A stretch of 64,000 nt of DNA from the NCBI RefSeq assembly GCF_006345805.1, contig NC_043004.1, forward strand, positions 11,284,001-11,348,000. Reading direction: 5' to 3'. The translations under genes and the position numbers were made by a program. The DNA is from Octopus sinensis. Taxonomy: Eukaryota. This document shows, piece after piece, positions 1 to 64,000 of this stretch. A model generated the notes under the pieces. That model had not been told where the DNA came from. It did no database searches and saw only the letters and a list, made by a program, of their open reading frames with translations. The stretch's first letter is position 1; the number at the start of each line of letters is the position of its first letter.

Positions 1-46
<46 letters not shown>

Positions 47-1108
47 TGTCATTTAAGATCTGGGGAAAAAAGGAAAATTGAAAGCAAGGTGGTAAACAAC
101 AATAATTCTAAATAATAATGATAAAATGAAATGTAAAAAAATATTAATACAAAGCATAAGATAAACAACTGAAATTACCATGAATCTAAAGAACATAAAA
201 TATAAAATAGCTATACAAAAGATTGCGAAAGCGACTTCGATACAGAAATTTTAAAACGGATGCGAAAATGATGGCCGCAATTTTGAATATAACACACATA
301 CACACACACAATCACACTCACGTGTATATATATATGTGCGTGTAATAATCTCTGCGTATGTATGTGTAAGTTTAAACGAAATAAGAATGAAATGATTTAA
401 TGACAGAAATAAAACGAACGAAAAAAAACTCCTATAAAATAATGATGTCTTTATTTGAAAGAAAATAAGGAAGGTGAACAAGAAATAATTTTTCTAGCTC
501 ACCAGAAGATCGTAAATGTCCCCAATCGTTTCAGAGACTATTCAATAAAAACGGTTATTTCCTTTTTTAGGTTCAACTTGAAATTTCTATTTTTATTTTC
601 TGTCCTTTTCCTCACACTTGCTCAAATGATATCTATTTCTCTCTCTCTCTCTTCTCACTGTCTCTCTCTCTGAGAAAAGAGATGCATATATATACATATA
701 TATACGTATACTTTCGATTTGTAATTTTACAAATTTTTCCCATTTTATTTTGTGTAGAAAAAGGAGGGGAGAAAACGGCTAAATGAGATATGTCTATGAT
801 CTGAATGTTTGTGAATATAATTTAGGAATAACTAAACGAAAAGAGCAACATTGAAAGTTCTGTATGTATGTATGCATGTATGTGTGTATGCATGCATGTA
901 TGTATGTATGTATGTATGGTTCTATGCTTGCATATATATATGCATGTATGTATGCATGCACGCATGTGTGTATGTATGTATGTATGTTTGTCTATGTATG
1001 TATTTAGGTTTTTAGGTACGCATGTATATTTATATGTATATATATTATATATATATATAATATATATATATTTATGTCTGAATGTCTCTCGCTCTATCTC
1101 ACTCTCTC

Positions 1109-1176
<68 letters not shown>

Positions 1177-1199
1177 CGTGTGTGTGGTGTGTGTGTGTG

Positions 1200-1632
1200 T
1201 ATTATCGTTATCCTTCCAATAGTTTCAGACAGAGGCCTCGACCCTGTATATCTACTTTGGTGCTTTGATACGTTTCGGCCAGTATTGGCCCAGGTCATGC
1301 CTAAATAGCACCACTTAGTGAAATTATTCAAATCACTATTTGGACAACATGGCCCACTGAAAGAGAGAGTTATTTTTTACGGAGACATATCCGGGTGTAG
1401 GAGGTTCATAGAGGATTTATTGCACTTTATGAGGTCTGTTTCTGCGTATGATATGTTTTGGTGTAATGTTCAAGAGAGCAGAACCAACTGAGGTAAGATA
1501 ATTATGCTGTATTGTTGTTACGTGATGTGAGTGTGACTTATGCTGTGGGCGGATAGCACAGGGCCCATACCTTGGTTATATCTTGAAGGTGAATCCAACA
1601 TAATTTGCCTGGAATATTTTCCGCACCATGCA
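1200..1632 (-). mobile_element. Decayed Penelope-like element 3' end (GIY-YIG-like remnant plus degenerate hammerhead)
   Basis: Minus strand gives remnants ...WCGKY... and ...MNLLHPDMSP*K...LSLQW, resembling PLE GIY-YIG C-termini. These are followed by GGCC-AATACT-GGCC-GAAACGTA with a GGTGCT/AGCACC stem (1259-1312); the CUGANGA box is corrupted. Flanked by microsatellites. Confidence 0.45.
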
Positions 1633-1993
1633 TATATATATATATATATATATATATACCGGAGTAAACACATAAATGTGAAACAAGGTGGAAAAATGAG
1701 TACTCAAATACTAATGGTAGATAATTATATAATATATATATATATATGCATATGTGGGCACAGGATATCATTAAACGTGTACAACAAAAAAGTACGAAGC
1801 ACGAATACATGGAACATGAACTGTTATGTATTGATATCGCATGAGCAGCTTGTTGGCCACATTCTTTCTATGAGAATATTGTTTCGATCCGCTAAGCTTC
1901 TTTCACAGCTAAACTGTGATTTGTTTCATTTCAAAAATAAGGGGTACATTTTAATGTACATCCTCTTATTTTGTTATTTTAATTTATTCGCTA

Positions 1994-2037
<44 letters not shown>

Positions 2038-2552
2038 GGGGTAAAATATACGAAGCCCAGTATACCCATCATGGTTACCCGTCTGATAAATGTACACTAG
2101 GAACATGCATCACAACCGTATGTGCGCGAAATGGTAATCTCATATCAATATAAACAGCACATGACCTTGCAGGTGGGGCCCAGTTAGAATTTTCTTCTGG
2201 ACGAGTAACCCATCCCGTTCCAAAGGTCCCTGAATAAGGGTTGTTTAAGGATGTTGAACGAAACACCTATGTTTCCAGTGGTGAATTATTCAAACCCGAA
2301 ATCCCTCTCAACACATGGTTATGATGCTCCCCCACTACTTCTGCTCGTGATCAGAGATGCACATATCGTCAGCTACTAATGGGCAAGCTCAACTTGTTAA
2401 GATCAAACGACTGACATGCAAATGTGGTATTGAGCAGAATATTTGCTGTAGCCCGTCTTTTATACCAAGACAAAACAATGTACACGATAACACTTCCAAT
2501 CAGTTAAGATCAGAAGCCATGAGAGCCACTGCCTGGTACTGCATCAGGGTAT
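2038..2552 (-). mobile_element. Interspersed non-coding repeat embedded in (TTA)n, copy 1
   Basis: Closely similar to 24533-24935 (GGGGTAAAATATACGAAGCCCAGTATACCCATCATG...). Both copies are bounded by (TTA)n tracts. Confidence 0.75.
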
Positions 2553-4012
2553 TTATTATTATTATCTTTATTATTATTATTGTTATTATTATTATTATTA
2601 TCGTCGTTATCGTCGTTGTTGTTGTTGTTGTTTTGTGTCATCGTAAAACGTAAATAAATTCGTTTCACCAAGTGTTTTATCAAGAGGAAAGGGAGAACAC
2701 GAGTTGACTTATCTTCTTGTGTTCTTAAACGTATATCAGAGAGAAAAAAATTAAAAAATATGGTTCACTACTTTTATCCACGAATTGAATCGATTGTAAC
2801 ATATATTAATAGACTAAGCAAACCGCAAACCTTGCCAGCATCAAACAGGTTACTGCATATTAAATAAAGGGACTGGCGGTACAACGTAACTTCATTAGAT
2901 ATTTATTATTAGTCTACAACAGAGTACACGATTTTGTTTGAAGCTGAATGCTGGCCTCTGTTAAAAAAAAAACAACAAAAAAAAAAACACAATTTCAGCG
3001 TCGCTTACAAATAAAGTACATATTTATCTTGACAGATTCTAGTCTTATTCTATCTTCTTCAGATATTAATATAGCTGAATATAATAAAATTTAATATAAT
3101 ATAACAGCGTATTAAATTATCATTTAGTATATTACATTACATTGAATTAATATGTGAAATGTCAATTACAAATTATAACCATGCATATATATGAAATTAT
3201 ATATGTATAAAAATATTATTATTTCTGTGTATATGTGAGTGTAATGCTTAAAAGAACATATACATATTAACAAATAAATATTTGTGTATGTGTGTTTGTG
3301 TGTGAGTATGTTGACATGTGTGTATGTACGTGTGCGTGCGTATGTCTGTGCGTTTGTATGTGTGCATGTGAAATTGCTTATGAAGAAATGGGCTTACCAT
3401 TGCAGGCGAGTGCTGAAAGAAAAATGTGGTATGTATGTATATATGTATGTATGTATGTACGTATGTATGTATGTATGTATGTATGTGCGTGTGTGTGTGT
3501 ATGTATGTATGCTTGAGTGTATGTATATATGTTGTCGATAGGAATGAATCTATTTGTGTAAATATGCAAATACATATACAAACAATACATACAAATATAA
3601 TATATACATATACAAAAATGCAAGCGAAGAATTTCTGCTCTCCCCTTTCCACCAGCGTGGGTTAAAATCAGTAAACACTATGCTTTTTTCGGTAAAATCC
3701 AAGGCATTATATAGAGAGAGATGAATTATAATTTCAACAATTGAGGGTAAAATTAATTAATTAATCAATTCACCAAGTATTCAGTATGCAAAGGGACATT
3801 TAAGGCGAATTCAAATTATTACATTATATAAATGGGCTTAGTAAAATAAATTACTTTGCCGCATACTGAACTCATTAGAAATAGCAGCCAAAAAAAACTT
3901 TTCTAAAACTATTTCTAATACTTAAGAAAACCTCTCTCATATAGTGTTTGCTCAATTCAACTCACGGAAGTATGGGGGTAGAGACATTAAAAAATCAAAT
4001 GCAAAGGTTATT

Positions 4013-4065
4013 TGAGAACGTACGTTTCAAGATTAGTCGAAACCGACATTTCTATCATCAGCTCA
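4013..4065 (-). ncRNA. Type I hammerhead ribozyme motif (C3-G8 core)
   Basis: Minus strand: UGAG-CUGAUGA-[stem II with GUCG/CGAC]-GAAAC-GUAC-GUU-CUCA. Stem I is UGAG/CUCA; stem III is the palindrome ACGUACGU. Confidence 0.75.
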
Positions 4066-4698
4066 GAACTCCCTGGTTTGGATTTGAAAACACTGAAAGT
4101 GGGAGCATACCCTTTCGGCTTCTTCTCGCTTCTGAAGATCTGCTCGACACTAACAGTACCAACAAACTCAAAACTGCAAGCGAAGAATTTCTGCTCTCCC
4201 CTTTCCACCAGCGTGGGTTAAAATCAGTAAACACTATGCTTTTTTCGGTAAAATCCAAGGCATTATATAGAGAGAGATGAATTATAATTTCAACAATTGA
4301 GGGTAAAATTAATTAATTAATCAATTTCACCAAGTATTCAGTATGCAAAGGGACCATTTAAGGCGAATTCAAATTATTACATTAATAAATGGGCTTAGTA
4401 AAATAAATTACTTTGCCGCATACTGAACTCATTAGAAATAGCAGCCAAAAAAAACTTTTCTAAAACTATTCTAATACTTAAAGAAAACTCTCTTCATATA
4501 GTGTTTGCCTCAATTCAACTCACGGAAGTATGGGGGTAGAGACATTAAAAAATCAAAGCAAAGGTTATTTGAGAAATTATTCGCTTGCATTTTTGAGTTT
4601 GTTGGCACTGTTAGTTTCGAGCAGATCTTCAGAAGCGAGAAGAAGCCGAAAGGGTATGCTCCCACTTTCAGTGTTTTCAAATCCAAACCAGGGAGTTC

Positions 4699-4751
4699 TG
4701 AGCTGATGATAGAAATGTCGAGTTTGACTAATCTTGAAACGTACGTTCTCA
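4699..4751 (+). ncRNA. Type I hammerhead ribozyme motif (C3-G8 core)
   Basis: TGAG CTGATGA TAGAAATGTCGAGTTTGACTAATCTT GAAAC GTAC GTT CTCA; predicted cleavage after GUU at 4747. Confidence 0.75.
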
Positions 4752-5255
4752 AATAACCTTTGCATTGATTTTTAATGTCTCTACCCATAACTTCCGTGAG
4801 TTGAATTGAGCAAACACTATATGAGAGAGGTTTTCTTTAAGTATTAGAAATAGTTTTAGAAAAGTTTTTTTGGCTGCTATTTCTAATGAGTTCAGTATGC
4901 GGCAAAGTAATTTATTTTACTAAGCCCTTTTATATAATGTAATAATTTGAATTCGCCTTAAATGGTCCCTTTGCATACTGAATACTTGGTGAAATTGATT
5001 AATTAATTAATTTTACCCTCAATTGTTGTTGAAATTATATTCATCTCTCTCTATATAATGCCTTGGATTTTACCGAAAAAAGCATAGTGTTTACTGATTT
5101 TAACCCACGCTGGTGGAAAGGGAGAGAGCAGAAATCTTCGCTTGCATTTTTGAGTTTGTTGGCACTGTTAGTGTCGAGCAGATCTTCAGAAGCGAGAAGA
5201 AGCCGAAAGGGTATGCTCCCACTTTCAGTGTTTTCAAATCAAAACCAGGGAGTTC

Positions 5256-5308
5256 TGAGCTGATGATAGAAATGTCGAGTTTGACTAATCTTGAAACGTA
5301 CGTTCTCA
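5256..5308 (+). ncRNA. Type I hammerhead ribozyme motif (C3-G8 core)
   Basis: Same motif as 4699-4751, 557 nt downstream; predicted cleavage after 5304. Confidence 0.75.
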
Positions 5309-6114
5309 AATAACCTTTGCATTTGATTTTTTAATGTCTCTCCCCCATACTTCCGTGAGTTGAATTGAGCAAACACTATATGAGAGAGGTTTTCTTTAAG
5401 TATTAGAAATAGTTTTAGAAAAGTTTTTTTTTTCGCTGCTATTTCTAATGAGTTCAGTATGCGGCAAAGTAATTATTTTACTAAGCCCTTTTATATAATG
5501 TAATAATTTATATATATATATATATATGTATATATAAACATACACATATATATATATATATATGGTATATATATACAGATATATATATGTGTATATGTAT
5601 GTGTATGTATATATATATGTGTGTGTGTGTGTTTATGTACGTACAAATATATTGACACATGGCATCATAAACGCTTCCATTATTTAACCTTGATATTTGG
5701 CTCTTTTTATGTCTCCGTATTTCAATTAATTCTGCGCCACATTTAACAGTATTTAAATTGACAGTTTTCTTTCTCCATCTCATTCCCATTCTCTTTTAAA
5801 AAGATCTTTTTCAGTAATTTTTCATTTTCTATTTCAACATTATCGGCTGTATCGATTAGGTTTGGCTCGTCGATATACGCGTGTGGATATGTTTGTACGC
5901 GTGTTTGTACGTGTGTGTTTGCGAGTTTGTTTCTGTGTATGTAGGTATATATATATATATATATTCGTGTGTTTGTCTATGCAAATATGTATACTGATAT
6001 AAACTTTACACGTATGACTGTATGTCTTTTTTATTTTCATACAGAGTTGTATAAATACATATAGTTATACAGTGTGACATGTGACCCGGCTTTTTGAGAG
6101 AGTGAATGAAGGAT

Positions 6115-6150
<36 letters not shown>

Positions 6151-6535
6151 TGAGAGAGAATAATTCTGTGGAAAGATTGATTACGTGAAGCGAGATGAGA
6201 GTCAATTGAAAATCAACAGGGAAAGAAAGAAACAGATAAAAAGAAGTGGTGGGGGACTGTAAGCAATTGAAAGTTAATAAACTCAATAGCTATCTAAGCA
6301 ACTACATCTCTGGTGTTTAGCCATTTCGAAATCTTAGAAGTGATACGTTTTATAAAAGCACTGCAAGAATATATATATCTCGTTTGATGACTTTAAAGAG
6401 TTCAGCAGTGAATTGTGAAAATGTTCCATAAGTCATTTGGGAGATTGTCGGAGCTTTTGTTCCAGCTTACACTTTATAACAACCAAAGAATACAGCCTCC
6501 CCAAAATTGCTGGGAGATATATACATACATATATA

Positions 6536-7034
6536 CCGTAAATCCTCAAGTATAATCCGCATTTTTTCTCCAAAATTTAAGGGTCAAAATCCCTAGTGCG
6601 TTCCATATACGAGGTTAAAAATGAAAACTACTTTCTAAGCAATGTCTGAGTCTCTATCTGCTGTCCGGCAATGTTTGTGATGTCGGGCGCGAAAATACCT
6701 TAAGCTAAGCCTGAAAGCAATGAAGTCATAAAGGAATCATCCATAACTTGCAGAAAACAACATTTATTACACATTATTACTGTTATTTCTTTATTTTCTG
6801 CAAACAAAATGCACAAAAAAGCTACACGTTTGCATTATGTTATATATACAATAATAATAAAGGACATTACCGTATACAGTTTTACAAACCAAGGACGTTA
6901 TAACAATCACCTTGACTCAAGTTAGAGAAGGGGTGCGTATTATACACAAGGTTTAGGTTTTTCAGAAGTACACACCCCCCTAAAAATCACCTGCGTATTA
7001 TACTCAAGGGCGGATTATACTCGAGGATTTACGA
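6536..7034. mobile_element. pogo/Tc2-type MITE
   Basis: TIRs CCGTAAATCCTCAAGTATAATCCGC / GCGGATTATACTCGAGGATTTACG(A), TA on both sides, no coding capacity. Confidence 0.8.
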
Positions 7035-7054
7035 TATATATATATATATATATA

Positions 7055-8316
7055 CACTACTATCCCAAAGTTTAAGAAAGCTTACAAAAAATTGTTTCAA
7101 AGTGGAATTTTTAGTTCAATGCCATCGATTTAGATAATCTGTTTGTATAAAAATATGGAATAACATGCTGCATAACATTTGGGTTTTATTCGATAAGGAA
7201 TAACACTATTTATAGATAATTTATATGCAAATAATTTTATTTCTTGACAACAAACCTATTTGGGAATGTTGTCGAAAACATTTTAGCGTCCTCTTGTTGG
7301 CAACATTGCAATACATTTAGATTATTTCCATTTCTTATGTGCTGCCAGTTGAGATAACATCACTTAATGACTGCGTTAACTGTTTTATTGTTTCTTTCAG
7401 GTTCAGTTATAAAAAATATGTAAAGTTAGTGAAATTCCTAAAAATCAACCTGAATATGGGGAAAACGAGTCATTTATCACTTGAAAAGTGACAAAGCATT
7501 GTCACATTGCTGCCCGTCTAAATGGCCATTGCACTGTCAGAAAACCACTGCTTTCACCTCTGAGCAATCGTAAGCGAATCATATGGGCCAGAAAACACCA
7601 AACCTCGACCGTTAATCAATGGAAGCGACTTCTCTGAGCTGATAAATCAACGTTTGAAATCTTCGGATCCCGGCGTAGAATTTATTTAAAGTGAAGAATC
7701 GGTGTACAGCTGACTCCTAAGTGTATAGTTCCAACTGTAATTCGTGGTGAGGGAAGTGTGATGATCGGGTGTGTTTTGCAGGGAATAGTGTTGAGGATAT
7801 TCATCGTGTAACAAGAATATTGAACCAAAACGGTTATCACTCTATCCTCTAGCATCATGCCATTCTATCCGGGATGAGGCTGATCAGTGATAATTTCCGG
7901 CTGATGCAAGATAACGATACTAAACATATTTCTAACCTATGCAAAAACTATTTACAGTAGAAAATGGATAATAAAATGTTGACTGTAATTGAATGGCCAG
8001 CCCAATCCCCCGATTACAATACCCATCGAAATTGTGTGAGAAGAATTGGAAAGCAGAATCAAAAAGCGACAACCAGCGAATATTTGCTTTCATTGGTCGA
8101 AAGAATGCCCAGATTATGCTGAGCTGCGATCAAGGCCAAGGGCGGATATTTCGATGAGTTTTTCTCTGATTTTTCAGTTTTGTTTAGTTGCTGAGTTATG
8201 TCATCCAATGAAAGTAAATGTATATTAATGAAATATTTCTCCAGAATCTCTCAGTTGTTACCATTTTTTTTTTTTCAAAATTAGCTTAAGTGAGCTTAAA
8301 ATTTCGGATAGTAGTG
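7055..8316 (+). mobile_element. Decayed Tc1-family transposon
   Basis: TIRs CACTACTATCCCAAAGTTTAAG / CTTAAAATTTCGGATAGTAGTG with TA flanks and an internal transposase pseudogene. Confidence 0.85.
7456..8150 (+). pseudogene. Tc1 transposase pseudogene
   Basis: Pieces MGKTSHLSLEK*, RKPLLS...KRIIWARKH...QWKRLL*ADKSTFEIFG, MQDNDTKH and WPAQSPD..PIE, with stops, frameshifts and an N-terminal deletion. Confidence 0.85.
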
Positions 8317-10375
8317 TATATATATATATATATACATGTGTGTGTTTCTTTGGTTTTTATTTTTATGTCTTTGTTCGGCAGATATTCTAGCCGGTTACTA
8401 GCCAAATGACAAAGATCTTTTGTTTGAGTGAAGACAGCTTTGTATCTGCAGAATTTAAATGTGTACCTCCTCCGTATGGATCGAGAAATTGCCTTGGTAG
8501 ACTGTTTAAGCGACGATATCATATGTAGTGTCTTGCAGATATATTTCTAGTGCTATTTATGGTGTGTGTGATATCATCCACATTGGTATGTTACAATCGA
8601 CATTTTATTTCAAGTCGTGGAAGTCCACAGCCAGGCTAATTCTCATCTGGTGATCATGTATTTAGTATTACCACCAGTTCTTGGATTGCAAAGGCATTGC
8701 TTTCTTGGTGCGATATGATGTACCTTTCCTTTGATCAGAAGAGGTTACTATATCTGTCAATGTAGCTTATGGGATGTGATTCTATGCATAATCTTCACTA
8801 GAACGAGGAATGGTTCTCTTCTAAGATTCTATTTCATGAAATCAGTGCTGTGATATCTGGTGCACATATAAGCTAAAAGTACTCGTTCAGGAGATTTCAC
8901 CTAATTTCAGTAATGTTATTACCATTACTATCGTATCGAATATTCACGCGAAGTACTCTCTTCTCTCTTTGCTGTTCAGTCGGTGTTGTCTAAATTACAT
9001 GATGCGAAAATTAACAGCCGTCCGAGCTAATGTTCTACTCATACCTCCATCCCTTCGTTTCGCTCTTGTCTTCATGAGTCCTTCAAGCAACTGAAATAAC
9101 TGCTCAGTAAATCTTTGTTGAAATGGCTGAATATTCCACAGACACATGCAGACTTGATATAACCTTTATGCAGACTCACAGTAATACAACGTGTAACAAA
9201 GCTGGTCTTTTGCAATCAAAGGTAAACTTCATTGTGCAGACTTCAACGCGGTTTCTGTCTGGCTTAGGGCCAATGCCGATTTCATTGTCTATTGATAATT
9301 TTACTCTAACACTTCGTAGAAAAATTCTAATTTTGACTGCGATGCGACATATGTACAGTACAAAGTGGGTCGTTTTAGTCATCAAAACTTGTGATTTGGG
9401 AAAATCGCCAATGCATGGTTGTATTATGTGCATGTGTTTTTGACTTATGTTTGCATATTTGGAGTATTGTATGCGTAAGTGTGCTTCCAATTGGATGTAT
9501 ACCGGCTTTTCGCTGTACGCGATTACCGTTAGGTCGACCAGGACAAACCGTTACATGGCAGGATCATCAATAACAAAACTGTGTTCTCAACTGGGTTGTC
9601 TGGTGAAAATTATTGCTAAGAAGCTCGACATAACAGACACCAAGATATATTAAAATAATGGATAAAGCGAGGACGAAAATCTATCCAGTTGTAGAGCAAA
9701 GTGTTACAAATAATCGGGATGGGAAACTAGCTGGATCCTCAACTTCTAATCAGAAACCCCTGTAATGAAGAAGATTCCCCTTTTATAAAATTAAGGCTTC
9801 TGATGTTCTGAGACACTACTAGCTGTTCTGAAACACTACTATCTTCTAAATGTGTATCTTTTTACATTCACTACAACCAACTCTCTGTACAGGTACCTCC
9901 TCGAACCAGAACAGATATAAAGACCATTTAAACCTGTTTGTTGTCGTTTTGGAGGTCGGCGTATCATGCACAACTGCCAGAGGGAAAACTATTATTTCTG
10001 ATGATTCCTCGCTCGTGATGGCATACAGTTGTGATTCAATAGGCTGTAGGAGACGCGTTTAACGTATAGTCTATCTCCTGCGCTTAAAGAGGTGATGTCG
10101 GTATTTAAGAAACTAATTTCTTCGGACACGTGTGTGTATGTGTGTGCGTTTGAGTGTATGAGAGTGTGTGTATGTGTGTAAGTGCGTGTGCTAGAGACAC
10201 ATGCGTGTATGCGTGTGTGTATACTGATGGCTGGACAAAGGAAACGAAATGACCCTCAACACATTTTGTAAGAATTATATATATTATTTTGATATATATA
10301 ACAGGTTGACGTAGCGCCATATGGCTTAAACTTTCGTGTACTAATAAGACGCGCGATCGCAAAAAGCTAACTTTT

Positions 10376-10413
<38 letters not shown>

Positions 10414-10522
10414 GCACACGCTCGTACACATACATTCATGCGTATATATATTATATATGTATACAAGGAGAGAGGGAGAATTCAACCGTTGTATGTGTAT
10501 ATATATATATAACTTTATGTAT

Positions 10523-10860
10523 AGGAGACCCTCTTTCGTCGTCAATGACGATGGGATTTCACCTACAAAATTATCCTCCGGGGACGAGTCTGGGCAAGGT
10601 TGTTTGTGGAAGGCTAGCAGTCACCCATGCATACCAACCTTCCCTCTCCACATCACTGATTTTATCCAAGGGAAACGCAAAAGCCGATACAACTTGGCAC
10701 CAGTGATGTCGTAACTGATTTCTACAGCTGAGTTAACTGGAGCAACGTAAAATAAAGTGTCTTGCTCAAGGACACAACACGTAGCCCGGTCCAGGAATCG
10801 AACTCACAACCGCACGACCGTAAGATCGATGCTCTAACCACTGAGCCATGCTCCTTCACT
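10523..10860 (-). mobile_element. tRNA-derived SINE with CORE-like segment
   Basis: Minus strand: box A TGGCTCAGTGGTTAGAGC, box B GAGTTCGATTCC, then GTGTCCTTGAGCAAGACACTT. Relatives at 33445-33827 and 40885-41092. Confidence 0.75.
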
Positions 10861-10892
10861 ATTATGCATAATATACATATATATATATATAT

Positions 10893-11080
10893 AAGTAGCA
10901 AAAATATTTTTTCCTCTGTCTTCCCTTCTTGGGATCTTTCCTTCTCCTTGTTTCCGACGAAGAGCTCCGCTCGAAACGTTAAACCCCCTTCCCTTCTTTC
11001 CTGAGCGTCAAATAATACTTTAATTGTTCCACGTCCTCGCGTTGCTGTGTTTTTTTCTGTTTTCTTGTTTGGATTAACTT
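10893..11080 (+). mobile_element. Short (TA)n-embedded HHR-bearing element, copy 1
   Basis: Near-identical to 50060-50233; (TA)n flanks; contains the HHR-like motif at 10950-10984. Confidence 0.75.
10950..10984 (+). ncRNA. Minimal hammerhead-like motif (CCGACGA core, no stem III loop)
   Basis: GTTT-CCGACGA-A-GAGC TCC GCTC-GAAACGTT-AAAC. Stem I GUUU/AAAC, stem II GAGC/GCUC, palindromic AACGUU. Confidence 0.6.
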
Positions 11081-11114
<34 letters not shown>

Positions 11115-11351
11115 ATATTATATATGTATAGGTATATACATATATATATATATATATATTATATGTGTGTGTATATATACATATATATGTATGTATGCGT
11201 TTATGCATACATACAAGGGTGTGTATGGAAGGAGAGAGACTGGCAAACAAGCAAACAGGCTAAAAAGAGACTGACTGACAGACAGGGACAGACAGACATA
11301 TATATACAGAGAAATATAAATTCAACGCAAATACTTATACAAATACACACT

Positions 11352-11402
<51 letters not shown>

Positions 11403-11893
11403 TACCATGTTATTTTGAGGCTGATTATCGTTATTATTTTCTTGGTAAATAATCATAGTGTAATGACCAACAGAACGAAATTGTTGCAATTACATTTATT
11501 TTAATATTTATCAAAAATTCTATTTTTCTAATCTCTGAATTAATTAATAGATTGGATCTCGCTTTCAGACCAAGGACATTAGGCCAGGACTTTGTTGCGA
11601 TCGATTCTTCATTCCCGGGGACATTTGTGTTTATCGAACTTATTTTTGAACTCTCCTATATAATTAAACGATTGGTTGTTTAATTATTATTAGTCTAGGA
11701 ATAAGGAGATTACAATTAAAAGTGTTTGGAGTGGCTGGAAGTAAAGAACACCAGATGAACTATCTGACACAATTCCGACGACGATGTTTTTCTACAACCA
11801 GTATTGAAGTCCAGCGCCGCAAACAACTTTATAATTTAGTTTTTACCGAGTCAATAATCACCCCACCACACACACACACGCACATACACACAA

Positions 11894-11945
<52 letters not shown>

Positions 11946-12204
11946 GTATGTGAGTATACATGTATATGTTCATATATATACACACGCACATATATATGTA
12001 TATATATATATATATATATATAAACTTCTTTTAAGTTGTATTAGTTGAACAAAAGCCGACAGTGTCATTTGTTACATTTGAAAAATATGTTTATACGTCT
12101 ACTTTGTAAGGTTGCATGTATCACAACCCAATGCCCTGTTCCCTGAGTTCACATTTGAAGGGCCTTTAATAGTAAATAAAGCGTTTAACACTTATAATAT
12201 ACAA

Positions 12205-12352
12205 GTTCACGACTTCAAATTCCGCTGAGGTCGACTTTGCCTTTCAGTCTTATGGGGTCAATAAGTTAAGTACCAGTTGCGCACTGGGGTCGATCTAATC
12301 GACTGGCGCCCCTCCCCCAAAATTTCGGGCCCTGTGCCTAGAGTAGAAAGGA
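12205..12352 (+). mobile_element. SINE fragment (Nin-like domain)
   Basis: TTCAAATTCCGCTGAGGTCGACTTTGCCTTTCA...AAGTACCAGTTGCGCACTGGGGTCGAT, shared with the copies at 17527, 20366, 23937 and 55380. Confidence 0.7.
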
Positions 12353-12593
12353 ATATACAAGTTACCAGTTCTCCTGAGCTGCGGTATATGATGTGTATAT
12401 AAATAGATTGTGAAATTGATTCTAAGGGATTGCTCAAGTTGATGTACACTCATTTGATGAAACCCAAATAAGGGTCGAAAAGTTATTTTTTTACACTCTG
12501 CGGAGAAAGCAATAATTTGACATTTCTGGATGTCTATATGTGTATATGATTTTGTATGTATGTATATGTGCATACACACTCACACTTAACCAC

Positions 12594-12810
12594 TTAACCA
12601 CTATGGAAGATGCCCGTGTGTATATGGCATAGTGATTAAGAGCGCGGATACTAACCCCAAGATTCCGAGTTCGATTCCAAGCAGTGACCTGAATAACAAT
12701 AATAATAATAACATCGGGAAAATACCTTAGGAATGAGAATCCGGGTTCATAGTTCATCTAGGACACCTGATGAAGGCTGGAGAGTACATCAGCCGAAACT
12801 TTGTATTAAT
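12594..12810 (+). mobile_element. tRNA-head + hammerhead composite element
   Basis: Box A TGGCATAGTGATTAAG (12625), box B GAGTTCGATTCC (12667), then ACAC-CTGATGA-A-GGCTGG..TCAGCC-GAAAC-TTT-GTAT (12763-12806). Confidence 0.6.
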
Positions 12811-13656
12811 AAATTTGTGGTTTATACTAATTCGTTCAAAAATTCTCCTAAAGTAATCGAGTTTTTCGCTCAGCGTCGTGAGTTCGAGAGTTAGAGTAAT
12901 TAGCTTTCTCTCAAGAGCTTGGTGTGAAAATTTGCCATAAAGAATTTGTGAAGTGTGATCTTATTATTCCCCGAACATTTTATTATCATGCTTAACCATT
13001 CAATATGGCGACACAGAGTGTTGATATTTTCTTCAAGTTTTGTTTTCCATTTGCGGTGATTTCATTTAGTAATTTCATTACTATGTTTACTTCAGATTTT
13101 TCCTAGGTATTCTTTGATTGATAGCAGGTGTGTATATTAAGGTATTTATATTCCGGTAATTAGCGTCGCATGAATCCATGTGTTCCCCAGCGTCATCGTC
13201 GATAACTTTCATCATTAGAGCAGTTAGACATTTCATTCATCTTGTTGAAAATATCCTGTTTCTCAATGATAATTTCCAAAAGGTAAACAATTGAACTAAG
13301 CAATATCAATTTTTATCTAGCTACTTATTACACTTCAATCAAGCGTTCTTTTACACAAATAAGGAATGGCAATACCTAGGACATTTTTAAGGACCACGAA
13401 GACTCATAGGACAACAGACGGAAACTATACTAACTTGGCTGAGTACATGCTGTAGAGTGGACTCTGTTAAGGGTGCTCAATGACATAGCAGTGTTTTTTA
13501 AACCGTAAGATAGTTTGTCTATTACTAAAGTACATGAAAAATCGATGTTCAAAACCAATAACACAAACAAATAATCATGTTATAACAATCCTTAAATTTC
13601 CTACTAGCATCGCCACGAGAAACTACCGCCACCAATACTACCATCACCGATATCAC

Positions 13657-13688
<32 letters not shown>

Positions 13689-14988
13689 CGTTATTAAACT
13701 GCATGTAATGGCCTCCATCGAGTATTGGTCGTTTTAATGACTAACCTTCTGTGGTTGAATTGCGAGGTAGTTTAATGTGGCTGCAGGTTATTCTGCCGGC
13801 ACACGCCAACCGGTTGACTTCAGATGACCTCACTATTCTGTTTAACACAGTTAATTTCGGTGAAGCCTATAAAGATATCCTTAATAGCGTTAATCTATTT
13901 AGTCATAATGGCTATTTCTGCTTGACTCAGTGACAGCTATATGATGTAGCCGTTAATCGGAGACGATTAGAAAATAACAATGCAATACTAATTATACCTC
14001 CACCCACACTGCCAATACTTGTTATCTTTTTAATTCATTCGTTTAATCTTTTATTCATTCAAGTAGTCCGTCATTATTTCCACCCTGTTTTATCATCTAC
14101 GATTTTTTAATAATAATCTTTATGTTCACGATCGTGTTAGTACCACAAAGCGAAATGTATGATAAAAACAGTATTGCTGTTTCAATCCTTAGTTCGATCG
14201 CAATTCTAAATTATCTTCCCTTACTTATTTGTTAACATCGAGGGACTTAAATCTTCACTTGACTCTCTTTTCTGATAACAGTAAAGAAAGGGAAAGAAAT
14301 ATAAAAGAGCAAGACTGTATGATTCAAATCATCCGCTTTGAAAGTACATAGGTTCGGGTTCAAACGTATTGTTACGCATTTTGAATTAAAGTTTTGTCTT
14401 ATAGCCTTGGACTGACTCAAGTCTGGTGAATGAAAATGGGTAGACACAATACGCATTGGAAGCTTGCGAATGTATTAGCAATTATCCTGAGCGCTCGACA
14501 TCGTCCAATGCACGTTTTGCCTCACTCCTGAGAAACTTTAAATTAAGCCCCTCTGTTGCAATGTTTCGGGCTAGGTCTTTGGCCTGTAGTTAACTTTCTC
14601 CCTTGAACCCACTCGCTTTGCAGACTCCAAAAATGGCCACGAGCGCTTGATTAATCCATTCAACACTACAAAGAAATTTGATAAGCTTCATTATAATTAA
14701 CCAATGGGTATCAACGAATCAGCCGATAAATCAATTGCTTATAACTTGTCAGCAACACTGTGTTGCCCATGTCCAACATACTTATTTTTTTCATGCCTCA
14801 TTGCATTTCGCTACGCGTTGATAGCATATGGGAAATGATTCGGTGCTGTAAAATGCCACACGAAATTAAATTGGCATCTATTTCGTTACTTTGTAGTGTG
14901 AAGCTGACATGTGTTAATGACCATAGACCACGAAGGAAATACATTACAACCATTTTAAATATATTTATCTCGCGTTACTAAAGACACA

Positions 14989-15279
14989 GTGGAGGCACAT
15001 GGCCTAGTGGTTAGAGCAGCAGACTCGCGGGTTCGAATCTCAGACCGGGCGATGTGTGTGTTTATGAGCAACACATTTAAGCTCCACGCGGCTCCGGCAG
15101 AAGGTAATGGCGAACTTCTATGACTCTTTCGCCACAACTTTCTCTCACAATTTCCTCCTGCATCTTGCAGCTCACCTGCGACGGACCGGAGTCCCGTCCA
15201 GGTAGAGAACCTATACGCGAAAGAAGCCGGGAAACCTGTCCATATGAGCCAGGCCTGGCTCGAGAAGGAACAAACAAAC
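14989..15279 (+). mobile_element. tRNA-derived SINE
   Basis: TGGCCTAGTGGTTAGAGCAGC...GGTTCGAATC head; body shared with 62093-62442; AAAC-rich tail. Confidence 0.75.
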
Positions 15280-15286
15280 TAAAGAC

Positions 15287-15630
15287 ACAGGCATTGCTGT
15301 ATGGTAAGAAGTTTGCTTCCAAACCGCATGGTTGCGGGTCCACTCCCAATATGTGCCACCATGGATAAGTGTCTTCTCCTATAACCTCGAACCGACCAAA
15401 GTTTCCTGAGTGGATTTTGTCGTATATATATATTTGTGCGTGTTTGTGTGCGCACGCTTGTCATACGGTGTTGGTGTGTTTACGTCTTCGTAATTTAGCG
15501 CTCAAAATAAGAGACAGATAAAATAAGTACCAGCCTTAAAAATCAATGGATTCGATTCGTTCGACTGAAAATAATTACAGGCAGTGCCCCAGAATGGCTG
15601 AAGTCCAGTGACTGAAAAAGCAAAGGAAGG
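15287..15630 (+). mobile_element. tRNA-derived SINE (family with CR1-like tail)
   Basis: GCTGTATGGTAAGAAGTTTGCTTCC head and GGCAGTGCCCCAGAATGGC tail, same organisation as 63137-63545. Confidence 0.7.
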
Positions 15631-15944
15631 CAAAATGTAAGTACAAAGCCTGAGTTTGGCTGCAATTGTTTAGTCAATTACACAGAGTTGAGTGAACGGA
15701 TATGCTTCAATAGAAGTACCATGAGTTCACCTAGCTTCCAGGAGCAGAGAATATTATAGTAGCAGTAAGGTGGCTAGAGAGAGGAGACAATCTGTTGGTG
15801 ACTTCATTAGTAAAGCAAATGACAGGAAACGAATCACAGAAGCCTGGAAATGAAACGAAACTAGTTCTACATAATACGCAGAATGCAAAGCTATAATATC
15901 CATTTCCTAAAATACATTTCTCTCAACGATTTAATCATGTCTTA

Positions 15945-16312
15945 ACTTTTACTTGTTTAAGCCATTCCACTGCGGCCATACTGGGGCACAACTATGAAGC
16001 GTTTTTTTCTTTGTTTTTCTTTTTTTTTTGCTTTCTTTCTCTTTTGTCCAATGTCAGAGTTTCATATTTATTCTAACCCACTGTTTTGCTGAGCTGCTAA
16101 CTTACTGGTCCGTAAATAAACCAGCCGAGGTTATCAAGCAGTAGGTTGGAGCAAAAAACACACACACACACAAACACACACATATATATTTACGCCGGGT
16201 TTCCGCACTGTTTCCTCTCTAACACATCATTCACAGGGCACTGGTCAGTCCCTGGCTATAGCAAAAGCTATTTGGGCAAGATAACGCGTTGTGGGATTAA
16301 ACTCGAAACCAC
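15945..16312 (-). mobile_element. SINE (CR1-tail family), decayed
   Basis: TTTTACTTGTTTAAGCCATTCCACTGCGGCCATACTGGGGCAC is the reverse complement of the family tail. Confidence 0.65.
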
Positions 16313-17526
16313 TAGTTATAAGAGTAACTGGAATAGCTTCAACGAACGAGGTACAGTAAAATAAATAAATGAAGTGAATCAACAACAGAGGCGACAAAAC
16401 ATGAACAAATGGCAAAACTTAGAAGAGAGAAACTGATGTAACTGAAACCTTACACGATATTCATTCAGTCCATCGTTAAATCCATTCTCTAACGTCGCTA
16501 ATTTAATTACGGTGACAATAATTGTAATTAGAATCATTCAGTTTTCTTAATATAAATATATGTCAAGTAAGAAGGAAAAAATATTTGTGAAATTTGAATG
16601 TAGAGGTTTTATCGATTATATTTCAGATGAGTTATATTGGTCAGGAGAGAACTATCAACAATATCAATATTTTACTTGAATGATTTAGTTGAATCTATCC
16701 TGATGTCATTTAACATTAATTGGCCAAGTTCCAGTTTCTTTTATATGCTATAAATTGACATTATAGCATTTTGAAGGAAGAAAGAGAAAAATATTTACTC
16801 CGTTGTCCGACATTAGACACATTTCACTGCTAGTCAGGAAGTGAGGTATTTTCAACACACCATCGTGTGAAGATGTACTTCTATTCATCAGAACAATGAA
16901 CTTCCTCATGTCATTATCATCTTGGAGGCAACGAACAATTCATCTTCGTTCTGAAATTTTGGAATTAAGCAAAGGAAACTTATAAATACTAAAAGATATT
17001 CTAACGCTTATTGTTACTCAGGAAGGAAGAAGCTTAAATGTAGTTTTCCTGTTAGTTTCAAACATTAGGATTACTGAGGATATACAAACGTGAAATGTCT
17101 TCGCCTGTCAATAGTTAGGAAATATTAACTCATGTCTTCTAAGAGCAAAGGTAGCAGGTTGTATGATAATTCTAAATCAATTTCAAGGAAATAGTAATTC
17201 TCTGTAAATTAGAAATCAATTCTGAACAGGTGAATCGAGAAATGAGACTCGCTTTTTATTCCAGGGTTCAAAATTTATTCGAATTCTTCTTACACCGAAA
17301 ATAGTGAAAATTAAAATTCCTTTCTTAAAACCACGAATTAAAGAGGACATGCTATCTGCCGGGAATATCCGTTCATGGATAGATTTCATTTTGGAATGGT
17401 AATTTGGAATGGTATTACACTACATTACTAGTACTTCAAGAAAATACATATCTCTGTTCTGTCCAGATGTCTTTTAAATATGATGGTATGAGGCCATCAT
17501 CTAATGATCAATATGATCATTAGATG

Positions 17527-17927
17527 AAAGCGGCGAGCCGGCACAAACGTTAGCACGCCGGGCGAAATGCCTAGCGGTATTTCGTCTGCTGCTACGTTCT
17601 GAGTTCAAATTCCGCCCAGGTAGACTTTGCCCTTCATCCTTTCGGGGTCGATAAATTAAGTACCAGTTGCGCACTAGGGTCGATATAATCGATTTAATCC
17701 CTTTGTCTGTCCTTGTTTGTTCTCTCTGTGTTTAGCCCCTTGTGGGTAGTAAAGAAATAGGTATTTCGTCTGCCGCTACATTCTAAGTTCAAATTCCGCC
17801 AAGGTCGACTTTACCTATCATCCTTTCGCGGTCGATCAAATAAGTACCAGTTACACACTTAATGCGTATGTCTGTCCTTGTTTGTCTCCTCTATGTTTAG
17901 GCCCTTGTGGGCAATAGAGAAATAAGA
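17527..17927 (+). mobile_element. Nin-like SINE with internal partial duplication
   Basis: GGCGAGCCGGCACAAACGTTAGCACGCCGGGCGAAATG head; the GGTATTTCGTCTGC...CCCTTGTGGG block occurs twice. Confidence 0.8.
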
Positions 17928-18278
17928 TAATGGCCTCATGCACATCTGAAATGGAAATGAAGTCGTAGAGATATACACGGTCGCTGAGAGGACTTCCCAA
18001 CACTATTACGACCCTTAAACTACAATGTATAATTATTAATCTAGCAAACTATAAATTCAGAAACTTTTTCATCTTATATATCACATACAATTTGAAACAT
18101 TATTCCTGCAATTTTCTATTTATTTATTATTTAGAGAAAAAAATATGGTATTTGTCTTTCCTTTGCTCGAACAAATTCATGTGTAAAACAATCACATTTT
18201 CTCTCTCTCGCTTGCACTTACATGTAGTATATATACACAGACATATACACCCTTATGTATATATACAGATATTTGCCT

Positions 18279-18314
<36 letters not shown>

Positions 18315-18373
18315 ATACATATATATATGTATATATGTATATTTACATATATGTATGTATATATATATGTATA

Positions 18374-18440
<67 letters not shown>

Positions 18441-18729
18441 ACTTAAATATATGCATGTACGCATATACTGTATCACCGAGTTCAGGATAAGTTGTATTAC
18501 AGTAAGGGTAATGTAATCTTATGTGTATGTGAATGTGTGTGAGTGTGTGCGTGTATGTGCGTATGTGTGTGCGTGTGTGTGCGTGTGTGTGCGTGTGTGT
18601 GGGCGTGTGTGTGCGTGTGTGTGTGTGTGCGTGTATGTGTGTGCATATACACACATATAAACATGCATGTGTGTATATACATCGATATATGTATATCTGC
18701 TTACACACACATATATATACATACCTATG

Positions 18730-18811
<82 letters not shown>

Positions 18812-18819
18812 CCTATCTA

Positions 18820-18855
<36 letters not shown>

Positions 18856-19043
18856 GGAGTGTAAAACCTAAACACTAAGCTACGAGATCATGAAATATCC
18901 GGAAATTAGCGATCGTGATTATGTAGAATCTAACATATCACTGCATTGCATCAGAAGCTGACCGCATAGTGTGATTCTAATCTGTCATGTGATAAAATTT
19001 TTACTACCAATGAGCATATGAATGACTCTCTCGCTCTTTCTTT

Positions 19044-19081
<38 letters not shown>

Positions 19082-20322
19082 CTCTCTTTCAATCTGTCTC
19101 TCTCACTTGACCGGTAGTTCATAAATTCTAATTTTCCACCATAATATTATGGTTTTCGCATAAGCTGAAGACTTAAGATAAGTGGAGAGACAGATAGTTG
19201 ATTCTCTCGACCCCAGTACTTGAGTGATCCTTTATTTCATCGAGTACTGAGGACTGAAATTCAAAAATGAAAATGTGACGTCGGCTGGATTTGAACCCAG
19301 ACCGTAATGAGCCTGAAGATATAACGTGAGACATTTTATCTGACTTTTCTACAATTCTGCAGATCCATGGCACTCCATTGGTACTCTGTATATAATGAGG
19401 ATATCTCATCCTACCGCAAGAGTATATTTGAAAATCTTGACTCCAATTTATTGCCGGTACACGCAGAACGGACCTTGGGGTAACAATATACTAACCGGGT
19501 CACCCAGTCTCTCTTTTCCTTTTCGTATGTGATTTGAACTCAGAATAGATATATGTTAACCATACTTTATTTCAAAATGTTTCCCGCAATGCATTACTAG
19601 TACATAATCCACCATAGGTTAGGGAAATACTAAAATTAATACCTCCCATCCCACACTCTCTGCCTTCGAAGTTGTTTGAACCCAGTGCGTTATATCTGAT
19701 TAGTCATCCAGTGAAGCAATCTATTGCTTCTCCCAACTCGCTAACTCATCTCTTTATTCTCTCGAGGTAGAGGCTATAAATAATATATCGTAAAACATTC
19801 TTACCAGGTTCAAATATCGATTATGTAAATACACATTTCCTCGAGGTTTTTCCGTGTTGAAGAGTAGAGCATTTATCTTCTTAATTTGGCAGTGTTTCAA
19901 GGGAGGAAATGTTTCGGAAAGTTACCCCCAGGGAAATCACTGTAATATGGCTTCATACACTCACCACTAGGGAAACAGCAATGAAAACAATAACAAGAGG
20001 AAGTAGAAAGGGAAAAGGACAAACAAGGAATGAACTAATTACGTCTCGCAAGAGAAGTGATGCAACAGACTGTAATAGAATTATGGGAAATCGCAAGAAA
20101 TGTCAGGTCTTCTATGGAACTGTTCTCAAAGAAATACTTTTATATTTCGTTAAAAGTTGAGTCATGGCATCATCTTCATCTTCATTCGCAGATTTCTTGG
20201 CCAATCATTCTCTTTCTCGATTTTAGCTTCTGAAGTATTTTTGTTATTCTACTTTTCGTTCTTGCTGTCCAAGTTGATGTTGTTGTTGTTATTGTTGTAT
20301 TGTTGGTATTATTCTTCGTCTG

Positions 20323-20365
<43 letters not shown>

Positions 20366-20366
<1 letters not shown>

Positions 20367-20570
20367 CCTTTCTACTAAAGGCGCGAGGCCTGAAATTTGC
20401 GGGACGGTAGGTGGGGAGGACTAGTTGGGTATATCGACCCCACTGCGTAATTGGTACTCATTTCATCGACCCCGAAAAGCTGAAAAGCAAAGTCAACCTC
20501 AACGGATTTGAACTCAGAACGCAAAAACGGACGAAATACTGTTCAGCAGTTCGCCCGGCGCTCGCCACCT
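20366..20570 (-). mobile_element. Nin-like SINE
   Basis: Reverse complement of the 17527 family (TGGTACTCATTTCATCGACCCCGAAAAGCTGAAAAGCAAAGTCAACC). Confidence 0.75.
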
Positions 20571-20571
20571 C

Positions 20572-20858
20572 AGTAGTAGTATTAGTAGTAGTAGTAGTGG
20601 TGGTGGTGGTGGCGGTGGTGGTGGTGGTGGTAGTAGCAGTTATAGTAGTAGTAGTAGGAGCAGGAGTTGTAGTAGTAGTAATAGTAGCAGCAGCAGTAGT
20701 AGTAGTAGCAGTCACAGCAGCAGCAGCAGCAGTGGTAGTAGTAGTAGCAGCAGCAGTTATATTAGTAGTAGTAGTAGCAGCAGCAGTTGTAGTAGGAGTA
20801 GTAGTAGGAGTAGTAGTAGTAGTAGTAGTAGTAGTTGTAGCAGCAGCAGTTGTAATAG

Positions 20859-20892
<34 letters not shown>

Positions 20893-20969
20893 TGTAGCAG
20901 CAGCAGTTGTATTAGTAGTAGTAGAAGCAGCAGCAGCAGTAGTAGTAATAGCAGTAGTAGTAGTAGTAT
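20572..20969. repeat. Compound (GTA)/(GCA)/(GTG) trinucleotide repeat
   Basis: Directly visible; produces the poly-V/A and poly-T ORFs. Confidence 0.95.
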
Positions 20970-21599
20970 CTTTATTAGCCACAGGGTCACATATTGCAAA
21001 ACGAAACGTGTCAGGCACAAGAGCTCAACGAAATTTTTTGTACATAGAAAGTGTGTTTATGTGTGTGTGTGCGTTCGTTTATAATAAGGAGGAAAACGAA
21101 GAGACAAACGTAACACATTATATCAAGTCAGGAAAAAAATTTCGTACAGCAGTTGAAAATTATATAAAATATAGGTAACTACCGACACGAGACATGTTGG
21201 ACCCTCTTACGTTTCTCCTATTTCGATCGTAGGTCAAGTTTTGAAGGGTTCTGCACATTCTGACCCGTGATCCCCTAGTTGTTGATAGTTTGATGATGCA
21301 GTGTTTATAAACCTTGAAGCCTTTTCGATTGCCTGATACTTTTTACCCAATTCCTCGTAAATGAAAACGTTTATTTCTTCCTCCTTTAGTGTCAACATAA
21401 ATCCATCTAGAAAATGGTGAACTTTTCAAATTACGTTACATGTAGATACTCCAAGAAAACCGGTACATGTTCGAACAAGACTTGCATCCTCTTCCTTGTC
21501 TAAGCGATATTTATTTTATTTCATACTAGTTAACCATGCTTATCCAACTTAAATTTCCTAATTCTCAGAAAACAAGTTTGTACTGCTGAGAAAGGACTT

Positions 21600-23240
21600 G
21601 AACAAGGGGGACATATGGATGATATTAGACCCGTAACTTTGTTAAACGCAGCGCAAGATTTTGGCCAACGTGTTAAGCAAAAGATTGACGCTGTCGTCGA
21701 TAAACTGGTCGGTGATGCCCCCAAAATGCTCTATCCCAAACAGATCTAACGATGACAACCTCTACTTCACGATCATATCATAAAGATGGTAAGGAGCCTG
21801 GGATGGGATTAATCCTGATCAATTTGAATCGAGACCTTTTGATAGGGTCGACTACCAGTACTAGGGGACTGTCCTCGTGGCGGCAAACTTCAGTCCCGTT
21901 TCCAGATTCTGGATCGCTGCAATGTATAGCGACAACTATTCGATAATCAACGTAAATGGGAGCTTAGAATCTGTTAGCATCGCACGTTCGGTTCCTCAAG
22001 TATGCCCACTCTCGCCCCTTCTGAGCGTGCTGGCTTCTGAACCATTGCTACAGTAGCTGGGTATTTTGTGGGGAATCCCATATGAGCATGGAAGCGGGAG
22101 GTTCGTTTCGGTTGATGCGAGATGTCATCGTAATAGCTTCAAATATCTCGGCAAAAAGGGTAATAGGTACTACCCAAAAGTAGTACGAAGACGTGACAGA
22201 AAGAAAGATTAACCAGAATTCGGTGGGTCTGCAGCTCGGCAGCTGAAGAGGCAGGTATATGCCGTCAGTTAGCGACATAGAGCGCTCGACGGGAGGACCA
22301 ATTAAATCTATTGGAGTCTTGGTTTGGTCTCCATTTTCAGGAGGCCAGGAAGTGGCACGGGGGTGACACGTAGGGCGACAACTCTCATCCAGAAACAAGA
22401 TGTGAGGAACCAGTTCCAAGAGGTGACGAATGCGTATATCCTTTCCATTATCATCTACTACCTCCTGATTGCCGAGCCTTGCCCTGCTATTAAAGCTGGA
22501 TCTCTTACTCTTCTTCTTCTTCTTGCAGAAGCTGGGCGGCATGCTGTGGATATTGAAGAGCAGAAATGAGCTAAGGTTGCGATGCTGCCGGCGTTTCCTT
22601 AACGGTGAGCAGGTGTGGTCGCTGTTGTCAGAAGGGAGTTTTTGCAGCTTATTGCATTCAAGGAGCTGAAGTCCTGGATCAAGTGTACACCGAGTAAAGG
22701 TTCTTGGCACCAGGACTATCGGCAAGCGATTACTGTCCTCGGCTAGTCGGGCAATGCTGTGAATGGAAATCCTACATTCGAGTTCTAGAGGGATTGATGG
22801 CGACTAACTGCCACGTCGTCCTCTGGAAGTCTCGCGGTGTCAGGGGAAAATCAATTAGCTGTTATTTTCCAGAGATCTTTCGGGCCAGGACCTATGGATA
22901 ATTTCCAGAAATCCATGGCCTGGTAGCGTTACTGGAGACATTCTGCTAGTTCGTGACAAGCTCAGAGAGAACGGAAGGCCTGTCTGACGGGCCTATCCGA
23001 GTGTAATGAAACCGTTCTGCATGCGCTTGTCCGATGTCTTGACAAAATCGAACAGCTGTTGTCGCCTGTAGGACGGATCCCGATACTGACGAATCTTACT
23101 GTTTAAATTTTATTTTAATAGCTATTGTTTTACTGTAAACATTTTCGTGTCAAGTCCCAATTATTCCTTGTTTTTGCATCGTCTTTTTGTTTTGTGTTCA
23201 GCCTTTGATTTGTGTTCAGCCGTGTGTCAAATAAAGAAAA
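21600..23240 (+). mobile_element. Decayed Tx1/L1-clade LINE reverse transcriptase region
   Basis: Frameshifted motifs RPVTLLNA..KILANVLSKRL, INLN...FDRVD and RSVPQVCPLSPLLSVLASEPLL (QGCPLSP-like). AATAAA and an A-rich end near 23230. Confidence 0.75.
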
Positions 23241-23260
23241 TATTATTATTGCTATCATCA

Positions 23261-23307
<47 letters not shown>

Positions 23308-23310
<3 letters not shown>

Positions 23311-23833
23311 TAGTTTTATTTTTATAGCGTGCTTTCACTTCACTACCGAGCGCAGCTCTGTGTGCCTTAGGTATGTGCTGTGATTTGTTGTGATGCTCTG
23401 ATGGTTATTGCATGGAAAGTGTTCTGCGTAGGATGTGTGCTGTGCCTAGTAGTGCAATTTTCTGTAAGTTATATATATTTGTAAGTCCTGGTGTTTTTGT
23501 TATGTATTTGTCTGAATATTTTTTTATCATGCCTAATGCACCTACTATGATAGGAATTGTTTCTGTTTTTAGATTCCACATTCTGGTTACCTCTATTTCC
23601 AGGTCTTTGTATTTTGAAAGTTTCTCCATTTCTTTTAGAGACACGTTGTCATCTGCCGGTATTGATACATCAATTAGAAAGCATTTTTTTTCTTCATGAT
23701 CTCTGACAACTCTATCTGGTCTGTTGGCCTTAATTTCTATATCTGTGTGTATCGGCATATCCCAGAGTATGGTTACTTTCTCGTTTTCTGTGACCTTTTC
23801 TGGTGTGTGCCTATACCATCTTTTTCCTGTTGT
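23308..23833 (-). mobile_element. R4/Dong-like non-LTR retrotransposon 3' end inserted in (TAA)n
   Basis: Open frame WYRHTPEKVTENEKVTILWD...NRPD...IDVSIP...KEMEKLSKYKDL...IPIIVGALG...LQKIALLGTAHILRRTL, a restriction-like endonuclease domain. Short 3' UTR then (TAA)n. Confidence 0.9.
23405..23830 (-). pseudogene. 5'-truncated REL endonuclease domain of R4/Dong-like LINE
   Basis: RPD-x-D-x-E-K motif of restriction-like endonucleases. The listed ORF's N-terminus is microsatellite read-through. Confidence 0.85.
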
Positions 23834-23936
23834 TATTATTATAATTATAATTATTATTATTATTTTATTATTATTATTATTATTATTATTAGTAGTAGTA
23901 GTAGTAGTAGTACTAGTACTAGTAGTAGTAGTAGTG

Positions 23937-24147
23937 AGGCGGTGACCTGGCAGAATCGTCAGCACGTCGGGCGTAATCCTAGTATTTCATTTGTTTTTAC
24001 GTTCTAAGTTGAGGTCGACTTTGCTTTCCATCCTTTCGGGGTCAGTAAATTAAGTACCAGTTGCGTACTGAGTTCGATCTAATCGACTGCCCCCCGCCCC
24101 ATCACCATCAAATTTCAGACCTTGTACCTATGACAGAAAGGTTTTAT
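23937..24147 (+). mobile_element. Nin-like SINE
   Basis: GGCGGTGACCTGGCAGAATCGTCAGCAC...GAGGTCGACTTTGCTTTCCATCCTTTCGGGG. Confidence 0.75.
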
Positions 24148-24269
24148 TACCTCCGCTTTACCGAAGGTGGAGGTATTATTTTCTGTCACGTTTGTTTGTT
24201 TGTCCGTTGTCAAGATATCTCAAGAATCACTAGATGGATTCGGATGAAATGCTCATATGGTTGTGACTA

Positions 24270-24520
24270 CGTGTTGTCATTGTTTATTTTATTAGTTATT
24301 TACTATATAGAGTGTGCCTTGCGTTCGTGGAATGTTTTGTTAGGGTGGTATTATTGAATTAATAATATCCTGCGTAGGATGTGGGATGTTTCTAGTAGGG
24401 CAACTTTTGAGAATGTGTGTAGTGTTGAGAGTCCATGTTTTTAACATAATCAGTGTTCTATTTATTATTGGTATTGTTTTCATTTCATGCCCCTCATCCT
24501 GAATACTTCAATTTCAAGAT
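24270..24520 (-). mobile_element. Second, decayed R4/Dong-like LINE 3' fragment
   Basis: Minus-strand remnants LEIEVFRMRGMK...KVALLETSHILRRI match the end of the 23405 domain. Confidence 0.7.
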
Positions 24521-24532
24521 TATTATTATTAT

Positions 24533-24935
24533 TGAGTGAGAGAGCAGTGCATGCCATCAAAGTGAGACTGGGGTAAAATATACGAAGCCCAGTATACCCA
24601 TCATGACTTCCCGTCTGATTAGTGTATACTAGGCACATGCGTCACAACCATATGTGCGCGACATAGTAATCTCATATCAAGATAAACAGCACGTGATCTT
24701 GCTGGTGGGGCCCAGTTAGAATTTTCTTCTGGTCGAGTAGCCCATCCCGCCCAAAAGGTCCCTGAATATTGGTTGTTTAAGGATGTTGAACAAAACACCC
24801 ATGTTTCCAGAGGTGAATTATTCGAACCCCAAAGAAACCCTCTCAGCATATGGCTATGATGCTCCCCCACTACTTCTGCTCATGATCAGAGATGCATATC
24901 GTCAGCCACTAAGGGACATGCTCAACTGGTTAAGG
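24533..24935 (-). mobile_element. Interspersed non-coding repeat embedded in (TTA)n, copy 2
   Basis: Matches 2038-2400; bounded by (TTA)n. Confidence 0.75.
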
Positions 24936-24937
24936 TA

Positions 24938-25000
<63 letters not shown>

Positions 25001-25029
25001 CATCATCATCATCATCACCATCATCATCA

Positions 25030-25069
<40 letters not shown>

Positions 25070-25386
25070 TACTATTATTATTATTGTAGTTGTTGGTATT
25101 GTTATAATAATAATTATTATTAATAGCCTTGTATAATTATTAGTCTTGTGACAACCGAAATAAATCTGTGTTAATCTTGTTATTAACATTAATGCTATTC
25201 CTAATATTTTTGTGACTATCCAGGCGTGTGTAAGCGCTCGCTCACTAGTGTGTTTAAATATGTGTGAATTAATACTTTTTCATCTATCCATTATATGTAT
25301 GTATATACGTACGTAATTAAATAATATATACGTACGAATATATATATCTAAATATATATACATATATATGTATGTATATATATATG

Positions 25387-25430
<44 letters not shown>

Positions 25431-25482
25431 TATATTATTATATATATATATATATATATAATATATATATATTATATATATA

Positions 25483-25530
<48 letters not shown>

Positions 25531-25996
25531 ATATCACTATGTAACACTCCATTATCTATTGCTTGGTGTTCGCTTGTTCGCTTATATCTTTCGTCTTTTG
25601 ATTTCGTCTCCTTGCGGCAAAGAAAGAAATCACAGTAACCATTATGATATTATTATCACTGCTATTGTTTATTGTTATATTATTCTTGTTATTATAGTTA
25701 CTGATATCATATTATCATCATTATAATCCTCATAATCCGACGTTTGCTTCTCGTTCTCTTCATCCTATTCATCACTAATAATATTTTGTAGAATTATTTC
25801 AGTATTGCCATTTTACATACACACAAACATGAACAGATACACATATAAATTCTGTCTCGTTTTTTTCACTCTGTCTCTCTCACTCTTTCTTTCTCTCTCT
25901 CTCTCTCTCTCTTTCACACACGCATACACACGAGCACACGCATATAAATGCTTACATATATAAATGTACACATACAGCCACACACACACATATATG

Positions 25997-26049
<53 letters not shown>

Positions 26050-26121
26050 AGACACATTCATATACACACTTACATACAAACATACACACACCACACACAC
26101 ACATATATATATATATACATA

Positions 26122-26208
<87 letters not shown>

Positions 26209-26964
26209 ATATATACAGAAACATAGAATATTATAGATATGGATATATGCTTTTCTTGTATTTGGCTCTACCATTATATCATTCTCTTTACACATAAGCA
26301 CACACACACACAACGTGTATATTGAAAAAAAAAACAAAGCAAAACAAAAGATAAAGGAAACCTTCCCAAAAACAAGAAATGAAAATCTGTTGTACCTCTC
26401 TATTTGCCTAAGATTGAGAATATCTTTATATCTGTTGTTTATACTCTTGGTACACACATCTGAATTCGTGCATGCATATGCATATATACGTATGTCTGTG
26501 TAGTTAAACACAACTACATATGCACACACAAATACACACATACATATATCCGTTTTTATGTGTCTGTTTATGATTGTATTTGTATGTGTATTTAATACAA
26601 TCGGTTAATCTTTCCCTTCTCCCCCAAATATTTATAAATCAGTCTGGTGGTGTTGTTGTTGTTGGTGGTGGTAGTGCTGATGGTGTTGGTTGATGTTGGT
26701 GCTTCTTGTCTATTGAATTGACCATTTGCTATAAAGATGTCATCCTAAGTAGAACAAGACTGGTCATTTTAGCCTTATCTTTCTGCCAGAAATGACCTCG
26801 AGATAAACCGAACCATTATTTTAAATAAATTGACCAAGACACTCAACTGAAGTTTTTGAAGAAACGTTAAATACAAGGGGAAAAAAACAACACAAGGAAA
26901 TCGTCTACAAGAATATCAGTATGAATAATCACACATCCGCAACTAATACCAACATCAGCATCAG

Positions 26965-27004
<40 letters not shown>

Positions 27005-27231
27005 TGTATTAGCTGCAAAAAGAACAAACAAGAGAATTGGCTGTAGTAACTATAACAGTGATAAGTGTATTACAGGTTGTGGAATGGTACTCCATCGGTT
27101 ATGGCGACGAAGGTTCCAGCTGATCTGATCAACGGAACAGTCTGCTCGGAGGGATAACTGCATCGATAATAATGATGATGGCAACATTGTAATACAAACA
27201 GCAACGCAACAATTACCACAGTAGCAATGTA

Positions 27232-27417
27232 CAGTAATCCCTCGCCATATCGCCGCTCACTTATCGCGGTTTGTCATTGAAGCTTATGTCGATTCCTCCG
27301 TGGTGTTGTTTTGCATTTATAAATATATACAAATTATAAAAATAGTAAAAAAATATTTTTGTTCACTTATCGCAGGTGGTTTGGAACGTAACACCTACGA
27401 TAATCGAGGGATTATTG
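27232..27417. mobile_element. Tigger/pogo-type MITE
   Basis: TIRs CAGTAATCCCTCG / CGAGGGATTATTG with TA immediately outside both ends. Confidence 0.75.
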
Positions 27418-27840
27418 TAATACAATTTTTCTATATGATTTCTAAATTATAAACAATAATTGCGTCTACGGTCACACATTTTGCAGTGACTCAGGGTGTG
27501 TGTAGCCAGCGGTGCTTGCAATTCGTTATATTATATTTCCGTTCATAGGAATTCTTTGTAGGAATATTAAGGTGATCGCAGTAATTGAGAGGCACAGAAG
27601 GAGTCGCTACGTTGTGGTTCTAACTGCTGGAAATAACAACTAAACTTCGAAAGTAACATAATGAGTGCAATAGTTGTGGGTCCAATACACATAGGGAAAA
27701 ATAAAGGGACGGTTACTGCTCATCAAAGGACTGCTCACCCGTGAACAATCTACGGCTAAACAACAGCAAGCAGAAGGTACATATAGAGCTAACGAGAGAT
27801 AAACTGTTCCTATGTTGTTCGTCCTCGCAGGAAGCGTAGC

Positions 27841-27888
27841 TACACATCCCTCATATATCTATATGTATATATAATATAATATATATAT

Positions 27889-27919
<31 letters not shown>

Positions 27920-28033
27920 GATATATAGATAGATAGATAGATTGATAGATATAGATATAGGTACACATCCCTCATATATATGTATATATATATATATATA
28001 TATATGAGGGATGTGTATCTATATCTATATCTA

Positions 28034-28111
<78 letters not shown>

Positions 28112-28122
28112 TATATATGAGG
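27841..28122. repeat. Inverted duplication centred on a (TA)n tract
   Basis: TACACATCCCTCATATA at 27841 and 27962, its reverse complement TATATGAGGGATGTGTA at ~28001, and mirrored (GATA)n/(TATC)n arms. Confidence 0.75.
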
Positions 28123-28319
28123 AAAGGAAAATGGAGATTGAGAAGTTAATAATTGTTTATTAACACTAAATTGATTATCAATTACTGCTATTTCAATTAA
28201 TTCTCAGCAAATAGTTAGTAAATATTAAATGTGTATGACCTGGGCATAATATCTTCAGAGGGGGAAAAATACACCCTTTGATGCTTTATATGTGTTTATG
28301 GATTCATTTTAGAAGCCTA

Positions 28320-28362
<43 letters not shown>

Positions 28363-28714
28363 TATATATATCGGTTTGTGGTAAGGAGCTTGCTTCCCAA
28401 AGGCATAGATCTTGTTTCAGGTTTAGTCCCACTGCGTGCCACTGCGAGGAACTGCTCGCGTATTCACGTCTCCGTAACTTACAGCTCCATCAAAAATAAT
28501 AGATAGAATAAGTACGAGACTTTAAAAATATATCTTCCGGGGTCGATTCATTTCAATAAACCGAAATAAAACAAGTTTAAAGATAAAAGATTATATATAT
28601 ATATAAGCCGAACTATAAGCACCACATTTTATATTTACCTGGTAACTTTGAGTTATCAATCACTGATAATCCAACCTCGGCTTGCTTCATAATTTCCATC
28701 CCGCATCTAACATT

Positions 28715-28747
<33 letters not shown>

Positions 28748-28751
28748 TATA

Positions 28752-28795
<44 letters not shown>

Positions 28796-29639
28796 TATAT
28801 ATAGATATGTATATAAGTACCAGTTGAGCAATAGGGCCTATGCAATCGACTCAACAGTTCTCTTGAAATTACTCTCTGTGTGCCAAAATGTGAAACCAAA
28901 AAATATATATTACCAGTCCGGTAAAAGAGCGATCATACATCTGCTTTTTCTCTCGAAGAAATAGGCTTTGCTGAGATGAGGATTGGTTCTGGTAGGAATT
29001 ACTCTCCCAAGACACAACATAGGCCAAGTTGGGTGCTGATCACCCGTATCTTAATAGCTTACGTTCCTTTACAGATAAACTTACATCTTTTTAAGCATTC
29101 ACTTCATTATAAGGCGTTTGTTTTCTATTCCGTGGACGTTATATTTCCTTTACTATCATGGGAATCAGGATAATTATTGTTATTATTAATACTTAAAGGC
29201 AGTATTTTAGCACTTTATCTACTTTCTCGTTTACGGCAAGCTATATAGAAATAATATAATTTCTATCTGAACATATATTTCTTCTTTCATCATAATTCCA
29301 TTCACGTCTTGGATGTCTTTTAGGAATATTAAATCAATCCCGTTATTTAACGTGTACATTATTTTAACGAACAAGGACGGATGAAAGACAAAGTTGATAT
29401 CTGCAGGATTTACATTCAACAGCAAAGGGCCATATTCAAATGCCGCAATTTTTTCGTTCTGCTATTTACCGATTTTACCCCTATTCTCAAGCAATTCTTC
29501 TCCGCGTTTTTGATCGATAATGTTACAGAGTTTGATTGGCGTATAATTGAATGTTTTTGGCAATTCTCAATATAAATAATTCACCCTTTGCTCTGATTTT
29601 CTTTCAAGAGTTAGCTTCACAAATGTTTGTCACTACTCA

Positions 29640-30215
29640 TATAAAGTCATTCAAAACCTGTGCCATCTTTCGTCTGCTAAACCACTACCCAGTCATCGTG
29701 CTTTTTTCTAAACTAATGAAGACTGATCGCGTACCTGGAAGAGAATAACTTACAAACACACAACGTGGTTTCCGCTCAGGGAGGAGCGGCTTCACACAGC
29801 TACTACAACTTTATGATTGGGTACTGAAACTGTAGCCCAACCACTCAAATGTGGATGTGATATATCTCGACTTTGCCCAGGCCTTTGACAAAGTTGATCA
29901 TCGGATGAAATGTTACAAACAACGTGACGTTGGTATCGCTGCAAAACTGGAAAGCGTGGTTGCACGACATTTTAAAAGACAGAAGTCAGGCAATTTCAGC
30001 CAATGGTGCTCTCTCTGGGTTGACATCAATCTGCAGCGGATTTCCTCAGCAAACCGTACTGGGCCCACTACTGTTTGCAATGGCTCTCTCAGGCATGCTT
30101 TCTGTCGTGGTCAGTATTACTCACCGGCTACGCTGATGATGCAAAAGTATTTCAGGCGATCAAGAACCCTGATGATATATAAAACTGCAAAACGGCATGC
30201 AATATACAAATGAAC
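29640..30215 (+). pseudogene. CR1-like LINE reverse transcriptase fragment
   Basis: QRGFRSGRS..TQLL, NVDVIYLDFAQAFDKVDH, SGFPQQTVLGPLLF and GYADD, with stops and frameshifts. Confidence 0.85.
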
Positions 30216-30466
30216 TGACGAAATTAACTTAAATTGAATTCAAAGCAAAAATGTGCCAAAAATGCTCCTTTGTCACTTCCATTATACCTTTGAAAAAATA
30301 ACTGTTAATACGGAACTGCACTCTTCAAAACTTTGCACTAAGAATAAGTCTAAGTTAAAATCACTACCTGTTTTTATAGCAAGTTGAAGCATGTAGTTTA
30401 TCTCGTCCTCCTCCGACTTTTAGTTCACACAATTAAAAAACCGCATTATTCATTGGATGACCCATT

Positions 30467-30497
<31 letters not shown>

Positions 30498-30503
<6 letters not shown>

Positions 30504-30885
30504 AATAGTAAAAAGTGAAAAAAACTACAGAAGGCTTAAAGGTTAAAATATATATATATTTACGTCAATATGTCTGAAGAATATTAAATTTTTTTTTCTT
30601 ATAATGACATAGTTTTGAAGAAAGACCGGTTTCGCGTTTAGCTTTTCAAATTTCTTACGACGTTTTGTTTATCGAGATAAACATAACGTCGTAAGAAATT
30701 TGAAAAGCTAAACGCGAAACCGGTCTTTCTTCAAACTATGTCATTATAAAAAAAAATTTTAATATTCTTCAGACATATTGACGTAAATATATATATTTTT
30801 TAACCTTTAAGCCTTCTGTAGTCTTTTTCACTTTTTACTATTTTCTATATATTCAACCACTTGCTTTCACAAACCAACTTTCTTA
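30498..30885. mobile_element. Palindromic (fold-back) Penelope-type pLTR fragment with U3-A8 hammerhead in both arms
   Basis: ~175-bp arms centred at ~30674. AAGAAA-T-TTGAAAA-GC TAAAC GC-GAAACCGGTC-TTTCTT at 30693-30731 (+) and 30618-30656 (-). Homologous to 56445-56600; (TA)n flanks. Confidence 0.75.
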
Positions 30886-30899
30886 TATATATATATATA

Positions 30900-31285
<386 letters not shown>

Positions 31286-31959
31286 AATATATATATATGT
31301 ATGTATATATGTATGTATGTATATGACGAACATAACAAAGTATGTATGTGTGTATATGACGGCACATAACATAGGTTCCGCGCAGTGGAACTGAACCAGG
31401 ATCCATGTGGTTGGGAAGCAATGTGTGTGTACACATACACACTCTGTCTGTCTGTCTCTCTTTCTCCTTACCCCGCTCTGTCACACACACAAACACATAT
31501 ACATATATATGCATCTATATATACGTAGACACACGTATATATTCAAGAATTTTATTTATCTATTTTCTATCTCTCTATATCTATAAACAAACGCATACAC
31601 TCTCTCTTTTCTCTCTCTCTCTCTCTCACACACACATACACACACAGACACACACACACACACATAGATGGATGACTCGCAAAATCATTAACAGGCTGTG
31701 CAAAATCTGTTCCGACGTTCCATCTGTCTTTCCTTTGTGTAACAAAATGTATTAATATACATTGTACACTGTGCAAGGATTATCTAATATCGAACGCTAT
31801 ACATTGGAAAGAACGGATAGGTATGCTTATTAAATGAAATTCTGGGTATCTTTTTAATTTTGTGATAATAAATATATCTTATAATACATACACAGACACA
31901 CGCACACGTAATCATAGACATATGTACTTCGAGATAGAGAAACGAGGCAAACGGTGAGA

Positions 31960-31991
31960 TAGAGACAGATAGATAGATAAATAGGTAGATC

Positions 31992-32056
<65 letters not shown>

Positions 32057-32072
32057 GCAGACAGGCAGCTGC

Positions 32073-32116
<44 letters not shown>

Positions 32117-32195
32117 GTAGATAGATAGATAGACAGATAGATTAGATAGATAGACAGATATACAGACAGACAGAGACAAAGTGTGAGACAGAGAG
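31960..32195. repeat. (GATA)n/(GACA)n microsatellite
   Basis: Directly visible. Confidence 0.95.
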
Positions 32196-32402
32196 AGAAA
32201 AAGGAAAGTCGGATCTGAGACATAAGTCTCTTGTGTGTAGAAATACTCCGGAAGAAATGTTTTCCATATCATAATAAATACAATAGAAATATACTGCCTC
32301 ATAAATAACTCCAGTGACAATATATTGTTTCGATGCAGACATCAACTCATTTGGGTCGATATTGTATATACATATTTGTGTGTGTGTATGTATATATATA
32401 TT

Positions 32403-32448
<46 letters not shown>

Positions 32449-33102
32449 TATATATTATATATATATATATATACTATATATATATATAATATATATATAT
32501 ATATATAATATAATATATATATATATATATATATATACATATTATATATATATTATATATATATATATATTATAGATATATATACATAGATTATATATAT
32601 ACATATATATACATATAAGTATGATATAGCATAATCTTGTGCACATTAGACATTACATTCAGAATTACTATCAACACCTGGTCTCTTAGATTATATAATG
32701 AACGAGTTATTTGAAATATATATTAGCAACACTATCAAGAACAGAAAATGTATTTGTGTGCGTGTGCGTGTTTTTTTGTGCGCGTGCGGTTGTGAAAGTG
32801 ATAGTTTCTATTTGTGTGTTTGTGTGCGAGCGTGTGTGTGTATTTGTGTTAGTGTTTATGTGGATGTGTGTCTGTGTGTGCGTGTGTGTGGATGCGCGTG
32901 CGTGTGGGCGTCCGTGCAAGTGTAGATGTGTTTGCGTGTGTGTATGAGAGTGTACGTATGTATGTGTGTGTAGATGTGTGCGTGTGTATGTGTGTGTGCT
33001 TGGATGCGTGCCTGTGTGTGTAAGTGGATGTGTGTGTGTGTGTGTGTGTATGTGCATTCTCCTGTGTATGTGTGTGTGTTTGTGTGCATGCGTGTATGTG
33101 GA

Positions 33103-33104
33103 AA

Positions 33105-33136
<32 letters not shown>

Positions 33137-33213
33137 GATCGACGCGGGCTGATGACTCGCGCCTACCGGGAATTCCTCGTTCACGGGGTTGGTTCCAGGC
33201 CCCGATCCCTATC
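33103..33213 (-). pseudogene. Isolated 18S rRNA fragment (3' region)
   Basis: Minus strand GATAGGGATCGGGGCC...GAACGAGGAATTCC...ACGTCCCTGCCCTTTGTACACACCGCCCGTCG contains the universal SSU decoding-region motif. No other rDNA nearby. Confidence 0.9.
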
Positions 33214-33444
33214 TCAACCTCATTATCACCACTAAGTGTCGTACAGTGTAATAGTATAGAAAGACGTCTGGCACAGTAACTAGAATAGGAGTTGGTAACT
33301 CCTAAAGCAGCGTCAGTAGATTTTCTGTCAGGTCCTAGCCTCAAAGCTAGTAAACAAACTAAGGGTTCCCCAAAAGAGGTCGTCTTAGATTATGATGCAT
33401 TCCCGAAGAAAGGTCATCAAATTGTGATGGTTATTTGACAATTG

Positions 33445-33827
33445 ATAAGTACATTAACTCCGTGGGGGGGTCATTGGGGTGCAGAGTATCTAGGCCGAGA
33501 AAGCCTGGCGGAGCCTATCCCTCTCCAGGCTGAACTTATTTCTACAGCCGAGTGAACTGAAGCAAAGTGCAGTAAAGTGCTTTGCTCAGAAAACAACCGA
33601 TCGCTCGGTCCAGGCATCGAAACAAAATTCTTATGGTCATGATTGCAACACCCCAAGCTCTAAGCGATGCGCTTCCACAAGTGGTACAGATTTCGACAGA
33701 TGAGGGGACAGGAGTAAAGAAAAGGGAAGTACATTGCTCAAGAACAGAACGCATCGCCCGGTACAGGAATCGAAACTACAAACTTACGATCGTGAATCCA
33801 ACTCCCTAACCACTAACCCATGCACTT
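33445..33827 (-). mobile_element. tRNA-derived SINE(s), CORE-like, partly duplicated
   Basis: Minus-strand head GCATGGGTTAGTGGTTAGGGAG...AGTTTCGATTCC...GTTCTTGAGCAA; a second partial copy at 33445-33650. Confidence 0.65.
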
Positions 33828-34339
33828 CTATCTGTGGATTTGTTGTAATTTGTTGATGCTAATGATAAGCTCTGATATTTATTATTGAAGACGCGTGCAG
33901 GGCTTCTCATCGTTTCTGTAGCTGTTTCTCATCAAGTCTGTTCTGATCACGAATTCAAGCCGTCCTAAGATTTTTCATCAATAATGTACCGACTACGGTA
34001 GTAATCAATGTTATCTTTTTTCCAGAAATCATATTACAGTTTCAGGAAGATTCATTTCCTAATTTTAGCATGCTGTAAGACTGACGTTGCATCGAGGAGA
34101 AAGCAGGTAGCATGACTCGGAAGTCATCGAACGTTTGAAGGTTATGCTTATGTGAAGGACTTCGTTTCTTTCGCTTCCCTTTGGAGCCAGGAGCACTTTA
34201 ATTCTGCGACACGGAAGCACACACAAATACATTCGCGCGCACGCACGGACACACACCGATATGAATATGTGTAGATATATATGTATATGTGTGCGCATGT
34301 ATATATATGTGTGTGTGCGTGTGTCTGCATGTATATATA

Positions 34340-34378
<39 letters not shown>

Positions 34379-34424
34379 TATATATATATATATATATCTA
34401 TACACACATATATATATACATATA

Positions 34425-34592
34425 TACGGGTGAATTCACAACGAAGACAGGTGGTGTAGACAACAAACAGATGTATTAGTATAACGTTCGGGAATTGAAA
34501 TAGTCTTTAACGTTTCGAGCCTACGCTCTTCCACAGAAAGGAACACAGAAAGAAACAAGGAGAGAAAATAAAGAATGTGTAGTGGCTAGCGA
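34425..34592 (-). mobile_element. Short microsatellite-embedded element with minimal HHR-like motif (CUGUGGA core)
   Basis: Minus 34505-34540: CTTT-CTGTGGA-A-GAGC GTAG GCTC-GAAACGTT-AAAG. A related decayed copy lies at 42610-42712. Confidence 0.6.
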
Positions 34593-34821
34593 CATACATA
34601 CATGCATACATACATACATACATACATACATAATACATACATACATACATACATACATACATACATAAATACATACATGCATACATACATATATGTAAGA
34701 GTAAACAAGAGAGACAGAGACAGGCAGAAACAAGGAAAATGCCACTTGTATTTGAACACTATACAAATATTCTTTAAAAAGAACTTTCCTTTTAATTTTT
34801 CTAAATTTAATTATTTAATTG

Positions 34822-34863
34822 TTACAGTTGAAAAAGTCTTAATGACTGAAACCGGTAATGAAA
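34822..34863 (+). ncRNA. Hammerhead motif with U3-A8 core
   Basis: TTACAG-TTGAAAA-AGTC TTAAT GACT-GAAACCGGTA-ATGAAA. Stem II 4 bp, palindromic ACCGGU, GUA triplet; stem I has two mismatches. Confidence 0.6.
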
Positions 34864-34972
34864 TGTTTTTTATAAAATTATTGTAGCATTTTCTATCTTG
34901 ACTGTTTTTCCATATATATCAACTTGTGTGTTTCCTTTCCTAATTATACATACATACATATATATATACAAT

Positions 34973-35315
34973 ACAATTGCAGCGTGGAAGGTGTTTATAA
35001 GCCATTTAAGAAACACACAAAAGCCGTTCGATTCACTTCAACATTTAAGTTTAATTTGTCAAAATAAGTAAGTTCTTCACTTTTGCGAGGGCCTCTTTAT
35101 TTTAAGAGATGCAGCACGGATTTTTGTCAGTGAACAGGTCGCGGATTTTAGCGACGAAAATATTTTGACAAATTAAACTTAAATGTTGAAGTGAATCGAA
35201 CGGCTTTTGTGTGTTTCTTAAATGGTTTATAAACACCTTCCACGCTGCAATTGTTTTCGTTTCAGCACACGATCTCAGATCAAATTACTTGCTATGCGAG
35301 TACATCTCCGTAACA
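34973..35315 (+). mobile_element. Penelope-type fragment with ~93-bp inverted repeat and G3-C8 hammerhead
   Basis: 34973-35066 is the reverse complement of 35161-35254; HHR motif between the arms; TA flanks. Confidence 0.75.
35123..35172 (+). ncRNA. Hammerhead motif with G3-C8 core
   Basis: TTTGTCA-GTGAACA-G-GTCGC GGATTTTA GCGAC-GAAA-ATAT-TT-TGACAAA. Perfect 7-bp stem I, 5-bp stem II, palindromic AAUAUU. Confidence 0.7.
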
Positions 35316-35331
35316 TATATATATATATATA

Positions 35332-36964
35332 CAGTTGCGGCCAAAATGTTCAGAACGACATTGTTTTCGTCAGAAAAGTAGATATAAGTTTTTATCAAAG
35401 TTGTTTTAGTTTCAATAATTTTCACAGACAATAAACACAATATTAATTGTTATTGTCTGAGATTTTGGTGTAATTTGAGAGGATAATACAAAAGTTATGG
35501 ATGATTTAGGGATTTACCGCCAAACCCATGGGGGCCAAAATGATCAGAACGGTTGCTTTTACTCCGTGTTTTAGTATATTTAACCGGTGAACTGTAATGT
35601 TTTGAATTTGTGTACCTGACGGTTTTTTTACTAAACATTAGTAAGAATATCTGCAGTGTACTTTGTTAATATGATGCCACTTACTCCGTTACCAATTCGT
35701 CAGCAGATTATTAAGCTTCGAAAGAAGGATAATTTAAGTATTGGGTCTATTGCAAAGATTGTTAACAACTCAAAAAGTGTTGTTCACGGTATTCCTAAGG
35801 TCTTCGATGATTGTGGTTCATGTGAAGCAAGAAAGTCTACAGATAGGCCAAGAAAAACGACCAAGAGAGAAGATCGTGCTATGGTAAAGTTGGTTAAAAA
35901 GGACAGATTTAAAAGTGCTGCTGCTGTTTCTGGGGGAAATGAGCATTGTACTGAAGAAAACTTTATCTCGAAAAACTGTGTCTCGTCGTTTATTTGAACA
36001 TGACCTACAAGCAAGAGCACCTGCAGTGAAGCCACTGATCAGCTCCAAGAATAAAAAGTGTCGTCTTACCTTTGCAACCGAACATGTGTTGTGGTCTCAA
36101 GAAAAATGGCAAACGGTGCATTTCCGTGATGAATCTAAATTAATGTTATTTGGCTTAGATGGGAAAAGGTACGTTCGTCGAAAAGTAGGTGAAAAATTGT
36201 CGCCTAAATGCCTTAAGACTAGTGTTAAATTCGGTGGAGGAAGGAAGTGTCATGGTCTAGGGGGATGATATCTGGAGATGGTGTGGGCCCTTTGGTGCGA
36301 TTACATGGAAAAGTAAATGCAGGAGTTTATAAACAACTTGTAAAAGATCATGTTCTGCCTGTGCTGAGAAATTCAACTAAGCGACCACCCATATTCATGC
36401 AGGACAATGCTCCATGTCACAAGGCTAAGGTGGTCATGAACATTTTTAAGGCTGAAAAGATTATTGTTATGGATTGCCCTGCTCAAAGCCCAGATCTCAA
36501 TCCTATTGAAAATGTGTGGAATATTCTAGGAGAACGTTCGAAAGCCAGAAATCCTAAAACAACCGAGCAATTATGGAATGCCCTTCGGGAAGAATGGAAT
36601 ATCACCCAGCAAGAAATTGAAAATTTAATTTCCTCATGCAGTCGAAGATGTCAAAGTGTGATTGAAGCTACAGGGCTTCACACTAAATATCAAATAATTC
36701 CAGTATTCTCTGTCATTTTTGATTATTTTGTTATTTTTTTCAACTGTTCTGATCATTTTGGCCGCCATGGGTTTTGCAGTAAATCACTAAATCATCCATA
36801 ACTTTTGTATTATCCTCTCAAATTACACCAAAATCTCAGACAATAATAATTAATATCGTATTTATTGTCTGTGAAAATTATAAAATATAAAACAACTTTG
36901 ATAAAAACGTATACTTACTTTTCTGACGAAAACAATGTCGTTCTTAACATTTTGGGCGCAACTG
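35332..36964 (+). mobile_element. Tc1-family DNA transposon with long IR/DR-type TIRs (~220 bp)
   Basis: Ends CAGTTGCGGCCAAAATGTTCAGAAC / GTTCTTAACATTTTGGGCGCAACTG with TA flanks. GGCCAAAATGATCAGAAC is repeated at the inner end of each TIR. Confidence 0.95.
35671..36693 (+). pseudogene. Tc1 DD34E transposase, two frameshifts
   Basis: Three overlapping ORFs: HTH/RPRKTT.REDR; KPLIS...W..VHFRDESK; QDNAPCH-34 aa-NPIENVW...GLHTKY. The expected stop reads CAA. Confidence 0.93.
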
Positions 36965-37871
36965 TATATGAGAGCGGTGACCGTTAACCAAGGTTATTTC
37001 GAAGACACTTCAACAATGAGACTGAGAGATTTGAAAGCAATAAAACAACGCAGTTTAGTGTTTTATTTATTTTCCAATTCAGAGATTACTTTAAAAAAAT
37101 TGCAGTTTATCAGAGGAAGAAAATAGGTGTGAATGTAAAGGCAACACAAAAATATCAATTGCTTTCTGTGGGGAAACATTACCAAGATGAAAGTGCTGGA
37201 ATTAATATAATATACAGAGATTTTCAGCTAATCGGCAATTTCATTTTCCTTCCTCGACAATGTATAACGGTGAGACTGAATCATATAAATACCTCCTATA
37301 GTTAAAACGTTCAACCTTTCATATCTTCAGTTTCATTGATACATGTTTGAAAATAAACTATAACCACTGTAATATTCTCCATATTTAGCCGCTTGCTTTT
37401 GAAGTAATATATATATATATATATATATTCAGTTTAGAGACTATTGTGAACACCTATGAGGAAAATGCTTCGTAAACATACACGCATGGTTTCTCTACCG
37501 TGGACATTGTGCTAGTAGCACCATCGAAGAACATGGTAGATTGTTTATGATTCAGCACGTCACCAAATAATTCTAGATAACAACCGCAGTAACGGCAGAG
37601 GGGCGGTAGATATCAACATAATATTGTAATTCAAATATATTTTTTTTCAGCATTAATTCAAATATATTTCTTTTCGGCATTCTACCTTAGCAAGAAGCAA
37701 TTCTTAATTTTCGTAATTCTTGATCATACTTTTCTATTTTGTGCGTTATTCAAAAGTAATGCTTGGAAAGGAAAAAAAAACAAACAGAACTGGCTCTGGT
37801 AATTGAAAGAATGTATATACATACATACAATCATACATGCATAAATACTCACATACATACGTATATTATGT

Positions 37872-37903
<32 letters not shown>

Positions 37904-37976
37904 ATATATACGTGCACACAAACATACACACAAACTCAAAGGAAGAGATAAGATAGATAGATAGATAGATAGATAG

Positions 37977-38016
<40 letters not shown>

Positions 38017-39642
38017 GACAGAGAGAGAACGAGTGAGAGAAGGATTTATATATATATTATATGTATCCGTGTGTGTGTGAACGTATGTGCGTTTGCGTCT
38101 GCATTTATATACATAGAAACACAGGATGCAGAAAATACCCTTCCTTCCGTCTATTACATGTAAATAAAGAGTGTTTATTGTACAATTATATAACAATTTC
38201 ATTATATAACTTCAAAAATGGCGGAAATCAGGAAATTGACCAAAACGAAAGGCCACCGTCTGAAGGAAAAAAAATCATAGATTCTATGGAGATAACAGTT
38301 TGTGATGGTGCATAGACTTTCCAATAAATGCTCATCTAAATTCAACGGTTTTGCGTATGAAAGCCAACAATGGCACAAAAGCTCCGGAATCAAGCCAAAA
38401 TGTAAGCCTCACATTAGCTACACTGTAAGTCTTTCTACTCTAAATTACAACAGAAGTAAAATAACAAAGCAACAGTTAAATAGCATTTTCAGATTGTGCA
38501 GTCGATGTCATCCAAAAGAATATAGTCTATGCGATCTATCGTTGCCAATACCTGGGAAAAATGGTAACTATTCGTAGCTATGACAAACTAGTTAGTTATA
38601 TGAGTTGGGCATAATGCCTAATCGAGATAAGTAACTACTTAACTACTTACTGAAATCGATACAGCTGATTATTTAGTCAAATCAAACCAAAACGTTAAGC
38701 AAAGTAAATGGCACGTATATACATTAAAATGTGCGTTTGACTTTGAAAGAACTATACGATTCTGGGAAATCTTGTGCAGAGATTTACGTACTGACATCTA
38801 AAATCACGGATGTCAAATGTCGATAAAGTAACAAAGGAAGAGTCGGTACTTTGTATTTTCTCACTGACGCATCGATGTTTCCGTGGTCAAGACATTTAAT
38901 CTGAATTCTTATTCTATCTTGCACTAAGTAGAAAGTCGTGTTATAAGTACTTACTCAGAAGTGCTTTAGCAGGTTTCTAACTTTCGTTTTCTTAATGTGT
39001 TATGTTCGTATGAGTTGTACAGAATGGACTTTCGCCCCTCCTGATTCCCTGCACAACCAAACCACTGGCTCATTCTTGATTCCTATAGCGAGTTGGTAAA
39101 ATCTCCGATTACCTTACTCGCACGTTTTTATATTTTTGTTTCCCTGATTTTCCCTGCTTCTCATCTACGGTTTTCCTGTTATCACCGGGTACCCAAGACT
39201 TTGCCTTCTCCTTTGATGTCCTGTGATCTTAGCCTTTTGCTCCTTAGTGTGTTAAGGTGTTTCCTTGTGATTTCTGATTGTTTAAATGCTTCCAACTCAG
39301 GCTATCGATGACCTAACCAGACACGCAGTATCTAGATCTCATATGCTGCAATGATTAAGCTGAGTAATTCATACCCATAAAATCTCTACTTCGATCATTT
39401 GCGTGATATCTTGGAGTTATACAATTTTCTACATGTATGGGTAGAACTAATATATGATAGTGAAACTGTGAAACCATAAGAAGGCCGTCAGTTATACTTA
39501 TAATTCAAAATTGCGGCGCTCCCCACAACAGAAAATGCGTTCAAGCGGACTCTACTGCGAATTTTTTACCCCACGAGTTTGCTCGAAGGGACAGCCATGT
39601 TAAAGTGGCTACGAATATTATATATATACGCGTGTGCGTGTC

Positions 39643-39854
39643 GTTTACTTGTTTCAATCATTTGACTGCGGCCATGCTGGAGCACCGCCTTTAGTCGAGC
39701 AAATCGACCCCAGGACTTATTCTTTGTAAGCCTAGTACATATTCTATCGGTTTCATTTGCCGAACCAGTAAGTGACGGGGACGTAAACCCACCACCATCG
39801 GTTGTCAAGTGATGTTGGGGAGCCAAACAGAGACACACACACGTATACACACAC

Positions 39855-39900
<46 letters not shown>

Positions 39901-40035
39901 GACAGGCTTCTTTCAGCTTCCGTCTACCAAATTCACTCACAAGGCTTTGGTCGGGCTGAGTCTATATTAGAAGACACTTGTCCAGGGTGTCATGCAGTGA
40001 GACTGAACCCAGTACCATGTGGTTGGGGAGCAAGC
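39643..40035 (-). mobile_element. SINE (CR1-tail family) with internal microsatellite
   Basis: Reverse complement of 63137-63545, including the GGCGGTGCTCCAGCATGGCCGCAGTC tail. Confidence 0.8.
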
Positions 40036-40884
40036 TTCTTAGCACACAGGCACGCTATATGTATTTATATATATATATATATACATATGCATGTATGTGT
40101 CTATGTATTTGTATGCATATATGTATGCATGTATGTGTGTATGCACGTGCGTGTCACCTATGTGTGTGTGTGTAGCTGCTTCCCCATCACTGCTTGTCGA
40201 CTGTTGTTGGTTTATTTACATCTCAGTAAAGTAGCGATTCGGTAGAAGAAAATCGCTCGAATAAGCACCAAAGTTAACGATAGGTACTGGAATGGATTCG
40301 CTCGACTGTAGCTTTCAATGCGATGCCCCAGAATGGCCGTAGTTCAGTCACTAATACAAGTAAAATATAATGATCAATTATTATAAATTGGCATGATTAA
40401 TTTATATGTCTAATGTCACAACATACAAATGGGATCATCCTAAAATATCTAATATTGAAGTAACGTAGGTATGTTTGACCGGTAACAAGTACCTTAATCC
40501 GTTGGGGTCTTTGAGAGTTTCTACGTGAATTCGTCTACAATTTATCTGTATGTGGTTGTTTGTGTGCGTGTGTGTGTGGTTCCATGTGTGAGTTTCTGTG
40601 TGTGTGTGTAATTGTGTGGCTGTATGTATGTGCGTGTGTGTGGTTGTATGTCTGTGTTTGTGTGGTTGTATGTGGGTGTGTATATATGGTTGTATTTTTG
40701 TGATCCTATGTGTAGAGTGTGTGGTTGTATGCGTGTGGGTGTGGTTGTATGTGTGTGTGTGTGGTTGTATATATGTGTGGAGGTTGCGTGCTCGCGTGTG
40801 CGTGTGTAGTTACGTGTGTGTGCGTGTGGTTGTATATGAAATATATGGGTACATAAATTGCTGTAGTCTAATTGTTGTTGACAA

Positions 40885-41092
40885 ATTCGCCATGCATCGT
40901 GTCTAGGCCGGAAGAAGCCTGGCAGAGCCCATCCCTCTCCATTCTAAATTCATTTCTACAGTTTAGTGGACTGGAGCAACGTGAAATGAAGTGTTTTGCT
41001 CAAGAGCACAACGCATCCCCCGTACCTGGGACCGAAACCACATTCTTACGATCGTGAGTCCTACACCGTAACCAGTAAGCTACGTGACTCCA
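40885..41092 (-). mobile_element. tRNA-derived SINE, CORE-like
   Basis: CTGGAGCAACGTGAAATGAAGTGTTTTGCTCAAGAGCACAACG, shared with 10523-10860. Confidence 0.7.
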
Positions 41093-41112
41093 CAGATATG
41101 TTTACACTAAAG

Positions 41113-41309
41113 TATTGGTTCCCAAACTGTGAGTCGCCCCCCACAGATGGGTGGCGAACGGAATCTTAGTGGGTCGCAAAAAGTTAAAAAATTACGCATT
41201 AGCTTTGATTAACTGCTGTCTATCGAGATAGTTCAAGACTATAAGTGGCTCGTCATAAACTGGTGTGATAAATAGTGGGTCGCGACTCTAAAAAGTTTGG
41301 AAACCACTG
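41113..41309. mobile_element. hAT (Charlie-like) MITE with 8-bp TSD
   Basis: TIRs (TAT)TGGTTCCCAAACT / AGTTTGGAAACCACTG; the direct repeat CACTAAAG sits at 41105-41112 and 41310-41317. Confidence 0.85.
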
Positions 41310-42791
41310 CACTAAAGCAATACGTACAATATAGAAGACGAGCAAATGAAAGAGCCCAGATATAGTCGCCTGACTTTGTAGAAATAACAACCAACTCTTC
41401 ATCATAAGCTAGAATTACATTCATGGAAGTATAGTGCGCATTGGATAATATGGCCCTTCGTACACAGCTACCGAAAAAATGACTGGAAGGCCACAACTCG
41501 ACAGTCTGTATGAACTTCGGTTGATCTTTGGGTTAAAACAAGCAATAACAATAGAGAGAGCATTTAGGGCCTCACTCCTAAAAATATAAACCAAATATCT
41601 TTCAAATCACATCATAACGCCACGGAAATGTTTTGAAAGACGTTGTGCATAATGAGTGATTTGAAAGACATTGTGCACGTGTTCCTATGTCCGTAGCACA
41701 TATAAATAAAGGGGGCGGTCACGGCTGGAAGGTTTTCAATCACTGGTACGTTTGAACACAACTAAAATAGTAGTGGAGGCTGATGCGATTTGGTTGTGCA
41801 GGTGTAGTAGTAGTAGTAGTAGTAGTAGATGCGGAAGGGGAGAAGAAGAAGAAGAAAAAGAAGAAGAAGAAGATGAAGAAGAAGAAGAGGAATCCGATAC
41901 AGCTAGAATTCCAAAGCAAAGTGTTAAATAGCGTTAAATAAGCCCAGCAGGAGACATTCAGGTCAAATAACAGTAATATAATTCAATCTTGGCTGTCAAT
42001 CGAACAACGAGAAATGACTCGTGTCACACTGTTGAATTTTATGAATGCTGTCGATGAAATTGACCTAACGTGGAAGAAGACGATCGGGGAATCATAATAG
42101 GCACATCCCAGGGGGAGAGAGGGAAAGCGAGAGAGAGAGAGAGAGGGAGTGAGATAGCATTTAGGAGGCTTAATCTCCATCAATAGGCTATTCCCTTCAT
42201 GATCGAACACTGCGATCAAAACGCGAATTGTTCTCATACTGGTGAAACAAATGCAAGTAGCCGGTAAGGTTGAGCCATGACAAACAGTGTAAATTAAGGT
42301 GCCTCGCGTTACTCGTTCAAGGACACAACGTTCCCTAGCTGAAATTAATTACGTGGAAGTCAATGATGTTTTAGTATCTATACAGGCGGTGCCCCAGCAT
42401 GGACACAGACTGGAAATTAAAACAAAGAATATACAGGCGTGGCTGTGTGGTAAGAAGTTAGCCTCTCAACTATATGGTTCTGGGTTCATTCCCACAGCGT
42501 GGCATCTTGGGCAAGTGATTTCTACCGTGCAAAGGCCTTCTGAGTGGATCAGGTAGATAGAAACTGAAGGAATACCGTCGTATATAGTTAAAAATTACAG
42601 TATAATTAAAACCCGAAGATAGGTGTATAAACATGCAGGTGTATTAGTATGACGGTTGGGAAGGTGAGAAAGTCTTAAGTTTCGAGCCTACGCTCTTCAA
42701 AACAAAGGAACACACACATGCATATATACTTATCTATCTATCTATCTATTTATCTGTCTGTCTGTCTCTCTGTATATATATATATATATAT

Positions 42792-43343
<552 letters not shown>

Positions 43344-43719
43344 ATATATATATATATATATACAACTTATAAACAAGAGCAAAAGAAACTTATTCCTATG
43401 CAATATGCTGATAACAGACTTTTAAATCGTCAATTTCCACATATTATATACCCACTACAGAAATACACTGTACTGAGATCGGGAAGCTAGTCAACAGATT
43501 TTTTTTTTTTCAAGTACGTTATTTCTATATTGAATCAATTTCGGAATTAATCTCATAGATTTTTCCTCTTCAGTAGAAAATACGATAATATATAAATGAA
43601 ATACTTACATGCGCCCATGGAAAAAAAGCCGAAGCAAAATTCATGAGTACATATAAGTACCCCAGTTATATCTAAATATAAAAATCCTTGGTTAGACTCA
43701 GTACACGTGTGAAGAAGAA

Positions 43720-43788
<69 letters not shown>

Positions 43789-44071
43789 CGTGTGTGTATG
43801 TGTGTGTGTATATATGCATGTATTTTTGTATATACATATATATATGCATGCGCCTACGTGTGCGTGTCTTTGTGCCTGCATTTCTCCCCAACCACCACCA
43901 GCACCACCACATGACAACCGGTGATGTTTTGTTTACGCCTTCGTAAGCACACATACATACAGACTCAAACACGCACATACACACACAGACAAATAGATAG
44001 GTAGATAGATAAAGAAAGTGAAGTACACAGACTGAGCAAGAGCATATTTACACATACGCATTTATATATAG

Positions 44072-44104
<33 letters not shown>

Positions 44105-44162
44105 CCAGGATGCAAACACGCACACATACACACAGACATACATATGCATTGCCTATATATAT

Positions 44163-44204
<42 letters not shown>

Positions 44205-44209
44205 TATAA

Positions 44210-44247
<38 letters not shown>

Positions 44248-44414
44248 CGTCTGATGCGTGTGTGTGTGTGTGTCAGTCCAGCTGGAATTAATTTTAAAAT
44301 TAAACACTTCAACACTTGCGGTGAAAAATTATTTTATTGCGATTTAAAAAATGCTGCTGTCACGTAAAATTTCCAATCCAGTAAAATACGAGCACACACG
44401 GATATAGACGTGTC

Positions 44415-44785
44415 TATACATACATACATCCATCCATACATACATACATACATACATACATACATGCATGCATGCATGCATGCATACATGCATGCATGCA
44501 TACATACATACATTCATACATACATACATACATAATACACATATACATACATAAATACATACACACATACATACACACATACATACATACATAAATACAT
44601 ACACACATACATACATATATACATACATACATACATACATGCATGCATGCATACATACATACATACATAATGCATACATGCATAATACATACATACATAC
44701 ATACATAATACATAAATACATACACACATACTACATACATACATACATACATACATACATTCATACGTACATACATACACACACA
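44415..44785. repeat. (TACA)n/(TGCA)n microsatellite array
   Basis: Directly visible. Confidence 0.95.
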
Positions 44786-45502
44786 GATGTGTATATTGTA
44801 TGTATATATGTATGTATATATGTAGATATATATGTATATATGCATGTATATCTATGTATGTATATATATATTTATACATATATATATATGTTTGTATGTA
44901 AGTACGTATGTGTGTATGTATATATGTACACAGACCTAGACAGATTAATAACCTTGCTCCATGTAGCTAGTTCGACGATTATATAAATTAACTATCAAAC
45001 TCGATATTTCCAATGAATGGTTATATTTTATATCATTCCTTGTCACTGTCTAAATATCTTTCTCTCTATCTCTCCAGCAATCTGTTTATCTAACTATCTA
45101 TCTATCTATCTGTCTGTCAGTCTGTCTACCCGTCTATTTAAACGCGTGTATTATTTGGGTATCATAAGATATAATTAAAGAAATATATATTTGTGAGTGT
45201 GTTTATATAATTTATGATTACCAATTTGCTTATTACTTGTGTATAGATATAAATGTGAGCATATGAACATTTGTGTGCATATATATATACATATGTCTAT
45301 GTGTATATGTATGTATGTATGTATGTATGCATGTACGTATGTATGTATGTATGTGTGTATGTATGTATGTATGTATGTATGTGTACATATATATACACAC
45401 ACATATACATGCAAATACATAGATCCGGTGGGTAGATATGCATATATCATACATATATTTATAAATATGCACATAGGTATGCATGTATAAATATGCACAT
45501 AG

Positions 45503-45538
<36 letters not shown>

Positions 45539-45584
45539 ATATAATGTATATCAATATATATATAGATATATATATATAATATAT

Positions 45585-45664
<80 letters not shown>

Positions 45665-46302
45665 ATAATTATATATATATATATTACACACACAAATGAA
45701 TAGGTACCAAGATATTTGCCTGTGTATGTGTGTGTATGTGTGTGTGTGCGGTTGTGTATTATTTTGAATATATGAATATGTCCTTATTGAGATGGTAGGT
45801 AATTCTTGAGCAGGTAACTTGAAATCCAGATTTGACTGCGAACGCAATAGAAATAGTGTTCTGTCAATGAGATTTAGGTGAAGGCGTTGCTTCAATTCTC
45901 ACCACATGACTCCAAAGTCAACTTTATTGCAGTTATTTCCGCATTTGTTCAATTAATCTTTCACTTCGAAACTTGTCAATTACTTTCGTTGCATGGCACA
46001 ATGGCGTTTAGATAGAAACTCTGAAACTTTTCAATAAAATATCCATCTCTATTTTATTCTCTTGTTCTCTTTTTCCAATTCTCTTTTCTCATTTTATATA
46101 TTGGCAATTAAATGGTTCTTACCGTGCTTCTGACATATGGCTTTTAATCTGTGAGACACGAAAAATCTGCTTGTATCCAGCAGAGAAGAAGACAAACGGA
46201 GGAATAAAGCCTTAAAAATGAAGTTAAGAGCAGCACACTGGAGTTCATACATCTAAAGGAAGAGGGTGGCTACACCGTCTCTGATTTCAGTGTTGTTTCT
46301 AC

Positions 46303-46349
<47 letters not shown>

Positions 46350-46556
46350 ATATATATAGATATAAGCATATTTTTTATCTATATGATAAGGTTACACACA
46401 CATACACACATATATGCATGCATATATATTAAACATATGGTTTGTATATATATTAATTATATATTATATATATATATATATATATACATATTTGTCTCAG
46501 TTTATTATAAATACAAACATACATGTATATGTATATGCATTATATAACACATTCAT

Positions 46557-46591
<35 letters not shown>

Positions 46592-47276
46592 TATAATATA
46601 ATATATATATATATATATAATATATATATACATTATATATATACATATACATATACATATACATATATATATATATATATAAATAGATATATATAGATAG
46701 ATAGATAGATAGATAGACAGATAGACAGAAGATAGATATAGATAGATAGACAGATAGATAGATGGATTAGAGAAAGAGAGATTTATACATCTACTCATAT
46801 TACACATATATTTATTATCTACCATATCTCAATATGTATACTTGTGTGTTAATATATTAAAATATATATATTATATATTATATATATATATATATATATG
46901 TATACATATGAATATATATGAAATATATATATATATAGTATATATATATTACATATATATATATATATATATAATTATATATATATATATATATACAAAT
47001 ATACCTGTATACATGTATAAATATATACAACATATAAATATAAATATATATATATATGTTGTGTGTGCTGCTTAAGAAAACTGACATGAGCCAGAATATG
47101 TACATACACATACAAGCGTATACACACAATACACATGTACACATACAGAGAGAAACATACAACGGGGATTAATGAGCGTATGTGTATGCACCTGCACGTG
47201 CGACTGTGTATCTGCGCTTGTGACTACATAAAAAATTATTCTTCGGACTACACACTATTTGTATTTGGAGTGTTAT

Positions 47277-47316
<40 letters not shown>

Positions 47317-47419
47317 CATATATATATATTTGTGCGATTGAGGTTATATATATATATAATTATATATATATATATAATTTATATTTATTATTAATTTTAG
47401 ATATATATGTATACGTGTA

Positions 47420-47452
<33 letters not shown>

Positions 47453-47455
47453 TAT

Positions 47456-47493
<38 letters not shown>

Positions 47494-47880
47494 TATAGAT
47501 ACTACCACATGGCAGGTTCATGTACCCATATATATATATTATGCAGGAGCATATACATCCATTTGTGTATATTGAGATGAAGTATAATATATACAGAAAG
47601 AACTCATTTCCAAAGCAGGTATTTCAATCTTTATTGATTTCGCGTGAGAACAGAAACAGTGGTTTGAGCTGTAGAGAATCTATCAGATGTAAGTTTTGTT
47701 TTTCTTATAAGGCGATGGATTTTTTTGTTTAATGCAAGACAATATCGTTATTTACTTATTTACGCGGATTATTTATTTACTCGTTCGGTATTGTATATTA
47801 TCGTCACTGCTATGAGAACGGAGAACAATCAATTATTTCCCTACATATATCATTACACGTAGCTTTTTTGTGTTCTATTA

Positions 47881-47923
<43 letters not shown>

Positions 47924-48199
47924 ATATATATATAAATACATACATATATACAATACATAAAAAATATATAGGTATATATTGTTATATACACATATAGTAT
48001 ATATATAAATATATATATATGTATACTCATGTGTAGATATGTATATATATGTATATATATAGAGAGAGAATCATAGATAGACCGTATTGTATGTTTGTAT
48101 ATGTGTGTGTTTATGTGGGTGGGTGTATTCTTTCGACAAATTAGGTATTCTCATGTTATATGGTTTATATAACGTAGATCATATATCTATTTAGAATCG

Positions 48200-48500
48200 T
48201 TCGACTTTCACCCAAAGAGGAGAATTGCATAACATTTTGTAACATATAAATGTTTGGCTGATAGGAAAATCGCGTACAGTGAGCCAAATATTCACTATAC
48301 AGCATCCAAAACCATCTTACAATATAAGATATGTATATGGGATATGGCTCGACATTAGCCATAAAAGATATCCTGGAGGTTTAAGCTGTAGAATATGCTC
48401 AGGTAAAAACGTGTGATGAGGGTGCAAATATTTTTGTCTAATTACAGTCATTATATAACCTCTGGGAATCATATACACAGGTAAATCTAAGTACTGGTTT
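48200..48500 (+). mobile_element. Possible highly decayed RTE-like RT fragment
   Basis: Remnant RTVSQIFTIQ resembles the R.T.DQIF.L motif of RT domain 2; weak. Confidence 0.3.
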
Positions 48501-49065
48501 GAAATGACATAGGTGACATGGAGCACTTTCATACGTTAGTGATTGCATATTTATATCAGTTCTTATAACGATCTCATCATTGAAATTTTTTGTTGAAATG
48601 TTACGGTAGATGGGTAAAAGGAACGTCTAGAAATCGATTTTCGTTGAAAATGAAAGTAGAAGACGGGAAGTAGAAAAAGCAAGGAGTAAGAGGTTAACAA
48701 TGGAGTAGAAGAGAAAATGAGGAGCATATAATGAAAACACGCGAGAGAGAGAGAGAGAAAGAAAGAGAGGAAGCGTGGAGAGAATGAGTGCGCAACACAA
48801 GGAAACATTGAAGTGCGGAATGCTGAGTTGTATTCTCCCGCACATCTGTTACTATTTAAGATCAAGATGATGGCCATAAGCCTTGCTCTTTAAATATTCT
48901 ACTCAAATCATATTCAATATGCTACATGCATTTTCAATCAGAAGTATCTTTCTTTAGGACGCCTCCATTTGATAGACATCGGAAGAGGAATTCAACTATT
49001 CCCAACTGCCACCACGTATGTGAGTGTGTTTGTATGTGTGTGTGTGTGTGTGTGGTGTGTGTGTG

Positions 49066-49175
49066 TGAAACCAGTTAAAGCTTTAAATATATTAATATAA
49101 ATATTTTAACTATTCTCAGTGCATTTTCAACTTATATTATTCCTATATTCCTCCCTCTGATAAAATAACTTTGTT
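49066..49175 (+). mobile_element. Short pLTR-like fragment, related to 49890-50015
   Basis: GTGAAACCAGTT...TTTAAATATATTAATAT...AACTATTCTCAGTGCATT repeated ~830 bp downstream. The longer copy has a decayed HHR-like motif at 49871-49910. Confidence 0.55.
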
Positions 49176-49188
49176 ACACACACACCCA

Positions 49189-49246
<58 letters not shown>

Positions 49247-49443
49247 ACAAATTTGGAGGACTGACCACTAAAACAATGGACAGCCTAAATGCTAGATATA
49301 GACGTCAAAATCGCCATTTTCAGTGTCTAGTGGTCAGTACTCTAACTTTTGTATGTAAAGCAATTTTTAATCTTCGGATTTTTTAAAAATATGCTAGGAC
49401 ACTGGTTTTAATTGAGTAATATCAATTTCTACCCCTATTTAAT

Positions 49444-49489
<46 letters not shown>

Positions 49490-50012
49490 TGTATAAAATA
49501 TAATATAATATAATATAATATAAATATATATATATAGGGTAGAGAAATTAAAGACATCTGCCAGTGGCTAGCATGCATAAAATAGTCAATAGACAACATA
49601 TGTTTGAAATTACCCTATTTTTATAGGAAGCTCAATGTCTCAAATTAGTATTTGTTTTGAAAAGGATTTGATTGGTAGAAGATAGTCACAGTTAAGGCTG
49701 ATACGGTTCACTGAATATGTCCAAAGTATCAATGCTCCGAATTCTTTCTGTCAAGTGTTTGTAGAGAATGAACACATGATTAAGTTTAATACCTTTAGTA
49801 CGTTTCCCGCTACGACCGTGCCTTAGTATATTTTGCGCTTAAAAAGAATAAAAAAAAAGTTCTGCTTGAACTCTTTGAAAGTCAGTGTAAACTGTGAAAC
49901 CGGTTATTATAGGTTTAAATATATTAATATGAAATATTTTAACTATTCTCAGTGCATTCTCAACTTATATTTTTTCCTATATTCCTACCTGTGTTAAATA
50001 AAATAGCTTTGT

Positions 50013-50044
<32 letters not shown>

Positions 50045-50059
50045 ATCTCATGAGCACCA

Positions 50060-50228
50060 CCAGCAAAAATATTTTTTCCTCTATCTTCCCTTCTTGGGAT
50101 CTTTCCTTCTCCTTGTTTCCGACGAAGAGCTCCGCTCGAAACGTTAAACCCTCCTTCCCTTCTTCCTGAGCGTCAATAATACTTTAATTGTTCCACGTTC
50201 TCGCGTTGCTGTGTGTTCTTGTTTGGAT

Positions 50229-50233
<5 letters not shown>
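50060..50233 (+). mobile_element. Short HHR-bearing element, copy 2 (motif 50115-50149)
   Basis: Near-identical to 10893-11080, with an identical GTTTCCGACGAAGAGCTCCGCTCGAAACGTTAAAC motif; ends in (TA)n. Confidence 0.75.
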
Positions 50234-50303
<70 letters not shown>

Positions 50304-50490
50304 CCTCTCTGTAGCTGTGTAGCTTAGAGGATTCGGGCACCATGCGGTTCAGATTATGAATATATCTCTATGAAAGTATAGTTACATGTATGTTGGTGTA
50401 TGTGTATATATACACATACATGTATATGAATGTATATGAAACAATGTGCGTGCCTAGATGTGTGCCTGTAAATGTGAGTAAATAGTTATG

Positions 50491-50543
<53 letters not shown>

Positions 50544-50547
<4 letters not shown>

Positions 50548-50793
50548 AAACGACAGACTATGCTGATGATCTTGCAGATGTTCGCGTATACATATACGTG
50601 AATATTAACAAGTGAAACTGATTAGCATAGGTAATCGTTTTTTATTTCGTATATTTTCACTTGTCTTGCTTATTTTTACACTTTGGTTTTTTACTGAGTT
50701 TTTTCTTGAGAACACCCTTCGTGGAAAATAGCGATTTTCACGTATATATCTAGCATATTGACTGTCCACTTTTAGTGGTCAGTCCTTTAAATT
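50544..50793 (+). mobile_element. TA-embedded element with long-stem-II hammerhead-like motif
   Basis: CTATG-CTGATGA-[CTTG..13-bp hairpin..CAAG]-T-GAAACTGATTAG-CATAG (50558-50630). Its 3' end is the reverse complement of 49250-49320. Confidence 0.55.
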
Positions 50794-50799
50794 ATATAT

Positions 50800-50846
<47 letters not shown>

Positions 50847-50847
50847 T

Positions 50848-51197
50848 TTTATTCTCTTACTTATTTTAGTTATTTGACTGCGGCCATGCTAGAGCACCGC
50901 CTTTAATCGAACAAATCGATCCCAGGACTTAGCCTATGTAAGCCTAGTACTTATTCTATCGGACTCTTCCGCCGATTCGACAAGATACGGGGACGTAAAC
51001 ACACCAAAATCGGTTATCAAACGATGATGGGGGAATAAACAGACACAAACACACACACATGTACACACATATATACACACACACGACGGGCTACCAATCC
51101 CGTGGCTATAGTAGAAGACGGGTTGCCCAAGTTTCCACGCAAGGGGACTGAACCCGGAACCATATGGTCGGGAGCAAGCATCTTACACACTGCACCT
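50848..51197 (-). mobile_element. SINE (CR1-tail family)
   Basis: TTTGACTGCGGCCATGCTAGAGCACCGCC...GGACTGAACCCGGAACCAT. Confidence 0.75.
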
Positions 51198-51355
51198 ATG
51201 ATATATATATACATATATCTATATATATATATAATATATATAATACATATATAATACCTATATATTACAATAATAGTATATATATAATATATTACATACA
51301 TATATATATACATACATAATACATATATACATACATATATACATATAATACATAT

Positions 51356-51400
<45 letters not shown>

Positions 51401-52473
51401 CTGAGTGGAAATTGAACTGGTGAGTGTATTAATGAATAAGGTTTTAAAACAGAATACGTTTCCCCGGACACCAAATATTTTTCAACACATAAACTCAAAT
51501 TAACGAATCTTGCAAACCAAATACAAAAATGATATATATATTATATAATGGCGGTTGCCCCAGCATGGCCACAGCTCATGAGCTGAAACTGGAATCAATC
51601 AATCAATCAATCATATATATATATATATAAATATATATAATAATTATTCTTTTACTTCTTTCTGTCATTTCATTGCAGCCATGCTAAGGCACTACCTTAA
51701 AAGGTTTCTAGTCGAAGAAATCGACCGCAGGACGTATTCTTTGTAAGCCTTGAACCAATTCAATCGGTCTCTTCCCGAACTGCTAATTTACAGGGATTTA
51801 AAGACATCAACATTGGTTGTCAATCGATGGTTGGGGGTGGGGTAGTCACACACATATATATGCATACATCTATATCTATATCTATCTATCTATCTATATA
51901 TATATATATATATAAAATGATATGTACAATTATTCAATAGTCAAGACAAAACTCTGAGTTTCAGATGCCGAGTAAAAGACACTTGCCCAATATGGCATAT
52001 ATTTATTTATTTATTTATTTATTCATTTATTTATTTATTTATTGTGCTGATGCACGTGTATATATATATATAAATTTTGGTATACGATTATGAAGTAGCA
52101 TTACGTTTGTGCGTTTGCATCTAATATGAACTGAAGTTACCTGATTATACCTGATTACACTAACGACGTATTTCATAGATGGAATATATTGTTATGAACT
52201 AAGGTTGTCCTAGACGTCTGAATCAAAGAGAAATATTTTGAAACATTTGCTGATAACAGCATCAAAATATTCAGTTTCTGAGGAGCTAAAGATTTAGCAA
52301 ATAACAAGTGCAATGATAAATTTCCATAATATTAAATCTGTAACATATAACCATTCGCTCTACAATTAATTTATACTCGCATTGAGCTTTCTCTTGGTCA
52401 CCGGTCTCCATTTTGATTCAAAATGTTTCCTATAGATATAAGTAAGCATGTTTATACCTGTGAGTATATACAT

Positions 52474-52555
<82 letters not shown>

Positions 52556-52848
52556 TAATTTTAGAGACAGAAGCACCTTCAACTGAATCAACACTGAAAG
52601 ATTTTATATCCGACCGCTTGATAGAATGTCAAAAATTAAATCTTATACTAACTATATCTATTCTGAATCCTGTATTTTCCGTTTATAAGACTACACGTGT
52701 TTCATGAAAGTACGAGGTATCTAGTTTCAATAATTACTCGGGTTGACATATATACTAATTAAACATTGAGAAATGTTCATTTTAGTACATCTAATTTGAA
52801 TGTCATTATCCTGTGTACTCGGAAGTAATATTCCCTAATAATTATAAC

Positions 52849-52885
<37 letters not shown>

Positions 52886-52886
52886 A

Positions 52887-52955
<69 letters not shown>

Positions 52956-52957
52956 AT

Positions 52958-53465
52958 ATAAGCTATAGGGAAAGACTCAAGAGTTTGAGACTCTATTCCT
53001 TAGAGCGTAGGCGAGAAAGATATGCCATAATATACATCTGGAAGTTCCTAGAAGGACTTGTCCCAAACTTTGGCATCGAGAGTTACACAAATGCCAGAAC
53101 TGAGCGCCACTGCATAGTGCCAAGGACTACAAATTTGCCATCAAGATGTAGGACAAGATACTGTGATAGCCTGGGCTTCCGAGGCCCACAGCTCTTCAAT
53201 ATCCTCCCGAAGAACCTAAGAGACCTGCATGGGCTGGATGCAGATGTCTTTAAAATGAAACTGGATCTCTTCCTGTCAGGTGTCCCAGATGAACCAACTT
53301 CACGGCAGGAGGTGCAGATGAGGGCAGCTGCATCGAACTCTCTCATGCACTAGATGACATTTGCTAAAAAGTATTCGTGAAGTAAAACCATGTAGCAACA
53401 CTAAATGGCGGTGCCCCAGCATAACCATAGCTTGTGACCTGAAACTAAATAAAATAAAAAATAAA
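52958..53465 (+). mobile_element. CR1-like LINE 3' end (ORF2 C-terminus + 3' UTR)
   Basis: SYRERLKSLRLYSLERRRERYAIIYIWK...GPQLFNILPKNLRDL...FKMKLDLFLSGVPDEP...SNSL*, then GGCGGTGCCCCAGCAT...CTGAAACT and a (TAAAA)n tail. Confidence 0.88.
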
Positions 53466-53491
53466 AAAAATAATATATATATATATATATA

Positions 53492-53531
<40 letters not shown>

Positions 53532-53757
53532 TATATATTATATATATATTATATATATATATATAATATATATATATATTGTTATATTTAGGAATGGTCA
53601 TATTGCCAGTTTAGCCAATAAAAACACACGCACTATATATTTGGTGTTATTTTGCTTCAGTGTTATTTATTTTTTACATTAATTTCGGCCAGAGTTCTTT
53701 TGTCACAAAAAAATCTTGCACAACAAATATATAAACGTATATATATATATATATATA

Positions 53758-53799
<42 letters not shown>

Positions 53800-54346
53800 T
53801 TGGTCTGTGAATTTTATTTCGATAAAACTTTACTGAGCCATAGGTTAGAAAACTCGTAACTGATATCGGTCTCTCTTTTTATCGTTCTTCGCGCGTAGGA
53901 ACTATAGAGATTCGATCTGTAAATAGATTTTAAGAAGTTTTTATCAGAGATGTCTAATCCTTATAAACTTCTGTGTTAAAGCCATAGAATACTTTTAAGA
54001 TACTAGAGTATTCCATTATTTCAGTTTTGGGGCGGTAAATTAATTTTTTGTTTTCAAATTATTTTAACACATTCCTCATAAATGTTAAATAATGTTCATT
54101 AGTTTCGTCAGAGAGCATTGCATATAGTTATTCACTTGCATGATTCTTGCCAAAACCAGAAGATGCCATTCGCAAATGCGGTTTTAATGTGTCCCAATTG
54201 CTAAGTATTCTTTATACATTGTTGCTTCCCTCTAACAATCTTACGATTGAAAAGTGAATAATTTTCAGCAGAACTTCTTCATCATTGATTGATTGATTGA
54301 CATTATTGTACGTTAATGTACAATAAGAAAGATAGATAGATAGATT

Positions 54347-54414
<68 letters not shown>

Positions 54415-54619
54415 AGCAGCAATAACATTTTAGAGAATCAAGTTTGGATTATTTAATTTTACTCACTTGTGAAGAAAATTGTTAATGTCACGAATGTTTT
54501 GAAGTTCTGAGCCTTGCAATAACAAATCAGTTTTTCTTTTTATTTCTAAAACCTAACACCACTTAAAACTTGCTTCATGTCCAAATGCAATATTAATACT
54601 AAACATCTTGATACACAAA

Positions 54620-55160
54620 TTTATTTTGTACTTTATTGCATTATCGAACAGAAAGAGGAGGATACGCGTCCAAATTCAGAGAAGACGTACTGTTACATCT
54701 GTTATAATTTGTTCTTTTAGAAAGGATGGAATAATAACATTTTTAAATGAGCCGAGCTGTTCCCTCATTTTATTTGATAGAAAATCAGCTTCAATTGCTG
54801 ATAAAGGAATTCCTTGTTTATAACTTATACTAAATGATCGACTCTACAATTGCTTGCACGACATGTTGCAATTCTGCCTAAATGTAGTTCTAATTCCAAT
54901 ATTTTTCTGCAGGAGAATGAGCTTGGATAGTTTGCTGCGAATTCGAGTTTATCGCATAACCTGTTAATGTTCAGTTAAAAGAAGCATATTCTGATTACTA
55001 CTGGGATTTATTTGTACCACACAATTTCAAAATTGTTGATCCAGTTGCGAGGATATTCGATACGTTTTGTCGTATTTTGACTGACATGTAGAATTGTTAA
55101 ACGCAGAATTAAGTCCTTGAATTTTACAATAATGACGGTGGTTCTGTAACTTGGTTCTCC
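54620..55160 (-). mobile_element. Possible heavily decayed Helitron PIF1 helicase remnant
   Basis: Ordered fragments across frames (EYP..WIN, MLL..LN..GLC, RI, KQ..FS..INK, EQL..GSFKN) resemble the Helitron helicase C-terminus; very degenerate. Confidence 0.3.
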
Positions 55161-55379
55161 AAAAATATGCATTTACAGTATAAATGAAAATATTTAACAT
55201 TATTCACAGCAGATTTAATTTAATTTGTTTATGCTGCTAATTTACCCAAAATATCATTATTTTAAATAAAATAGATATGTAGCGGGTATTTTACACACAC
55301 CGTCATATGAAATATTTATCTAGCACCCAAAGTAGAAGTGAAACCCAAATTAAACAAAAGAGCGAGAAGAACTGAAAGC

Positions 55380-55995
55380 TAACGTATTGCTTTCAAATCT
55401 TGGCGTATGAAAGCAGTTTTGGAAGAGGGGGTAAGAGGATTAAGTCGACCACAGTGTTCAATTGGTACTTATAAATTGGTATTTATTTTATAGATCTCGA
55501 AAGGATGAAAAGCAAACTCGACCACGTTGGAGTTTGAGCTCAGATTGTAAAGATGGACAAAATGTCGTTAAACATTTAGCTCAGCGTGCTTTGATTTCTT
55601 TTCTACTCTAGGCTGAAGGCCCGAAATTTTGGGGAAGGGGCCAATCGATTAGATTGACTTCAGTACGCAACTGGTACTTAAGTTATCGACCCCGAAATGA
55701 TATATGACAAACTCGACCTTGGCGGAATTTGAACTCAGAACGTAAAGACAGACGAAATACGGCTAAGCATAGAGGGGACAAACAGACAAAGGGATTAAGT
55801 CGATTACATCGACCCCAATGCGTAACTGGTGATTAATTTATCGATCCCGAAAGGATGAAAGGCAAAGTCGACCTCGGCGGATTTGAACTCAGAACGTAAA
55901 GACAGACGAAATACTGCTTAGCATTTCGCCCAGCGTGCTAACGTTTCAGCCAGCTCGCCGACTTCAGCGTGCTTTGAATTCTGCTAGGCCGCCTC
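55380..55995 (-). mobile_element. Nested cluster of Nin-like SINEs
   Basis: Three repeats of CGAAAGGATGAAAGGCAAAGTCGACCTCGGCGGATTTGAACTCAGAACGTAAAGAC-like blocks. Confidence 0.8.
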
Positions 55996-56370
55996 TTTAG
56001 AAAGATCTAATTTTGTCAGACATACACACCAGGAAATTTTAATCAAAATTAGCCTGATGTTGCTGAAAGAACGTTTTAGAAAAAGATTTGGTATAATATT
56101 TAGCCTATTAATCTCTCGTCACCGCAATCCGACCTATTTTCTTTATATCAAAGTAAAGATTTTCTAAATCTTGCCGGCGAAATCGGGGTAATTGCGTGCA
56201 ATTACGGAAAATTTCAATTATTATGCTTATGTGAAATTAGAGCAAATCATGCGTGTGCGTGTGTGTGTGTGTGTGTTTATCAACATATGTAAATATATAC
56301 ATATACATACACATGTATATAGTGACACACACACACACACATATATACATATATATGTATGTATACGTTG

Positions 56371-56441
<71 letters not shown>

Positions 56442-56553
56442 AAAAAGAGTGAATAAAACTACAGAAGATTTGTGTTATGTGGTTAAAGAATATATTTAAA
56501 TCGTTATGTTAGAAAAATGTTAGGCAATTTTGCGTATAGAAACATAGATTTTG

Positions 56554-56592
56554 GAGAAATAACCAGTTTCGTATTTTCTTTTCAAATTTCTC
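56554..56592 (-). ncRNA. Hammerhead motif with U3-A8 core
   Basis: GAGAAAT-TTGAAAA-GAAAATAC-GAAACTGGTT-ATTTCTC. 7-bp stem I; stems II and III are decayed. Confidence 0.6.
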
Positions 56593-56828
56593 AGATTTCT
56601 TTACCTATATCGTGTCATGTCTTCGCTATGTTGTGAAATATGGAGTTCCAGGCAGGGGAAGGTAATCAGGGATTTTTTCCGGTATAAGGGAGATAATCAA
56701 ACATGTTGGGAATGACTAGGCTTGATTAATTAAACATGATTTGGTTTAGAAGGAATAGAATGTTACAAGTTGTTAGATTTTGCTTTATATTTCATATTCA
56801 ATGAGGTGAGTTTCCTTATTTAAAAATG

Positions 56829-56975
56829 TTAGAAGTGGTTAAGTTTTGGCTTATATTTTTCAATGAAGATGGTTTCCTTATTTAATCTAATTTGTGCTGG
56901 TGTTCCAATGGCACATTGATAGAATGGAAAAATTATAAATTGTGGCAGTAGTTGCTTTGCGCATTTCTCAATATG
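56829..56975 (-). pseudogene. Penelope GIY-YIG endonuclease C-terminal fragment (48 aa)
   Basis: HIEKCAKQLLPQFIIFPFYQCAIGTPAQIRLNKETIFIEKYKPKLNHF*, with the H...R..KE..FI....P.LN signature of PLE GIY-YIG domains. Confidence 0.8.
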
Positions 56976-59688
56976 TCATGTTTTGTGTATGTTAAGCCTC
57001 GCAGAGCCCATCTCTTTCCAGGTCTGAGAGCAACTTATTTTTTCGAAGATAAATAAAAAGAATAGATTTCAGCTCTTGACTTGTGCATTACATATTGGCA
57101 CTGAAAGTATGGCTGGCAAAGCTGACCTCTGCGGCATTTGACCTGAAAGTGAGAATATAAGAAATTCTATCCGACGTTCTGACGACTTTGGTATTTCACC
57201 ACCTTCTGTGGATGACAACTAATGTTTAGGATGTATGCATCCTTTCACCACCTTATTTATATTCTCCAAGAACAGAGTACAAATCAATTAATAAGGTGTT
57301 TCGTTGATAGTTGTTATTTCTGTTATATTACGGTTTTGGATCATATATTCCTTTCTCCTGAGTTTGCGACGATTTTGTGTTTATCATATTTAGATGAGTA
57401 ATCTTAATTATCGTTCTGTTTAAGGGAGAGCTGCTGTAATTATTTAACAGAACAGGGACTTGAAGCGATTTGCTATGAAAACGATTTTTCAAATGATGCG
57501 AGAAAATGCTCTAAAACAAAATTTCATCACAAACTTTATCTTCCTAATTCAGAAAAATAAAAAATGTTTTTCTTCCTTTCTCGTTCATCTTGTTTCATTA
57601 TCTAAGTATGTTTTCTTCTTTTATACTTCTGTAAAGCCGACGCAAACTTGTTATTTATTTTATTTTCCAAAAATACAGTTAGCCATTGTGAACACATCCC
57701 AAATGGCTGATCAGTATCAGTGGTCAAAATTGATTCGTCATTTGTCTAAGAAATTTGGCGAGTACTTCTGAAACTAATTCTGCTATGATTACTACTCAGA
57801 CACTTGCAGCTGCTTCTGTAATTCCAATACTTTCTTCAGAGGGAAGTGACATGGGAGATAGCTTGATTACGTGATGGCAGCTCCAATTCTTTTATTTGTG
57901 CAATGAATTGTTTCTATGATAGTATGATCAGAATGCGTTTGACAACTCTTAAATGGTTGATTTGTGGTTAGTAGCGACAAGTTATGGTTAGTTATGCGCC
58001 AAAGTGTTCATTTGTCTTTTTTCTATTATGTATTGCAGATATTTTTATATTCTATCATATTCTATCTAATAATAGGAATCAATATCACCGTTATCTTCTG
58101 AAATTCAAAGATTCACACCATATGTATTTATTACTCTTACTGAGTAGAATAGATGCGATGACATTGAAAGGACTCTTCTTTGGAAAGTTATAGTTGTTCA
58201 TAGTCCGACTATAATCCAAGCTATTCAAATAATGAATGTCTGCTAGTCTATAGATAGAGAAAATAATCAAATTTTGTCTGCAGAAGATTGATTTGTAAAA
58301 TGACAGAATCATTTCCATATTTAGTGGTATATACCATACATTAAAATTTCTAGTTTGATTTTGTAGCTCAGCATCAAAATTACTGATTTCTCTCCAACAG
58401 TAATTTTCCCCTTAATAATTTCAAAGAGCAAGTTAAAAGCCAATTTAATATCTTTGACCAGTTAAAGTCCAGTTCTGGACTGGACACATTAGACAAATCT
58501 CATAAAACACGACATATGAATCGACATTCGTTAAAGGTGTTTGATCATGATACCGTTTCGGTTAAAAAGGCGGTAGATTACAGAATGGTTGGAACATCGG
58601 ATGCATTACCATACATTCCTTTATGTTATTAATTCTAATCACGTCGAATTTAACTTTGATTTACTTCCCTCTATCGACTATATAAACCTCAGCAGTTACC
58701 GAGGATAATACAAAATACAGTTCCGTCCTTAAAATTTGTGGAATTTTGACAATATTTAAATTTAATATAATTGCATTTAACTGGTCAATATTTTTCATGA
58801 TAAGTCTTGGTATGTCTCAATACTATTTTTCATAATAAAGTTTGGTAGCAACTGTATAAGTGTCTTAAAGTCATTAAGTTTGATAGCGTGTTTAATACAG
58901 TAGTGAAAATTGCAAATGAGATAATAATAAATGAAATGACGTTAGTTAGCGAGATCCTATTATTTGTAATTTTATTAGTGTAAAACTTCCACTATTCCAG
59001 ACCTGGAATATTGGTACAAGTTTCTCTAAAAGACAGTTCTGTTGAAGGATTGTCTTATCCAAAATGTGGTGGAGTCGTATGTTGTTTGTTGTCTGAAAAT
59101 ATTCATAAGACATTTAAAAGCTGTGTGTTAGTATACCATGTAAGGTGTTATTTAAAATGTTATGCTACAATGTCAGATGTCAACGAATTCAGCAACATGT
59201 ATTTTATAACTGGCTCTATTTTAAACATAAAATGTAACCAATTTTATGCCTTTAGAAGTGTTTATAATTTAATCAGAGATAGCTCAATCCGTCAATATGT
59301 GATGATGAATATTGTAATTATTCATTGCATAATTCCGTAATTAAGATATTCATTTTGCAATAATAATTCCTTTCCATAGTCAGTGACGTAGCTAGAATAT
59401 ATGTTCTCCGGGGCAATCCTTCATTTGGCCGCCTCTCTGACCAGTAAGCTTATACAGTCCTATATCGCATACCACAAATTACCACACCTATACAAGTGTC
59501 ACCCGGGATGATGTTACTGCCCACAACACGGAACCTTATGTAAATATTTCAGTTGGGCTCGAACATTTGTGAGCGAAAATGTATCTCCAGAAATTTCACA
59601 GTAATCCGCCGGATAATCCTCTAATTTCAAGTGTTCAAACTTGTCTAATAGCGAATGGCACATTAAATGGTTTAGGGGAATAATATAC

Positions 59689-59987
59689 CAGTTTTATCGT
59701 AAAACATATTTGCCAACTAAATGTGGCAGCCCCATAGAAAACGATGCTACTCTTGTTTTTAGCCCCAGGAAGTCATCTTCTCCAGCTGGCCAACGACACA
59801 CAGTCTGTGTCCGATTAGTATTTGCGAGGGAGGTCATCGCTCCCATTCCCAAATACTAATCAGATACAGACTGTGTGCTGTTGGTCAGCTGGAGGAGATG
59901 TCTTCCTGGTGCTAAAAACAACATTAGCACTGTCCTCTCTAGGACCGCCACGTTTAGTTGGCAAATATATTTTACGATTCTGTACTG
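59689..59987. mobile_element. Fold-back MITE (~300-bp imperfect palindrome)
   Basis: ATCGTAAAACATATTTGCCAACTAAATGTGGC...GCCACGTTTAGTTGGCAAATATATTTTACGAT; the arms pair almost to the centre at ~59835. Confidence 0.8.
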
Positions 59988-60973
59988 TTACTGTTTATCT
60001 CTCGCTCAGAGATTAAATATAACTACCACATTTAGTTGTAGTTTAGCACATCGAATGCCCAGAATATTCGTACTTCGAAACGGCCGTAAGTGTTCAATAA
60101 GTAGTGTTAACCAATCTAATATCTTTTCTAGCTTCTATGCCAACATTGTAGTTATCTATGAAAGTTTTGAACATCTTTTTCTATATCACGTTTCATAAGT
60201 TCAAACTCACAATTAACAGCATATATGAAAAATTTCCTATTAATTTCTAATACAGTTTTACGTAATATAGCGTTTTTAGCGATATCATATTTTAATAAAC
60301 CAGCTCTTCGGGAGAACTGACCAAATATAACTCTAATTGCTAGCGGGCTGGCTAACAACGCAGCTAATTGGCAATATTAAAGGTCAACGGGTTACTTCAA
60401 ATTTAGAAAAAGAAATTAAAACGCAGAAACAAGACAATCGCGAAATGAAGTTATTTTGAAAGAAAATAATGTGAACTAAGACTCGCACAACATAATTATA
60501 TTCTCATTGGAATATAGGAGATGATGCTTAATGAATATTATCATCTATTTAGAGAACAATATTTTGGTTACAGATTTAGTAGAATCGGACAAGAAAAAAT
60601 ATGAAGACGATATATATATATGCGTATAGAAAATATATATACATAAATATAAAGGCTAGTAGAGTTAGCGGTTGGAATAACCGTCTAAGGGATAAGGATA
60701 TCCGTTTTACTACCGGTATAAATTACCTATGTCAACCCTGGGCATACATATGCCAGCATATTATGATCATAGGATATAGGCAATAACCAAAATTAACAAG
60801 AGTTTATCAGGAGTCAAATTTTAATTAAACAGAAAACGAAGAAATTCTTGATCAAGAAAAAATTGACTACCATCGATTATTAATTTTTAATACAAAGCTA
60901 TACATATAAGTAACATGTGGTATATTATAATATTATCTTAATTCAAGGTATAATCGTATGTTTCCTGTACCTG

Positions 60974-61066
<93 letters not shown>

Positions 61067-62092
61067 TATATAGGCATATAAACATATAACATATACAAAT
61101 ATATCTGCACACAGGCACACGTATACATATGTACATAAATATATGTATGTATGTATGTATGATGTGAATGTCAAGGCGATTTTAGCACATTTTATTAGTA
61201 GGACCAGAGGTCTGAGAATGCTGGAAGATTTATACTGAATGCTACCAGGAAATGATGTAGTGAATGGAGGATGATATTATCCAGTGCGTTCTTCCTCAGT
61301 TTTGAAACAATAAAGTGGGATTCGATCGAAGTTTTACTGCTATTCCAAGCAGTCTGGAGGTCTACCTAGTGTTATGCTCTTTTGGCTGCCGTCTAGTATG
61401 TACTAAATCGCTTTATGAACATGATTAACTTCTACATATTGCAGCCTTGCTTTCGAAAAGGGCAATGAACCGTCACACTAAATTCCACACATTCTAATCT
61501 CGTGTTAATTAATAACTTTTAATTATATTTCTCTTGCCATAGAGCTTCAATACCTTTACAAGTTTTGGTGGTGGCATCGAGATATAAATATTATTTTGGT
61601 CATCCAGCACAAATGGAGCCCATCTCTTCCCATGTATGACTATAGCCCATTTTTTTCCAGCGATTGAAGGATAAATGCCTAGATGGATAGAGTGGAAGAG
61701 AGAGAAGGACAAAGCGAGAGAGAGAGAGAGGGAGAGAGAAAGCGAGCGAGCGAAAGAGAGAGAGAACGTGAGAGAAGAGAAGAAATATTCCATTTCTTAC
61801 AGCGATCGAGAGATAGGCAGATACATACAGTGATAGACATAGATAGAGGGCGAGAATGAAATGGAGAAAGAAGGAGAGAGAGAGAGAGATGATGATGATG
61901 AACTTATTACTGGTACTTCATCTTTTTTAGCTCATCCGCAATCCCACTACAAATGACACGCAAAACCGGACGCAGCGAACTTTGAAAACAGAGCAAGGGT
62001 GGAAGAAACATTTTGTAAACTATAACATCCAACGCTCAAGCGACTCTCCAAATTCATTATGTTACTTCACTAATGCCACATCTGTGAAAGCA

Positions 62093-62442
62093 CGCCGGCC
62101 CAGTGGTTAAGGCAGCGGACTCGCAATTTCGATTCCCAAACCGAGCGTTGTGAGTGTTTATTGAGTGAAAACACCTAAAGCTCCACGAGACTCCGGCAGG
62201 TGGCGGTGGCGATCCCTATTGTACTCTTTCGCCATAACTTTCTCCCACTGTTTCTGCTGTACCTGAATTTCAAAGGGGCCAGCCTTGATACGTTCTGTGT
62301 CACGCTGAATCTCCCCGAGAACTACGTTAAGAGTACACCTCTCTATGGAGTGCTCAGCCACCTGCACGTTAATTTCGCGAGCAGGCTGTTCCATTGATCG
62401 GATCAACTGGAACCCTCGTCGTCGTAACCGAAGGAGCCCACG
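62093..62442 (+). mobile_element. tRNA-derived SINE
   Basis: GGCCCAGTGGTTAAGGCAGCGGACTCG head as at 14989. Related pieces lie on the minus strand at ~27075-27148 (tail) and ~9120-9215 (body). Confidence 0.75.
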
Positions 62443-63136
62443 ATGAATGTTACATGTGTTACTATGATACTGCTTATTATTCATTATACTTAAGCAACTA
62501 TCATATATAGTATTTTTTCTTAAGCTTAATTATTCATGCACATTGTTTAAATATTTTTTTTATCACCCAGTACTGTAACTATCATGTTATTTAACTCAAG
62601 TTATTTCTCAACATTAAACAAGTAAGCCAATACTGTTGTTGACGTTGATGTTATTGTTGTTGTTGTTGTTTTTGTTGCTGTTGTTGTTGATTAACCCCAG
62701 AGCAGCTCTATCGACTAGATCTATAACCAGATATATTCCGACAGTGATAGTATCATCCAATTTTCAGACATAACGTATCTACCACATCAAATATTTAAAA
62801 AGTCTCCGCCGTTGATATTCTGCCTCTTTCAGCTCTGATAAACGTGAATTATGATGAAAGCTGTTTCCAGCTCTGAAACTCTTGCCTTTATCAGGAGTCT
62901 ACAGGTATATCTTATAAAAGTGAGCTGTTTGAAGATAGTAACGTGTGAATTAAGGGTGGCTTTTGAGTCTATTTCTGTCAGATCAAGCGAATACATAAAG
63001 GCTTTCACGTTTTCATATATTCAGCCCCGGTAGCTATAATAGAAAATTGGTGAATTGGTAATCAACTGATCAAAACCGAGTCGGCGAATAGGCTTTGTTC
63101 ATGAACCTTCAACTTGGTATAAATCGATGGACATAT

Positions 63137-63545
63137 AGGTGTAGGAGTGACTGTGTGGTAAGTAGCATGCTTACCAACCACATGGTTCAGGGTTCAGCCC
63201 TACTGCGTGGCACTTTGGGCAAGTGTCTTCTACTATAGCCTCGGGCCGACCAAAGCCTTGTGAGTGGATTCGGTAGATGGAAACTGAAAGAAGCCCGCCG
63301 TATATATGTATATGTACATATATGTGTGTGTGTGTGTGTGTGTGTTTGTCCCCCACCAACATCGCATGACAACCGATGCTGGTGTGTTTACGTCCCTGTA
63401 ACTTAGCAGGTCGGAAAAAGACACCGATAGGATAAGTCCTAGGCTTACAAAGAATAAGTCCTGGGGTCGATTTGCTCGACTAAAAGGCGGTGCTCCAGCA
63501 TGGCCACAGTCAAATGGCTGAAACAAGTAATAGAGTAAAGAGTAT
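63137..63545 (+). mobile_element. Full-length tRNA-derived SINE with CR1-like tail
   Basis: Head GGAGTGACTGTGTGGTAAG...GGGTTCAGCCC, CORE-like TTGGGCAAGTGTCTT, internal (TG)n, tail GGCGGTGCTCCAGCATGGCCACAGTC...CTGAAAC. Confidence 0.85.
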
Positions 63546-64000
63546 ATTACAACCTATTGTTTTAAAAAAATGTAGTGACGCATTCGATAATGCAGTCCGC
63601 GATAAAACAACATTCAAATGGACGACTGGATGGTCACGGCCAGAATGTCTTTCAACATCGTTCTTCTACATAATGACTGACCTGGTACTAAACCATAGCA
63701 ATAAAAACAATTGATCCCATTAGTTACATCTTTGTCATGTAATAGTTTTCGCATTCTCGCATTGAAAAATTCTAACAATAGAACCGCTTCCTTTCACTGC
63801 TGCTGATTTTGCTGTTCATGGAAGCTTATTTGCAAATATATATGACCATTGTGTCTCTCCACATCGCTCTTTCAGAAATATTTTCTAAATATATTTCTGA
63901 ATATTTGACATTATATTCAATTTTATTTGTGTATATTATCTTCTCTAACTGATCTTCACATACACTGAGAAATCATTCCTAATTGTCTAATTGTCATGTT

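Follow-up and report, generated by a model that had tools for sequence, protein, structure and literature searches.

In the window (the whole stretch of 64,000 nucleotides of Octopus sinensis DNA that was analysed), a non-coding repeat of 557 nt carrying hammerhead motifs is found in tandem and also on the opposite strand of the same element. This raises the question of what kind of element it is and how it was written into the genome. A sequence-only reading had proposed a retrozyme-like monomer bounded by two co-oriented hammerheads. The label fits: the units are tandem, non-coding and self-paired, carry one type I hammerhead each and show compensatory changes in sister families. What that reading missed is that the opposite-strand copy belongs to the second arm of a Penelope-type inverted insertion. 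The retrozyme class is already known, and the notable part is a family-wide rule according to which the two arms of an insertion end at two different fixed sites, A and B (Table 1). We consider it fairly probable that the element is a non-LTR retrozyme, likely copied into (TA)n by a Penelope-like RT/GIY-YIG enzyme, with priming of the two target ends on a single RNA that is probably circular.

The 557-nt unit and its hammerheads

Sequence comparison bears out the 557-nt spacing of the two identical plus-strand hammerheads and the presence of a third one on the other strand, loop II being the sole difference. The hammerhead at 4699-4751 combines stem I (UGAG/CUCA), the core CUGAUGA..GAAA, an AAU/UAA internal loop and a stem III formed by the palindromic ACGUACGU. 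Core numbering, which places the cut between GUU and C, predicts the same cleavage sites as those proposed earlier (4748/5305); the GUU triplet and the U·U pair (10.1-11.1) at the base of stem II had gone unmentioned. Judged from its letters, a core with a GUU cut site and a U·U pair closing stem II would be weak. An Rfam search did not return any hammerhead family at the gathering cut-off or at E<=5, and the isolated motif does not fold better than shuffles (z 0.9 to -0.6). In the pair table of the sister families, compensatory pairs are found across 21 hammerhead core variants, with the core and all three stems present. These families, which are 78% identical or less, have kept the ribozyme and have stronger cores than the 557 repeat.

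Table 1. Features of the two insertions of the family in the window.
Feature	Position	Strand	Description
TA-rich flank, left outer end	3569-3613		
Left arm	3614-4575	-	961 nt, one full unit + 404 nt
Type I hammerhead, left arm	4013-4065	-	predicted cut between 4017 and 4016; loop II unlike the other two
Head-to-head arm junction	4572-4575		4-nt overlap (microhomology)
Right arm	4572-5509	+	938 nt; from unit ~383, one full unit, stops just beyond site A (unit ~201)
Type I hammerhead	4699-4751	+	predicted cut between 4747 and 4748; sequence and pair table over sister families
557-nt monomer between predicted cuts	4748-5304	+	unit comparison; fold of a sister copy, circular fold
Conserved structured domain	4891-5017	+	10-bp stem 4891-4900/4973-4982 around site A, then hairpin 4988-5017
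Site A motif UUUUAUAUAAU	4928-4938	+	unpaired in predicted fold; one of the family's two fixed 3' ends
Site B motifs	5031-5059	+	GAAAUUAUA at 5031-5039, CUAUAUAAU at 5051-5059; other fixed 3' end, ~95-120 nt past A
Type I hammerhead no. 2	5256-5308	+	letter-identical to 4699-4751; predicted cut between 5304 and 5305
(TA)n-rich flank, right outer end	5510-5618		
Second short insertion, same family	42790-43252		minus arm to site B, plus arm to site A

The suggestion that the palindromic stem III lets two hammerheads pair as a dimer would be energetically sound, with predicted energies of -9.8 kcal/mol for the intermolecular stem vs +2.4 kcal/mol for the hairpin. It matches the published model for hammerheads with a palindromic helix III (PMC4209133, PMC7229834).

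The unit is highly self-paired, with a circular MFE of -148 kcal/mol vs -116±6 for shuffles and a fold of a sister copy at z -5.15. In all five units of five, the circular MFE lies 23-31 kcal/mol under the shuffle mean, and stem I is predicted to form in the 557 circle. Within the domain at 4891-5017, 92.5% of cells are paired and five pairs show a compensatory change (13 sequences from four families); it is predicted to be a candidate protein-recognition element. Unit sizes in related families and subfamilies are 557, 545, 566 and 554 nt, and GC is 33% over 4001-6000. The earlier view that the unit holds no credible ORF still stands: Pfam gives no match for either of the two open frames (108-111 aa), and an antisense ATG frame of 102 aa in the 557 subfamily (16/1000 shuffles reach at least 92 aa) was rejected as a gene, not being conserved and missing from the tested 545, 566 and family-2 stretches.

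Two-armed insertions with fixed ends

The locus 3614-5509 is one insertion of a dispersed family. A count of exact matches to a 15-nt core motif gives 3,270 vs 11 for the reversed control, far above chance. The small divergence noticed between copies also holds, with substitutions of 0.9% within arms and 2.0% between loci; copy differences within the window appear to be mostly homopolymer indels resembling long-read errors. Satellite DNA was discarded as a candidate: long arrays at few loci were not seen, the arrays being short and dispersed over many contigs.

Divergent tandem arms, with their 3' ends pointing outward into (TA)n, make up 87 of 112 loci. Their outer ends combine A and B in 80 of these 87, the others being B+B (2), A+A (1) or having one odd end (4); site A lies ~190 nt and site B ~285-310 nt downstream of the cut. 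The 25 one-armed loci end at A (11), at B (13) or elsewhere (1). In a position-ordered sample, 19 of 33 loci are two-armed, 18 of these 19 being A+B, and 35 of 52 arms are longer than one unit, with a mean arm of 903 nt. Arms reach up to 16 units and the longest one 8,938 nt. The family-2 count (A+B in 28/29) was excluded from this support because the query itself had the A+B shape.

At the centre, the arms overlap by 1-6 nt in 49 of the 87 two-armed loci. Unit junctions are identical, hence scar-free, in 209 of 214 cases, a count that leans high since the search pattern required an intact upstream half. AT runs of at least 8 occur at both ends of 67 loci out of 101; among the same number of loci no usable empty target site was found (1 spurious match), so that (TA)n is a putative pre-existing target.

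The element 3614-5509 has the 4-nt central overlap, and the outer end of its left arm (unit ~404) is atypical for the family. The inner end of this arm falls at the hammerhead cut position, which was considered as proof of cleavage in vivo and set aside: of the 199 inner ends, only 3 are found at ~5 nt or less from the cut, vs 3.9 expected, so there is no pile-up. The flank at 5510-5618 is likely both target and primer. The second insertion of the window, at 42790-43252, is devoid of hammerhead and has (TA)n on either side. The proposal that a read-through transcript would release a 557-nt RNA would agree poorly with this anatomy, as read-through from the flank across 3614-5509 would likely give a ~930-bp hairpin burying the ribozymes. 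Monomers would thus come more likely from arm-internal starts or from one-armed loci.

A comparable situation exists for L1 twin priming, where two target ends are primed on one RNA and head-to-head arms are joined by microhomology. There, the second primer lands at the end of the first cDNA and a poly(A) tail is present, whereas both primers are at fixed sites in the octopus family. L1-type twin priming was rejected family-wide, the inner ends showing no significant relation to the fixed sites (11/80 vs 6.9 expected, p=0.08; 6 vs 5.6). In the same way, a collision of the B polymerase with site A was not significant. Taken alone, the locus 3614-5509 is well explained by twin priming as in L1 on a linear RNA that begins at the cut, which counts against the preferred reading.

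A probable single template per insertion

The two arms of a locus belong to the same subfamily in 19/19 cases (10 and 9). Haplotypes are identical in 20 of 28 partner-arm loci vs 31 of 811 non-partner pairs, and 58 fully covered arms display 31 haplotypes. Informative sites differ by 3.1% within an arm, 4.9% between arms and 29% between loci. An origin of the two arms from two different RNAs, suggested by the locus 3614-5509, was rejected on these haplotype and informative-site comparisons. Furthermore, ten variants are fixed in all copies of one locus yet private to it or nearly so, 7 of them spanning both arms; such variants need a one-copy bottleneck followed by amplification. Shared haplotypes might instead reflect two RNAs out of one dominant source locus.

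According to the reading that we favour, weak hammerheads, probably acting as dimers, would cut multimeric transcripts inefficiently, and the products would be ligated into monomer circles and some multimer circles. The enzyme would bind the conserved stem domain and nick both (TA)n strands. One target end would then join at site A and the other at site B, a step whose footprint is seen in the outer ends; in the predicted fold, both sites are unpaired UAUA-type segments ~95-120 nt apart. Each polymerase would circle the RNA by strand displacement with near-random drop-off, leaving 0-16 homogeneous units per arm. The 3' ends of the cDNAs may finally anneal via 1-6 nt and prime each other's second strand, which would give the head-to-head centre whose footprint is observed. 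If only one end were extended, a one-armed insertion would result.

A more detailed version of this scheme is tentative. A Penelope-type protein dimer on one retrozyme circle would give each target end one of two fixed start sites, both polymerases would roll round the same circle and each cDNA would then serve as primer for the second strand of the other. A single mechanism would thus underlie the tandem arms, the inversion and the one-end tail of PLEs. Arms with period-2, -3 or -4 variants would be relics of multimeric circles, and the most amplified subfamilies would owe their success to a weakening of the ribozyme (GUU, U·U) that keeps the circle closed. Such periodic patterns are found in some arms (8 pairs vs 2.2 expected, p=0.018, post hoc), with inconsistent phases across arms. 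They are also explicable by block duplication or assembly error.

The same Penelope-type double priming could operate on linear read-through multimers, mostly uncut and transcribed from few long homogeneous master arrays, circles being by-products. This is unlikely without being negligible. At one locus (L070), 4-5 copy-specific variants are common to both arms in register, which needs a heterogeneous multimer as template and fits a linear multimer better than the preferred reading; at 3614-5509, the left arm starts at the cut and overlaps the start of the right arm by 15-20 nt; uncleaved RNA is moreover the main in vitro substrate of the anole PLE (PMC11167929). However, in-register sharing was found at L070 only and is not general, and inner ends do not pile up at the cut. 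The 31 haplotypes of the 58 arms, each locus being homogeneous while the mean arm of the position-ordered sample reaches only 903 nt, would require many long masters, and linear copying alone cannot lengthen an array.

Tandem arms could also arise from a cleaved linear monomer by repeated end-to-end template jumping of the RT, which would explain within-locus homogeneity equally well, and L334 displays one internal jump (unit 362 to 287). This jump restarts near site B and not at the monomer end, the scar-free unit junctions (with the upward lean of their count) speak against repeated jumps and inner ends show no excess at the cut, making this origin improbable. Spread or growth at the DNA level (unequal crossover, gene conversion, extrachromosomal DNA circles or fold-back synthesis), with the hammerhead as a passenger, seems very improbable. 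Adjacent copies do share variants in runs, block duplication could yield period-k patterns and local tandem expansion is proposed in 10.64898/2026.07.22.740005. Nevertheless, insertions whose 3' ends are fixed in (TA)n, whose 5' ends are truncated and which follow the A+B rule bear the footprints of retrotransposition, and families sharing at most 78% identity have conserved the ribozyme, with compensatory changes. The arms of L231 and L242 are not nested, on which ground fold-back copying was rejected. Lastly, an assembly artefact is most unlikely to account for the inverted tandem structure: homopolymer indels are numerous, small contigs carry duplicates of some loci (L033/L037, L048/L064) and none of the sequencing-run contigs examined spans the stretch, but in more than 100 loci the flanks are unique and the inner ends unequal, the outer ends obey a biological rule and the haplotypes are private to the locus, and the family is also present in runs of three organisms from 7 studies. 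The contigs examined come from 4 of 19 runs, with no run recorded as RNA, and were counted neither in favour of expression nor against it. For individual loci, the number of copies in an arm may nonetheless be incorrect.

Known retrozymes and Penelope-like elements

The metazoan non-LTR retrozymes described in the accessible sections of PMC7229834 are likewise tandem, self-paired non-coding units of low GC with one type I hammerhead each, and their ribozyme is accessible in the predicted circle, as in the 557 unit. Axolotl HHR_Amex2 is especially close, since it too has a 2-bp helix III with a tetraloop and a U·U closing helix II; its monomer cleaves weakly and its dimer better. These retrozymes differ by their unit size (~170-400 nt) and their cut triplet (GUU being predicted here), and their expression and circles were demonstrated, whereas the octopus family is known from genomic sequence. 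Short dispersed two-armed insertions with an A+B rule are not described for them in these sections, where Cervera and de la Peña (2020) proposed that the RT of a PLE or LINE uses the circle as template for tandem cDNA. The 557-nt unit lies within the 51-972 nt range of the retrozymes of 10.64898/2026.07.22.740005. Target-site duplications of retrozymes, when present, exceed 4 bp; octopus loci are flanked by (TA)n on both sides.

The latter study considers retrozymes as non-autonomous PLEs and shares with the present one the co-occurrence of EN+ PLEs, tandem hammerhead units and a proposed PLE machinery. It relies on co-distribution and, in Xenopus, on pLTR homology; in the octopus family, insertion anatomy points to PLE mobilisation, and no pLTR homology to an autonomous element was found in the 57 loci compared. 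In that work, in vitro cleavage failed for 8 of the 9 Xenopus retrozyme dimers, which counts against the preferred reading.

PLEs are characterised by inverted arms, by a tail at a single end and by insertion into (TA)n (Craig et al. 2021, PMC8557442). EN+ PLEs (Neptune, Nematis and Naiad) resemble the octopus insertions in that the inverted arm is 5'-truncated, tandems are partial, only one end is tailed and (TA)n or AT-rich DNA is targeted; they differ in that the octopus repeat is without ORF, its arms are many-unit tandems and its one-end tail is ~95-120 nt vs 30-40 in PLEs. The PAc protein of anole Poseidon, predicted to dimerise, extends both strands from two internal start sites (Frangieh et al. 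2024, PMC11167929), located downstream of the hammerhead as in the octopus family. However, these sites are used in vitro without strand preference, which counts against the preferred reading, whereas each target end has its own start site in 80/87 two-armed octopus loci.

The genomic return of retrozyme circles and the origin of the tandem, inverted and tailed insertions of PLEs are presented as open in PMC7229834, PMC8557442 and PMC11167929. The octopus family provides thousands of short, young and readable insertions, the ends of which follow a near-deterministic rule and each event of which shows one haplotype, so both questions become directly testable, with the RNA (557 nt) defined, both start sites mapped and a candidate domain for binding at hand. 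If true, a polymerase that starts at both ends of a break to write a circular RNA would be of interest for RNA-templated insertion tools; if the mechanism is wrong, an ordinary new retrozyme family remains.

An autonomous partner carrying the 3' domain of the unit was sought in several ways. A profile search of 57 loci matched separate neighbouring insertions only, and comparison of the unit with 50 GIY-YIG loci (taken from 150 scored of 5,029 candidates) gave no partner. Upstream of family 2, another tandem unit was met, and two variant-pattern searches met further non-coding families, again with no partner. The youngest autonomous family has a single 3' end and is inverted in 2/26 loci, which counts against the preferred reading. 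Penelope-like families with RT and GIY-YIG are present in the genome, with frames of 775-781 aa (RVT_1 below the Pfam cut-off, plus GIY-YIG), and they are young, their 3' ends being 99-100% identical.

Hammerheads and identity of the window element

Across the window, AT content is high and microsatellites are abundant. The sequence-only reading had described a retrozyme-like unit with two letter-identical hammerheads 557 nt apart and a third on the opposite strand; all three motifs are present, the third with a loop II unlike that of the others. The arms meet by their 5' ends with a 4-nt overlap (4572-4575), and their outer flanks are TA-rich on both sides.

Features of the window element
Feature	Position	Strand	Basis or remark
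Left arm	3614-4575	-	sequence comparison
Right arm	4572-5509	+	sequence comparison
Hammerhead	4699-4751	+	core and three stems readable
Hammerhead	5256-5308	+	identical to 4699-4751
Hammerhead	4013-4065	-	loop II variant

By most testable features this element is a non-LTR retrozyme and behaves like one. It is real and very probably a retrozyme of the type associated with Penelope-like elements (PLEs, encoding RT and GIY-YIG), a link already proposed for non-LTR retrozymes (PMC7229834) and also argued in 10.64898/2026.07.22.740005. The literature search found no cephalopod retrozyme, though the supplements of PMC7229834 (on other invertebrate retrozymes, with a life-cycle figure) and of PMC4209133 could list the family. 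Nor did the papers listed treat a one-site-per-end rule or genomic footprints of circle-templated double priming. The word "ribozyme" is absent from the passages searched of the octopus repeat annotation PMC13282606, and passages of PMC7761336 and PMC10886601 contributed no further information.

The hammerheads read as type I, with stem I UGAG/CUCA, CUGAUGA and GAAA. Stem II opens with a U·U and holds an internal loop AAU/UAA, while stem III is the palindromic ACGUACGU, with a predicted cut after GUU. An Rfam search of the window gave no hammerhead match and the isolated motif folds no differently from shuffles. Matches to the 15-nt core motif number 3,270 in the assembly (2.72 Gb, 13,516 contigs), compared with 11 for a control. 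The genome also contains related units of 545, 566 and 554 nt. In the 566 family (78% identical), A-U replaces U·U, stem III is longer and the triplet is GUA. Family 2 carries G-C at that position, with stem I UGUA/UACA and a GUA or GUC triplet. The internal loop is similar in the 545, 566 and family-2 motifs. Over 21 core variants, each seen at least twice, stem III pair 2 is always C-G (21/21), stem I pair 1 is G-C in 15, A-U in 4 and G-U in 2, position 17 is U in 10, A in 10 and C in one, and stem II opens with U·U in 12. Judged from these comparisons, the hammerhead fold has been conserved, and the ribozyme in its common form looks weakened. The combination of U·U with a palindromic stem III also occurs in one autonomous family of this genome and in axolotl HHR_Amex2, whose activity is weak (PMC7229834). 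The suggestion that this stem would let two hammerheads pair agrees with the predicted energies (-9.8 kcal/mol between two copies versus +2.4 kcal/mol as a hairpin), which match the dimer model of cleavage (PMC4209133).

An antisense 102-aa ATG frame crosses the ribozyme in the 557 subfamily (window 3945-4280, +; L040 3553-3861; sister copies). At least 92 aa was reached in 16 of 1000 shuffles, and the 545, 566 and family-2 stretches examined lack the frame.

Arms, outer ends and templates in the family

The 112 loci scored comprise 39 best matches of a unit search (among them the two in the window; L064 and L037 were removed as duplicates and L061/L062 were merged), 33 position-ordered loci from core-motif matches, and 30 and 10 from further searches; best-match sets favour long arrays. 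Two divergent arms occur in 87 loci. Numbered from the predicted cut, outer ends belong either to site A, at 185-212, or to site B, at 278-316, and are followed by (TA)n. Among two-armed loci, 80 pair A with B, two are B+B, one is A+A and four have one odd end, at least two of the exceptions being composite or cut-off loci (L313, L334); the position-ordered sample gives A+B in 18/19. Of the 25 one-armed loci, 13 have their end at B, 11 at A and one elsewhere, so that independent choice would yield only about half A+B. Centre junctions (n=87) show overlaps of 1-6 nt (49), blunt joins (10), 1-5 extra nt (20) or other forms (8). Both sites are UAUA-type segments, unpaired in the predicted fold, around a conserved stem domain (13 sequences, 92.5% of cells paired, one helix only 76%) whose 5 compensated pairs represent few independent events.

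At L031 (5569-5615), an odd outer end is followed by stuttered copies of its last bases mixed with (AT)n, which suggests repeated, telomerase-like re-priming. A second, short B+A insertion of the family that includes the main window element, without hammerhead, lies at window 42790-43252. Contigs from three sequencing runs (X1, X5, X10), taken as RNA by guess only, show depth peaks over the A-B segment (window 4922-5035) with the letters of the 566 family.

At informative columns, copies in one arm differ by 3.1%, copies in different arms by 4.9% and those in different loci by 29% (L064 left out). With five duplicate or composite loci omitted, partner arms are identical in 20/28 loci versus 31/811 non-partner pairs, and at most one difference apart in 27/28 versus 80/811. 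Both arms belong to the same subfamily in 19/19 cases, although the periods of activity of the subfamilies may have differed. Ten variants are fixed in every copy of a locus and present in no more than one further locus of the sample. On this sequence evidence, each insertion event is probably the product of one template.

Circular or linear template

Arms exceed one unit in 35 of 52 cases in the position-ordered sample, the longest reaching 8,938 nt, and unit junctions are perfect in 209/214, a count that the filter makes lean high. Inner ends fall at the cut in 3/199 cases versus 3.9 expected; their positions deviate slightly from uniformity (KS p=0.03), with a dip just past B such as a steady drop-off would give. 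Long arms, perfect junctions, the lack of an inner-end excess at the cut and many homogeneous haplotypes argue for a circular template. Variants recur with a period of 3 units in L329 (three variants, no singletons), 4 in L040 and 2 in L065, L322 and L345 (post hoc test, six composite loci excluded: 8 pairs versus 2.2 expected, p=0.018), which fits multimeric circles but also block duplication or mis-assembly. In L070, the two arms have copy-specific variants in common at both rank 1 and rank 2; this counts against a monomer circle, and such sharing is not general across the loci examined.

L1 elements undergo twin priming on linear RNA, with a geometry like that of the window locus, whose left arm has its outer end at unit position ~404, starts at the cut and overlaps the start of the right arm by 15-20 nt. 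This locus is an exception within the family: it has the form expected from twin priming with a linear RNA as template, but inner ends lie at the cut no more often than chance predicts. Fold-back copying does not account for L231 and L242. As an overall mechanism, double priming on a single, mostly circular RNA is somewhat favoured.

Penelope-like elements and neighbouring repeats

GIY-YIG matches are numerous in the source assembly, and frames of 775-781 aa carry RT and GIY-YIG with a CxxC-type linker read from the sequence. The autonomous elements end in (TA)n, their copies are 99-100% identical, and the stem III of their hammerheads is palindromic. PLEs form inverted 5'-truncated arms at (TA)n targets, with a tail of 30-40 bp often at one end only (Craig et al., PMC8557442). 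The protein of an anole PLE, a predicted dimer, uses two internal start sites bounding the tail, alike on both strands, extends both strands and does not require cleavage (Frangieh et al., PMC11167929). The 3' domain of the unit is absent from the 57 loci tested, except as separate neighbouring insertions, so that the proposed mobilisation by PLEs rests on insertion anatomy. The youngest autonomous family has one 3' end in the loci that passed the filter (26 of 30), two of them inverted, its reference stopping at that end so that a longer tail would escape detection.

The young autonomous PLE family carries a U3-A8 core-variant hammerhead ~85 nt before its 3' end (L105 3800-4975; L093 2350-2460), preceded by CCAAT/TGACGTC-rich repeats and a TATA-like box. 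At L046, L047, L059, L060, L093 and L086, insertions are piled in one another's (TA)n ends, some adjoining autonomous PLE ends. A third, very AT-rich element ending in (TA)n (L151, L154, L162, L164, L176, around 1500) shares stem III ACGUACGU and U·U with the 557-nt unit and has the cut triplet GUA; no RT is linked to it at the loci examined.

At window 12611-12830 (+), a tRNA-like head, in which ARAGORN calls no tRNA, is joined by an (AAT)n linker to a motif resembling a hammerhead (CTGATGA, GGCTG/CAGCC stem, GAAA). It belongs to a repeat family, with 15 matches across the window and a further 1.9 Mb of genome DNA and an inverted pair in L187, and may be a SINE that bears a hammerhead and is moved by a PLE. 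Remnants of a Tc1/mariner transposase lie at window 35888-36801 (+), where HTH_Tnp_Tc3_2 and DDE_3 occupy two frames.

Follow-up and report, generated by a model that had tools for sequence, protein, structure and literature searches.

A U3-A8 hammerhead motif terminating a high-copy repeat

Positions 34822-34863 of the window, the whole stretch of 64,000 nucleotides of Octopus sinensis DNA that was analysed, very probably hold a decayed minimal type I U3-A8 hammerhead motif ending a high-copy repeat, likely a 5′-truncated Penelope-like terminal repeat. Position numbers within the motif follow the standard hammerhead scheme. The repeat, referred to as family A, is approximately 190 bases long, carries the motif towards its end and is a solo copy in the window. 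The features are as follows.

34733-34915 (+), family A repeat with the U3-A8 motif (high contig depth over 34734-34920 in three runs)
34822-34863 (+), U3-A8 hammerhead motif, minimal type I layout, read from the sequence
34822-34827 (+), stem I, 5′ strand, pairing with 34858-34863 (sequence)
34828-34834 (+), core U3 U4 G5 A6 A7 A8 A9, with U3 at 34828 and A8 at 34833
34835-34847 (+), stem II, 4 bp with a 5-nt loop (folding prediction and contig variants)
34848-34851 (+), GAAA (sequence)
34851-34856 (+), self-complementary stem III, ACCGGU (palindrome)
34857 (+), H17 = A34857, predicted cleavage nucleotide (sequence)
34858-34863 (+), stem I, 3′ strand, position 1.1 being 34858, decayed in the window copy

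A hammerhead core with the correct spacing and a Watson-Crick 3:8 pair was found at this site. The first-pass annotation had described it as UUGAAAA-stem II-GAAACCGGUH, and this layout was confirmed; the pattern TTGAAAA-N7-14-GAAACCGGTH gave 3 matches in the window, compared with a mean of 0.00 in 100 shuffles. Position 10.1-11.1 of family A is A-U or G-U instead of the usual G-C, and the extra nucleotide after A9, a common feature that is not obligatory, is absent.

Family A in public contigs

Public contigs were aligned at 80% likeness to 34700-35190, a stretch spanning family A and the neighbouring family C (see below). The contig evidence consisted of three runs, X1, X3 and X6, labelled as three organisms; 13,974, 11,284 and 4,653 records were aligned over this stretch in the runs labelled organisms A, B and C, and the raw-read run X23 contributed 0 reads. 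Part of 34690-35320 was present in 20 of the 24 listed public runs. The 5′ boundary of family A is uncertain, with 34700-34732 skipped in the contig-depth analysis. In other family A copies, (AT)n follows past 34919 (58 records in X3). Dividing the summed contig depth by the typical depth of a piece gave ratios of approximately 3,400-14,700 for family A and 16,000-38,000 for family C, which serve as a rough guide and not as copy numbers. The exact family A pattern had 0 matches in metagenome and viral contigs, and that of family C had 0 matches in metagenome contigs.

Within the core (34828-34834), no other letter reached 10% in the three contig runs, and U3 and A8 were the majority letters. 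UUGAAAA is, at this threshold, the consensus core of family A, and U3 and A8 are traits of the family instead of the result of decay from C3-G8. With neither C34828 nor G34833 at 10% or above in any of the three runs and no match to the pattern in the 100 shuffles, it is hardly credible that the motif matches by chance in AT-rich DNA or that a canonical C3-G8 motif decayed to U3-A8 at 34822, even though UUGAAAA is AT-rich, as is the window (GC 0.23-0.42 per 2 kb, with abundant microsatellites and transposon fragments), and the Rfam covariance models gave no hammerhead match at the 34822 motif up to E 10. The canonical motif at 4703 was likewise unmatched by these models, so the Rfam blank at 34822 carries no weight. 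Because Rfam misses these motifs, such repeats stay unclassified. Rfam microRNA matches, below the gathering score among the 150 of 220 matches listed, were rejected as hairpin or microsatellite artefacts.

Stem I of the 34822 copy contains two mismatches, G34827.A34858 and A34824.A34861. Both had been noted in the first-pass annotation and are present, but only G34827.A34858 represents decay. Position 34858 was C in 97.9, 99.6 and 99.9% of contig depth (X1, X3 and X6, respectively), which restores the pair with G34827, and the outer A.A mismatch, for which no alternative letter reached 10%, is common to family A. Among the other variants, 34835 was G in 5, 25 and 24% of contig depth, changing a stem II base pair from A-U to G-U, and 34860 was A in 15, 3 and 2%, breaking one stem I pair. 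Since many flanking positions were equally variant-free, the contig letters give a consensus and not a measure of selection.

A second, unrelated family with U3-A8

Family B, the other family with this core, comprises the following features.

30494-30852 (unstranded), one insertion of two head-to-head truncated copies, each ending in (TA)n (inverted repeat, arms 95% identical)
30693-30731 (+), U3-A8 motif with a 2-bp stem II and a one-base slip in stem I (sequence, descriptor)
30618-30656 (-), mirror copy of 30693-30731, not independent (inverted repeat)
56428-56592 (-), solo copy, approximately 70% identity to 30694-30852
56554-56592 (-), motif with a 7-bp stem I, a 1-bp stem II and a broken palindrome (sequence)

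The repeats at 34822 and 30693 had no similarity in blastn, in line with the earlier claim of a U3-A8 core in at least two families. The further sites cited with that claim do carry U3-A8 motifs; their independence did not hold. As mirror arms of one inverted repeat, 30618-30656 and 30693-30731 are one insertion, and the 56554 copy belongs to the same family. This reduces the four cited U3-A8 sites to three insertions, which belong to two unrelated families, A and B.

Family B is the weaker of the two, with a stem II of 1-2 bp and the slip in stem I. The 30693 motif is present as annotated and is weaker than was implied, its stem II having 2 bp and its stem I being slipped by one base. The outer stem I pair is G-C in the 56554 copy as against A-U in the 30693 copy. 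Family B has G-C at 10.1-11.1 without an extra nucleotide after A9, and its position 17 is C or U, neither of which is able to pair with U3.

Pairs at 3:8 in the window

A hammerhead descriptor allowing all 16 letter combinations at 3:8 gave 7 matches in the window, namely 3 C-G (4703, 5260 and, on the minus strand, 4061), 3 U-A (34828, 30700 and, on the minus strand, 30649) and 1 G-C (35130), with 0 A-U and 0 mismatched. Three Watson-Crick pair types at 3:8, as reported by the first-pass annotation, were all found. The mean in 150 block-wise dinucleotide shuffles was 0.71 descriptor matches, 0.23 of them Watson-Crick at 3:8. The descriptor leaves out the 56554 copy and motifs changed at positions 4 or 6.

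Since the seven matches fall in four families, the real sample size is four. The suggestion that natural covariation supports a real fold stands in part: the consensus and the dimer prediction (see below) support the fold, and the covariation comes from four independent families, not from at least four independent U3-A8 copies.

4697-4753 (+), canonical C3-G8 minimal hammerhead motif (descriptor), with more copies at 5260 (+) and 4061 (-)

The C3-G8 family forms a tandem and inverted cluster at 3843-5479 and has an 8-base palindromic stem III. Copies of this family with the downstream part only lie at 42910-43226.

A neighbouring family with G3-C8

The less familiar part of the locus is the neighbouring natural G3-C8 family (family C), which is very high-copy.

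34970-35315 (unstranded), family C insertion (inverted repeat; inversion joints among other copies)
34970-35066, inverted arm (inverted repeat)
approximately 35107-35257 (+), forward copy (sequence)
approximately 35258-35315, one-sided extension of about 58 bases, then (TA)n (sequence)
35123-35172 (+), G3-C8 minimal hammerhead motif (sequence, descriptor)
35123-35129/35166-35172 (+), stem I, 7 bp, perfect (sequence)
35130-35136 (+), core GUGAACA, followed by the extra G35137 (sequence)
35138-35142/35151-35155 (+), stem II, 5 bp, first pair G-C (sequence)
35156-35159 (+), GAAA, with H17 being U35165 (sequence)

No substitution reached 10% over 35107-35190 in the three contig runs, and loose ends of the contig records revealed other family C copies with a different loop II. 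In these runs the inversion joints differed from copy to copy. The 40 bases that separate the inverted arm from the G3-C8 copy (35067-35106) are nearly missing from other copies, their depth being approximately 180 compared with more than 1 million to either side. Family C has both G-C at 10.1-11.1 and the extra nucleotide after A9. Its palindrome consists of A-U pairs alone, giving a weak duplex (-2.0 kcal/mol) that the predicted dimer does not favour; this counts against activity, as does the G3-U17 pair predicted with a probability of 0.67 in the monomer.

No report of natural G3-C8 was found in the literature searched, and none appeared among the alignment rows available from the supplement of PMC4209133; Lunse et al. 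2017 and Przybilski and Hammann 2007 may bear on G3-C8. The same pair is known from engineered C3G/G8C hammerheads with partial rescue (PMC11167929, PMC9901934): according to the text available, the swap partly rescues cleavage of an anole element (PMC11167929), and in a mutational scan of a type III ribozyme only the G-C swap rescued 3:8, other double mutants being low (PMC9901934). Those are laboratory mutants, whereas the G3-C8 motif at 35123-35172 is natural and very high-copy.

Predicted folding and cleavage

In the family A monomer, stem II was predicted with pair probabilities of 0.95-0.99. The palindrome ACCGGU, with a predicted duplex energy of -8.3 kcal/mol, forms between two copies and not inside one. 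The window copy was predicted to fold with stem II plus a palindromic stem III shared with a second copy, and its stem I had a probability of 0.00; with the two majority letters, that of the family A stem I rose to approximately 0.78. In the minimum free energy structure of the majority-letter dimer, stems I and II were present and the palindromic stem III joined the two molecules, giving the helices of a double hammerhead. The earlier remark that the 34822 copy may be dead agrees with the predicted fold, and this copy, with stem I predicted to be unfolded, is most likely inactive.

The proposed mechanism concerns the parent element. Two motifs in its tandem transcript would pair via the ACCGGU palindrome to give a stable helix III and a double hammerhead, in which U3-A8 would take the role of the tertiary C3-G8 pair in positioning nucleotide 8. 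Cleavage after GUA (A34857) would depend on this dimer, be slow and probably be assisted by the protein of the element, cleavage of another Penelope-like element, that of the anole (Poseidon), having been shown to need its protein (PMC11167929).

In the majority-letter family A monomer, U3-A17 was predicted with a probability of 0.72. The rival reading is a hammerhead-shaped fold without cleavage, in which U3-A17 extends stem I and the motif is a protein-recognition or packaging element or a passenger. This pair and the G3-U17 pair of the family C monomer (0.67) speak for it, as do published systems: in the portions available, minimal motifs are described as cleaving weakly even as dimers and not as monomers (PMC4209133), and hammerhead cleavage of the anole element as dispensable for its insertion in vitro (PMC11167929). 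It is nevertheless rather unlikely, considering that the letter at position 8, A8 or C8, complements position 3 in each family, that 3:8 was Watson-Crick in 7 of 7 descriptor matches as against about one in three in shuffles, and that C17 or U17 of family B cannot pair with U3. Moreover, the folding energy model is unable to score the tertiary 3:8 pair.

Inhibition of the minimal hammerhead by G17 has been attributed to a proposed C3-G17 pair in the accessible text of PMC3884650, and family A may hold an equivalent 3-17 lock, since U3-A17 resembles that pair. A broader reading, put forward tentatively and considered doubtful, is that the genome contains a natural core-swap series in separate, hugely amplified Penelope-type families, including natural G3-C8, and that 3-17 pairing locks the ribozyme off until a protein or the dimer refolds it.

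Probable Penelope-like context of the repeats

Within the repeats, the distance from H17 to the repeat end is approximately 55 nt in family A and 120 nt in family B, and truncated copies in inverted or tandem arrangement occur in families B and C and in the C3-G8 family. Proximity to (TA)n is weak evidence alone, 43% of random window positions lying within 160 nt of one. The placement of the motif close to the 3′ end, the head-to-head inversions, the extension on one side only and the TA-rich ends of the present families agree with the description of Penelope-like insertions, (TA)n ends included, in the part of PMC8557442 consulted. Reverse transcription that started at the 3′ end and targeted TA-rich sites is the likely origin of the genomic copies, many of them truncated and inverted.

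It is improbable that a real hammerhead motif is carried here by another kind of repeat, whether a SINE, a MITE-like hairpin DNA element or a tandem non-LTR retrozyme. Two insertions do resemble long hairpins, and a Pfam scan of 132 ORFs near the motifs, made up of 13 longer ORFs and 119 out of 150 listed, gave 0 matches to an RT or GIY-YIG domain. The lack of a Penelope ORF match nearby counts against the Penelope-like reading as well; the short truncated copies would be too small to hold an RT-GIY-YIG ORF. The copies at 34822 and 56554 are solo and one-way, and the variable inversion joints of family C are unlike fixed terminal inverted repeats. In addition, 0 of the 109 arrays in the window had a period of at least 40, and ARAGORN detected 0 tRNA genes, a search that degenerate SINE heads would escape.

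Among the 132 ORFs, Pfam matched only a Tc1-type transposase (35888-36798), apart from two matches below threshold. The transposase match falls within a frameshifted Tc1/mariner-type transposase (HTH_Tnp_Tc3_2, DDE_3) at 35635-36801 (+), just downstream of the G3-C8 insertion.

Comparison with known hammerheads

The novelty implied for U3-A8 in the first-pass annotation did not survive. Natural U3-A8 hammerheads were reported in 2011 by Perreault et al. (PMC3088659), and U3-A8 minimal hammerheads of Penelope-like elements in 2014 by Cervera and De la Pena (PMC4209133). Since the core UUGAAAA had already been published for Penelope-like minimal hammerheads (PMC4209133), the U3-A8 headline is not new. 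As it stands, the present result is of little consequence, extending a published class by two families.

According to the text available of PMC4209133, Schistosoma mansoni has approximately 1,300 U3-A8 minimal motifs, those listed including UUGAUAAA and UUGAAAAA, and a motif with the core UUGAAAAA adjoins a Cercyon ORF. Like these motifs, that of the window has the type I layout, a short stem I, no stable monomeric stem III, a palindromic 15.2-16.2 region and the U3-A8 core, and copies are mostly solo, with opposite-strand pairs 100-700 bp apart. Unlike them, it has a palindromic insert of four bases (CCGG) instead of two; family A has A-U or G-U at 10.1-11.1, lacks the extra nucleotide after A9, has an H17 (A) complementary to U3, and is known here without a linked ORF.

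The U3-A8 hammerheads of PMC3088659 share the compensatory core pair of the window motif, and the text available gives no Penelope context and does not describe them as dimer-dependent repeat ends. U3-A8 is described there as active in vitro; when set beside PMC9901934, the evidence on its activity is mixed. The portions available of PMC6765202, PMC6466107, PMC6155905, PMC10085705, PMC13282606 and PMC6962438 contained nothing bearing on 3:8. Non-LTR retrozymes, as presented in the accessible text of bioRxiv 10.64898/2026.07.22.740005, are likewise small non-coding repeats with type I hammerheads and are proposed to derive from Penelope-like terminal repeats, but they are defined by tandem units, and the window is without such an array.

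If the G3-C8 family is truly unreported and cleaves, it would complete a series of naturally occurring compensatory swaps at the catalytic pair 3:8. Such a series would let one test whether Penelope elements are selected for cleavage or merely carry the motif.

Other hammerhead-like motifs in the window

The site 49875-49905 was considered as a third U3-A8 family and rejected, its position 9 being G and its 5′ stem I strand absent. A family of repeats that carry GAAACCGGUU and end in (TA)n, their upstream core half being incomplete, was observed at 49875-50014 (+) and 49064-49176 (+); the 49064 copy of this repeat starts just upstream of GAAA.

Minimal hammerhead motifs with the core CCGACGA (U4 to C) and an extra A are located at 10950-10984 (+) and 50115-50149 (+), with 92% identity. 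Partial CUGAAGA/CUGAUGA cores with stem II and GAAA, probably decayed, were seen at 43542-43579 (-), 12767 (+), 55947 (-) and 1276 (-). A minimal hammerhead-like motif with the core CUGUGGA (A6 to U) at 34505-34540 (-) has as relatives the 10950 motif and a repeat at 42622-42714. The region 34430-35315 holds three different hammerhead-bearing repeats.
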